This document shows positions 1 through 64,000 of a DNA stretch of 64,000 bases, one piece after another. The stretch lies in assembly GCA_964016885.1 (NCBI GenBank), contig OZ024747.1:25172001-25236000 (forward strand), written 5' to 3'. The notes under the pieces are model-generated. The model ran no database searches. It was not told where the DNA came from and saw only the letters and a program-made list of their open reading frames with translations. This DNA is from Eledone cirrhosa (Eukaryota). Both the position numbers and the translations under genes were made by a program. Each line of letters begins with the position of its first letter. The stretch's first letter is position 1.

Positions 1-17
1 CACAATTTGTTTGTTAC

Positions 18-65
18 CATACATAATCGCCTAATCTGCTCAGACCTGGTTGACAGACAAAACCT
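18..65 (-). CDS. Putative small internal exon of an unidentified gene divergent from Rab18
   Basis: On the minus strand, a long polypyrimidine tract plus ctttgccttctacAG acceptor precedes a 48-nt exon and a GTaaca donor. One frame is open (GFVCQPGLSRLGDYV) and phase-compatible with a candidate exon at 255-310. No homology recognised. Confidence 0.3.
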
Positions 66-254
66 CTGTAGAAGGCAAAGAAAGAATTTGGAAGAAAGAG
101 AGGATGGAGAAGAAGAAAAAAAAAGATGATGAAGATGAAAAGAACTTGAAAAAATAAAAGATAATCGAAAAGGAAAAGAAGTGTATTAAAAAGAATAAAG
201 AAAGCATGCAGAATATACAGGTTTTTGTGTCTACTGAGAAATGAAATGTGTTAC

Positions 255-310
255 TGGGCTGAACTGTATAAGAAACGAAACAATCTTTTGCGCCAAGAAA
301 AGGTAGACAT
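255..310 (-). CDS. Putative first coding exon (MSTFSWRKRLFRFLYSSA), basic and mitochondrial-presequence-like
   Basis: ATG at 310, 18 codons + 2 nt, then GTaaca. Phase 2 joins the 18-65 exon in an open frame. Purely ab initio. Confidence 0.2.
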
Positions 311-429
311 GAATATATGCATAGATTAGGAAAGATAAAAAAAGATGGGAGAGATAGGATCTCGTAAACTTTTCATCATTTCCCTCCGGTTGGTACAGAC
401 AAATTTTGTATGGGAGGAAATAACTGAGT

Positions 430-675
430 GACTCAACATCGGGCCGACGATGAGTGCTCCAGTTGATTCAAACAACGAAATAGCCCGCTCTCAGGGAGAT
501 TCAGTATGTGATAAGACTGGCACCTTGAATTGCATTTTTTATCAGCTGAGTTGACTGAAATAACATGAAATAATGTGTCACTCTCAAGGACACAACGTGT
601 CACCCTGTCTGGGAATCGAACTCATTACCATATGATCGTGAGCTCAGTACCCTACTAAGCCACATTCCTTCGCCA
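430..675 (-). mobile_element. tRNA-derived SINE (family B, CORE-like body), reverse copy
   Basis: The reverse complement shows tagtagggtactgagc...gagttcgattccc (A/B-box-like) and gtgtccttgag. The same family occurs at 4030, 17710, 19120 and 34095 (+) and at 16360, 22130 and 47950 (-). Confidence 0.6.
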
Positions 676-1042
676 ACCGATATATATATATATATAAAGA
701 CAAAAAAAAAGTCAACTAACCCAAATGCAGTTTGACCTCTGAAACATGAGGTAAAAAGCTAAAAACTAGTAAAGTACATATCGTAAAAGATTTAGTTTCC
801 ATCAACTTTTACACACGAAAGCGCACACATACATCTACTAGAGAATAGCGATATAGAATAAAAAGTTTTTTCGATAGGGTGGTGGAAATCCCCCCACCCC
901 ACACACACTCGCATCTCTCTTCCTCTCACTCACTATATAATAGAGAGAGAGAGAGAGAGTGTGATGATGACAGCTTAAAATACTCATGGCGAAACTTGTA
1001 AATACTTATTTCGGCCAACTTCGTTAAGCAGGATTATATATT

Positions 1043-1088
<46 letters not shown>

Positions 1089-1117
1089 TGAATGTGTGTG
1101 TGTATATATATATAGCA

Positions 1118-1206
1118 GTGACGCAATTGTTTTGCGAAAAGTGCCTACGTCATCTGATTGGTTTTAAAAATAAAGTGACGTGTTTCACAAGATTTAACGC
1201 CATCTT
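1118..1206. promoter_or_regulatory. Putative Rab18 (possibly bidirectional) promoter
   Basis: A locally CpG-containing cluster of ATF/CRE-like half-sites (GTGACGCA 1118, TACGTCA 1146, GTGACGTG 1175), an inverted CCAAT (ATTGG 1157) and a YY1-like CGCCATCTT (1198), about 330 bp upstream of the Rab18 ATG. Confidence 0.45.
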
Positions 1207-1530
1207 TGTTTTCGTTGTGGGCGATCACATTATTTTTCTGTCATACACTATAGTTACACATACACATTATTTTAAAAAAATATAAATATACGTATACATT
1301 GAGCGACTATTGTTTGTTTTCTAATTAATTTAATATATATATTTAAGCAATCAGCGGGATTTTGTCACTTCGTAGTTGCCTCTGCATCTAAACTGCTTAT
1401 ACAGCTCGTTTGTTTTAGTGACCGTCTATTTATCTCCTGGTCTTTCCCGTCCACATCAGCTGGTTTATTCCCGTCTTTTGTTGTTGCTTTTGTCATACGA
1501 CCGCTTCGGATTATTTGTCATTTCCTTCTC

Positions 1531-1601
1531 ATGGATGATCAAGACATTCTTACAACTCTCAAGATCCTTATCATTGGAGAAAGTGGAGTTGGAAAGTCCA
1601 G
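1531..1601 (+). CDS. RAB18: Ras-related protein Rab-18, coding exon 1
   Basis: Translates to MDDQDILTTLKILIIGESGVGKS(S), the diagnostic Rab18 N-terminus and P-loop. It ends in phase 2 at a canonical AG|GTAAAT donor, the same intron position I recall for vertebrate RAB18 exon 1. Not present in the ORF track. Confidence 0.93.
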
Positions 1602-1819
1602 GTAAATAAATACATGTACACACTCTCTCTAACACTCACTCATATATAAATACACACATACACCTATATATGTTTGTGTGTGTGTGTAATAATCCTTCGT
1701 TTTAAGATCACAGACTATTTCTTATGCTTTCCGGGAGTGAAAATGACAAAAAAAATGTTATCAACACAATCGTAATCTACACATTCGAAAATATATCTCT
1801 GTAAAATCTGCATTATTAA

Positions 1820-2010
1820 GAAGGTGGATTGTCAGTATCGGTAGAGAGTCGGACACCATGCTTTGCAGCATAGAGTTACGGTCCTTTACAGTCTGAGTTC
1901 AAATCCCGCCGAGGTTAACTTTGCCTTTCATCCTTACGGGGTCGATAAAATAAAGTACCAGTAATGCTGGGTAATTGCTAGCCTTGTGCCAAAAGTAGAA
2001 ACAATTATTA
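1820..2010 (+). mobile_element. tRNA-derived SINE (family A)
   Basis: A-box-like tggattgtcagtatcggtag, B-box gagttcaaatccc and conserved body gaggttaactttgcctttcatccttacggggtcgataaaataaagtacca. Near-identical copies at 21281, 27435 and 33899; flanked by attattaagaa repeats. Confidence 0.85.
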
Positions 2011-2142
2011 AGAAAGTTATAAAGAAAGTCAGATGTGGGCACTAGACTACAGTCTATAGTTAAGTCTTTCTATGTTTGTGTTCTTAAAACGGATTACTAC
2101 ACACACACACATGTATGTATGTATATATATATATATTAATTT

Positions 2143-2236
2143 TGAAATTTACAGCTCAACACCCGAGAATTTTTTTACGGGATAAAACCTCGTAGGAGGC
2201 CAGCGAAACCTGCATAGGTATGAGCTGTAAATTTCA
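2143..2236. repeat. 16-bp inverted repeat enclosing a half-hammerhead (Penelope-like terminal remnant)
   Basis: tgaaatttacagctca (2143-2158) and tgagctgtaaatttca (2221-2236) flank GAAA-CCT-GCAT-AGG-TA (2205-2220). It sits between (TA) runs. Confidence 0.5.
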
Positions 2237-2685
2237 TATATATATATAATTATGTGTACACAGGTACATATTTATATATATACATAATATATATGATTAA
2301 TATATATACATAATTTATATGATTAATATTTTATATGTAGACATGAGCGTCAGTTTTAGAGATGGTAAAAGATACGTGGTGCCTTTTCGACGACTCTTCC
2401 TCCCTCTTCAAATAATTACGTCTTCTCCCCCAGAAAATAAATCAACAACAAAATAATCATTAACAAATATATATAAGTTTAAAGTGGTTTACACTTTCGT
2501 TGTTAAGTACATATTTCCTCTTCATCACCCCACCCCCTCGGACATTTTCTCTACGAAACTAATATTTTCTATATGTATATGATTCTGTCACATCTTTTTC
2601 TATCATACTTTGCGTGTATGTATCAAGTTTATCATTAAAAATCTTAACCATTATATATATATATATATTCTAAGTGATAAGTCGT

Positions 2686-2740
2686 TACTCTGGAGTTTCA
2701 TCTGATGATCTTGTGAGTACACTGGTGAAACTCCAGAGTA
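2686..2740 (+). ncRNA. Degenerate minimal hammerhead ribozyme within a 15-bp inverted repeat
   Basis: CTGATGA (2702-2708)...GAAA-CTCCAGAG-TA. tactctggagtttca/tgaaactccagagta form an inverted repeat. Stem I and stem II are decayed. Confidence 0.45.
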
Positions 2741-5655
2741 TCAAGATAATAATAATCGGCCAGTATCAGCCATAATAAAGAATATAAAACTCGACTTCGG
2801 TATTGAGTACTCATTCTCACACAGATATATATATATATGTAAGGATGAAGTTGGTTTTTGGCTTATCCGAGAGATGGAATAATGTAAAAGTCACCCTTCT
2901 CTCACTATACACGCACACACACATATATAAGAGAATACCTTTTCTCGGTTTCGGGCGTATATGTGTGTATTGGGCAAGTTATTCTACGAAGTTAGTTAAC
3001 CAGTTCATTTCTTTTGTGTTTGGAGATGACCTTATATAATCCACACCAGCAAATGTTGGGGCGTAATAGAGATGAATGACTTTCATCTGTCTCTCTCCTT
3101 TTTTTTTCTCTCAACAAATCTATATTATAACTGTACAGACTTTTTATCCACCTGTCACACACGAACGCTACAACCCTGTCAAAAAAACGTTCTAAAAGTT
3201 TTAGAATTCATGGAACACTAATATAAGACAGAAAAATAAGAGGTGATGGTGACAAATGTTCTGAATGCTTTCATTCATACCAGAACTCTCACACACACAC
3301 ACACAGCCATACATACGTATCTAGTCCACGAAAAGAAACTGAATATTATTATGGGTTACGTATTAGTACTAACCACAAAATGTAATGTCAATCGGTGTTG
3401 TATACTAATAGTTTAAGTGAAATTGTAAGACTCCAAAGAAACTAGTGATGGCCTTCTTACAGGCGATTTCCTATTGAAATGTAGTACTAAATAAACTTTT
3501 TCGTGTTAATAGCTTTTTGAAAGATTTCTTCTTTTTTTACTGGAGTAAAGAAAGATTTAAAAATTATTAAATAATAAACTAGAAGCGTTTTAAAAGCAAT
3601 TTCTTTACGTTGAGTGTACCAAAATATTTTTCTCCCGTTTTTACTTAATTCTTTGAAATCGTGTTATATAATTAACTAACGAAAAACACCAACACGCTAT
3701 AATTCAACCCACATAAACTAACTTAACTCAATACACATAAAAGAAATGTTATTGCGATCTCAATTCAACCAAAGCATTCACATGCTAGGTATCAGCGACA
3801 CTGGGAACGGTGAATATCTAGAGCCAGAAAGTACTTCACTCTCAAAAACTACTAACCCTTTTCAAAACTTAGGTAAGACCCATAATGGAGTGTTGCTTCA
3901 AAACCTGTGCTAGTGCTGTTGTTGCAACAATGAACTACTATCATTCACTAGTATTGATGTTATAAGTTTGATTTCATAGAGTATTAGTCTTCGCTATCTA
4001 TTGTAAACCTATAGCTGACATTGAATACATGTGACCTAGTGGCTAGGGTGTTGGACACTTGATCATAAGGTCATGGGTTTGATTCCTGGACTGTGCAACT
4101 CATTGTGTTTTTGAGCAAGATACTCAATACCTAAGAAACCTATGAGATGCAACCCTGTAGGAGGTCAGTCAAACCTAGAGTTGTGAAGCTGTAACAACAA
4201 GAACATGATAGAACTATCATTAAAGCACCTAAGACCCCCCCCCCCCTCCTATAAAATGTAACCTAATATGAGGCCAGCTAAACCTACATTGATGCAAGCT
4301 GTAAAACATCCATTGAGCTAAAGACAGACAACAGAGATAATATATATATATATACCATTTACACCACCAATCATAAACCACACCCAAAGATAAAACAAAT
4401 GTATCAGAAATACTTAAAACATCTCTCCATTTACTTATATACTTTTGATATATTTCACAAGAGTTTCTTTCTATTGTTTACATGTAAATTTTTCTTAGAG
4501 CCCTTTTTGTAGAATTGTTTGATAGAAATGTTTATATCATGCTGGTATGTGTTGAACAAGGTTTGGTTCGAGGCTTGATAGGTCAAAGAACTACACCTTG
4601 CTCATGTTCCATATTTTGGCACAGTCCACACTATAAATGTGCTTGGCATTAGGGAAGGGTGTCCAACTGTGGAAACCAAGCCAGAAACAGTTCTGTTTGA
4701 GCAAGACATGATAATATGATCTGAACTATCTCACAACGGGACAACTCATCTATCGTGGAAAATGGACGTTAAACCGTGATGATGATGGGGAGAGAGTGAG
4801 AGAGTTAATGACAGTGGAAGAATCCACTAATATTTTGGCAAGGTGCGTTAAGCTCAATTTATCGTTCATTTCTCTCTAGCTATGTGCCTGTTAAATATAC
4901 TATCATCATCATTATTTAATGTTTGCTTTTCCATGCTTGCATAAGTTGGACAGGTCTTTTTCTACACAGCATCCCAGCGTTCCTTCATCTCTTCCATGAG
5001 CTTCAGTGATTTGCAATCAGCTTTCACAAACTCTGCCCAAGTCTTCCTCTCTATATATGTCCATGTATGTGTAAGATGGTAAAGAGTTGGGTGTCCTTGA
5101 AATCTCTTTGTTTATGCTTCTGCTAGTTCATCCAAAACCATTGTGCATTTTGACAATGTTCACAATTCCCAACACTGATAGTTTCAGATTTAATATCATA
5201 AAGCAATTATTAATGTTATTTCTTTATTGTTCAAGTATTTTTCCTGGCAAGTTTCAGCATTTTGATGTGTGGGTTACCTTTGAGCAGACCAATTTCCGTA
5301 TGTCATAAGAATGATTTTGTTCCCATTTGTAGTTCACCTCCCAACACTGGTTTCTTTTAAGTATTTCAAGAAAAATGATAAAATGTGTTCAGTGATAGTT
5401 TCATTTCCATTTAATCCTGTGTTATTTAATATGCATGATTGAGCTATATGGTATTTGCACAGTTAAATTATGATGTATGCTATACATATTGAATGTATCT
5501 GTAGCACAGTGCATTAGACAACAGAATGCTATAAACATTTTGGAAACTTTTCAAATGAAACCGAATAGTGTTCTGTTAAACTGAATATGCTTCATTAAGA
5601 ACAATTCTGGTAGATCTGTAGCTCTTTTCAACTTGGGCAATTCCAGGTATTCTAC

Positions 5656-12025
<6,370 letters not shown>

Positions 12026-12026
12026 C

Positions 12027-12177
12027 TAGACGGTTGTCCCCCTTGCTTCTGTTGGACACCACCAGAGGGCATTAGCCCCAGTGTTTGCATAGCTACGACT
12101 TCCTAAAACCGAATTTCTTTAGAAGTACGAAATTTCTATATATATTGTATAAAGCTATGCTTGAAGTGAAATCTTAT
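12027..12177 (+). mobile_element. Partial inverted copy of the hammerhead-bearing 289-nt element, starting at the ribozyme cleavage site
   Basis: ta|gacggttgtcccc...ttcctaaaaccgaatttc is the reverse complement of 12270-12361 and continues into the reverse complement of 12500-12560. Confidence 0.8.
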
Positions 12178-12184
12178 TTCTCTT

Positions 12185-12269
<85 letters not shown>

Positions 12270-12591
12270 AGAAATTCGGTTTTAGGAAGTCGTAGCTATG
12301 CAAACACCGGGGCTAATGCCCTCTGGTGGTGTCCAGCAAAAGCAAGGGGGGCAACCGTCTATGCATTTCAGGCTTGACTGGCCTTCGTCAGGACGGTCCC
12401 TCCCACCGTTTGCTACTGCTGGACTTGAAAACAGTCGAGAATATATAGTTTTCTCGTCTGTGTAAATGAGGTGATTAATCTCATTTGCATATGAAGCTGC
12501 ATAAGATTTGCTTCAAGCATAGCTTTATACAATTTGTATAGAAATTTCGTATTTCTAAAAAAATACGGTTTTAGGAAGATGTAGCTATGCA
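12270..12591 (-). mobile_element. Retrozyme-like / Penelope pLTR-like element: 289-nt monomer with ~30-nt terminal redundancy
   Basis: cggttttaggaag..gtagctatgca occurs at both ends (gtagctatgc at 12292 and 12581, period 289). It contains one hammerhead and no ORF. Confidence 0.75.
12354..12397 (-). ncRNA. Minimal type-I hammerhead ribozyme (intact)
   Basis: Minus strand reads ACCGUC-CUGACGA-AGGC-CAGUCAA-GCCU-GAAA-UGCA-UA|GACGGU: perfect 6-bp stem I, 4-bp stem II, all core nucleotides, palindromic stem III (AUGCAU) and an AUA cleavage triplet. Confidence 0.9.
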
Positions 12592-12866
12592 TGGGTTGGC
12601 CGAGTCCTCTATTCTGTGACTAGACAGGTTGGATGACCATGTTCTCATCATATTTTCTACGTTAACATAGTTTCTATGGTTGGATACCTTTCCTAATGCT
12701 AACTATATTATAGCATGTACTGTATAATTATTGTGAGACTAGCATTACTATTTTACAGGTTGGGCTAGGTGCATTTTAGTGTTGCACTAGGTAGGTGTTG
12801 GTTATTGATTTGACTGAAGAACCTCTCTACCATGTGAGAAGGTAAAAGGGGAGGAAGAATATATAT

Positions 12867-13066
12867 NNNNNNNNNNNNNNNNNNNNNNNNNNNNNNNNNN
12901 NNNNNNNNNNNNNNNNNNNNNNNNNNNNNNNNNNNNNNNNNNNNNNNNNNNNNNNNNNNNNNNNNNNNNNNNNNNNNNNNNNNNNNNNNNNNNNNNNNNN
13001 NNNNNNNNNNNNNNNNNNNNNNNNNNNNNNNNNNNNNNNNNNNNNNNNNNNNNNNNNNNNNNNNNN
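12867..13066. other. Assembly gap (200 N)
   Basis: A run of exactly 200 N, most likely a fixed-size scaffolding spacer. Confidence 0.99.
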
Positions 13067-13070
13067 TATA

Positions 13071-13421
13071 TGGTGGACGAGACTGAACAACTGGTTCGCT
13101 TCTTCAAATATCATTTTAGAAGAAGAATAAGAATGGAGAGAGAGGTGCTGCACCCCAGCAAATCTTACGAAAGGTGGGTGAATGTGGCAAAGATGGCCCG
13201 AGTGGTTGGGCCTTCTCTCTGTGTAAGCCTGTAGGTCGAGGAAGAGAGGAGTGCTCCTGGAGATGAGGGTTGTACATTTTTTTCGGGGTGTGCAACCCAT
13301 TTGTAACGCCTCCCCCATATTGGTGAATTTCGTTTGTTTTATTTATTATTTTTGTTATTCATTTTTACACGCTTTGTATGTAAACTCCCCATCTTTTGCG
13401 CCCTTGTGGCAAATAAAGAAA
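13071..13421 (+). mobile_element. Tx1-type LINE 3' fragment
   Basis: Encodes WWTRL...QLVRFFKYH...RWVNVAKMARV, matching the ORF2 C-terminus of the 57-62 kb element. Ends cccttgtggcaaataaagaaa followed by (TA)n. Confidence 0.8.
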
Positions 13422-13858
13422 TATATATATATATACACACACACACATACGTAAAGTCAGAAACATGTGTTTATGCATATATGAGTGAAAGCAATAGTCG
13501 ATAAAAGACCTATAAATAAATAATCGTTTCTACTTTTGGCACAAGGCCAGCAATTATAACAGTGTATTACTGGTACTTTATTGTATCGACCCCGTACAAT
13601 AAATAGGAAACAAAGCAAACTATACTTTGTAATCATAGAGAAAATATGTAGAAAACTGAGAAAGTAGTATTTATAAATATGTGATTTCAAATTTGTTGTT
13701 ACAGTTGTTATTTATTAATGAGAGAGATTGTTGTTGGCTAACTACCATAAATTAATGTCGCAGTAATATTTATTAGTTGACAACAAAGCAGGTATTACAA
13801 TGAGACAGGGAGGAAATGGTTTTGTTATTATTGGTGGTTATGTTGTGTGTTTATTTGT

Positions 13859-13911
13859 TAAATATGTCGACGCCGCCAAAGCCTTAGTTTGGTCGGTCGT
13901 CGACATATTTA
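13859..13911. other. Strong 53-nt hairpin (candidate pre-miRNA or structured element)
   Basis: A perfect 14-bp stem taaatatgtcgacg/cgtcgacatattta, plus 8 further pairs with two 1-nt bulges and a 7-nt loop. Confidence 0.4.
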
Positions 13912-14384
13912 TTTATTTATTATTTCTTCCTTCCTCTCTTGCTTTGTTATTAATTCTTGTCGCTTGCTGCTAACTCTTGCTGTTTGTTGATTTTCTTTCC
14001 CCGTCGTATTTGTGTTTTTCATCAAAACACCTAATACCACTTACCAACATTAAGTGTGCATGGAAGCTCCTCTGTCTGAACGTGTTATCGGGCCCCTTTG
14101 CGTATTATTTGCGGTAGGAAAGAAAATTAATTTGGAGCAATCTAAAATCGAGGGGGACCCTAGCTGCAACACAGTCAACACCCAACTAAATACACTACTG
14201 TTCATCGTCAAAAACACATAATACCACTTGTTCTGTCTTGTCTATACAAATACAAGAAACTATTTTTCTATAGTTCCTGTTATTGTTGTTTAGCTCCAGA
14301 TCAGACCTCCAGCAACAACCATTCCAATATTTTTTGTATATTTAGGTCGACATTGTCAAATGTATGCTTCTTTTTTGTATTTAA

Positions 14385-14638
14385 CCCTTTCGTTACCTAT
14401 TTCTTGTAAACAAAAGGAAAAACTACCTATAAGGTTTTTAATAATTTTGAAAATAACCAATAGTTTGGAAGAATGAATAGCTATTTTTTTTTTAAATTAT
14501 AAATATAAAGCTTGTGATTGGAATATAACAAGGTTCTTGCATAAAACTATGATGCTAACTTTTAGATAAATACCAACACTTTAAAATTATTTTATTATAA
14601 GAACATGGACGGTTTCAGGTGGTTTGGTGTTGAAAGGT
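14385..14638. mobile_element. piggyBac-like MITE
   Basis: TTAA|CCCTTTCG ... TGAAAGGT|TTAA. Decayed relatives near 21000-21244, 23060, 23760-24230, 28430-28660, 32533-32845 and 56500-56660. Confidence 0.55.
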
Positions 14639-17076
14639 TTAAGAAAGTAGAGGTTGGTTGGAAAGATAATTTGACTGCTATTTCCCTTGTTTGTGTTGTT
14701 TCGAAGTGTTCCTCACCAAAACACATAATACCACTTATTCTATCTTAGACAGTAGACGCAGATTTGACTGCTATTTCTAACATATCAAATCATATCACAT
14801 ACAAATGAACCCCTCTTTGCCATCTAACTAACGTTCCAAGTAGAGGTGGCCACTCGAAATTCTAAACCTCATGTTATAAATAATGATTTCTCTATTAACC
14901 ACTTCTACTTCAGATATGGTGACATTCTTTGCAACAATGTAGCATTATATATGTTGTGTGAGTGTGTGTTATACATTGTTATACATTCATTTAGGTGTTC
15001 GCTTTGTTTCTATTTCCGAAGATGTTTTATGGAGGTATATTATTCCGTGTAGCGTTGATACAGTGGCGACTGGAGAATAGCTTTACACATTCTGTCTGCT
15101 TTATTGTATACATACAAGTATTATTGTATTATTAAGACATATATAACCACTGCAATCAAACTTAAACGATTTCGATTGCGAAAGGTGGGTGGAGGGCGGA
15201 TTATACACTCACACACGTACATATATATAGGGAGAGAATTGAATATATCACGACAGAGAATAGCTTAGATAGTTATACATATGGTTGGTGTCTTGTATAT
15301 GTATGCTTGTGTATACACTACTGTCTATGTGTCGACTGTGAGTGCCTTGCGTACATTTAATGTACAAAAGATAGAAGTTTGCTGTTGTATTGTGTAAACT
15401 AATCAAACATTTCTTCTCACACATATGCATATGTGTATATATGTGTGTGTGTACACACACACACACATCATCGTTTAACATCCGCTTCTCCATGATAGCT
15501 CGTACAGACATGCATGTGTTTATGTATATATACACACACATACATATCATCGTTTAACATCCGTTTTTCCATGCTAGCACATACAGACATACATGCATGT
15601 GTTTATGTATATATATATATCCGTATATATATATATACAATGTGTATGCGTTTCTGGGTTTGCCTGTGGGTGTTCAAAATTTATCGTTTAAAATATGGTG
15701 TATGTGTAAAAATGTTGCATACTTTGGTTTCGTGTTTTGGGCTAATCTGGTATCGAAAGGATTAATAGAAATGAGAGCCAGCAGATTTGCTCAAGGATAC
15801 AATGCGTTGCCCAACATGGTAATCGAACTCACATCTTTACGTTTGTGAACCCTAATCATTAAGTAAACCACGCACCTTCACTAACCAGTAACAAACTGTG
15901 GAGTGGGTGGAACTATTGAGAACATGTATGTATCTTACATCAACGAATTGGCAGTCATTAGAACATCTGATAGCATTAGTTCCTGCTCTCTGTGCTCCGA
16001 GTTCAAAAGCTGCTGAGGTCAAATTTGCTTTTCATCTTATTGAGGTTGGTAAAAAAAAGTACCAAACCTGTACTAAGGTCAATTCTTCTTCTATATTGCC
16101 TCTCTCTCACTTTCTTATTCTTCTCTGGAAGACCTCAGTTGTGTTCAAACCTGGGAATAGGATGGTCTCCATCAGATTTAAAATGCTCAAGACATGTCAT
16201 ATATCACAACACTACCCCGATGACTCCGTCTGGAGTTATAGAAACCACTCAGCTATGTCTGCATCTATATACAACAATAAGTATAAACAAGTAGACATAC
16301 ACTCAAGTATATATATATATCATTAGTAGATGTGCACAACAAATGTGATCAACCTGCATCGGTTATGAGTATTCCAGTTGTTCAATCAACGGGCCAGCCT
16401 ACACATGAAATTAATGTGCAAGTAACTGAACATTCCACAGACACGTGAACACATGTGATTCTTAGGGAGTTTCTGTGTGACAAGTTTGGCCCTTTGAATT
16501 ACAGATACAGCAGAGTGGACTGAAGCAACATGAAATCAAATGTCTTACTCAAGGACACAAGAGCTGCCAAGAATCAAACTCACAATCACAAGCTGAAAAA
16601 CCTAACCACTAAGCCACACACCTTCCACAGCACACACAAACACACTCGCTCACACTGTACACTCCAAGTTGAGAGTCAAAAGGTGCACATGACTCAAACA
16701 TTTTTTTTCTTTTGTCTGTAGAGTAACCAAATGTGTGATACCATTAGTTAGAATAAATAGTACTGCTTAGTTCAATGTTTAACTTAAAGAAAGAAATTGA
16801 CTAACAAGTTTACAGAAATTATTCTTTTATTCTTTTACGGGTTTCAGTCATTAGACTGTGGCCATGCTGAGGCACTGACTTGATTTAGTCAATCATATTG
16901 GCCACAGTACATATTTTATCATTTTTTTTGTTAGTGCATTATGTCACTGGATACACATAATATATTTATATATATATATATGGTTTTCGAAAGGGGATGC
17001 ATCAGAAACCACAATTAAAATAAGGTACTCAATACATTAGGAAAGAAGATACATATTTATTTCATATAGAACTGAA

Positions 17077-17170
17077 TTTTACCTACAGGACTAGAACTGT
17101 TTCATCCATTTGAAATCATTTGGAATGATGATTTCAAATTAATAAAACAATTCTAGTCATGTAGGTAAAA
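17077..17170. repeat. ~94-bp imperfect palindrome, probable Penelope-like terminal inversion
   Basis: ttttacctacaggactagaactgttt / aaacaattctagtcatgtaggtaaaa arms with inner tttgaaatcat/atgatttcaaa. The nearby GTACTCAATAC motif (17025) is shared with hammerhead-associated elements. Confidence 0.6.
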
Positions 17171-20100
17171 ACAATTTGTATATGGTATATATCATCATCA
17201 CTGTTTAACATTCATTTTCCACTCTAGAATTTATATATATATATTTCCAAATATGATTTACCACTGTGTATATAATACCTTGGACAGAATCACCTGCGGA
17301 AATCAGACTTTATTTTTTTTTTTTCCATCTAATGCCACATACATCAGCATTGATAACATGAGCTAATGTGAGAGCCTTAATGATGTTGCCTGATCTCCTA
17401 GAAATTCCAATTAAATCTTCCTCAACTAACACTATACTATAAAAGAAAATGAAGAACACATTGGATAATGTAATTTGGGATGCTTGGAGAGCAAAAAACA
17501 CTGGATGGTCATTGTTGGAGTTTTTTTTATCATAGGCCTGCTTGACCATGACACAACAAACCCTAAGTAAAGATCAGAATGAAATACTTTTGGTGATTGT
17601 GTAGGGCTCCACACGTCACTGAGGATATATATACACATAAGTCTACAGTTATAAAGCCAGTACTTTTATTTGTTTGTGTATGCATATTACAGTATATCTA
17701 TGTGTGTGTTGTGAAGGTACATAGCTTAGTGGTTAGAATAATGTCATGAGTTTGATTTCTTGCAGCATGTTGTGTCCTTGAGCAAGACACTTTATTTCCC
17801 ATTGCTGTAGTCCATTCTGTAATTAAGATCCAGTCTTGTCACATGGTTATGCTGAATCTCCGAGAACTATGTTAAGGATGCACATATCTGTGAAATGTTC
17901 AGCCACTTGCAGATTAATTTCATGAGCAGGCTATCCTGTTGATAAAACAACTGGAACACTCATGGTTGGAACAGGTGGAAGTCCAACACATAAATATGTG
18001 TGTATATATATATATATTCATTTACAATGTTATCTGAATAAGGCAGGGAATTTTATAAAAAATATTTTACATTTGTCTTACTGCATCTAATATATTATGC
18101 CTCACCATTGATATTTCCTGCAACTGATTATATTGAGTATTGCTTTTATGCCTTGTAAAATTAGTTTTATCAAACATACTTTGTGGATTATTAGTATTCT
18201 TATTTTTTCTTAATATTAAACTCTTAACATCTTGTAATGATTTAGCAGAAAATATCTAAAAAATAGGGTTGTTAATTCAATTGTTTATAGTCTCTTTACT
18301 AGAAAATAGATTGTGAAAAACTGCAGTAAAACGAAAGTAAATATTCAATGTAATTCAGTTATAGTGTTTTGAACCTTTCAAGAATGTCTTGCTATACAAT
18401 TTCACATAGTAGGACATTAAGAACTAATGAATTTCTTTTATACATAGAATTTTCTTTATATTCATTTTATGGAAAATAAGAAGTGTGTTTGCATTTGTGT
18501 CACACACTCACACTTATTTGTGCTCATATATGTAAAGTGTTAGCGCTGGTATTGTGATAAAATGCACCCAGTACACTCTGTAAAGTGTTAGTACTGGTGC
18601 CATCATAAAATACAGCCAGTATACTCTTATGCATTAGGAAAGGCATCTAGCCATAGAAACCATGCCAAATATGGAACTTATGCAAAAAGTGAGGTCTCTC
18701 TGACCTCACTAGTCTCAAACCATGACAACCCATCCAACCTATGAAAGCAGACATAAAATAATGGTGATATGTACTATATGTTTGTATGTAGTGTATTTGT
18801 GTTTCTAAGTATACTTATCATATGTTTGTGAGTGTGTGTGTAACATATTTATTTCTTGGTAAAGCTTTATGGAAAACTATATTTGTGATTATTGACATTC
18901 AGTTGTCACCTGATCTGTGTGTGCAAGAAATTGATTGGCATCAACTGTTTCCACTAGTTGGTCACATTGATTTATCAACCAGTGCTGTACATATATACTA
19001 AAACAATATGATTGGTTATCTAATGGAAGTATGCAATAATTATTGTCCACAGAACAAGTAGATACCTGATTATATGCAGACAGTTTCTTGCCATACCATA
19101 ACTAAATATGAAGTCAGTGGGAAAGTGCATGGTTTAGTGGTTAGGGTGTTTGACTCACAATTGTAAGGTCATGAGTTCAGTTGCCAGTGGCACATTGTAT
19201 CTTTGAACATGGCACTTTATTTTACGTTTTACGTTGCTCTAGTCCACTCCGTGAGCTAAATTAAGTTGTACCTTAATTCAAAGAAACGGCCTTGTTATAC
19301 ACTAACGCACTGTGTTATGCTGAATTTCCCTGAGAACTACGTTGAGTGTATATGTGTCTGTGGAATACTCAGCCACTTATACTATAATACTAGATGGACT
19401 GTATCTGTAAGTTGAGCAGTCAACCTTAGAATAACGTTAAGAGAACATATGTTTACGGCATGGCCATCCAATTACACTACAATACAAGATGGTCTATACC
19501 TGCAATTCAAAGGGTCAGCTTTGTCTTACACTGTGTTATGCTGCTTCTCTTCAAGAACTACATTACAGTTCATGTCTGTGGAATGCTCAACCACTGATCA
19601 AACAACTGGAGCACTTGTTGGAACTGTCTAAAGCCTAACACACACGTCTGTTGAATGCTCAGCCACTTGCATGATAATTTCCCAAGCATGCTGTTTCAGT
19701 GATCAAGCAACTGGAATACTTATTTTACAAATAGATGTGTTGAAGACTAATGTAACTCCCATAATAATACAATATATGATGACTTTGTAGTTGACATAAA
19801 TCACAAAACCATGGCTTGTTTGATTTATATTTCATATTGATGAAAAATAGCATCTCCATCTTTCTGGATATTAGTCTGCTTTCCAAAAACAAACAGTTCT
19901 TTTTTTACACTTGACCCCTTTACCATATTTATAATAAAAGGCACTGCCTGTAATTTTCAAATAATTTACAAAATAGAAAATTTGAAGATGTAGGATTTTT
20001 TGGATAAATATAAAACAAGTAGTTTTGTAGAATACATAGAACCAAATCCAGTTTTGTATAGTATAGTGTTGAAATGGTTAAATGAGCTGCAGATAAAGTA

Positions 20101-20380
20101 ATGCAGCCTCTACAACAGTACATTGTCTGCATATTACCTTGATCTAAATCACTCAGCCATGGCTATTATATTTTAATTAATTACTAATGTTATTTCAGAC
20201 TTTTCTATTTGATGTGGCTATTCTATTGAGCTTCAATCCTCATTGATTCCCCTTTCTCCTTTCATTTTCTCCTGGACTTTTCACATAGCTTCTCAAGCCA
20301 TATTATGAAGGGAGCCTCCTAAGAAAATTAACCTAAACTAGTGTTTCTCAAGGTGAGGAATGAGACTTTAGAATGGAGCA

Positions 20381-20530
20381 TATATACTATGATATATGCT
20401 ATGGTATATACTGTGATATATACTATGGTATATACTGTGATATATACTATGGTATATACTGTGATATATACTATGGTATATACTGTGATATATACTATGG
20501 TATATGCTATAATATATACTATGATATATA
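20381..20530. repeat. 24-bp minisatellite (two 12-bp subunits), ~6 copies
   Basis: atggtatatactgtgatatatact repeated in tandem. Confidence 0.9.
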
Positions 20531-21280
20531 TCATGCTTTATATTAATTTTGTCTGATCATGATGGGGTACTTTAATTGTATTTAAGATAATTTTGTTAAA
20601 TAATACTCCAAACATTAGCTTATTAATGAAAAAGTTATTTTATTAAATTATTCCAAAATCTTGATTATTCTCAAAATTAATTGACACATATAGGCAATGT
20701 ATTTCATTAGAAGTACAGTAACGAAAGTGTTAATGAGAGTAACTGATCAGGAAGAGCACTTTTACAATCTTTAGTTCAGTGTATATTAGTCACACAATCT
20801 ATTTGAGTTAGATGTAGAAACTATATAAGTATTCTTACATACGTATGAGAGAATATTGCTTTGACACACATAGATACACACACACATGACCTAATTACAT
20901 ACATTATGAGTTAATGGGAGCATATTATCAGGAACTGGACTGTGACGATTTTGACTCTCCTTTGACTCACCTCCTGCCTAGAATATCTGAATAACATACT
21001 CTCTGATTTAACACTTTCTTTACAAAATTTCTAATGAAAGACACTGCTTATGATTTTAAATTATATTTTTTATAATCAAGAATTTGTAGGGATTTAGTGA
21101 TATAACTTTTTCATTATTAAGCTGGTGTTAACAAAGTTACTTAGATAAAATTATGGTGAAAGGTTTTTTAGATAAATATAAGCACTTTAAAAGAAACAGC
21201 TGCATATCATAGAATCTAGGGCAGTTTGGTATCAAAAGGATTAAGTGGAGCTACTTTATAAACATTATTATACACTTGCC

Positions 21281-21473
21281 TGGGGCGGTGGATTGGAAGT
21301 ATCGGTAGAGGGTTGGACACCATGCTTTCCAGTATAGTTACGTCCCTTTACGATCTGAGTTCAAATCCCACCGAGGTTGACTTTGCCTTTCATCCTTACG
21401 GGGTCGATAAAATAAAGTACCAGTAATGCACTGGATAATTGCTGGCCTTGTGCCAAAAGTAGAAACAATTATT
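21281..21473 (+). mobile_element. tRNA-derived SINE (family A)
   Basis: Near-identical to 1820-2010; flanked by an attattatacac duplication. Confidence 0.85.
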
Positions 21474-22539
21474 ATACACGAATATATTGAGACTCGATCA
21501 TATTTTGTCTGGTATACTACATAATTAATGATTAATAATTTTGGTATAAGGCCAACAATTGGGGGCAGGAGTCAATTGAATCAACCCAAGTACTTGGAAG
21601 GATGAAAAGCAAAGTTGACCTTGGTGGGATTTGAACTCGGAACTTAAAAAACTATAACTAAATATACTACATAAGTAAAATGTGAATGGTCGAATGGCTT
21701 CAATATTTACTTCATGTTTATATGGTTTTGGATTCAGTGTCACTAAGAAGCACTTTGAGTGTGTTTTTCTTTTACCCACGATTATGAGACGAACACCTTA
21801 ACTTCTAATCCACACACTTTCACAATACTATGAATAGGTAGTTCCAATAATGGAACAACTGGAACACTGAATGTTGAAACAAATACAAAATTCATTATAC
21901 TATATAACTAATTTCATAACATTCTGTTTTTATTTGAATTAGAGAGCATTTGACTCAAATATACTGGTTAAGAAAAATGTTAGTCTCTGCTAAGCCCAAA
22001 AGCTCATCAGGCTGGAGTTTATTCTGGTTCCATTAGCATTAAGTGACAGTATAAGACTTCCTCTTCGGATAACACACCTGTCCATCACAGGGTTAGCCTC
22101 CAGCTACGGCTAGTACTCATTTTCAGTTGTTGACTGGAGCAGTGTGAAATTGAGTATTTTACTCAAGAACGCAATGCATTACCCAATCTAAGAATCAAAT
22201 TTAAGACCTTATGATTGTAAGCCCAACACCCTAATCACCAGGCTTCACGCTTTCACCAAGGTCTAGGGAGAAATTGAGGAGACTTGAAACTTTGTGATAG
22301 TCGTAGTGATCCCATGCTCTTATTAATTTGGCTTATAACCTTTGGTTAACATTCTTGTTACACATTTCCAATGAAATACAGAGCCTAGATGTTTTGATTT
22401 CAAAAACAACAAAAAATGTAGAGGAATTTAATAAAATAACTAACTTTTGTTTACATTATTAAACAAAACTATGTAGCAACATGCATAACATTAAAACAGA
22501 TGACATTCCAAATAATGTTTTGCTAATTTGTAAACTTGC

Positions 22540-22710
22540 TTTCATCACTATTAGCATCATAGCCACCACCATCATAATCATTGTTGTTGACATAATCATC
22601 ACTACCATCATCACAACGCCAACCATCATTGTCATCATTATTGTCACCCCTATCACCACCATCACCCATCACTACCACTATCATCACCACATCATCAGTA
22701 CCCTCATCAT
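22540..22710. repeat. Degenerate (CAT/CAC)n microsatellite
   Basis: Visible trinucleotide array that causes the Ile/Thr/His-rich spurious ORFs. Confidence 0.85.
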
Positions 22711-24362
22711 TCAGAGCAAAACTGACAAGTCCATAAATATATCAATGTTTTTAAAATTGTATTGCTTCTTTTGGCATTTAGATCACTCTGATTTGATCGT
22801 TGTCCTCCTACCACTGACATTTAAACAATTGCTTTACAATGTTAACCTGACCTGTTGTAGTTTTTTTAAAACTTAGCCCTTTTGTTTACAATATTTTTAA
22901 TGAAAAAACATTGCATATGATTTTGAAACTATTTTGAAAAGAATCTTAAATTTGGAGAGATTTAGTAATATAACTAACTTTCTTATTAAGCTGGAACATA
23001 ATAAGGTTTTTTTACTTAAATTTATGATGGAAGGCTTTTAGATAAATATAAACACTTTAACTCTTTCATTACTCTAATGAAAAGACACTGCCTATGATTT
23101 TTAAATAATTTGGAAAATAATCAAGAATTTAGCGGGATTTAATAATATAATTAACTTTTTCTTTATTTAGTTTGTATTTGGAATTAAACATCTCAATTTG
23201 GTCTGATTTGCTTGGGACCCGCCTACTACTGACATTTTACAAAATACTTTACAATGTTAACTTGACCTGCTGCAGTTTTCTTGAATTTAACCCTTTCATA
23301 GGTGCTTTTCAATGAGTAATGGATGTTATAATTATCGTCATCATTGTTTTTATGTCCGCTTTCCATGCTGGCATGGTTTGGACTGGCAGTCACATTCTGA
23401 GGTTAGATCAATGAGGTGACCATGCTTGTATGTTTCATATTTGGCATGGTTTCTATGGCTGGGTGCTTTTCCTAACACCAACCACCTTTTTGTTGTTTTT
23501 TTTTCATAGCACCAGAACTAACATTTTACAGGGTGGACTGGGTTCATTTTTACCAACACAGTTCATGCCTATTTCAATATTATTGTTATTGGTAAAACAA
23601 CTAAGGAGCACAATAAGAACTTGACTTAATTTGATAATTCAATTATTAAGAGACTCAGTATTACATTGACCAATGCCAAATATCTTCTATGCCAAACATT
23701 AGTTGCCTGGGATACAGAATTGAAAATAATTCTCTGCTGCCTAACCCAGAAAGATTACTCCTTTTGGTACAAAACCACCTGAAACTACCCGTGGTTCTAT
23801 AGTACAAAACTGTTGATATTTATCTAAAAACCTTCCAAGTTAATTTTATGTAAGAACATTTAAGTAATGTTCCAAATACCAGTTTTTTTCATTACCATAT
23901 TTCTAATGAAATAAACCACCAATGTTTTACAATTAATTTTTAAAATAATCAAAATATAAAAATATAACCAATTTTCTTATTAAGCTGGTATTTGGAATAT
24001 ATCATGATCATCGTTTAACATCCATCTTCCACGCTAGCATGGGTTAGAAGGGGTTGTTCCATTTAGAGGCAAATTGGGTTGGGTGATCGTGTCTCACTCA
24101 TGTAGGACTGTTTCTGGCTGGTTTCTAAGGCTAGATGTCCTTCCTAGCGCCAAACTGTACAAAACTTTCTTACATAAAATTAGAACACTTTAAAACAGTG
24201 TATTGTGTAACCTGGCTGATAATGAAATGGTTAATAATGAGAAAGTTATTTTCAAATTCTTATTACTTTTTTTTATTTTTTGAAAATCATACACAGTGTC
24301 TTTTATAAGAAATACAATAATGATTTGTGTCTATTTTTCTGCCAGGGAACATAACATCAACT

Positions 24363-25047
24363 ATGTATAATCAAGGAGCCAGGTATGGGCACTTTGTGAA
24401 CCATGGGAGTCGTCAGGCATTGATGGGTTATCACAACTCCCGTGGGCGTTTTGATCAGCAGATCCTCAGACGGATACCTCTTCAAGAAGCTCACCGACCA
24501 CGTGTTCCTCCAGGTAGAAACGCTCATACAGCAAGTTATGTACAGCGAACGCACTGGTTCCCTAACTACAGGCGTGGAAACCAGCGTGGCATGGTTGCTG
24601 GGAACGTGGACCGACGTAGCAACCAAAGGGGCCACCGAAATGCCACACACCACCACCACCACCACAACAACCAACAGCAACACCGGAACAGCATTCAAAG
24701 ACACATAGAGGACAATGCAGATGTATGTTTTATATGTGGAGATTATCTGCAGAACTCAGCTGAAGTAGGCATACATCTGTGTGATGGAGGCCCGAATCCA
24801 AGAGCACAGTTGCCAAGTCACCAGGTGAGAGTGCACCATCAACCTAGAGTGAGAGCTGCACGAATGGGACATAGCAGTGACTCTTTACAACAGGAGGTGG
24901 TTGTTGCAGGTGCAGTCTCTGAAGCAGTCGCTGCAGCTGTTGCTGCTCCTCCCTCTCCATCTTTTCATCGTGCTCATCCTTCTTCTCCTTCTGATAATCA
25001 TGAAGTTGAAGAAGATAGCGATTCCGAAGACATGCAGTGTCATTTTG
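24363..25047 (+). CDS. KCTD-like BTB/POZ protein, coding exon 1 (R/N/H-rich low-complexity region, CxxC-x12-HxC motif)
   Basis: Acceptor ctatttttctgccAG at 24345, ATG at 24363, a 685-nt GC-richer open frame and donor G|GTAAGT (phase 1) matching the next exon. The true start could lie on an upstream exon. Confidence 0.75.
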
Positions 25048-25089
25048 GTAAGTAGGCTTGGTTGGTTTTTACACTTTTTTAATTTTTAA

Positions 25090-25500
25090 ACTAAGTAGCA
25101 GACATTGATTGACTGTTGCCTTTTTGTCGGTTGCCATCAAGACCTCTGGTGTCCTTGGTCTCCAGACTACCACAGAGATGCAGAGGATTAAATATCAGGC
25201 ATTGGCTGACTGTTTCCTTTTTTTTTGTTGGTGGCCATTGTGTCTTCAGTCCCTGGACTGCTGTTTTCCTCCCCCAAATCGGAAGGAGAGCATTACACTC
25301 GAGGAAGTATGGCTGATGCAGCAGATATTGTTGGTCCTCTGCAGCAATCTTTTTGCCAACTTGTTCACAAGGCACATCTGAGATGTACTGTCCAAGTGAG
25401 AAAGGAATGCGAGGTGGAATAGCTGATGCAGTGAGTATCACTGGCTGTTTTCCATAGCAATACTTTCACCTTGTTTGCAGGGTCTAGCTGAGATGTACTG
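25090..25500 (-). mobile_element. RTE-clade LINE 3' remnant
   Basis: Decayed RT C-terminal motifs (...KVGKK..AEDQQYLLHQPY...; G.RPPTKK...W) typical of RTE-like elements. Multiply frameshifted. Confidence 0.4.
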
Positions 25501-26859
25501 TCCAGCAGTATGTATAGTTTGCCTTCATCATTTCTCACTCAACCTTTTTCTTTTTGTTTGTAAACATATACAATTGAATATGAAATTTTGAATCAATTAA
25601 ATTTATTATTTATTTAGCTATCATTTATCAGGCAGCAAATTGAATGTTGGCTGGAATGCTTTGCAGCATTTATTCTAACCCTCTTGCACTCTGATTTCTA
25701 ATCCTGCAAAAATCAATTTGCCTGGTCCAATACTGAGATCAATTCTTCCTTTATCTCTCATTCTTCCTTTTTTCTCTGGAGGAAATTAGCTGTGTTCAAA
25801 CCTAGTGAGGAATGGAGTCCACCAGATTTAAAATACCTAAGATATAGTGCATGTCAGCACAGCACCTATACAGTTCCATAAGCATTTCAAGGCCAATGGA
25901 TGGAAGGAGAGAATCTTATACTAAGAAATTTTAAATTTAAGAAATGGAATCACATTTAAGAACTATTGTTGATGGGCAGTAGTTATTCATTACAGTAAAT
26001 TACCTTATGAACTAAAACTCCTTCATTCCAGTGTCGCTAGTTAACAGGTTTAAGGGGCTTAAAATAGGGAATTGTGAATTTGATCTCAACACTGTAGAGA
26101 ACCCAAATCTGTCATTTCAAAGTGCATTTGATGCTCTATCATATTGCTCTCTCTCTATATATATATAAAGGATTGAGAGGACACTTTAGTTGTGTCAAAG
26201 ACACAACTTCTTTTGTGTTGGTGATCCACATGATAAACGCACCCTGTACACGCTGTAAAGTGTTTGGTGATAAGAAAGGCATCCAGCCGTAAAAAGTTGC
26301 CAAACAACGGATTGCGGGGACCCTTTAGTTGTGTCAAGGACATGACAGCCTCCCTAGTGCTGGTGTTCTACACAATAAAAGCATCCAGTACACACTGTAA
26401 AATGGTTAGTGTGAGGAAGGGCATCCAACCATAGAAAGCTTGCCAAATAGGGGTTAAGGGGACCCTTCAGTTTGTGTCAAAAGATACAATTTCTCGGCAC
26501 TGATATGACCATACATAAGTGGAATATAGACCCTTTGGCCTGTCTGGAAAGTCAGTAGCCCCACTTCAGTGCTGACTTGGTTTATGTAGACCTGTTCAAC
26601 CCTTGTTAGCAGAGAAATCAGACATTAAATGATGATGATATATATATAGAAAATGTAGAAAAAGAGCAGTTAGAAACTCTATACAAAATACGCAACCTAA
26701 ATCTTGGGTACATAAGAGAAGTAGTGGACTAGCAGGTAGACTAACAAAAAAGGTAGACTTTTTATATGACAGAATATACAAGGATAGTTAGTAGTAATAA
26801 CATCAACACAATGAACTTTTTCTAATCCCAGGAAAGCTTCATAGAAGTAGTCAATAGCT

Positions 26860-27350
26860 TCTGCTACCTAGGTGATCTAATTTGCAGTTAGAATAGGAAC
26901 AGGATGGAAAAAGTTCAGGGAGCTACTATCTCTGTTGAGAACAAAAGGTTTCTCTCTGTGAATGAAAGGCTGACTGTATGATGCAATATTACAGGTAGTA
27001 AGACATGGGCCGCAAGTGCAGAAGACATGTGAATGGTGGAGAGAAATAAAATGGTCATTCTCTAATGGATGTGCAATGTTAATGTGCATGAATGAGCTCG
27101 GAGAAAAACTGGGTATAAGAGGAACCAGATGTAATGTGCAAGCGAAAAGACTGCACCAGTATGGACATGTGGTACATATGGATGAATATTGTTTGGTGAA
27201 GAAGTGGCAGGAAATCCCAGTTGAAGTTAGTGGCAGTAGAGGAAGATCTGGAGATAGGTTATGAGAGCTGTTCTCAAATCACTGAGAATTACAGTAGAGA
27301 GTTGTCCAACCCATGCAAGCATGGAAAAGTTGAAGTAAAATGATGAAGAC
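26860..27350 (+). mobile_element. RTE-clade LINE 3' remnant
   Basis: RIGTGWKKFRELLSLL...RLHQYGHVVHMDE...GRGRS, with a tail gtccaacccatgcaagcatggaaaa that is shared with many short copies in the window. Confidence 0.7.
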
Positions 27351-27434
27351 TATATATGTATGTGTATATATATATAATATTTAAAAACAGTTTTGTTAAG
27401 TCAAATGTTTATAGTATTATTACTAGAGAACATG

Positions 27435-27619
27435 TGGCGGTGGATTGGCAGTGTCGGTAGAGGGTTGGACGCCATGCTTTCCATCATAGTTACGTCCCTT
27501 TACGATCTGAGTTCAAATCCCGCCGAGGTTGACTTTGCCTTTCATCCTTACGGGGTCGATAAAATAAAGTACCAGTAATGCACTGGGTAATTGCTGGCCT
27601 TGTGCCTAAAGTAGAAACA
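27435..27619 (+). mobile_element. tRNA-derived SINE (family A) with 19-bp TSD
   Basis: Full copy flanked by attattactagagaacatg at 27416-27434 and 27620-27638. Confidence 0.9.
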
Positions 27620-27889
27620 ATTATTACTAGAGAACATGCCATTCTGCAGATTTGTAGTATTAGAGTTGATACTTTTATTTTTGAAAGTGATGCATACATG
27701 TGCTCATGGTACTTTTCAAGAATGTCTTGTTAATGGGGTTTCATATGGTGCAGGACACTGTAAATTAAGCTTGCATGCTAACTGCCACATTGGTGTATGA
27801 GGAACCTATAGGTTCACAGCACCATTGCCACAAATAACAATGCTTATGTCTTAGCATCTTATATATTATGAATGTTGTGTTTCTTTCAG

Positions 27890-28233
27890 AATCTTTGCTT
27901 GAAGGCTGCTTAAATGACCTTCAATCCCGCTACCAGAATGCAACAGAACGTTTACAGGAAGGTCTGTCTAGCAAAGCAGATGAGATTCGCAAGATTTACC
28001 GTATTGTACAGAAAGATAAAAAGAAAACCAGAGAGTTGAAGGCTGAAATGAATGACCGAGCTGCGGAGCTTGATGTAAGAGAAGGTGAACTGAAGACTCT
28101 TCAGGACAAAATTGAGAAAAGTAAACGAGCTCTTGAAGCCGACAGTGAACAACAGGCTAAGGAAGTATCCCGTCTTTGGCAACAGCTCAAGGATGAATAC
28201 AACCGGATTGAAAATGTTTACACAGTACAAAAA
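27890..28233 (+). CDS. KCTD-like BTB/POZ protein, coding exon 2 (coiled coil)
   Basis: Acceptor ttctttcAG (phase 1), E/K/Q-rich heptad-like sequence ESLLEGCLNDLQSRY...VYTVQK, donor AAA|GTAAGT (phase 0). Confidence 0.88.
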
Positions 28234-30660
28234 GTAAGTGTTTATCTCCATTTCTGTTCTTTAATATCTAGGCCTACATTGCAAATGTGTTCTTTATTTT
28301 TAGAGATAGTAGGATGTGAGATACGGGAATTTGGTGCTATTTCCAGCAGGTTGAGTGACCATGTAGAGGCTCTCTTATTTCTGTTAAGTTTGAAGAGGTG
28401 TAGCAGTCACTATTGTCTTTTTAGTTTTAACTCTTTTGTGATTGTATTTCTGATTAGATAAACTCTATTCAATTAGCTAATGAAGAATTTTGAAGAATTT
28501 GCTAAAATTATTATTTTATTAAGAAGATAATAACTTATCATATTGTTCTTATGTAAAATTATGTTCGAAAGTTGTAATTTAAATAGGAACTCTTTAATAT
28601 GGGTGGTCCTGTTTCATAGAACCATAGGCAGTTTTTGCTGGGTTAGTATCAAAAGGGTTACTTATTCAAAGTAGTCAAAAGGACTGGTGTATAGTCAGTG
28701 TGATCCTTCATGGTTCAGTTTTTGTTGTTGTTGTTTGTTTTTAATTTTAGTCGGTTTAGTTTGATCTGGAAGAAAGGGCTGTACATATAGCTCATCACAG
28801 GACCGCTGGTATCTTAATAGAAATGATCATATTAGATAGCGAGATGCTGGGTACACTGTTTAGAAATAAGATGTTATAGTCACGGCAGCAATGTCTTTGA
28901 TTATAGGTAGTTTGCTCAATCAAAACTGAACTAACAAATTAGCTCTAAAACTAACTAAAACAGAATTAATTACGAGTTATTTCCCTTACCTCTTTTATAT
29001 CTCAAATGAGATATAAAACTTGCCAATTTTTGTTCCATCCTTTCACATGTAAGACTAATCCAGCCCAAATTTTTCTTTACACTCTGCAATAAATTATTTA
29101 TTTAATATTACCCTCATCAATGTGTAGGCTAAATGGTTAAGAAGTTTGCTTTGCATTTTATCATGGCACCAGTAATTGAAAGCTTGTTCAGAATGAAGAG
29201 TCCTCTCAAACCTTATATTGTCTTGATTTGATCACTAACACTTTTGTGACTGATCTGAAATCACTAAAGCCCATTGTAGAGATGACAAAGGATCACGAGT
29301 GGAGAGATGTGCTGAAAAGGACTCGTCCAACACATGCAAACATGCAAAAGCAAATGTAAAATGATTATATATATAATCATCATCGTTTAACGTCCATCTT
29401 CCACGCTAGCATGGGTAGGCTATATATATATAAGCAATAATGAGCCCCACAAATTGGAAGGGCTCTGGCTCTTTCAATGCATTGAGTCCATCAAAATCAA
29501 CAGTTAGATTGTGTTGATATAGTGGTTATTATCTAATGAATAAGAAATAGAAATGTTCAACTTTTCAAGTCTTTGATGCAGTACCATATTAATAGCTATT
29601 TACCCCATTTCTTTTTTGCTTTGCAAAATTTGTTCTGGTTCCTTATGCTCTGAATGAGGTCAACTTTACTTTTCATCTTTCTGGGATAGATAAAATATAA
29701 TACCAGTTAAGTTTTAAGATCAATATAATCGACTTTCTCCTTGTGCCAATATTAGAAAAAAATTAGCCCTTCACCAAGGTTATGAATGTTCAGAAATGAT
29801 AGAAGACTGTAATAGTCCTACTGATGTATTTGTTGATCCAGTGTCACGTTTAACAACATATATATTGAGAGAGATGCAAATAATTTACATATGGATTGAT
29901 AGGGTGGAATTTACATATAGATTGATTAATTCACTTGAACCATTTCCATTTCACATTGAAAAAAGGGTATTATTAGCCCTGAAATAGGTTGAAATATACG
30001 AGGTTTTGTTTTGTTTTAATTTGCCCTTTAAGTATTTCTAATTATCAATCATTTATACAGTAAGCTATATTATTTATCTTCTTACTGAATGAAGAGACAT
30101 TTTGAAAAGTTACTTTTTCTGAAAATATTACTTTTAAATCAACTTTGTAGACCACCATTTTAAATAACGTGTAAATCTCTGTTCCACTTCTACAACCACA
30201 AATCTGTCTCGGCTTCTCTTTCTCATGTAATATGCTTGGTAAAATAAACAGCTGTAATGAGTGGTATTCTAAAGAACAGATCTAACCCAGATCTATCAGC
30301 TGAGAAGGCAATTATTAATTATACAGGTTTTTTGGAATGATAATAATATAAACAACAGTTTCTAATTCAAGCACAAGGCCAACAATTTTTTGGGGGTTAG
30401 GGAGTTGATTATATCAAGGCAAAGTTGGCCTTGGCTGGATTTGAATGCAGAATGTAAAGAGCTATAAGAAGTATTTTGTCTGATGCCATAACGATTCTGC
30501 CAATCCTCCACTTTAACAATAATGGATACATTTAATATTAATAATAGTTCCTTACTGTCTTTCATGTTATCTTAAACTTATTGTTTCTGTGAAGAGAATT
30601 TACTCAGTGATAGTTTTATCTGGTTGAATGCAGTGGATATCCTCCAGAAAAACAAACTTA

Positions 30661-31144
30661 CCATATATACTCGAATATAAGCCAACCTCCTATTTTATGT
30701 CTGAGAAATAGGCAAAAATCCAAACCCTGTTTATAAGCCAAGGCGGTAATCAACACATCGTTTAGATGGGGCAGTTTTGAAATTCTTTGAAGTTTTAATA
30801 TTTTGATATTTAAAATGTTTGAAGTATCATTTAGAGTATAGTTTTTGTTTCACAACTCCATTACATAATGATATTTCCCCAATTTCCGACCATTTTGAAT
30901 ACTATATTCATTCAAAACACACAAAAAACAATAGGAAATATGAATTTCATGTTGAAAGTGAAACCAGTGTAATATTCATCTCCAAAAGCGAGAATATTTT
31001 AGCACCTCATTTACGTAGAATTTTGAAGTTGGTGAAAATCGGTAAAATAAATGTTGAATATTAACCGACCCCCACCACTGCCACCATTTTACCATGGATT
31101 TTTTTTTTTGTCACATATTTCTCAGCTTATATGAGTATATATGG
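30661..31144. mobile_element. Tc1/mariner (Tc2/pogo-like) MITE
   Basis: TA|CCATATATACTCGAATATAAGC ... GCTTATATGAGTATATATGG|TA terminal inverted repeats with a TA duplication. Confidence 0.8.
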
Positions 31145-32906
31145 TAATATATTTTGTAGTTGTACTTGTCTGGCAAGTGACTTTATCTAAGACAATGTGT
31201 TGAAACTAAAGCAATTATGAGGTAGAAGAGTGATTTTTAATCATTAAAAAATTGCTCTAGTTTAATATAAAATAATAATGATATAAAAAAATGTGTGCAT
31301 AAATTTGTGAAAGCTTTTCATGTACAAAATCATTAAGTTTTTTTTTTTTAAAGTTTGTTTTTGTTTATTCATTTGTTGCCATAACTACAAGTTAAAAAAG
31401 AAAATAAACCAGTCTGTAGAAACTAGTGACAGTCAATAAAAGTTTTTTTTTAATCTCATATTCTTTTTATTAAGTAATTTTAAAAATATTTTTGTTTCTT
31501 TGATCAACTCTTATTCATATTCTGGAGGATTCATATTCATTTTCACACATACTAGCTGGGCTTGGCTTAAGATCATTCTTTAAGTGTGGATATTTGCATA
31601 TGAATTGCTGAAGCACGTGTTTTTACAGATGGATTGCTAGTCATTCAACCATAAAGTGGGAATGGCAATTCATTTTGCAGCTGGATGTGACTGGGGCAAG
31701 TAGTGTAATAGGACAAGTGCAATGACTAGCAAAATTTGAATTCATCAGCTTACCTTTTGTAGATCAACCAGTCTCTTAACGACCACTGTGCCTATTGGGG
31801 CTCATAATCTTATATATTCCATGGATGTTGAACTCTTAATGGAGTCATAGGTGCACCTACAAGAAGATGAGTGGTCCAGGCTAGAACACATTTGATCATT
31901 GGTCTACTCAGTCTGGACTAGATAGTAAAGGGAAAATGTTTTTATTCATGGGCACAGCATTATATTTTCAGGAAAAGAAAATGGAAACTTGTGATATTCA
32001 TGTTTTTTTGTATGTTATTCTTTTTGATTCCTTTTGCTACCTATGGAGAATTGGGTGATGAGAGATCTCCATTCTGCACAGTTGCAAGCCTACTCCTCAG
32101 CAGGCCTACATATCCCACTGTAAGGTTTTTCTCCACATACCTCAACCAGGTCTTCATATGTCTGGCTTACGTTTTTAGCCCCCCCCCCCTTTTTTTTTCT
32201 GGCTATTACTCAAGAGGATCTCATTAGTCTCTTCATGGGCTTGTATAACCAAGCATCTACGATCTTACAGTGATGGTATTCCGTAGGTTACTCAGCTTAG
32301 CCTTTTTACGAAAGCAAAACTGAGTTCAACCCTCTGCTGAAAACTTCAAGATTGTATGTTTCAGACGTTTTTTTTTTTTTTTTTTTTTTTTATTGCACGT
32401 CGTAAGTGTTGGTGCCAGGAGGAGCATCCAGCTGTAAAACATTTTTTCAAAAAGGACCCCATGATAAGTTTGAAACCTTTTGTGGAGCCTCCACATCACT
32501 AACCCCCCGCTTTAGAATGGGAAAATGGCCTCAACCCTTTCATTATCAAGAAAGACACTGCTTATAATTTTGAAAATAATGAAGAATAGGGAGGGATTTA
32601 GTAATACAACTGATTTTCTCACAGTAGTGGTCTTTACATAAAATTATGATTAAAAGTTTTCAGATAAATATAAACTCTTTAAAATGAACAGTTTTGTATG
32701 ATATAACCTAGGAGGGTTTCAGTTATTGGTTTGGTTTCAGTGATAATGAGAATAAGGGATTAGGAAGAGCACTATTATAATCTTTAGCCCTCTGTATATA
32801 GAACCAAGGGTTGTTCCAGGCAGTTTGATATCAAAAGGGTTTAAATGGTTGCTGTTGCTGTATTTATATATATTTTATTCTAAAACATTTCTTTTTTAAA
32901 TTTTAG

Positions 32907-33212
32907 GGTCGGATCAAGCTTGACGTTGGTGGCCATGAATTCACCACATCAGTGTTTACACTCACCCAAGTTCAGGATTCTATGCTGGCCGCAATGTTTA
33001 GCGGACGACACGAGATAAAACACGAAGTCGATGGCAGTGTATTTATCGACCGAGACGGAACCCACTTTCGCTACATTCTCAACTATCTAAGGGACAGTGA
33101 CTACAGTTTTGAAGCCTTGCCCCGCAGCAAACAGATCTTGCGAGAACTGCGCAATGAGGCCATATTCTACCAGCTGCCTGGACTAGTGCAGCAAATCGAG
33201 AAGTTGTTGTGA
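32907..33212 (+). CDS. KCTD-like BTB/POZ protein, last coding exon (T1-type BTB domain, KCTD7/14-like)
   Basis: Acceptor ttttAG, phase 0. GRIKLDVGGHEFTTSVFTL...DSMLAAMFSGR...FIDRDGTHFRYILNYLRD...EAIFYQLPGL is the canonical KCTD BTB signature. Spliced CDS is 685+344+306 = 1335 nt (444 aa + stop). Confidence 0.93.
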   Translation, partial: GRIKLDVGGHEFTTSVFTLTQVQDSMLAAMFSGRHEIKHEVDGSVFIDRDGTHFRYILNYLRDSDYSFEALPRSKQILRELRNEAIFYQLPGLVQQIEKLL

Positions 33213-33898
33213 CATCATCGTTGCCTCCTCATTCGAACACCACCACCACCAGTGCGGCAGTACTGTTGTGTCTTACAACCTTGTAGGTTCGCCAACATCA
33301 TACCTTTGTTTTTTTTATATATTCAAATCCACAGTAGTAGGCATAAGGGCTACCACAATAGCCCTCCTTCACCTCCGTCTCCTCCTTGCCCCTCTACTTC
33401 AGGTTGTTGCACCCTCCTGTCTGTCTGTCTGTCACTGTTCTTTCCCTGTATTATGTGTAGTGGATAGGAGATTCTGAGCTCTGACCACCACCACCTACCT
33501 TCTTTGAACATGCCACACTACTCACACGCTTGGATACAGAATCTTCACGTTGCACACTTCATGTTTATCAAGTTTTATATCTGAGTATGTTGTGGTTGTT
33601 GTTTAGGAAATGATGTTATGCATACACACGTGAGTGTGTGTATGTGTATATATATACATATATGCATGTATGTATGGACATATATTTGTGTGTGTGTGTG
33701 TGTGTGTGTAGTACATGTTCTTCATAGTCATTAGCATTTCCTCTGCAGATATAAAAATTCCATAGATGACATATTTTTGTTTACTTTTCTTTGCTTTTTT
33801 TTTTTTTTCTTTGGCTATTTGTCTTCCCCTTCTCCATGTTCCCTATCATCATATTTCATTGTATTGGGAGACTGGAAATGTAAAAGCTACATTATTCA

Positions 33899-34090
33899 GG
33901 GCAGTGGATTGTCAGTATCGGTAGAGCGTCAGACACCATGGTTTGCAGCATAGTTATGACCCTTTACGTTCTGAGTTCAAATCCTGCCGAGGTTAACTTT
34001 GCCTGTCATCATTACGGGGTCGATAAAATAAAGTACCAGTAATGTACTGGGTAATTGCTGGCCTTGTGCCAAAAGTAGAAACAATTATTA
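33899..34090 (+). mobile_element. tRNA-derived SINE (family A), immediately followed by a family-B SINE (34095-34410)
   Basis: Near-identical to 1820-2010. Confidence 0.85.
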
Positions 34091-34449
34091 AGTGGGAGCA
34101 TGTGACAGTAGTTAGGATGTTCACCTCACAATCCTATTGTCATGAATTCAGTTCCCTGCAGCACATTGTGTCCCTGGGTAAGACACTTTATTTCACATTG
34201 CTCCAGTCCACTCAGCTGGAAAAAAATGTGTTGTACCTTATCACACATACACACACATGCACACACACTTTGTCATGCTGAATCTTCCAGAGAACTATGC
34301 TAAGGCTCTGTGGAATACTCAGCCACTTGCAGGTTAATTTCACGAGCCGGCTGTTCTGTTGATCGAATCACTTGGGACACTCATTGTCAGAACTAACGGA
34401 AGTTCAACATGTACTTCATTAACCTTCATCCCAGTCACTCTGTCTGTCT

Positions 34450-34533
34450 CATTCAGTTCTACACTCCCATGCTGCCTAGTAAACTTCACATTCATTCAGT
34501 TCTACACTCCCATGCTGCCTAGTAAACTTCACA
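34450..34533. repeat. Exact 41-bp tandem duplication (period 43)
   Basis: cattcagttctacactcccatgctgcctagtaaacttcaca occurs twice. Confidence 0.9.
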
Positions 34534-34994
34534 AAAATCACATTTTAGAGCAACCATTTCTCTATATGTAAACTGCTGCCTGTCACAGGCACCTTTCCTT
34601 TAACAACAACAACAAAAATCTGTTGTTGTTATTATTATTACTATTATTATTGATATTATTATTATGAAAATTATGAAAATATAGATCTCTTAAATATCTG
34701 CTGCTGTGTCAAGTTATTCTTCTCTTTGTTTTCTTTTTCTCTCTCTCTTTTTTTTTTAATTATTTTTTTCAGCAGCAAAAAAAGCAACATTGTGACTCCA
34801 CCTGGTTTTCTCATTAGCTCAAATCTTTTGCTTGCTACATACAGTCAGTGTTGTGACCCCCTAGGTAAAGCAATATTATTCTACTTGCAATAAGGTGAAC
34901 TTTAACTTTAAAATAACTAACCCTCACACCCACTTCTATTGTTATAGAGTTAATAGTTAATATTATAAAGGTCCAGGGTTGGCACTCCCATTAA

Positions 34995-35182
34995 CCCTTT
35001 AGCATTTACATTACTCTATATACAGTATTGTATTTTCGCGGTAAAGGCTTTATCTCACATAATATCTAATCTATGAGATTTTGATATTATTTATTTTGAG
35101 AACAATACCTTAACATCAGTATGAGTGGCTGGTTTGAACTGAAAGAGGTCAGAGAATTCTGGCCAGTTTAAGTGCTAAAGGG
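34995..35182. mobile_element. piggyBac-like MITE
   Basis: TTAA|CCCTTTAGCA ... TGCTAAAGGG|TTAA. Confidence 0.8.
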
Positions 35183-35979
35183 TTAAGCCACGTAGGGTGC
35201 AAACATCAGAGAAATAATGCATTACTGAAATTTAGATGATCACAGTTTTCTACATGTTTGTATTAGTTATATAATAATTCCCTGAAATCAATAAATAGCT
35301 CAATGGTTCACAATATGCAATGTGCCACCCTTATGTTCCTCTTCCCTTCTTAATGAAGGTTTTAGAGATAATTGAAGAGGAAGCAAAATAATTTTAAAAT
35401 CATCCCCTCCTAAATGAGTACATAATTGTCATATAATATCGTAAAAGTGATATCAAAAGGGGAAATCTTCGAATTTTATCAGACCCTTGGTCTGACTGGA
35501 AAATGTGTAGACAACTTTAAATTTTTTATTAAAAAGTTGGTAGTTAGAAACTTGTGTATTTAATTAGCTATATCATCATGCCAAATTAAAAGATAAAGAT
35601 TAGGTACTTAATCTTAGTACCAGACTGAAGCAGACATCTTTTAAAACTGGTTCAAGCATCTGGGTGGCTAACACATGGCTGACTCCTGAGGGCCAGAAGC
35701 GCATTTTCATTGCTCAGCTAAGGTGTTCCATTTTAATTTCAATCTTTATCCAGCAGCTGTGACCAGTTTTTTGTGACATTTTTTCAGCTCTTACCCAGCT
35801 CAACAGCCCACTAGGCATTGCCCAAATTCCAATATGGCCAGTCTGTCTCTGACACCAGGCTATATTTTAAATATAATTAACTTGCTCTAGCAAGTTAATT
35901 ATTAAAATTTTGAAAAACTATTCCACTACACATGGTAATAACATGAATAAATAAATTTATTATTAGCACTGACCAGAGA

Positions 35980-36500
35980 AGGGAATTAGCAAAGTTGTTG
36001 GGGTGTCAGAGACAATACTTAGCGTTATTTGTTCCAACTCTTGCTGTTCTGAGTTTAAATCTTGCTGAGGTCAATTTTGCTTTTCATCCATCAGGGATTG
36101 ATAAAATAAAGTACCAGTCTGAGTTTAAATCCTGCCGAGGTCAACTTTGCTTTTCATCCATCAGGGATTGATAAAATAAAGTACCAATCAAGTACTGGAG
36201 TCAGTTTAATCGACTTGACTCACTTTCCAAAATTGCTAGTTTTGTGCCTAAATTAGAAACCATTATTATTAAAAGTGCATTCGATTGTTAGAAACAGAAC
36301 ATCAGACAAAATGCCTTGTAGCATATAATTATGGCTCTTTACATTCTGTGTTCAAATTTGGCTGCCGAGGTCAACTTTGCCTTTCATTCTTCTGGGATTA
36401 ATAAAATAAAGTACCAGCCGAGTACTGGGGTCAATTTAATCGACTTTTTCCTTTCCCTGAAATTGCTAGCCTTGTCATTGACAGAAATAATTATTAGCAC
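35980..36500 (+). mobile_element. Cluster of older family-A-related SINEs with an internal ~70-bp tandem duplication
   Basis: gaggtcaactttgc...gataaaataaagtacca appears three times (~36068, 36137, 36367). Confidence 0.75.
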
Positions 36501-37429
36501 TAATCCTGTTACTGTATATACTAGCTTTTGGATTAATTATGTACCACATTTCTGGCAGTTAAGTTTTGGAATTTCCTCTCCAAACTTTCTTTACCATATT
36601 TCTAATCAGACATGCCAAAATAATTTAAAACCATTCCTCCTGCTAAACTAAGGATTAACCCTGGGGCCCCAGAGTCTTTTTGTGGCAATGTTTTGCAGCT
36701 GGATGCCCTTTCTGGGGGCCAACTCTTTTCATCACCTCTTACAACACATTAGATACAGAATAGATTAGACGCACATTAGATATAGAATAGATACACATTG
36801 TATCAATAACATAAATGAAAGGACTGTTAAACAGTTAACATAGAAAGAAAAGATGTTCTAGTAGTTTTATTTATATATATATATATTTATTTCCTTAACC
36901 AGTGGCATTACTGAATGGAAGTTATGAGTTCAATATTCATAGGGTGGTGGATTGGCAGAATTGGTGTTGCATCAGATAAAATGCCATTGCTTGAGTTGAA
37001 ATCCTGCCAAGGTGAACTTCACCTTTCATTCTTCCAGGGTTGATAAAATAAAGTACCAGTCAAGTATTAGGTGTTGATTTAATAAATTATGCCCTTCCCC
37101 CTAAATTAGAAATCAATATTTATTGCAGACTTTCATTATGTGTTTCTAGGCATAGAACAATTAATTCTGCAGACTTCATTTTTAATGGATGAAGAGATCT
37201 ACCAGGAAAATTGTTACACATAAGAATTTGGCATTTTCTCCAGTTGGGGATTAAACTCTCCTCTCATCTTCTCCATGGAGATAAACACTGTGGCTTTGAG
37301 ATTTTTCTTTGTTTTGTTTTTGATGTTTATTGTGGTTTGTAAGGATATAATTTATCATTACTTTTATTTCTTTGAAGGGGGTGATGATGAAGCAGCAGAA
37401 AAAAGCCAGAAGAACAAACATTGAATTAA

Positions 37430-37829
37430 CTCTTAACGTTCTGTACTACATGAAACCATATTATCAAGACATTTAAAATTAAATTCTGCAAATTTTCATG
37501 GTGATCTGTCCACTAGTAATGATGCTCTAAACATTTGAATTAACAAATCTGCTTTTAAGTATTTTCTTCTAAATCATTACTGGATGTTAAGAGTTAACTC
37601 TTAACTCTCTGTGGCACATGAAATCACATTAGTAAGGCATTCTTGAAAAGTATAAAACAGCAGTATGGCTGCATCACATTAAAAATGAATGTCTTTACAA
37701 ATTAAAGTCTTTTCTCTAATACTACAAATTTTCACAGTGATCTGTCTTCTAGTTAAGATATGCAAATCATTTGAATTAACACACCTGGTTTTGAATATTT
37801 TCTGCTAATTCGTTACAGGATGTTAAGAG
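37430..37829. mobile_element. Head-to-tail dimer of TTAA-specific MITEs
   Basis: TTAA|CTCTTAAC...GTTAAGAG|TTAA|CTCTTAAC...GTTAAGAG|TTAA (units 37430-37593 and 37598-37829). A related inverted copy lies at ~18220-18425. Confidence 0.8.
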
Positions 37830-40020
37830 TTAAGTGCCTTATAGAATTTTGTTTCTTTAATCATCAATCTGATTTTAAATTATATCACGGTCGACTGAGG
37901 TAAATAAAATAAGTGCCAGTCATGTACTGTGCTTAGTTCAATCAATTTACACATTTCTGGCCTTGTTCCAACAATGTAAGGAATTATTTCTTCTGTGGAA
38001 AGATGAAGCAACCTCATAAATATCTTCTCCATGAATAGATTATATATTGAAAGTTCTACCAGTAAAACTGCACCATATACTTGAGCTAATCATCTTATTC
38101 TTTTGGATACAGACTACCTTCATTGTTATACCTTTGGATTAAAAAAAATAATTTGATTATATAGCTGCAATTGAACTGTTAAACCAATTTATTTGCTGGT
38201 AATCTTTTGATTTAAGATCACAAACACTTCCAGCAAACTTTGTAAAAACACAGCAACATTCAACATCATCATCCTATGTTTGCATGGGTTGGATAGGGTT
38301 TTTTTTCCAGCAGAGCCCCCTCCATTCATTGTGTTTCTTCATCATCTCCTCTGTGAGGTTCAGTGTCATGAGATCCATTCTTATCACTTCTAACTAGATC
38401 TTCCACAACTGCAGCTTTATCATAAATGAAAAGAAAGTGAACATTGCCAGATTTATCTGTATAAGTCCAAACAGTTTATTATGAAAGAAAATTATACTTA
38501 TCAAAGAAAATAAAATATAAAACCAAAAATAAAAATTGATTATTTGTTATCAAAGAAAATAGGTAAAATTTAAATTATAAAGTATGTATGAACCCTTAGT
38601 CCTGATGGAGTCATAGGGGCACCATTATGACCTTAGACACTTTCAACCTGGCAGAACCAATCCCCTCTCCAAATCTTAACATAGCTGATTTCTTCTGGAG
38701 AAGGAAAGTGAAAGTAAGAGAAAGAAACAGAATTTACCCTAGTGCTGGACTGGTATATTTTTTCTCAACCTCGAAAGGATGAAAGGTAAAGCAGAATTTG
38801 AACTCATAAAGCACAGCCAGCCAAAATGAATACCATGAAGCATTCTCTCTGACGTCCTAATGCCTCTGCCACTTCACCATCTTTTAATCATAATGTAGTA
38901 ATGCCTAATACATTTCAAAAGTATTATGTTGGTGACTACTGAGCTAGCAAAATTCTTGTCATTATCATTGGTGGAGATTGTTGGAAGTGTTTGTGATCTT
39001 AAATCAAAAGATTATCCATTTGCCTATAACTTGTGTTCAATTCTTCTCCTTTGATTATTTTGCATGTTTCAGTCAGTAGACAGCAGTCATTGTGGGGCAG
39101 TGTTGATTTAGTCAATCATATCAGCCCCAGTACTTATGTTTTCAAGTCTGGCACTTATTTTAATGATCTCTCTTGTCGAATTACGAAGTTAAAGAACATA
39201 AACACACACAAAATGAGGTTGTGCAGTTTTCATCTACCAAATTCTTCTTACAAGGCATTGGTTGACCCAAGGCTATAATAGGAGATGCTTACTTTAACCA
39301 CTCAGCTATGCCTGCACATGTGAAGACTTTTTTTTTATCGGCAGTCAAAAATTTCAACTGTATATGTATGGGGATTAGTTGGCATACATGCTTGCATACA
39401 ATACATTCATAGCTGTTAAGTGCTCTACCAGCAAGAAATAGTTGGGGGTTTGTGTCTGTTAAGTACTTACCCTGTAACACATAGGAGAAACTCTAAACAG
39501 CCCACTGACATGGCCTTAATAAACTAATATATAAATATATTTATATGAGATTATAAACCAAAAATTAGCACAGATGCAGCATACATGAAACCAATTATGA
39601 CTCCCATGACCCTTTGAGACCACTGCTAAGCATTATAATTCTGGAGATGGGGCTGTGAAAGTCGTAAAACGTTAATACATACATGAATTTAAGAACTCTA
39701 CTGTTCCAAACTTGACACAAAAACCTAATAAAGACATATGGAAATTTTTAAGTAAAAATTATCAAACTGGAGCGCAATAATGTTTTCAATATAACATGTT
39801 TAAAAGAAAAGTTGTTTCCTACTTACACAAAAAAAGAACACACACAGACACCTATCTATATGTATTATGTCCATATGTTTGAGTTTATAAGCATGAAGTA
39901 CTCAATACCCACGTAGAAAACATCATCATCATCATCAAGGTAATCTTAGCAATATATGTATATATTTATTTATTATAAAGAGTCAGGACTCTGACGACTG
40001 AATTTTTGTTGTTTGAACAA

Positions 40021-40156
40021 TATTATTTCTGAAGACAGCATATATATGTGTAGGTATGTATATTCCTTCTGATAGTTTGTAAAAATTTTACATAGCTCTA
40101 TAGGATATGCATACCAACACTAACATATATATCCTAGAAACGATCGTAAAATGATG
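40021..40156 (+). ncRNA. Type-I hammerhead ribozyme with extended stem II
   Basis: UAUUAUUU-CUGAAGA(40029)-long stem II (auauauaugu/acauauauau)-GAAA(40137)-CGAUCG-UA|AAAUGAUG. Stem III ACGAUCGU is a perfect palindrome; the base of stem II is mutated. Confidence 0.7.
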
Positions 40157-40358
40157 AATTTTTTAATATAAGGAACTGTTTCTTTGTTTATTCATTATTT
40201 TTATTAATTTATCTTGATTCTGTTTTCCTGTATTTTTCATCGAAAAAAATTCTTGAATACATCTTCTCTTTTCATGATATTCGGATTACATTGAGTTCTT
40301 CATACGGATTGGACACTACCGTACATTTTGGTAGATTTATCTATATATATATATATAT

Positions 40359-41570
40359 ACTGAGTAGCCTGTTGTTGCCAGACAATAATCAGTATAGTAT
40401 CCCTTTATTTAAAATTTTCTTTTTATTCCATGTCTTCCCCAAAAGATAGTCTCCTTGATGAGGACGGATTTCTTTATTAATTAGGTCAATTTATAATATT
40501 TGTATAAACAAAGTTCGTTGTTTTTCCATCTGGTGCATAGATGTAAAAAGAATTTCTGACTTTCTACTCTTGAACATCCAATGTAAGCAGCACTTTTCAA
40601 CTTGTAAACTAGCAACTGAAAATGTTTGTCCTTCTGATTTATTGATGGTCATGGCATAACTAAGACCCACTGGAAATTGAAGTTGTTTGAATTGAAATGG
40701 GACATCAGTGGGGATAAGAGGAATTCTTGGAACGAACACATCCTCTCTTCTAGCACATCCTGCTAAAATGGTGGCTTGAATCACGTGTGGGTATATATTT
40801 TTCACAAGCAATCAAGTGCTGTTGCATAGCCTTGGTGGGTCCAAATTCCTCAATGAAGGACATGTGGAGACATTCCTGATGGCTTTAAAGAGTTTAGGAA
40901 CTCTGTTGGATAATTGATAGCTTTCGACTGTTCCACCACAGTGTTGACATTGATGATGCTTTGAAACCTTTAGAATTCTTTTTAACAGCTCTTGATTTAC
41001 TAATTTCAGTCACATTTTTCAGAGCCGATATAACCCTTACACTGAGCCACTTTTGAACTGATATTCAGATTAGGGAACACTTTTTCTATGAAATGGAATA
41101 ATGATTCCACCATCGTGCTTATGGGACTTATATCAATAGCTCTCTTTCTTTCTACAGGAAGTCTTCCGTTCCCAGGCATTAATAGATTCTGGGTGAACTG
41201 CTCTCATATTTGTAGCGAGCTTCAAAACTTTGATAGTCCAAAGAGTTGGATTTTTTTCAAACCGGCTCAGGTTTGATCAATCCTATAGCCTTTTGGAATG
41301 ATTAAGAGTTTGTCTAAAATCTCCTACTACTACTATCACAACCGCCACCATTGAAGATATAGAGAGAGGTATTTTGGCAGTTGTGTATTCTAATGATATT
41401 GGCAGTCTTGAAGTTGATTTATATCTCATAACAATTACCTTTTTTGATAACTAACAAACCTAAAATATTCTCATTGGGACGCAAATTTCGAAAATAAAAA
41501 ACGTTTTTCTCTAGGATGCACCGTTTCGGAGCCTTTGAGAGACATACATACTATTATATATATATATATT
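40359..41570 (-). mobile_element. Helitron remnant (Pif1-family helicase fragments)
   Basis: VVVGDFRQTL (~41310) and VPRIPLIPTDVPFQFKQLQFPVGLSYAMTINKSEGQT (40491-40811) are Helitron Pif1 helicase motifs. A degenerate 3' end lies near 40360. Boundaries approximate. Confidence 0.85.
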
Positions 41571-43149
41571 GCTGAGATTACCTAATGTTTTCTACGTGGG
41601 TATTGAGTACTTTATGCTATATATATATATAGTGTCTTTCCCAAATGACGTCAATATGATTGTCTGCGTGAACAAACATTTGTCTGTCTATCTTTGCCTG
41701 CCTATATTTAGTGACTAAAAATTTCTCACTCTCTCTCTGTTATGTCACATTAAGGTCAGACCGACTTGTTCTCCGCATTTCTCTGATCTCTCTAAACATT
41801 TCCTTAAAAAAAATATAACCGCGTGGGTAGGTGGAGATGAAATAAAAATAGAAATAGAAAACTATAAAAGTTTTAAATATGTAATGTGCAGTTCATGGCG
41901 TGCAAGGTTTCCTTCTGCTAATCCAACTTCCCCATTTTCATGTTCATCACTTCCCTTTGATCTCCAATCTGGGAAAAACGGGTAATTTTTTAACACATCA
42001 AAGGAGACCTTTTATTGCTTCAGCTTTCTCCTTTTTTTCTCTTCAGTCTTCTTCCCCAGTCTACTAAGTGTGTTTTCCTTTCTTCTTCTTCACTATCATC
42101 ACAACAATATTCTCCAATAGAGTTTAAAGCAGACATTTCTTTTATAAAGCCTCTACAGACCCTTCTCCCGCCTCTGAGTTTAAATAATGTATGTGTGTGT
42201 GTGTGTAGTCAATCCTTTGAAAGATGTACTGAAAACTACTGCATTATCTAGTTTTATCGGTTTTATCAATTATATTTTCGTATGGGTTTCTTACAGTCTG
42301 TTCCTATTTTCACCATCAACTTTTAGACATTTAGTCAATTTTTAGACTTTCGCAATCTCATCTTCTAAATGAAGAGGTCTTGGTGGCTATTGACATTGCC
42401 AATCGTCATCAGTATTATCGTCGTCTCATCTCACATCTATTTTCCTTGCGGCATGGGTTGGACAGGTCGCTATAGTCTGAGTCATTCTTATTTGGATTCA
42501 TTGTCTCTTAAGGGGGTTTGGGTGATGATGTCTCACCAATACGTTTCATTTTTGGCATGGTTTCTATAACCCGATGCCCTTCCAGCAACCACTCTATAGT
42601 GTACTGAATACATTTTGTAATTACAGTTGTAAGGAAGTTATGTCCTTGCTGTGGCTAAAGAGCCCTCTCTACCTTATGCTGCTACTGTTCGATCTTCAAT
42701 CACTTTACAGAGTGTACTGGGTGTATTTTATAATGGTATCTACACCAGAGAGATTGCCTTGTGGCCTGCAAAACTAAGGTTCTCTCTACTCCACAGTCTC
42801 CATTCTTTCAAGCTAATAAAAAAGGAGTGATGACCACGAAGGGGAAATAGGAAAGTATTAATATGAGCGAGTATGTATTTAACTTTTAACTTTTCAAGGC
42901 TGTAGCCCAGTATGGCCATAATCCAATGACTGCAAAATATATTTGTGCGTTTGTTGACTCCGTTGGGGAGAGCGATAGAGTTGGAAAGTACCGAAATCAT
43001 TGAGATTTTCAGTTGACAGTTGATAAGGGGTCAAGCAGTGCAAGCTGTATGTAGAATATTATGTGTATGGGATCTGAGTGAGTCTTGTAAATACTGAGAT
43101 TATAAAGTTTAAACATTTAGCGATTGACACAGTATTTAAATAGAGCGTA

Positions 43150-43750
43150 GCGTGATGTCGCTATGGATCCACCGTGGACTCTTTCGGACTCCGCCCGCTT
43201 TCCTGTCGCCACAGTGTCGGCCGCCTTCCACGCCATGCTGCCTTCAACGAGGTCACTAAGCATGGCTTGGACGCTGCAGGCTTCCCCTCCCAGCTCGAGC
43301 AGGTGGAGCTGGACCGAGGGGATGGCAAAAGGCCAGACGGTGGCAAACCCTCGTCTGGGATGCCACTTTCAGCGACACTTTCTCTAGCTGCAACCTGGTT
43401 CAGTCTGCGACTAACCCAGGTACTGCTGCACATCGGGTTGAGGAGGCCAAACTCTCCAAGTACCGGTCGCTCTCCGACAGGTTCGCGGTCGTGCCCTTGG
43501 CAGTGGAGACTTCTGGTGTTCTTGGCCCTAGGACTACCTCCCTAGTCACCTCGATAGGCGCTGAGCTGGCCAGCCGCAGGTGTGAGCCTCGCGAGTTGGA
43601 ATGGCTCTTCCAGCGCATCTCCCTTACCATCCTCCGGGGAAACGCCTTCTCCATCCTGTCCGCCGGGGTTGTGGGGAGGCCAGCACGTGGGACCCCATTT
43701 GCTCACCATACGGATTAATAGGCAAAGTTATAAACTATTGTAAATAAATA
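43150..43750 (+). mobile_element. CRE-clade non-LTR retrotransposon 3' fragment (zinc knuckle + restriction-like endonuclease)
   Basis: CRYGSTVDSFGLRPLSC..GRLPRHAAFN...KRPDG...PLAVETSGVLGP...EWLFQRISLTILRGNA. Frameshifted. Confidence 0.85.
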
Positions 43751-44342
43751 ATTATTGTAGCTTGCTTTTTTTTTTATTTAATACATTCAGTAAAACCTTC
43801 CATTACATCAATCAATATTTTTATGAAGAATCGCCATTTTTGTTTTCAAGATTTTTTTCTGAAAACTTTAAAATAATAATTTTAATAAAACTTATACAAA
43901 TTTAAAAATAACTTACTACAGTCGAAAATTTGTAAAATAAATCAATTTTCTTAAATGTTAATAGGGTCAAAGTAAGCCACAACGTGGCATCTACAGAAGA
44001 AATAAGTCGGAGAAAGAAAGTAGGTGGATATAAAAGAAAAGAAATGTAGCTGATCTGTCGTATAACAATAGTAGCCTTTCTTTCTTTCTGTGTCGTATTT
44101 CACGTTGAAGTAATTTGTAAATCTTTGTTGTTTTTCAATCATGAACCAATGAGAGTGGGATGGGGTGGGGGTCACTGGCTGGCACTATCTGTCCGCTACT
44201 TTTCTATGGTGCAGCCTCTGATTTAGAAGCTATAGTTTATTTATATATATATAATAATAATGTAGTAATAAACACAGTAAATCGTGTGTCTAAAATTACG
44301 AGGGCTGAAATACCACGTTGGTTTGACAAATTTATATATATA

Positions 44343-44558
44343 CAGTAGCGTAGCTAGAGTGGTGGGGATCTGCTGTAGGCTTTAAGCGTTCTTTTAATAC
44401 TGCAGCATTATATTATAATTGTATACTCACTAGTTTATATATATATATATATATCCCTTTAAGAATGAGTCATTGAGCAATATGTATTTTTTGTGAGGGC
44501 CCGGAGGCGGCAAAATGAAGGGCTACCCCGGGCGGCACGCACTCTAGCTACGTTACTA
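44343..44558. mobile_element. hAT-like MITE in (TA)n
   Basis: TIRs CAGTAGCGTAGCTAGAGTG / CACTCTAGCTACGTTACTA with TATATATA flanks. Confidence 0.75.
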
Positions 44559-45136
44559 TATATATATATATATATATATGAAACAAATATTGGGAATTCT
44601 GGCATTCAGCATTATTAAGTTCACATCCTACCTATGCATTGCGTGTACGTGATGTGCAGCATTCGGCGCTTTTCAAATGTTTTATTTGATAGATCCCTTG
44701 CTAAAAAAAAAAAAAAAAAAAAAAAATTCTATTCATCCACAAAACTAGCAGTTAGTCTACATGATCCAACAATTTTTGCTCTCTCTTTATAAACGGATTA
44801 ATAAATGCAAACTAGTAAATTCACTCCCTCTGACTCCTTCAGCTTTTCCCTCCACCTTTGAAAATGTTTTATTCATTCTTAGGGGTCTATATTAAAACTT
44901 TGAGAAACCCTGCAACAGTCGATTTAATCAATCTCAGATATTTTATTTTATCGGCTCCAGAAAGAGGAAAAATGAAGTTAACTTCAGTGGGGTTTCAACC
45001 CAGATAGTAAAGGGATGTAATAAATATTGTACTGAATCTATAACTCTATCAACTGTACGATCTACCGCCCTAGTTTCAAAATTATATATATATTTGCATT
45101 TCATTTTTAATAATTTCATTATTATTATTATTATTA

Positions 45137-46021
45137 CTCGGAGAGATCCTAGGCGTCGAAGAAGATCAGCTGTTTGCTCTCTTCCGGAGAACTTTCAGCC
45201 CAGGGCCTATGGATAACTTCCAAAAATCCCTGGCCTGTCAGTGCTTCCGGGGAACGTTGCCGGTTCGAGATAAGCTCTACAAACACGGAAGTGCCGTCAG
45301 CCGAGCCTGTCCGAGATGCGCGCAGAGCGACGAAACCGTCGTGCACGCACTCGTTCAGTGCCCGAGCACGGCTGACTTGTGGATCTATGTCGAACAGTTG
45401 CTGTCGCGTGTAGCACTAATCCGGTTATCGACTGAGTCTATTGTGCAGATGGTCTCGCCGTCTTCCTTTGAGGAGGAGGGGCAGGCGGTTTTCATTTGCT
45501 TGGTGGCCATGGCGAAAGAGATTGTGTGATGGACAATGTTAAAAGGGTTATATACAGACACTTTCCTCTTCGGCGAATCCCTAATTAACTTTTTCAAGTT
45601 TCACTTGAAGAGGAAAATCAGGGTGGAGAGGCGAGTGCTGCCTTCTAGCAAGTTTGTTGAAAGGTGGGTGAATGTAGCGAGAATGGTCCGAGTGAACGGG
45701 ACCGCTCTGAATATACGTCTGTAGTTTGAGAAATGGAAAAATTGAGAGAGGGTGCTTGCTCTGGTGGTCAGGGTGGCCGTGGTCTTTTGTGTGGTTTTCG
45801 CCACGAGTAACCCTCGGAGGTCCCCCCCCCCCCCTATTGGGGAATTCTTCATTGTTTCAATTTTCATTTTTATTGTTTATATATATATATGTTTCTATGT
45901 CTTTTTTTTCTTCTTTTCTTATATAAATAATAAAAATCTTTACACGCACAAAACCCACATCGTACCGTCCTGTGCCGTCTAATGTTTTTCTTGATGTCAG
46001 CCCTTGTGGCCAATAAAGAAA
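45137..46021 (+). mobile_element. 5'-truncated Tx1-type LINE inserted in (ATT)n
   Basis: MDNFQKSLACQCFRGTLPVRDKLY...CPRC...ETVVHALVQCP matches the ORF2 C-terminus at 57360-57780. Ends cccttgtggccaataaagaaa and has (ATT)n on both sides. Confidence 0.9.
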
Positions 46022-46070
<49 letters not shown>

Positions 46071-47079
46071 CTTAGTAATTTAAATTTTACTTTTAAAAAA
46101 GTGTATAAATCATTCCTAAATTTGCATAGATAAAATTGCTAGATATGTGGTAAAAGATAAAGTGATGTCCATATGCTTGTTGTCATATTTCCTTTTCTTT
46201 TACTAATAAACCATTCGGAATTTACATATATAGATCAATCAGATACCATTCGTTTTCATTTTATTGTGTACGGTGATTGTAGTCTACTCAAAACGAAAGA
46301 TCGTTATAAAAACACTAAATATTTTACGGAAGAAAATAATTTTCAAAACAGCTATATTGACTTAATATGTTGAAAGAAGGGGAGACAACTTGGGTAAACT
46401 ATTGTGGAAGATAATTCGATGCAATTACTCAGAGATGTTAGTTAATAGACAGAGAAAATCTAATGTTTGAAATTCCATGTCACTTGAATTTAAATGAACT
46501 TAACACTTTTGTAGCTATACTGAATTTTTTCTTCGTAGTTTTTTTTTTAGATAATCTCAACTTGATTCCATTATGTTCAGACCTAATATATATCTCAACT
46601 GATGATAGAAATTGCAATTTACTACATCAAAAATTGAACATCGCTCTTTTCGCCGACAACGAAATGTTTGTCATTGTCTGAAGTATCAGGTGATGATCGT
46701 GAAGGTGCTTAGCTATTCCAGCACCTTAGCCTCGTCATTACCCGCAGTGAATAGCTGGGTCACTAACAACAAGGTTTTTGTCAAGGTTGGCGGCTTGCCT
46801 TACTGAAGTGTCAGGCGATGCTCTTGATGAGGGTGCTATTCCAGCACCTTAGCCTTGCTATCACCCATGGTGACGATCTGGACCGTTAACAAGGATTTTG
46901 TTATCATTGGTGGATGACCTTACTGAAGGTGAGGGCGACAAATTATTACGCCGGTCCTCCGTTCTTTAATAGAGTACAGCTGAGTCTCTAGGCACTGACA
47001 CCGCCAGGATGACACCACCGTGCATGATAGAGAACTTCAAGCCCATAACTCACTAAACATAGAGTTGAAGATTTTGGAA

Positions 47080-47700
47080 AAGGTTTTTGCCAAGAGTCGG
47101 GTGCTTGTGGTCGATCGGTAGTATATCAGAAACACACAGGCCTATGAGATACATAGCAGAGCGATCCACAGCTTCCACCTTTGGCGATATACTGTAGAGC
47201 GAGTCAAGAATAGATCTGGCTTTCGATGGGGCACTGGTCAACCTAGACCAATTGAAAACTTTTGGCAGGATCAACCATTACCACCTGGAAATTGTCCTAA
47301 GTGCGATCGGTTCCTCTCCTATTCTCAGATGCGAGATCACTGCAATATACAGCGGCATTGGGCCAAACCAATGCCTGGTCGATCCGCTTGGCTTTCAGGT
47401 ATCCCGACTCCACTCTGGCTCTTCAATATTTTACCCCATTAGAACTAAATGGAATATTAATAAGTAAAAATGGACGGGCCTCCAAGCTTTCCGTCAAGTT
47501 AACCTTATCACTAATAGGGTCCTGTCTGTCCATTGATCAAACTAAGGTGCCACCCCTGGAAACCATTTTGCGCCGCAATGCCTTAATCGCCTCTGTCTAT
47601 GTGTTGACGCTGTAGAGAATAGATATTGAAGAACAACTGAATCACAGGAGGGCCGGGTCTGCAGACGTAGATGACGTCACCGTCATTATGTCGAAGAGTG
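47080..47700 (+). mobile_element. Old Tx1-type RT remnant
   Basis: GALVNLDQLKTFGRINHYHLEIVLSAIG and SADVDDVTVIMS align with GALINLDQSKAFDRVDHRYL and SAYADDMTVMVS of the full element. Confidence 0.7.
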
Positions 47701-47910
47701 CAGTGAGAGCCTCCCTCAAATGGAAACCAGAAAGAGGTAGGAAACAAGGTAGACCCGTCAAAACCTGGTTGAGGTCTGTGGGGGAAGAACTGGCGAACAT
47801 GGGCCTAGCCTGAGAGCAGACTCGTAACAAAGTTTGCAACCATGCGGAATGGAGATCTTCCGTCACCCAGTGCTCCATAGAGAGCCAAAGAAACTAAAGA
47901 AGAAGAGTTC
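47700..47910 (+). mobile_element. RTE-like LINE 3' end
   Basis: ASLKWKPERGRKQGRPVKTW...EWRSSV followed by a (GAA) tail. Confidence 0.65.
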
Positions 47911-48451
47911 GCTCTGCCTCCAAGGAAACTGTTAAACACACACACACACGTTGGACCTCCCTTGGTTCCAACGATGAATATTCCAGTTGTTTAATCAACG
48001 GAAAAACCTGATCATAAAATCAACGTGCATTTCACGGGTACGTGTACCTCTTAATGTAGTCTTCAGGCAGATTCAACACGACACAGTGTGTAACAAAACG
48101 AGCCCTCTAAAATACAGGCACAACTCATTTCTTTTTCCAATTGAAGGGAATCAAAATCATGACGTTATGATTTGGAACCGAAGACGCTAACCGATAAACT
48201 ACGCTCCCTCACACCTACATATAGCAATTTATATTTTGCAATTTTTAACTGTTTTCTTTTCCTTTTCATATCATAATATATATATATATATATATAGAGA
48301 GAGATTTTGAGTATATGTTGGTTGTATACCAACACCTCAGTATGCAGACTGGAGCACTCGACGAAGTGCGCAGGTTGGTTTGGTTACTCCGGAGTAATGT
48401 AAAATAAAGTTAAATAAAAAGTCAAATGTTTAAAATTTAGCTTCGTTTATT

Positions 48452-48506
48452 ACTGCTATATATATTTCAATGACAGCCATCTTTGGCTGTGACCTCTTCA
48501 GGCAGT
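48452..48506 (-). ncRNA. Minimal type-I hammerhead ribozyme (near intact)
   Basis: Minus strand reads ACUGC-CUGAAGA-GGUC-ACAGCCA-AAGA-UGGCUGU-CAUU-GAAA-UAUAUA-UA|GCAGU: perfect 5-bp stem I, 7-bp stem II core and palindromic stem III. Confidence 0.85.
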
Positions 48507-48620
48507 CCGAATTAGTGTGGTATAGACAAGTACATATGTTGTTGAGGTGTATAATTTTGTCAATACTCTGATATGCCCAGTTCCTGGTTGGGTTGTTATT
48601 TCACTGAGGAACTGGAATCT

Positions 48621-48667
<47 letters not shown>

Positions 48668-48670
<3 letters not shown>

Positions 48671-49124
48671 TGGCGGTGGGACTGGGTGGGCGGGGGAAGG
48701 GGTCATGACCCCGCCCCCAATAATTATATATTTTCTCCCCAAATTACCAAAACATCTATTTGTATATGCACTATAATTTATATACATGTCATGTTTATCG
48801 CATATCGAAGTGTTTTATATCTTGGTTAATATTTGGTAATAACAGTGTAATATATTATGTTAACCTTCGTAGTACACTTTTTCTCCACATATCACTATTT
48901 GCCAATTGCTAGTATGTGTATTCACAGACAGGATTTCATAGGTCATTTTTGCTATAATCACTTTATGATTATTAAAAGCTGTAAATGTAATATGACCTGT
49001 TTAGACTCAAATTACATTTCCTGACCAATTTAGAGTGCAAATAGCTCATCTAATCACCACTACAATTGAATTGACCAAATTTTCCACCGCCCCTCCCAAT
49101 TCAGAAATGCTTCCACCGCCCCTG
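48668..49124. mobile_element. hAT-like MITE in (TA)n
   Basis: TIRs CAGTGGCGGTGGGA / TTCCACCGCCCCTG. Confidence 0.75.
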
Positions 49125-49274
49125 ATATATACATACATTAAAATAACAATAGAAAGCCGGACTGGAAAATTTACAGTCTTTCTCCGAATAGAATCGGTCT
49201 TCTATGTTCAATATTTCTATTTTCTATCCTCTGTTTGTGTTCAATGTAATCCTGTTGTCTAATTTCGCACATAA

Positions 49275-49345
49275 CACCTGATGAAATCGCCTAGTCTTGC
49301 ATCGTGATCGGATAATAGAGCTGGGCCATCGAAATATGTATAGTG
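49275..49345 (+). ncRNA. Type-I hammerhead ribozyme (partly decayed) inside a ~40-bp inverted repeat (49134-49174 / 49370-49410)
   Basis: CAC-CUGAUGA-(decayed stem II)-GAAA-UAUGUA-UA|GUG. Confidence 0.65.
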
Positions 49346-50188
49346 CTTTCGCGAAATTAAAATTCTAAAGTAAATTTTCTAGTCCGGCCTTCTATTGTTG
49401 TTTTAATGAATACTTAACTCTGTTCTTGCACCAGCCACTGGATACCACATCCATGAAGGATGATTTGCATAACGTCGAGTGCTTTAATTAATTTATTGTA
49501 TCATCATTTACCAACCGGAATTACTAGTTCTACCCATTGGTAAGCAGCCTAACATAAATCATATATATATATATATATATGGTGGCTGCCAACTCGTTTT
49601 CGAGTACGGCCACTACTTTATATCCATGTAGGAGAACCCCTACCGATGCGCTGAACGAGTGTGACTTTTTAGTCCAGCCAGCGACTTGAAAACTCTGGTA
49701 CAAACACTACACTTGTGACAATTATTGACACATAGTGCTGGGCCCATGGTACCATGTTACGACAGGTGCAGAGAGATCTCCAGATATAAAGCAATGCCTG
49801 TGCCGTGAAGCTTTTATAGTGAGCAAAGACACTGCACAAAGCCAGTCCCACTCTCTTAACCAAGATGATATTTACCAAAAAGAAGAACAAGTCAACATCA
49901 TTGGATACCATCAGGGTTGCAGGTGTTATATCAGAGTTTTCCTTCTCCTAGAATTCTGCCTTGACAAAGGCTAAGGGGTCATCTCTCCCAGTGATTTTGG
50001 ATGGCCATTGACTCTTAAGAGCTCCTTTGCCCTTTGACAGGTTTTGTTTTTAGTCCTGCAGGATGTCCAAAGTCACCCTCCTCACCAAGAAACCTTGGTG
50101 GGGTTGCCAGTTTAGTCGCCAACGACCCGACCATGAGACAGGTTGTACTGGGATACATGTTACCAGTAGCACCAAGTGGTGACCTGAC

Positions 50189-50227
<39 letters not shown>

Positions 50228-50694
50228 GTGTATGTGTGTGTTTGTGTTTCCTGTCTGATGATCCTGCGAGTGAGTAACAACACTCACCACATAGCTATTT
50301 AATTGAATATTTAAACCCTACTTCAGTATGGAGTATTTTTTCTGTCAATAATACATGGATATGTGTGTGTGTGTGTGTGTATATATATATGCGTGTGTGT
50401 GTGAGAGTGTCAACAAGAAGAAAGTCCACTCTATATATAAACAGACCAAACTTATGATTCGTATACACGACCTTAGATTTCATGGGTTGACAAGTTTTCA
50501 TGATTGCAATCGCTTAGTGAGGTGCATATTTAGAAAATAGCTGATTTAGTGGAAAGTCTTGCGAAAAATAGAGTTTAACATTTTTAATAGGTCAAGTGGA
50601 GGTTGGTTAGTTGTTGTTGATTGTTAAAGCTCTTTCGTCACAAAAACAAGATGGTGTAAGACAGAACTAAGGAGAGACACAAAATAACACATTA

Positions 50695-50737
50695 GTCACT
50701 GAAGAGGTCACGGAACGTGTGACGAAAGAGCTTTGAC
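50695..50737 (+). ncRNA. Minimal type-I hammerhead-like motif with adjacent inverted duplication (50620-50642)
   Basis: GUCA-CUGAAGA-G-GUCAC-GGAACGU-GUGAC-GAAA-GAGC-UU|UGAC. One extra nucleotide before stem II and a CUU triplet. Confidence 0.65.
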
Positions 50738-51019
50738 AATAAATAAACAACCATCCGGTTATTAAACCAACCAACTGGAAATTTGTAATAAATTGAAGTG
50801 AAAACCAATAAGTGTGTGTGTTTTTATTGGCAACATGACCCTCGTAAAGTATAACAATATGTTTCAACACGTTTTCACATAAGAAATCTTGCAAAAGAAA
50901 TACAAAAACGAAGTACAAGTCACTTAAAAACGTCACAAAATATAAACCCAGAAATCTAGATGGTTGGTGAAAAACCCAGACTGAAGGAAATTAGCACCTT
51001 GGACAGCCCCGATTACTTA

Positions 51020-51142
51020 TCAAATAATTGTTTCTACTTTAGGCATAAGGCCAGCAATTAACCCAGTACATTACTGGTACTTTATTTTATCGACCCCGTA
51101 AGGATGAAAGGCAAAGTTAACCTCGGCGGGATTTGAATTCGA
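51020..51142 (-). mobile_element. Family-A SINE, 5'-truncated reverse copy (another at 52665-52742)
   Basis: Reverse complement of the 1900-2010 segment. Confidence 0.8.
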
Positions 51143-53619
51143 GACGTTTGGTGGAGTTGGGCCGCTGACGGCGAAGTTCTTGTCATCAATGGCAGCTCAC
51201 CTTACTGAGGTGTCAGGTGATGCCCGTGAGGGTGTCTGATTATTTCAGCGCATTAGCCTCGCTATCATCTGTGATAATGCTGCGAGCGTGTTGGCTTGCC
51301 TCAAAGTGTGTAGTTAACCCCTAAGGGGCGGCCGATTGTCGCACTTAGTGGTGACCCCCCCCCCCCCCCCCCTTTTTTTTTTCTTCTTTACTTTATCATT
51401 ATTATTTAATGAATTTTATATTATTATATTTTTATACACCTTGATAAAATAAAAAAAATCCTTTTCTTTTTTAAAAAAGTACATATCTCGGCACTTATTG
51501 TATTGTCCTATGTTGACCCCAGAAAGAATTAAACTTAGATTTAAACAGGCGCTTTGATGATTCTGCTACAGCGTCGCCTTTAAAAAATAACGACCACAAT
51601 TTCCCACTCATTAAAAGCAGGAAACTTATTACATTGTATTTGGTATCGTAGTGAAGTACATTCTAGGCAACAGAGATATTTGAATAAATTATTATTATTA
51701 TTATTATTATCTTTTTAAACAAATAAACATGTAAGCATATACTTTCTTTTGCAACTCTTTGTAGTTTCTAAACTTAAACAACACCAACAGCACAACACAA
51801 AAAGGGAAGAAAGAAGGCAGTTTCATTGAAATGAATTTAATACATTTCGTTTTAACTTTATCAAACCTTGAGGATAGGCGAAACTTTGCTTTGTGAAGCG
51901 TTCTCACGTGACTCAACGTTCTATGCTGTCTCGGACAGGCCTTTGTAGCAATTAGAGAGAGAAGAAAGAAAAAGAAAAAAACACTGCCAGTGCTACACTT
52001 CAAACATACAATATACTCTTTTGTACAAGTGACGGGGGGAGAAAGTGAATTACTTTATAGCCTAGATGAGGAGAGATATTCTCTGCTTCTCCCTTTCTTT
52101 CCCTAAAAAATACTTAGTAATTAGAATGCGCCCAATGACCGCCTATTTTTACTTACTATAATAATATTCTTAAATATATATATTTTTTAAATTTCATATC
52201 TTAGTATCTTTCGGTGCAAAAAAGGCCCCCTTGTTCTTTCATCACTTACTTATTGTCATCAGAGACAACCACACACCAAAAATGTTATTTTCAAACTGAC
52301 ATGCTATTAAATTGTTCATGTTCACTCTATCGACTTAACTTGACTGAGAGATTCATCCTATTTAATCATATGACTGAAAGTTTACAACCAACATCATGAA
52401 TCTGAATTTACATTCGGCTATATTTCCCCTGTCTACTCATTTCAATTCAAGATTGTTTTCTATATGTTCACGTCCATTCTCTTTCTCCAATGAAAATCAA
52501 GATATTTCTACCGTTAACTTTCCCCAATATTTTTAACTGTTTAATGATAGAATTAAAGCTAAAATTGGGAAATTATAATCATAGAATTCAATACGTATCT
52601 TTACCGATAAGAGTATCACTGCTACAGGATTTCTTTTTAATTTGGATTTGGCATTCTGATATCAAATAATTGTTTCTACTTTAGGCACAAGGCCAGCAAT
52701 TACTCAGTTCATTACTGGTACTTTATTTTATCGACCCCGTAAAAATAATGCTGTCCAGCATATATCTTACTTAAAACACTTTATAAAATTCACATCTGGA
52801 TAAAATATTTAAACTCTGTGTCATTTGAAGTAAACATTTTAATAAATGTATGGTATCCTTGATTTATTAAAAAAAATATTTACAATCTGTTTTACAAATA
52901 TTTCAGCACAAAATGGTTGTACTAATTCTACTAAACCACTCCTAATTTGTGTCAATCTAAAATAACATAATTGGAACTGGGTACGATAATTAATTGCAGA
53001 GAAAAAAAAGGTTTATTAGATTTTCATTGTTTTTTAGTAATTTCCCAGTCGGTATTATTCATATAAATTAAAAAGACCGTAGTCGAAAAAGAATTACAGT
53101 ATATTAAAAAAAAAAAAGCAAGAAGTTTAATAATTTCATAGATCATCGGAAAGAAGTCCAAAGCATCCCATATACAGTAAAAATTCTTGTAAGTATTAAA
53201 TAATTCAAACAATTCTTCATTAATGTTTTTTAGCTCAAGGCCAACCCTAATTGTACTGACCTAATGTTTCAATACTGTTTTACATGGGATACAGCAAAAA
53301 AAAAAAAAGCGGACAAAAACGCACACTACAAAAAACCCTATGACAAAATTCCCAAACCTTCCGGGCATAACACAAACAAACCTACACAGTAAAGAATAAA
53401 ACAATAAAATATCTAGTTATGGTTTTTGATAATTAACATGAAATGTAATTCACCTTATAAAGAATAAACTAAAATCATATTCAAATTCTCTATTACTCTT
53501 TACTATGTAGAGTTTTTGTCCGGTAGGGTGGGAATCTTGTCTGGTTGGGTCACGTCCTTGGGGTTTTGTCATCCTCGTTTAAATATTTATTGAACAAATT
53601 TCAATTGAATAGTTTTTTT

Positions 53620-54820
53620 ATCTGCTGAAACTTTCTTTCCTTACTAAATGGAAAAAGTGATTAAAAAAAAAGTGTACAATATATATGACAATAAAAAAAT
53701 TTTTTAAAAAATTAAGCATCGAAAGAAAGGGTAAGAGGGAGGTAGCGACAGACTCTACATCCCTGTATGGGCGGTGTTTCAAATGCGCCCCACGGACAAT
53801 AGGCAAAGACATTACCGCGGAGAACGGCCAGTGACACCCGCCGCAATATTCACCCCACCTTGCGGGGCTCTTTCCTCAGACGGAGTATCGAGTGATCACG
53901 TCTTAAACAAGTCTCTAAGAAATCATCCCGCCAAGCACTGTTAAAGGCATTTCACATGTCCAGCTTCATTAGAAGATGAAGTGACGAAGGTGACGGGTGC
54001 CGCATGAGAAGCCGCCTCACATCCGCACTTAACTTCCACTCCGAGCTGGACAGGGTTTAGTACTCGTTAGGCTATCTCTGTCGCAAGTTGCCGAAAGACC
54101 TTGCGTACCGCAATGGGTCGGATGCGTCCGTCATTCTTCTTCAATTCAGTCAATTTGGCCGAGAAGAAAAAATCACAGTGGGCCGGAGTACCGTGTAACT
54201 CGAGGTCAGCACATTGCACCGCAACAGGAAAGTTGTCCTCAATTAATTTACGATTGACTCGGCCACGGAACCGTTTCGTACAATCGGAAGAGGGCTGCCT
54301 GCGCAGTGTCAGCGTAGGTGAGCAGCATGAGAAAAATGAGTGACCCGAGGGTGAGGGGTGGCAGAAGGAAGCGATGTTGCCTCTGAGCTTCGAAGTCAGA
54401 GAAGGGACCGAACCCTCCCCTGCCATCGGGATCCCAAGTATGAGAGTCGCAAAACTGAAAAATTTGTTTCAGTCTTGCGGCTGCTGGAGTCAAGTCTTGG
54501 TTGATGGACGACGCTAGCCCTTCGGCAGCGAGTGTGCAGGTAGTGCCACCGGTGCAGGGATTCTGACGAGCGTCTAGTGAGTCTGATGCAAGAAAGGTGA
54601 AAGAAATTGTTACAGTTGGAACACTTCCTTTCTTCCACCCTTGCGTATGACACTGCTCAACTTTCTGCGGTGTGGGTTGAGGAGAGGATAAATATAAAGG
54701 AGCCTCGGGCATTTCTCGAGTTGAGCTGGTGATGTGGCTGGATGGGAGTTCAGCCGTGCCTGAGTTTAGGGAACAACTGGAGTTTGTTCTCTCATAAACT
54801 GAAAAATACATGCACACGAA
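53620..54820 (-). mobile_element. Internally deleted CRE-clade retrotransposon with PHD finger, RT N-half and RLE C-terminus
   Basis: CSNCNNFFHLSC..L......W (PHD-like); LKKNDGRIRPIAV, LNPVQLGVEVKCGCEAASHA and KLDM*NAFNS (RT); LRRVSLAVLRGN (RLE end). Confidence 0.8.
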
Positions 54821-55699
54821 TTATATCGCATACTTCAACTGTGGTTATTGAAATAAATCGTAAAACTAAAGAAAAATGGTGTTGTGAAATAAAAATCGCG
54901 AGACTATAATAACCTATTTTGAAGCATTTACTTTCTTGTTTCGGTAATTAAGTAAAGTCAAATTTCTCCCTTCCCCATTATTACTGGTTTTAATTTTAAT
55001 TACGCCCTGCGAGACTGTATTTTATGTATACACTTAATGCAGAGAGCTCCCTTCAGGCGTTTTTCGTGTCTCGTCTTTGTTGACACAATTATGCGCTGAT
55101 TATAATCAGCGCATAATTCCTTTCTCTTCCCCAACATCTATAATTAACCATTTTTGTCTAACCAAATTGCTGAGTAAATGCGCTTCGCTGAGAAGGTTTA
55201 ATAAGATCAAAACAAGTCCATTTTCAGCCAATTGGCTTTATAGTCAAGGTCCACTCCTACTGCATTGTCTTTGATTGTTCCAAAAGACTTAGATAAGCTC
55301 AGGCTATATGAGTTCTCTCCCCTATTTTCTCATTATCTGAACAGCACCGCAGCAATAACAACAATTGCCTAGCTAATCACATCAACCGTTTCTAGATGCT
55401 TAAAAAAAATGTAAATCTGCAGTAACAAACCCAGTGCAACTATTCGTCTGGGATTCTGTTCTTCAGAGTGGCAGAGCGGACGAACGGGATGGGTGGAAGA
55501 ATCTGACAAACTCCATCTATTGGTTTGCATTGTTACCGTTGGCCATTAGATGCACATACGTGCATATACAAGACACTACTAAGCTACATTGTGTTAGTTA
55601 TTATTATTTTATTTCAGTAAAACAGAATTTATTGCAATATCCAGTAGTTAAAAAAAAACAACTGTATAATATACATAGCAATAAGCAAACAAAAAGATA

Positions 55700-55915
55700 A
55701 AAAAAAGGGGGGGGGGATTAAGCAATGAAAGAAAGGAAGAGGAGAAGGGGGAGACAGACTCTACACCCTATTCTGAGCGGTGTTTCAGCTGCGCCACGCG
55801 GATAAAATGGTAAAGGTATTGTCACGGGAATGGCCAGCGACACCCGCTGCAAAAGCCACTCCACCTCGTGGGGCTCCTTCCTCCGATTTTACGAGGACAC
55901 CTAGGATGTCGACTT
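55700..55915 (-). mobile_element. CRE-clade 3' end fragment
   Basis: EVEWLLQRVSLAI..DNTFTILSA, with a 3' UTR (gaaacaccgc...gtagagtctgtc) shared with 53740-53800 and 63380-63415. Confidence 0.75.
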
Positions 55916-57243
55916 CAGAAAACTTAGACATTTTTAACAAAAGACACAGGAACACTTGAAACACTGTCAAATTTAATTTTATTTGACTTTATGCACATAC
56001 ATGTGGTTTGGTTAAGAAGTTAGCTTCGCAATAAGTCCCGAGGTCGACCCCATTGCGTAGCATCTTAGCCCCAAGTCAACCTAAACCTTATGAGTGAAAC
56101 TGAGTAGGCAGAAACTGTATGTAGGTCCGATGGATGAACTGTACCTGTAATTCAAACTGCCGGTCTTGTCACTCCGAATGTCCCTGAGAATTAAGGATAC
56201 ACGTGTCTGGAATACCCAGTCACTTGCATGTTAATTTTATGAGCAAGCTGTTTTGTTGAACAACTGGAACACTCATCGTCGAAAACGATGCAGGTCCGTT
56301 CATCACACATGCATTGTCGTTACCGTTGTCCTTGTATGTATTAATAAAACAGAAGGCGTTAGCCAGCCAGAACTGTCGATAGTACTGTACGAAATAATAC
56401 GTAGTCTGAAGTTAAGAAAAAGTGGGTTACATTTGTCATCTAACGCTACTGGTTGTACGGTACTTACTAAGCTGTTTATTTTAAAATGTGTATATATTTA
56501 ATTTTATGTTAAAAACTTCTTGTAAATTTGTTCCAAACACCAACTTAATAATGAGAAAATTAGTTATATTACCATAAGCCTCCATATTCTGGAATATTTT
56601 CAAAGTTATTTAAAAAATCATCGACAGTGTCTTCCATGAGAAATACGGTAACGAAAGTTTTTAATATTTCACGCTATTTTTCGGAATAAGAACACACATA
56701 ATTAGTGTTTTATTGCTTCTAACACCTGACATAACTTTAATGTCTTAACACAAACATAATATATGTCTTCAAATTTAATTTTGGTCTATCTAAAGTTGTA
56801 CTGTTGAGAGGGTTATATTTGTCTCCCTAAACTACCAAAACACACATGTGCTACAATTTATGTACATGTTATGTAGAGCCAGAGGAAAAAGATAGATACA
56901 TAGAGAGGGAGAGTTTGGTGGTCATTGATATAGAGAGGAAGGTTGGGAGAGTGTGTAGTATATTAGATATAGAGAAGAGGAGAGATTGATGTTTAATTAT
57001 ATAAATTTCTATTTATTTGCCACCAGGGCATCAAAGATTGGGACAAATACAAAGGGGGGAGTTTACATACATTTAAAAAGACGTGTAAAAAACATATAAC
57101 AAATTAAATTTAACAATCGATGTCCTCAATAGGGAGGGGCGTTGACATGGGTTGCACACACCCCCGAAAAAATGTGGAACCTCCTCTTCAGGAGCACAAA
57201 GAGCGGGTACTTCCTTCCTCTTCTCATTCTTCTCCTCTCTCAC

Positions 57244-60200
57244 CTACAGGCTGATATAGAGAGAAGGCCCATTCACTCGGGCCCATTCTCGCTACTTTCA
57301 CCCACCTTTCATAAAACTTGCTGGGGTAGAGCACCTCTCTCTCCATTCTGATCCTTCTTCTAAAGTGGTGCTTGAAAAAAAAAGACCAGTTGTTGGCCGG
57401 AGAGATAGGTGTCTGACCTCAGCCCTTTCAACCTTGTCCACCATACAACTTCTTTCGCCATAGCTATCACACAAAGGAAAACCGCCTCTCCTTCGTTTTT
57501 GAAAGGGGGAGGCGGTTTGATCGTGACAATGTTCTCGGTGGTCAACCGGATTGGTCCCACCCGCGACAGTAGTCGTTCCACATAGCCCCACAGATCAGCA
57601 ACGCCCGGGCAGTGTACGAATGCGTGTGTGACGGTTTCCTCGTCACGCACGCATCTCGGACAGATCTTCTTCGAGGGGTCCCTACCCGGGCGCCCGTGTA
57701 TGTAGAGCTTGTCCCGAACGGGTAGAGTAGAGCTCCTCGGTAACATTGCCAAGCCAGGGACTTTTGGAAGTTGTCCATCGGTCCCGGGCCAAACGTCCTA
57801 CCGAACAGACTGGCCAGCTCATCTTCCTCCATGCCCAGAGCCTCTCCGAGAGCGTCGTCGCACTTACTGCGCACCAACCCTCTATAGAATGTTGAGGTTG
57901 AGTTTCCATTGATTGCCGGATCCGCTTGCCAGAGGGCCGTGAGCACCTGGGCACATTCAATGTGCCAGTCGCCCACTTTTCTCGGTCTTTGCTTGACCCA
58001 GGATTGCAGCTCGGTGAGTGAGACGAGTCTCGGAAAGGCTCGCCTCACAAACAGGGCCCACACCGGCTGACCGGTGAGGAATACCTGGAGGTGCCGTAGC
58101 CTTAATGCGTGTCTACGCATCGTCAGCCACGGCATCCCCAGCCCTCCGTTCGAAGGGTGTTGACAGCAGATGGATCTTCTCACCAAAGGAGCCCGCTTCT
58201 TCCAAAGAAATCGGAAGAGCGCGCGCTCCATTTTGGCGAGTGTTTTCTCTGGGCAAGGCACGTCGGTCAAGCGGTAATAGATGACGGACGCTATATAAGC
58301 GTTCGCCACCTCCGCTCGACCTTTCAGGGATAGTTTGCACTCGGCCCACTTCTGGGCGAGTGCAAACACCTTGCCCGTTACCTCGTCCCAGTTTTTCTCC
58401 ACCTGGAGGTCCGGTCCGAACCAGACCCCGAGCAGCTTCACCGGTCTCTCCGTCCAGCGTCCGACGATGCCGTCGGAGGGCATCGTTTTGCCCCTCCACG
58501 TCCCGAGTTGCAAACCGACGGACTTGTCTCGGTTCAGCTTGGCTCCTGTGAACCTTTCATATTCCTCCAGTAAGGTGCCGATCTGCCCAATTTCCGAGGC
58601 GCACGACACCATTACTGTCATGTCATCGGCGTAGGCCGACACCGCTTTCCGCAATCCCGGTTCCAAGGGGATGCCCTGCAACAGCTCCAGCTTCCGCAGT
58701 AGTGGCTCGAGAGCCAGCACATACAGGAGGCAGGAGAGAGGGAATCCCTGTCGGATGGATCGCGTGATGTGGAACGACTCCGAGAGGTAGCCGTTCACCT
58801 TGACCCTCGAGCAGGTGTTGCTGCTGTGCATTGCAGCAATCCAGCCCCTGAAAACGGGTCCGAAGCCTGCCGCCGCGAGCACCGCATCCAGGTACCGATG
58901 GTCAACCCTATCGAACGCCTTAGATTGATCTAAGTTGATCAGGGCCCCACCAAAGCCGAGTTCGTTCCCTACCGTCTCTACGATGTATCGCATGAGGTGG
59001 AGGTTGTCGTGTATGGACCTGGACGGGATTGCGCATGTCTGCGCTTCTCCCACCAGGTTACCGACGACAAGCGCCAACCTCTCTGCTAACACCTTGGCCA
59101 AAATCTTTAACTCTGTGTTTAGCAGAGTTATGGGCCTGAAGTTATCTATGTCATCCCCCTTATTCTCGTCCTTCCTCACCAGCGTGACTACGCTCTTGGT
59201 CACAGAACTGGGAATTCTCCCGTTCTGTTGCCAGTTGCAGTAGACCGCCTCGAGGAGACCGGAAAACAAGCCCGGCATCGCTACATAAAGTTCGTATGGT
59301 AGACCATCGAGACCCGGAGATTTGCGTTTGCCGCATTGGCTCAGCGCTTCCCCTATTTCAGCGGCTGAAATGGGTCTCTCGCAGGACTTCGCCTCCCCGT
59401 CCGAGAGCCGCGCCAGACCGTCGAGGTATGGACCGAAATCCATGGCCCCACCCGGCCCGCCGCCCCTCCCGAACAGTTGTGCAAAGCGCCGTTGAAAGGC
59501 CGCGCTCATCCGCTCAGGTTCAAGGATCACGCGTCCATCCTGGTCCCTCAAAGACCGAATCGTGGACTTGTTTCCACTTTTTGCCTCGGGCCCAGCTAAT
59601 AGCTTTGGCTCCCACGTTACCCAGAGCAGGTATTTTACTCCTGACAACGCAGCCCTCGTGCTTCGCATCAAAGAACTGGTCTAGGGCCGTTCTTGACGCC
59701 AGCACGCCGGCCACGTTGCCACTCCTAATCGCCTTTTCTACTCTATTTGTTAATTCCCTTTCAGTTCTATTCCTATCTGATGCTAATTCCCGACTAAAAC
59801 CTATCGATTCTATTCTAATTTCTCTCTTGAGAGAGCCCCACCACCTGCTGTTGACAATTGCCCCCGTCAAACGCTGCTTAACTAGTGTGCTAATCCGCTT
59901 ACTGTAAGCTTTGTTTGTCGGTAAAGACAAGTTTAGCTTCCAGTAACCGGGTCCCTGTCTATGAGTTCTATCAAGGTTGACCACTCCGGTCACCAACTTG
60001 TGATCCGAATAGTCAACCATGAACATTCGTGGACAGCTCAATATGTCCCTATCCTTATTTCTAACTAGGAACCTATCTATGTACGACCTAGATGTTCCGC
60101 TGCGATTAGTCCACGTCCACAGTGGCACAGTCGGAAAATCTAGTCGATATCTATCGGCCAGATCAAATCGGCCGATTAATCGTTTGAGGCTGTTACATCC

Positions 60201-60680
60201 CCTTCTATCGGGACATGCCCCTACATAGTCCCAACGTGCATCCAGGATACCATTCCAGTCCCCCTCTAAAAGCAAGGAGCGAGACGTTCCCAGGAAATTC
60301 TCCAGGCGTCGGAAGAAGTCCGGTTGTGGTGTCCCAGATGGGGCATACGCTGCCACCAGCCTGAAAGCTCCACCTTCACCACTGCCGACGTCTAAAACCA
60401 CCAGTCGACCCTCCGGGTCCAGGTGTACCTTCTGTGTGGCAAGACCCAGGTATTTTCGCAGCAGAACGACAACCCCACCCTCACCCCTCGGCTGACAGAG
60501 AGATGCGTAGATCTCAAAGTCATCGAAGATGGGGGCTAGTTGGCGCTCGCTGCTGATCCTGGACTCGCAAATAACCATTACATCCACTCTGTGCGACCTG
60601 AGGTCATTTAAGAGTTTGCCCTGTTTCCAGGACATCCCCAGGTCGCGTGCATTCACACATCCAACTCTTATATTGGCCAT
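57244..60680 (-). pseudogene. Tx1 ORF2: AP endonuclease + reverse transcriptase + zinc finger, frameshifted
   Basis: APE motifs NARDL, GDWN, SYIDRF and SDH; RT motifs KSPGLDG, FRPITLLN, DQSKAFD, IRQGFPLS and YADD; CPRC..ETVTHAFVHC. Frameshifts near 59580, 57730 (5-bp ctcta duplication) and 57380. Confidence 0.92.
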
Positions 60681-60722
60681 GTTGGTACTGAAGAGTTAAA
60701 AAGGAAAAGGAAAGGAAATTAC

Positions 60723-62473
60723 TTACCTCTTCGTCTCCTGGGGACCAGGCTGTACAATTTCCATGGGGGTGTTGGAAGGGTTGTTTGGTGGGGTGGTGGT
60801 TTGTGGTGGGGTGAGGACACCAGTGTGTGGTGGGATTAGGGTGTTTGGTGGGGTGTGGGTGTCTGGTGTGGGGGTGGGGAAACATCTCAATAGGACGTGG
60901 TTAAGTGGTTTGGTACAGTTGGTCCCCACATGCATTGGATGGTTCTTTTTCAAAGTTACATAGGTTTGTTCGCTGCGTAGGTGAAAGTGATCCCTTCGGT
61001 TTCCACCGAAGGGTTATTTTCTATTGCTTTCATCAACGTTTTATTGTACTTGTTAATGTATGTATAAAGTTTTTGTTGTGTTGTGTTTGTTTTTGTTTGT
61101 TGTTCTTGTGCGTGTTTGCGTTTTGTAGTATGTGTTATGTTTTGGGGAGGGGGGGGGGTTGTGATGTTTGTTCTGTTTGTGATGGTGGTTGTGTCTTTGT
61201 AGCATTTTTGTTAATGTGGTGCCTTTTTTTTTTCCTTTTCACCTGTTGAAAGGGTCCTCCCTGGGTGACGTTGATACGGAGTCCTCTTCCGTGTTGTTGG
61301 GGAGGGGTATATTTTGGGGTTTTTTTTGTGGTTGCTTTTGTATTTTTTTTAGGTGGGGAGGGGTTGGGTGGAACAGTGTTTTGTGTTGTTATTTTTCCGT
61401 GTTGTTGTGGTTGTTGTTGTTGTTGTGGTGGTGGTTGTGTTGTTGTGTTCGGGGTTGGCAGAAGAGCCTTTTTTTTTTTACTCGTTAATTGAGGACAGGC
61501 AGCCCTCAGGTGACCCCTGCTTAAGCAGTGGTAACATGACGGCCGCCTTCCCTCCACTGAAATGTTTATATAAGTTAGCCCGTCCAGAGGCACGCGTTAT
61601 GGGATATTCACTATTCGTTCTGGGCTCATTTGCACCAGAACTTCTACGCTGGTTCCACCAAATACACCTCCGGAGGACTTTCCTATTGAAATTATCTTGT
61701 CTTCATCAAAGTCAATGATTCCACATAGTATCCACCAAATATTTACATTTGGTGTGATACTCATTATTTTTATTCTTTGTGTCCTTTTTCCCCTGTATGT
61801 GGGGTAAAAGGTGAAGTGGGGGGACACAATGGGTGATACCGAGTACTTTTGTGCATTTGACTGGTTGTTCATTAGCACCGCAATGCTACCAAACAGTTTA
61901 CCTTTTTGTATGAAGGTTATGTCCTTCATTGCAGCTTTTAGAACCAGCTCAATTTCATTTTGTGATAATTGAGCTGGTTTTCTTGTTTCGTTCGATATTG
62001 TCCTGAAAACCATAGTTTCAGGACAGCCTCTCTACGTAATTCCTGTGGAGAATTGATGCTAAAAGCACCGTTTTCGCCAAAAGTCACGAATTGTTTTGCG
62101 TCTTGTAGTAGTTGTTTAGCATTTGTTATGTCTATTGGCGTGTATAGTTCGTTTTTTTTACAGTCTGTGCAAATGTTGTTTTGGTGTTGTTGTCTTTTTT
62201 GTTGCTGCTGTTGTTGTCACTGTTGGTAATATTGTTCAAGTTTTCCTTGGTGTTGCTATTGTTGCAGTTGTTGGTTGTGGTGTTATTGTCATTGTTCTTG
62301 TTGTTGGTGCTGGTATTATTTACCGGGTTTGGTTTCGTGGTTTCAATATTTTCAACGTTTTTCGATAATGCGAGGGGGGAAGGCTGCAAGCTTTGTACTC
62401 CTACCTTCCCTCCACCACTTTTCTTAGTGAACGTGGCACTCACGACAGTGTGCGAGGTGGAAATGGCATCCAT
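60723..62473 (-). pseudogene. Tx1 ORF1 (gag-like, zinc knuckle), broken
   Basis: Segments 62132-62473, 61597-62013 and 61135-61593 (CYHCLSRGHLRAAC). In-frame TAA at 61597-61599 and frameshifts at A-runs near 62155 and 62017. Confidence 0.8.
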
Positions 62474-62729
62474 TGCTGACTACCAAGTCTACACAGTTTT
62501 GAGATGAAAATGAAAATTTCGCCCCAGAAAGGGGCGAAAATTAGTTGACTCAACGTCTGACAGCCCAGGCAAGGGGTTAAACTAAACAATGCTATTAAAT
62601 TGAGCAATGAACTCACAGTTACTTTTGACAATAATCCGTAAAAGTCCGGAGCGAAGTAATTCACGTCTATATCAAGTGGTAATTGATATAGAGAGGAAAT
62701 TGGAAGAGAGTGATGTTTAGTTGATGTAG

Positions 62730-63090
62730 AGAGGGAGAGAGTTTGGTAGTGATGGATAGAGTGAGAAGGGTTGGGAGAGTGTGTCGTATGTTAAATATAG
62801 AGAGGGGGAGAGTTTGGTAGTGATGGATAGAGTGAGAAGGGTTGGGAGAGTGTGTCGTATGTTAAATATAGAGAGGGGGAGAGTTTGGTAGTGATGGATA
62901 GAGTGAGAAGGGTTGGGAGAGTGTGTCGTATGTTAAATATAGAGAGGGGGAGAGTTTGGTAGTGATGGATAGAGTGAGAAGGGTTGGGAGAGTGTGTCGT
63001 ATGTTAAATATAGAGAGGGGGAGAGTTTGGTAGTGATGGATAGAGTGAGAGGGATTGGGAGAGTGTTGTTATATATTAGATATAGAGAGA
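62730..63090. repeat. 71-bp GA-rich minisatellite, ~5 copies
   Basis: gtttggtagtgatgg recurs at 62741, 62812, 62883, 62954 and 63025. A diverged unit also lies at 56900-56990. Confidence 0.93.
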
Positions 63091-63182
63091 CATGTGGTTA
63101 GTATGTCTAATTTACTTTTTTAATCAATTTAAAAGTCACTTGACAGACAAGGAGGAGTATCTAGTATTTCTTTTACTGTAGT

Positions 63183-63480
63183 TCGCTTCCTCTTTGTGCA
63201 CCAGTTGCCGTCGAGACCTCAGGCGTCCTTGGACCCCTTACAACTGACCTCCTTAAAATCGGAATAACAGCAGCCCATCTGAGGAAGGAATACCGCAAGG
63301 TGGGGTGGCTATTGCAGTGGGTGTCGCTGGCCATTGTCCATGGCTATGCCATTACTATTTTTTCCGCGGAGCGCAGCCGAAACACCACTCTGACTTAGGT
63401 GTAGAGACTGTCACCCTCTCTCCTTCTCCCTTTATTTATTTCTTTGCTTAATAATCCTTGCCCTTCCCTCTCATTTATAG
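63183..63480 (+). mobile_element. CRE-clade 3' end fragment
   Basis: PVAVETSGVLGPLTTDLLKIG...GWLLQWVSLAIVHGYA, with the shared 3' UTR. Confidence 0.8.
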
Positions 63481-64000
63481 TTTTTTTACGATGCTACTTT
63501 CTTTTTTTTTATATTTGACTAAATATTGATTTCTTTATTATTTTTATATAATTTTATCCTTGAAATAAAAGATCAGTTTTCTTTAACAAAAATAAAAATA
63601 GACAGAGATAAGTGAATAAGAAATAAAATTTTTAAAAAATGTTAAATAAAGAAGGGCACCGCGAGGCAGAATAAGCATAAAAAAGAAAGAAAAACATGGA
63701 AACCAAGAGAAACTGTTAAGCAGCTAGAAGTTTCTGTTGTTGGATCTTTTTGTAACTTAAAGACTTTGTTTATAGTTGGTAGATCGTTTACCAATATATT
63801 GTATCTCCAATCTTGGTAGCTCTTTGATGATCCGCTTCAAGATGTCCTCTTTCTCAAACTGGTAGTTCCTACTGTGGAATAAATACTGTTAAAGTGTTTC
63901 TAAGAAGTCACCACACGAATATAGAGGTAATTCTCTACGACCTGTTCATAGTTCAGTGGTATATGTCCACTTCGAAGCCAGCATAGATTTTATTTATTTA

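Follow-up and report, generated by a model that had tools for sequence, protein, structure and literature searches.

A 64,000-nt stretch of the Eledone cirrhosa genome (contig OZ024747.1, positions 25,172,001 to 25,236,000; hereafter the window) contains two inverted copies of a short element around a (TA)n spacer, one of which carries a hammerhead motif while the other begins almost exactly where that ribozyme is predicted to cut. The locus raises the question of whether such copies are reverse-transcribed from RNA that the ribozyme has already processed, as the initial annotation had concluded, or whether they are produced in another way. The reading that we favor, with a probability of roughly 0.8, is that the window holds a decayed copy pair of a dispersed retrozyme of 321–322 nt, mobilized in trans by a Penelope-like reverse transcriptase (RT)/GIY-YIG endonuclease as the presumed driver.

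The hammerhead and the two arms of the window locus

A type I hammerhead motif with all core bases intact is located on the minus strand at 12354..12397, with the predicted cut at 12360/12359. Read from 12397 to 12354, it comprises helix I (6 bp; strands ACCGUC/GACGGU), CUGACGA, helix II (4 bp, with a 7-nt loop), GAAA, the palindromic UGCA, UA, and again helix I. A strict hammerhead descriptor matched the window only here and none of 150 dinucleotide-matched simulated windows, which agrees with the annotation of an intact motif at these positions; an Rfam scan did not report it, and its output consisted of TA-driven microRNA noise only. The motif had also been described as minimal. According to the definitions given in PMC4209133, minimal pLTR hammerheads have a helix II of 7–8 bp, a helix I of 4–5 bp, and an extra base before helix II, whereas canonical metazoan type I hammerheads have a helix I of 6 bp, a helix II of 4 bp, and a helix III of 1–2 bp with a palindromic loop. 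With a 6-bp helix I and a 4-bp helix II, the window motif belongs to the canonical form and resembles axolotl HHR_Amex1 as described in PMC7229834; it is predicted to cut efficiently only as a dimer. In the predicted fold, a long extension of helix I (12329..12427, minus strand) forms a rod with the ribozyme at its tip, and the whole right arm folds with z = −7.3 relative to shuffles, while covariation among 43 aligned copies lent no support to the predicted rod or helix I extension. Since a single hammerhead is present, the window locus cannot itself release a monomer.

The right arm (12270..12591, minus strand) spans 1.1 units, is 5′-truncated at unit position +59, ends at a non-canonical 3′ position (+91), and carries a private 31-nt deletion. 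Its 5′ redundant repeat (12561..12591, minus strand) is the remnant of a preceding unit; aligned over 33 columns, it and the 3′ repeat show 4 differences. The terminal redundancy covers 31–33 nt, with 90% identity over 31 nt and a spacing of 289. The annotated 289-nt, terminally redundant unit therefore stands as to redundancy and spacing but not as to unit length, which is 321–322 nt in the family: the shorter spacing is due to the deletion private to this arm, in which 31 nt were lost between two CTTAT microhomologies. The letters missing at 12505 are present as loose ends in other copies in three public sequencing runs. Nor is the unit permuted relative to the cleavage site, as had been proposed; the arrangement is a 5′-truncated partial tandem.

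With positions counted from the cut site, the left arm (12027..12181, plus strand) begins at −2 and runs to about +154, ending at the long (class B) 3′ end of the family. As annotated, the inverted copy starts at 12027 and reads through the presumed permutation junction, 12027-12118 matching 12270-12361 at 96% identity and the continuation past the redundancy junction matching the sequence of 12511-12591 at 91%. At its 5′ junction, three nucleotides (TAG) are shared with the terminal CTAG of the adjoining TA array, so that the start is defined only to within a few nucleotides. Both 3′ ends face the (TA)n spacer (12191..12269, no strand), and the left arm is flanked by its target, a 6.4-kb TA-rich array (5659..12026, no strand), whereas a gap of 200 N lies 275 nt from the right arm on the opposite side. 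The array has CTAG at both edges (5650-5660 and 12015-12029) in inverted arrangement, along with a strong plus-strand G-skew. No further element sequence was found beyond its far side, and the possibility that the array splits one long left arm was rejected on this ground. The element stretch contains no long open reading frame (ORF), and no match to RT plus GIY-YIG was found in the window. Two long open frames elsewhere in the window (57545-60695, minus strand; 391 and 712 codons) resemble, by eye, a LINE endonuclease and RT.

A dispersed retrozyme family

In the 3.0-Gb assembly searched, the family unit has a GC content of 0.41–0.47, and a first look returned about 2,900 candidates genome-wide. 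Exact matches numbered 1,037 for a 23-mer just past the cut and 808 for the ribozyme core, which is kept in 147 of 217 sampled ribozyme spans; three sequencing runs (one sample, contigs only) also confirmed the family. Two main subfamilies are visible, within which copies differ by 6–7%, indicating that the burst was not recent. Copies fold better than their shuffles (z = −4.9 and −7.3; 0/100 shuffles), and a two-sided change was seen at one of 39 predicted pairs in the 43 aligned copies, which is uninformative on covariation.

Arms longer than one unit account for 96 of the 263 sampled and arms longer than two units for 2; twelve cover two ribozyme positions, with both cores intact in two. 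A candidate source locus is an array of approximately 10 head-to-tail units (L292:1131-4435; G000:C2:83920630-83923934) that ends at the short 3′ end (A, see below), in which all 10 units covering the relevant column carry one variant of 4% frequency and a later higher-order duplication is visible. At G000:C1:143348607-143796123, seven identical ribozyme-core matches lie about 60 kb apart, suggesting a large segmental tandem duplication with one copy. The unit is short, multicopy, and non-coding, with one intact type I hammerhead, a GC content below 50%, and neither LTR nor ORF; head-to-tail tandems with at least two hammerheads occur in the family, although not at the window locus. The family is thus a non-LTR retrozyme, probably a non-autonomous Penelope-like element, with predicted self-cleavage and putative transcripts and circles.

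Copy starts relative to the cleavage site

If copies were reverse-transcribed from ribozyme-cleaved linear monomers, the left-arm start would represent the 5′ end of a cleaved RNA, and indeed this arm begins at −2 relative to the predicted cut, as do four other loci in similar fashion. Among the 1,037 exact matches, 19 lacked a ribozyme directly upstream by pattern, but 14 of these retained the ribozyme upstream and were only disrupted by a point change or small lesion, leaving five true 5′ ends, the window included, against about nine expected under random truncation. The expected value is approximate: it rests on anchored extension and assumes a detection factor of 0.7. Owing to the self-similarity of the rod, anchored extension carries some arms too far near −65; most counts were taken from BLAST arm tables. 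When the region from −17 to 0 was scanned with another pattern, 86 matches were obtained, without a peak at 0; by eye, at most 9–10 starts fall in the four positions at the cut (−3..0) and 44 in the 14 positions upstream (−17..−4), the rest being internal lesions. In a genome-order sample of 90 loci (the first 30 returned plus 60 regions covering the following places of 100 listed), the cut site is crossed by 134 of 155 arms; of the others, two have their start no more than 4 nt away and 19 begin downstream.

The small number of true cut-site starts and the frequent crossing of the site together imply that the usual template is not cleaved linear RNA. The cleaved-monomer origin is largely refuted for the family and highly improbable overall, although it could hold for the window left arm alone, whose start near the cut site is likely an ordinary 5′ truncation that fell there by chance. 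The inference of reverse transcription from ribozyme-processed RNA thus loses its basis: with respect to the cut site, the positions of copy 5′ ends (to which this analysis applies) are random. A consistent result has been reported in PMC11167929, where ribozyme mutants of a Penelope-like element insert normally and cleavage is unneeded for insertion; the retrozyme family accords with it in that its usual template is something other than a cleaved linear monomer.

Paired 3′ ends and the (TA)n target

The main arm table comprises 263 arms from 161 loci, pooled from several searches, some of which were biased to long copies. While 5′ ends are flat across the unit, 3′ ends concentrate at two sites past the cut, termed A (about +105–125, core 110–118) and B (about +148–170, core 154–165), at which 123 of the 155 arms in the genome-order sample end. 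Of 206 ends of these two classes, 159 are joined to (TA)n and 13 to another microsatellite. In the genome-order sample, arm lengths are approximately uniform up to about 440 nt in both end classes, and longer arms are rare.

Head-to-head pairs make up the majority of insertions: adjacent arms form 86 head-to-head junctions versus six tail-to-tail pairs across the 161 loci, and the head-to-head junctions mostly overlap by 2–5 nt. One A end was combined with one B end in 43 of the 50 pairs with both ends scorable (p=1e-7 against independence), a count that leaves out the 36 of 86 head-to-head pairs with at least one non-canonical end; in the genome-order sample, the combination was found in 32 of 34 pairs. 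Classical L1-type twin priming, in which one arm starts where the other ends on the RNA, was rejected as a misfit to the junction list, judged by eye. In Penelope-like elements, a tail sits on one of the inverted pLTRs (as described in PMC3846280 and PMC8557442), and insertion involves two internal RT start sites, with both strands cut and extended (as described in PMC11167929). The pairing of one short and one long end in the retrozyme family is this Penelope "tail" signature, and it is accompanied by the other features of Penelope cargo, namely 5′ truncation, partial tandems, and adjacent inverted copies. The idea of a retrozyme-like family inserted in (TA)n is accordingly upheld and extended, in that the family is Penelope-linked and genome-wide, but the cut-site start does not serve as proof of a processed RNA template. 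In both subfamilies, the short 3′ end is preceded by an 8-nt palindrome (unit +102..+109), whose sequence differs between them, and a palindrome of this length holds the corresponding position in an autonomous Penelope-like family (L094); it is a possible recognition feature, on anecdotal evidence.

Penelope-like elements of the genome

Many elements with an RT, a C-terminal GIY-YIG domain, and a Neptune-type cysteine linker are present in this genome. L094 (G000:C6:60243000-60246000 and many loci), which served as a positive control for the insertion anatomy, is a young autonomous Penelope-like family with its own, different hammerhead, recognized in a looser scan. All 40 scored copies are identical over 271 nt, the tandem period is about 4.2 kb, and the family has likely been active recently. 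Its 3′ ends lie at about +127 and +175–187, in (TA)n, and the inverted partner of a long arm was short in 4/4 scorable cases; the query itself selected for long arms, a further partner was left unscored, and one was judged short by eye.

Comparison of the retrozyme unit with 50 GIY-YIG loci (of 10,595 candidates) by BLAST and nhmmer yielded AT-rich noise only (best E 0.015), and strict hammerhead scans of GIY-YIG loci missed the motifs there. The initial annotation had considered that the unit might abut a Penelope RT/GIY-YIG ORF elsewhere; no such neighbor was found among the 161 family loci, at none of which (0/161) does the 5′ end run into a shared Penelope ORF, while scattered Penelope fragments lie near eight. 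The 5′ flanks of 69 single-arm loci contain no common upstream sequence, and the unit is joined to itself rather than to an RT/GIY-YIG ORF. Given the lack of a sequence-sharing autonomous element among the 50 loci and of a shared ORF, we infer the Penelope driver from insertion anatomy only.

Two further hammerhead-like motifs were observed in the window. One (50693-50740, plus strand) is of the minimal pLTR type, with a long helix II and GAAA-GAGC-UU, and its presence in L070 and L106 as well indicates that it probably belongs to another Penelope-linked family. The other (48512-48445, minus strand) is a candidate with CUGAAGA, a 6-bp helix II, GAAA-UAUAUA-UA, and a helix I of 4–5 bp.

A proposed model of insertion and its template

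According to the model proposed here, a Penelope-like enzyme would cut both strands within (TA)n, and cDNA synthesis would be primed from two fixed internal sites, A (110–118 nt past the ribozyme) and B (154–165 nt past it), one for each DNA end. From there, synthesis would pass back over the ribozyme, still uncleaved, on a template longer than one unit (a tandem transcript or a circle) until a random stop, after which the two cDNAs would be joined head-to-head via microhomology of 2–5 nt, or a single cDNA would be attached to the flanking DNA. Cutting by the ribozyme would require a dimer, with monomer excision predicted only from the few dimer or multimer loci, and the window left arm would be an ordinary B-ended, 5′-truncated arm. 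The Penelope driver, the priming by a dimer at the two DNA ends, the activity of the ribozyme, any circle, and the origin of the window pair are the components that we infer. Against the model, the sequence at the start sites of the retrozyme family is TA-like and merges into the target without a visible break, whereas initiation without homology is described for the element in PMC11167929. A stricter form, in which a Penelope enzyme dimer obligatorily pairs the inner RT start with one cut end and the outer start with the opposite end, both on a single retrozyme RNA that may be a circle of 322 nt, is tentative, and we lean against it.

As to the template, the dominant form may be a circular RNA of 322 nt, on which the same Penelope-like enzyme would carry out rolling-circle reverse transcription; we put its likelihood somewhat short of even. 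Such a circle would fit the 96 of 263 arms that exceed one unit, the two passes of an arm, which nearly always belong to the same subfamily, and the ~10-unit array, with its A end and the 4% variant common to all 10 units covering the column; circles have also been shown for other metazoan retrozymes (PMC7229834). Yet tandem passes share only 3/214 rare variants (1.4%) versus 0.6% between loci (p=0.15), whereas head-to-head arms share 14/309 (4.5%, p=1e-8), although the difference between the two kinds of pair reaches only p=0.08. The repeats of the window right arm, with 4/33 differing columns, and the scarcity of arms above two units (2/263) point in the same direction. The sharing of rare variants somewhat favors templates made by tandem read-through, or else conversion acting on the inverted arms.

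Origin of the tail-to-tail pair in the window

The tail-to-tail layout of the window is found at six of the 161 loci. The left arm and the 3′ pass of the right arm have in common three minor variants with family frequencies of 7%, 4%, and 1%; at the columns that it covers, the 5′ repeat of the right arm has none of them. Among 40 scored of 1,443 candidates, the left arm finds its best match in the right arm. At L205, another tail-to-tail locus, the arms share 7/9 rare variants, suggesting that duplication or conversion took place across the TA spacer once the element had inserted; a non-canonical 3′ end, like that of the window right arm, is also seen in the duplicated arms of L205 and L233. 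For the window, the most likely source of the partner arm is a later event across the TA spacer, either fold-back duplication or conversion. A fold-back origin requires later loss of the 5′ part of the left arm, and this part was not found beyond the TA array.

Two separate insertions from one source locus into one large TA array, with no later duplication, would explain why each 3′ end faces (TA)n and why the arms are asymmetric; the 6.4-kb array offers a large target, and the minor variants in common fit a single source. The right-arm 3′ end at +91 is non-canonical, though, as in the duplicated arms just mentioned, and two insertions from one source within 80 nt are improbable among thousands of copies, so that we consider a double insertion unlikely. 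An assembly artefact might be suspected from the position of the inversion, between the TA array and the gap, but the arms differ from each other at 4/92 and 5/60 positions, the left arm holds sequence absent from the 3′ pass of the right arm, and similar layouts occur at other loci, making this explanation very unlikely. In the three sequencing runs (one sample, contigs only), no contigs bridged the window locus, which is uninformative on the inversion. Later duplication or conversion across the spacer remains the preferred origin of the pair.

Relation to known retrozymes and Penelope-like elements

Non-LTR retrozymes and their link to Penelope-like elements are already published, as the accounts in PMC7229834 and bioRxiv 10.64898/2026.07.22.740005 make clear. 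The literature searched yielded neither a description of this family nor a tally of A/B pairing for any retrozyme; the family may already be catalogued as a repeat in Repbase or Dfam, which lay outside the search scope.

As described in PMC7229834, metazoan non-LTR retrozymes (coral, mussel, and axolotl, as well as newt/axolotl satellite 2) likewise have a non-coding unit of 150–450 bp with a GC content below 50% and one canonical type I hammerhead per unit, with a 1-bp helix III and a palindromic tetraloop. They are also highly self-paired (a prediction in the present family), range from monomers to multimers, and co-occur with Penelope-like elements. Compared by description with that source, the present family differs in consisting mostly of dispersed arms of 0.3–1.5 units and head-to-head pairs rather than long arrays, and fixed paired 3′ ends and (TA)n targeting are documented for it.

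With GIY-YIG Penelope-like elements, as portrayed in PMC3846280, PMC8557442, and PMC11167929, the family shares 5′ truncation, partial tandems, an adjacent inverted copy, ribozyme read-through, two 3′ ends past the hammerhead with the longer at one end only, and a microsatellite target. Unlike those elements, the present unit has no ORF, its tail measures about 47 nt versus their 30–40, its hammerhead is canonical rather than minimal, and it shows no homology to the autonomous families sampled. The bioRxiv study reaches the same overall conclusion in treating retrozymes as non-autonomous Penelope-like derivatives, and the two-complete-hammerhead dimers found here correspond to its definition of "active". 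Its evidence, as far as presented, consists of co-occurrence and pLTR homology in vertebrates, whereas ours is insertion anatomy, with pLTR homology not found among the 50 GIY-YIG loci.

Implications

The family bears on the movement of animal retrozymes, for which PMC7229834 names Penelope as a candidate, and on the role of the hammerhead in Penelope biology. In this genome, hundreds of small insertions carry the Penelope tail signature, with a strong one-short/one-long rule, and the family offers a compact test system rather than a new kind of element. If the obligatory dimer reading were true, it would amount to direct anatomical proof, the first on a population scale, of animal retrozymes being carried by the Penelope machinery, together with a 165-nt minimal cis-element for testing.
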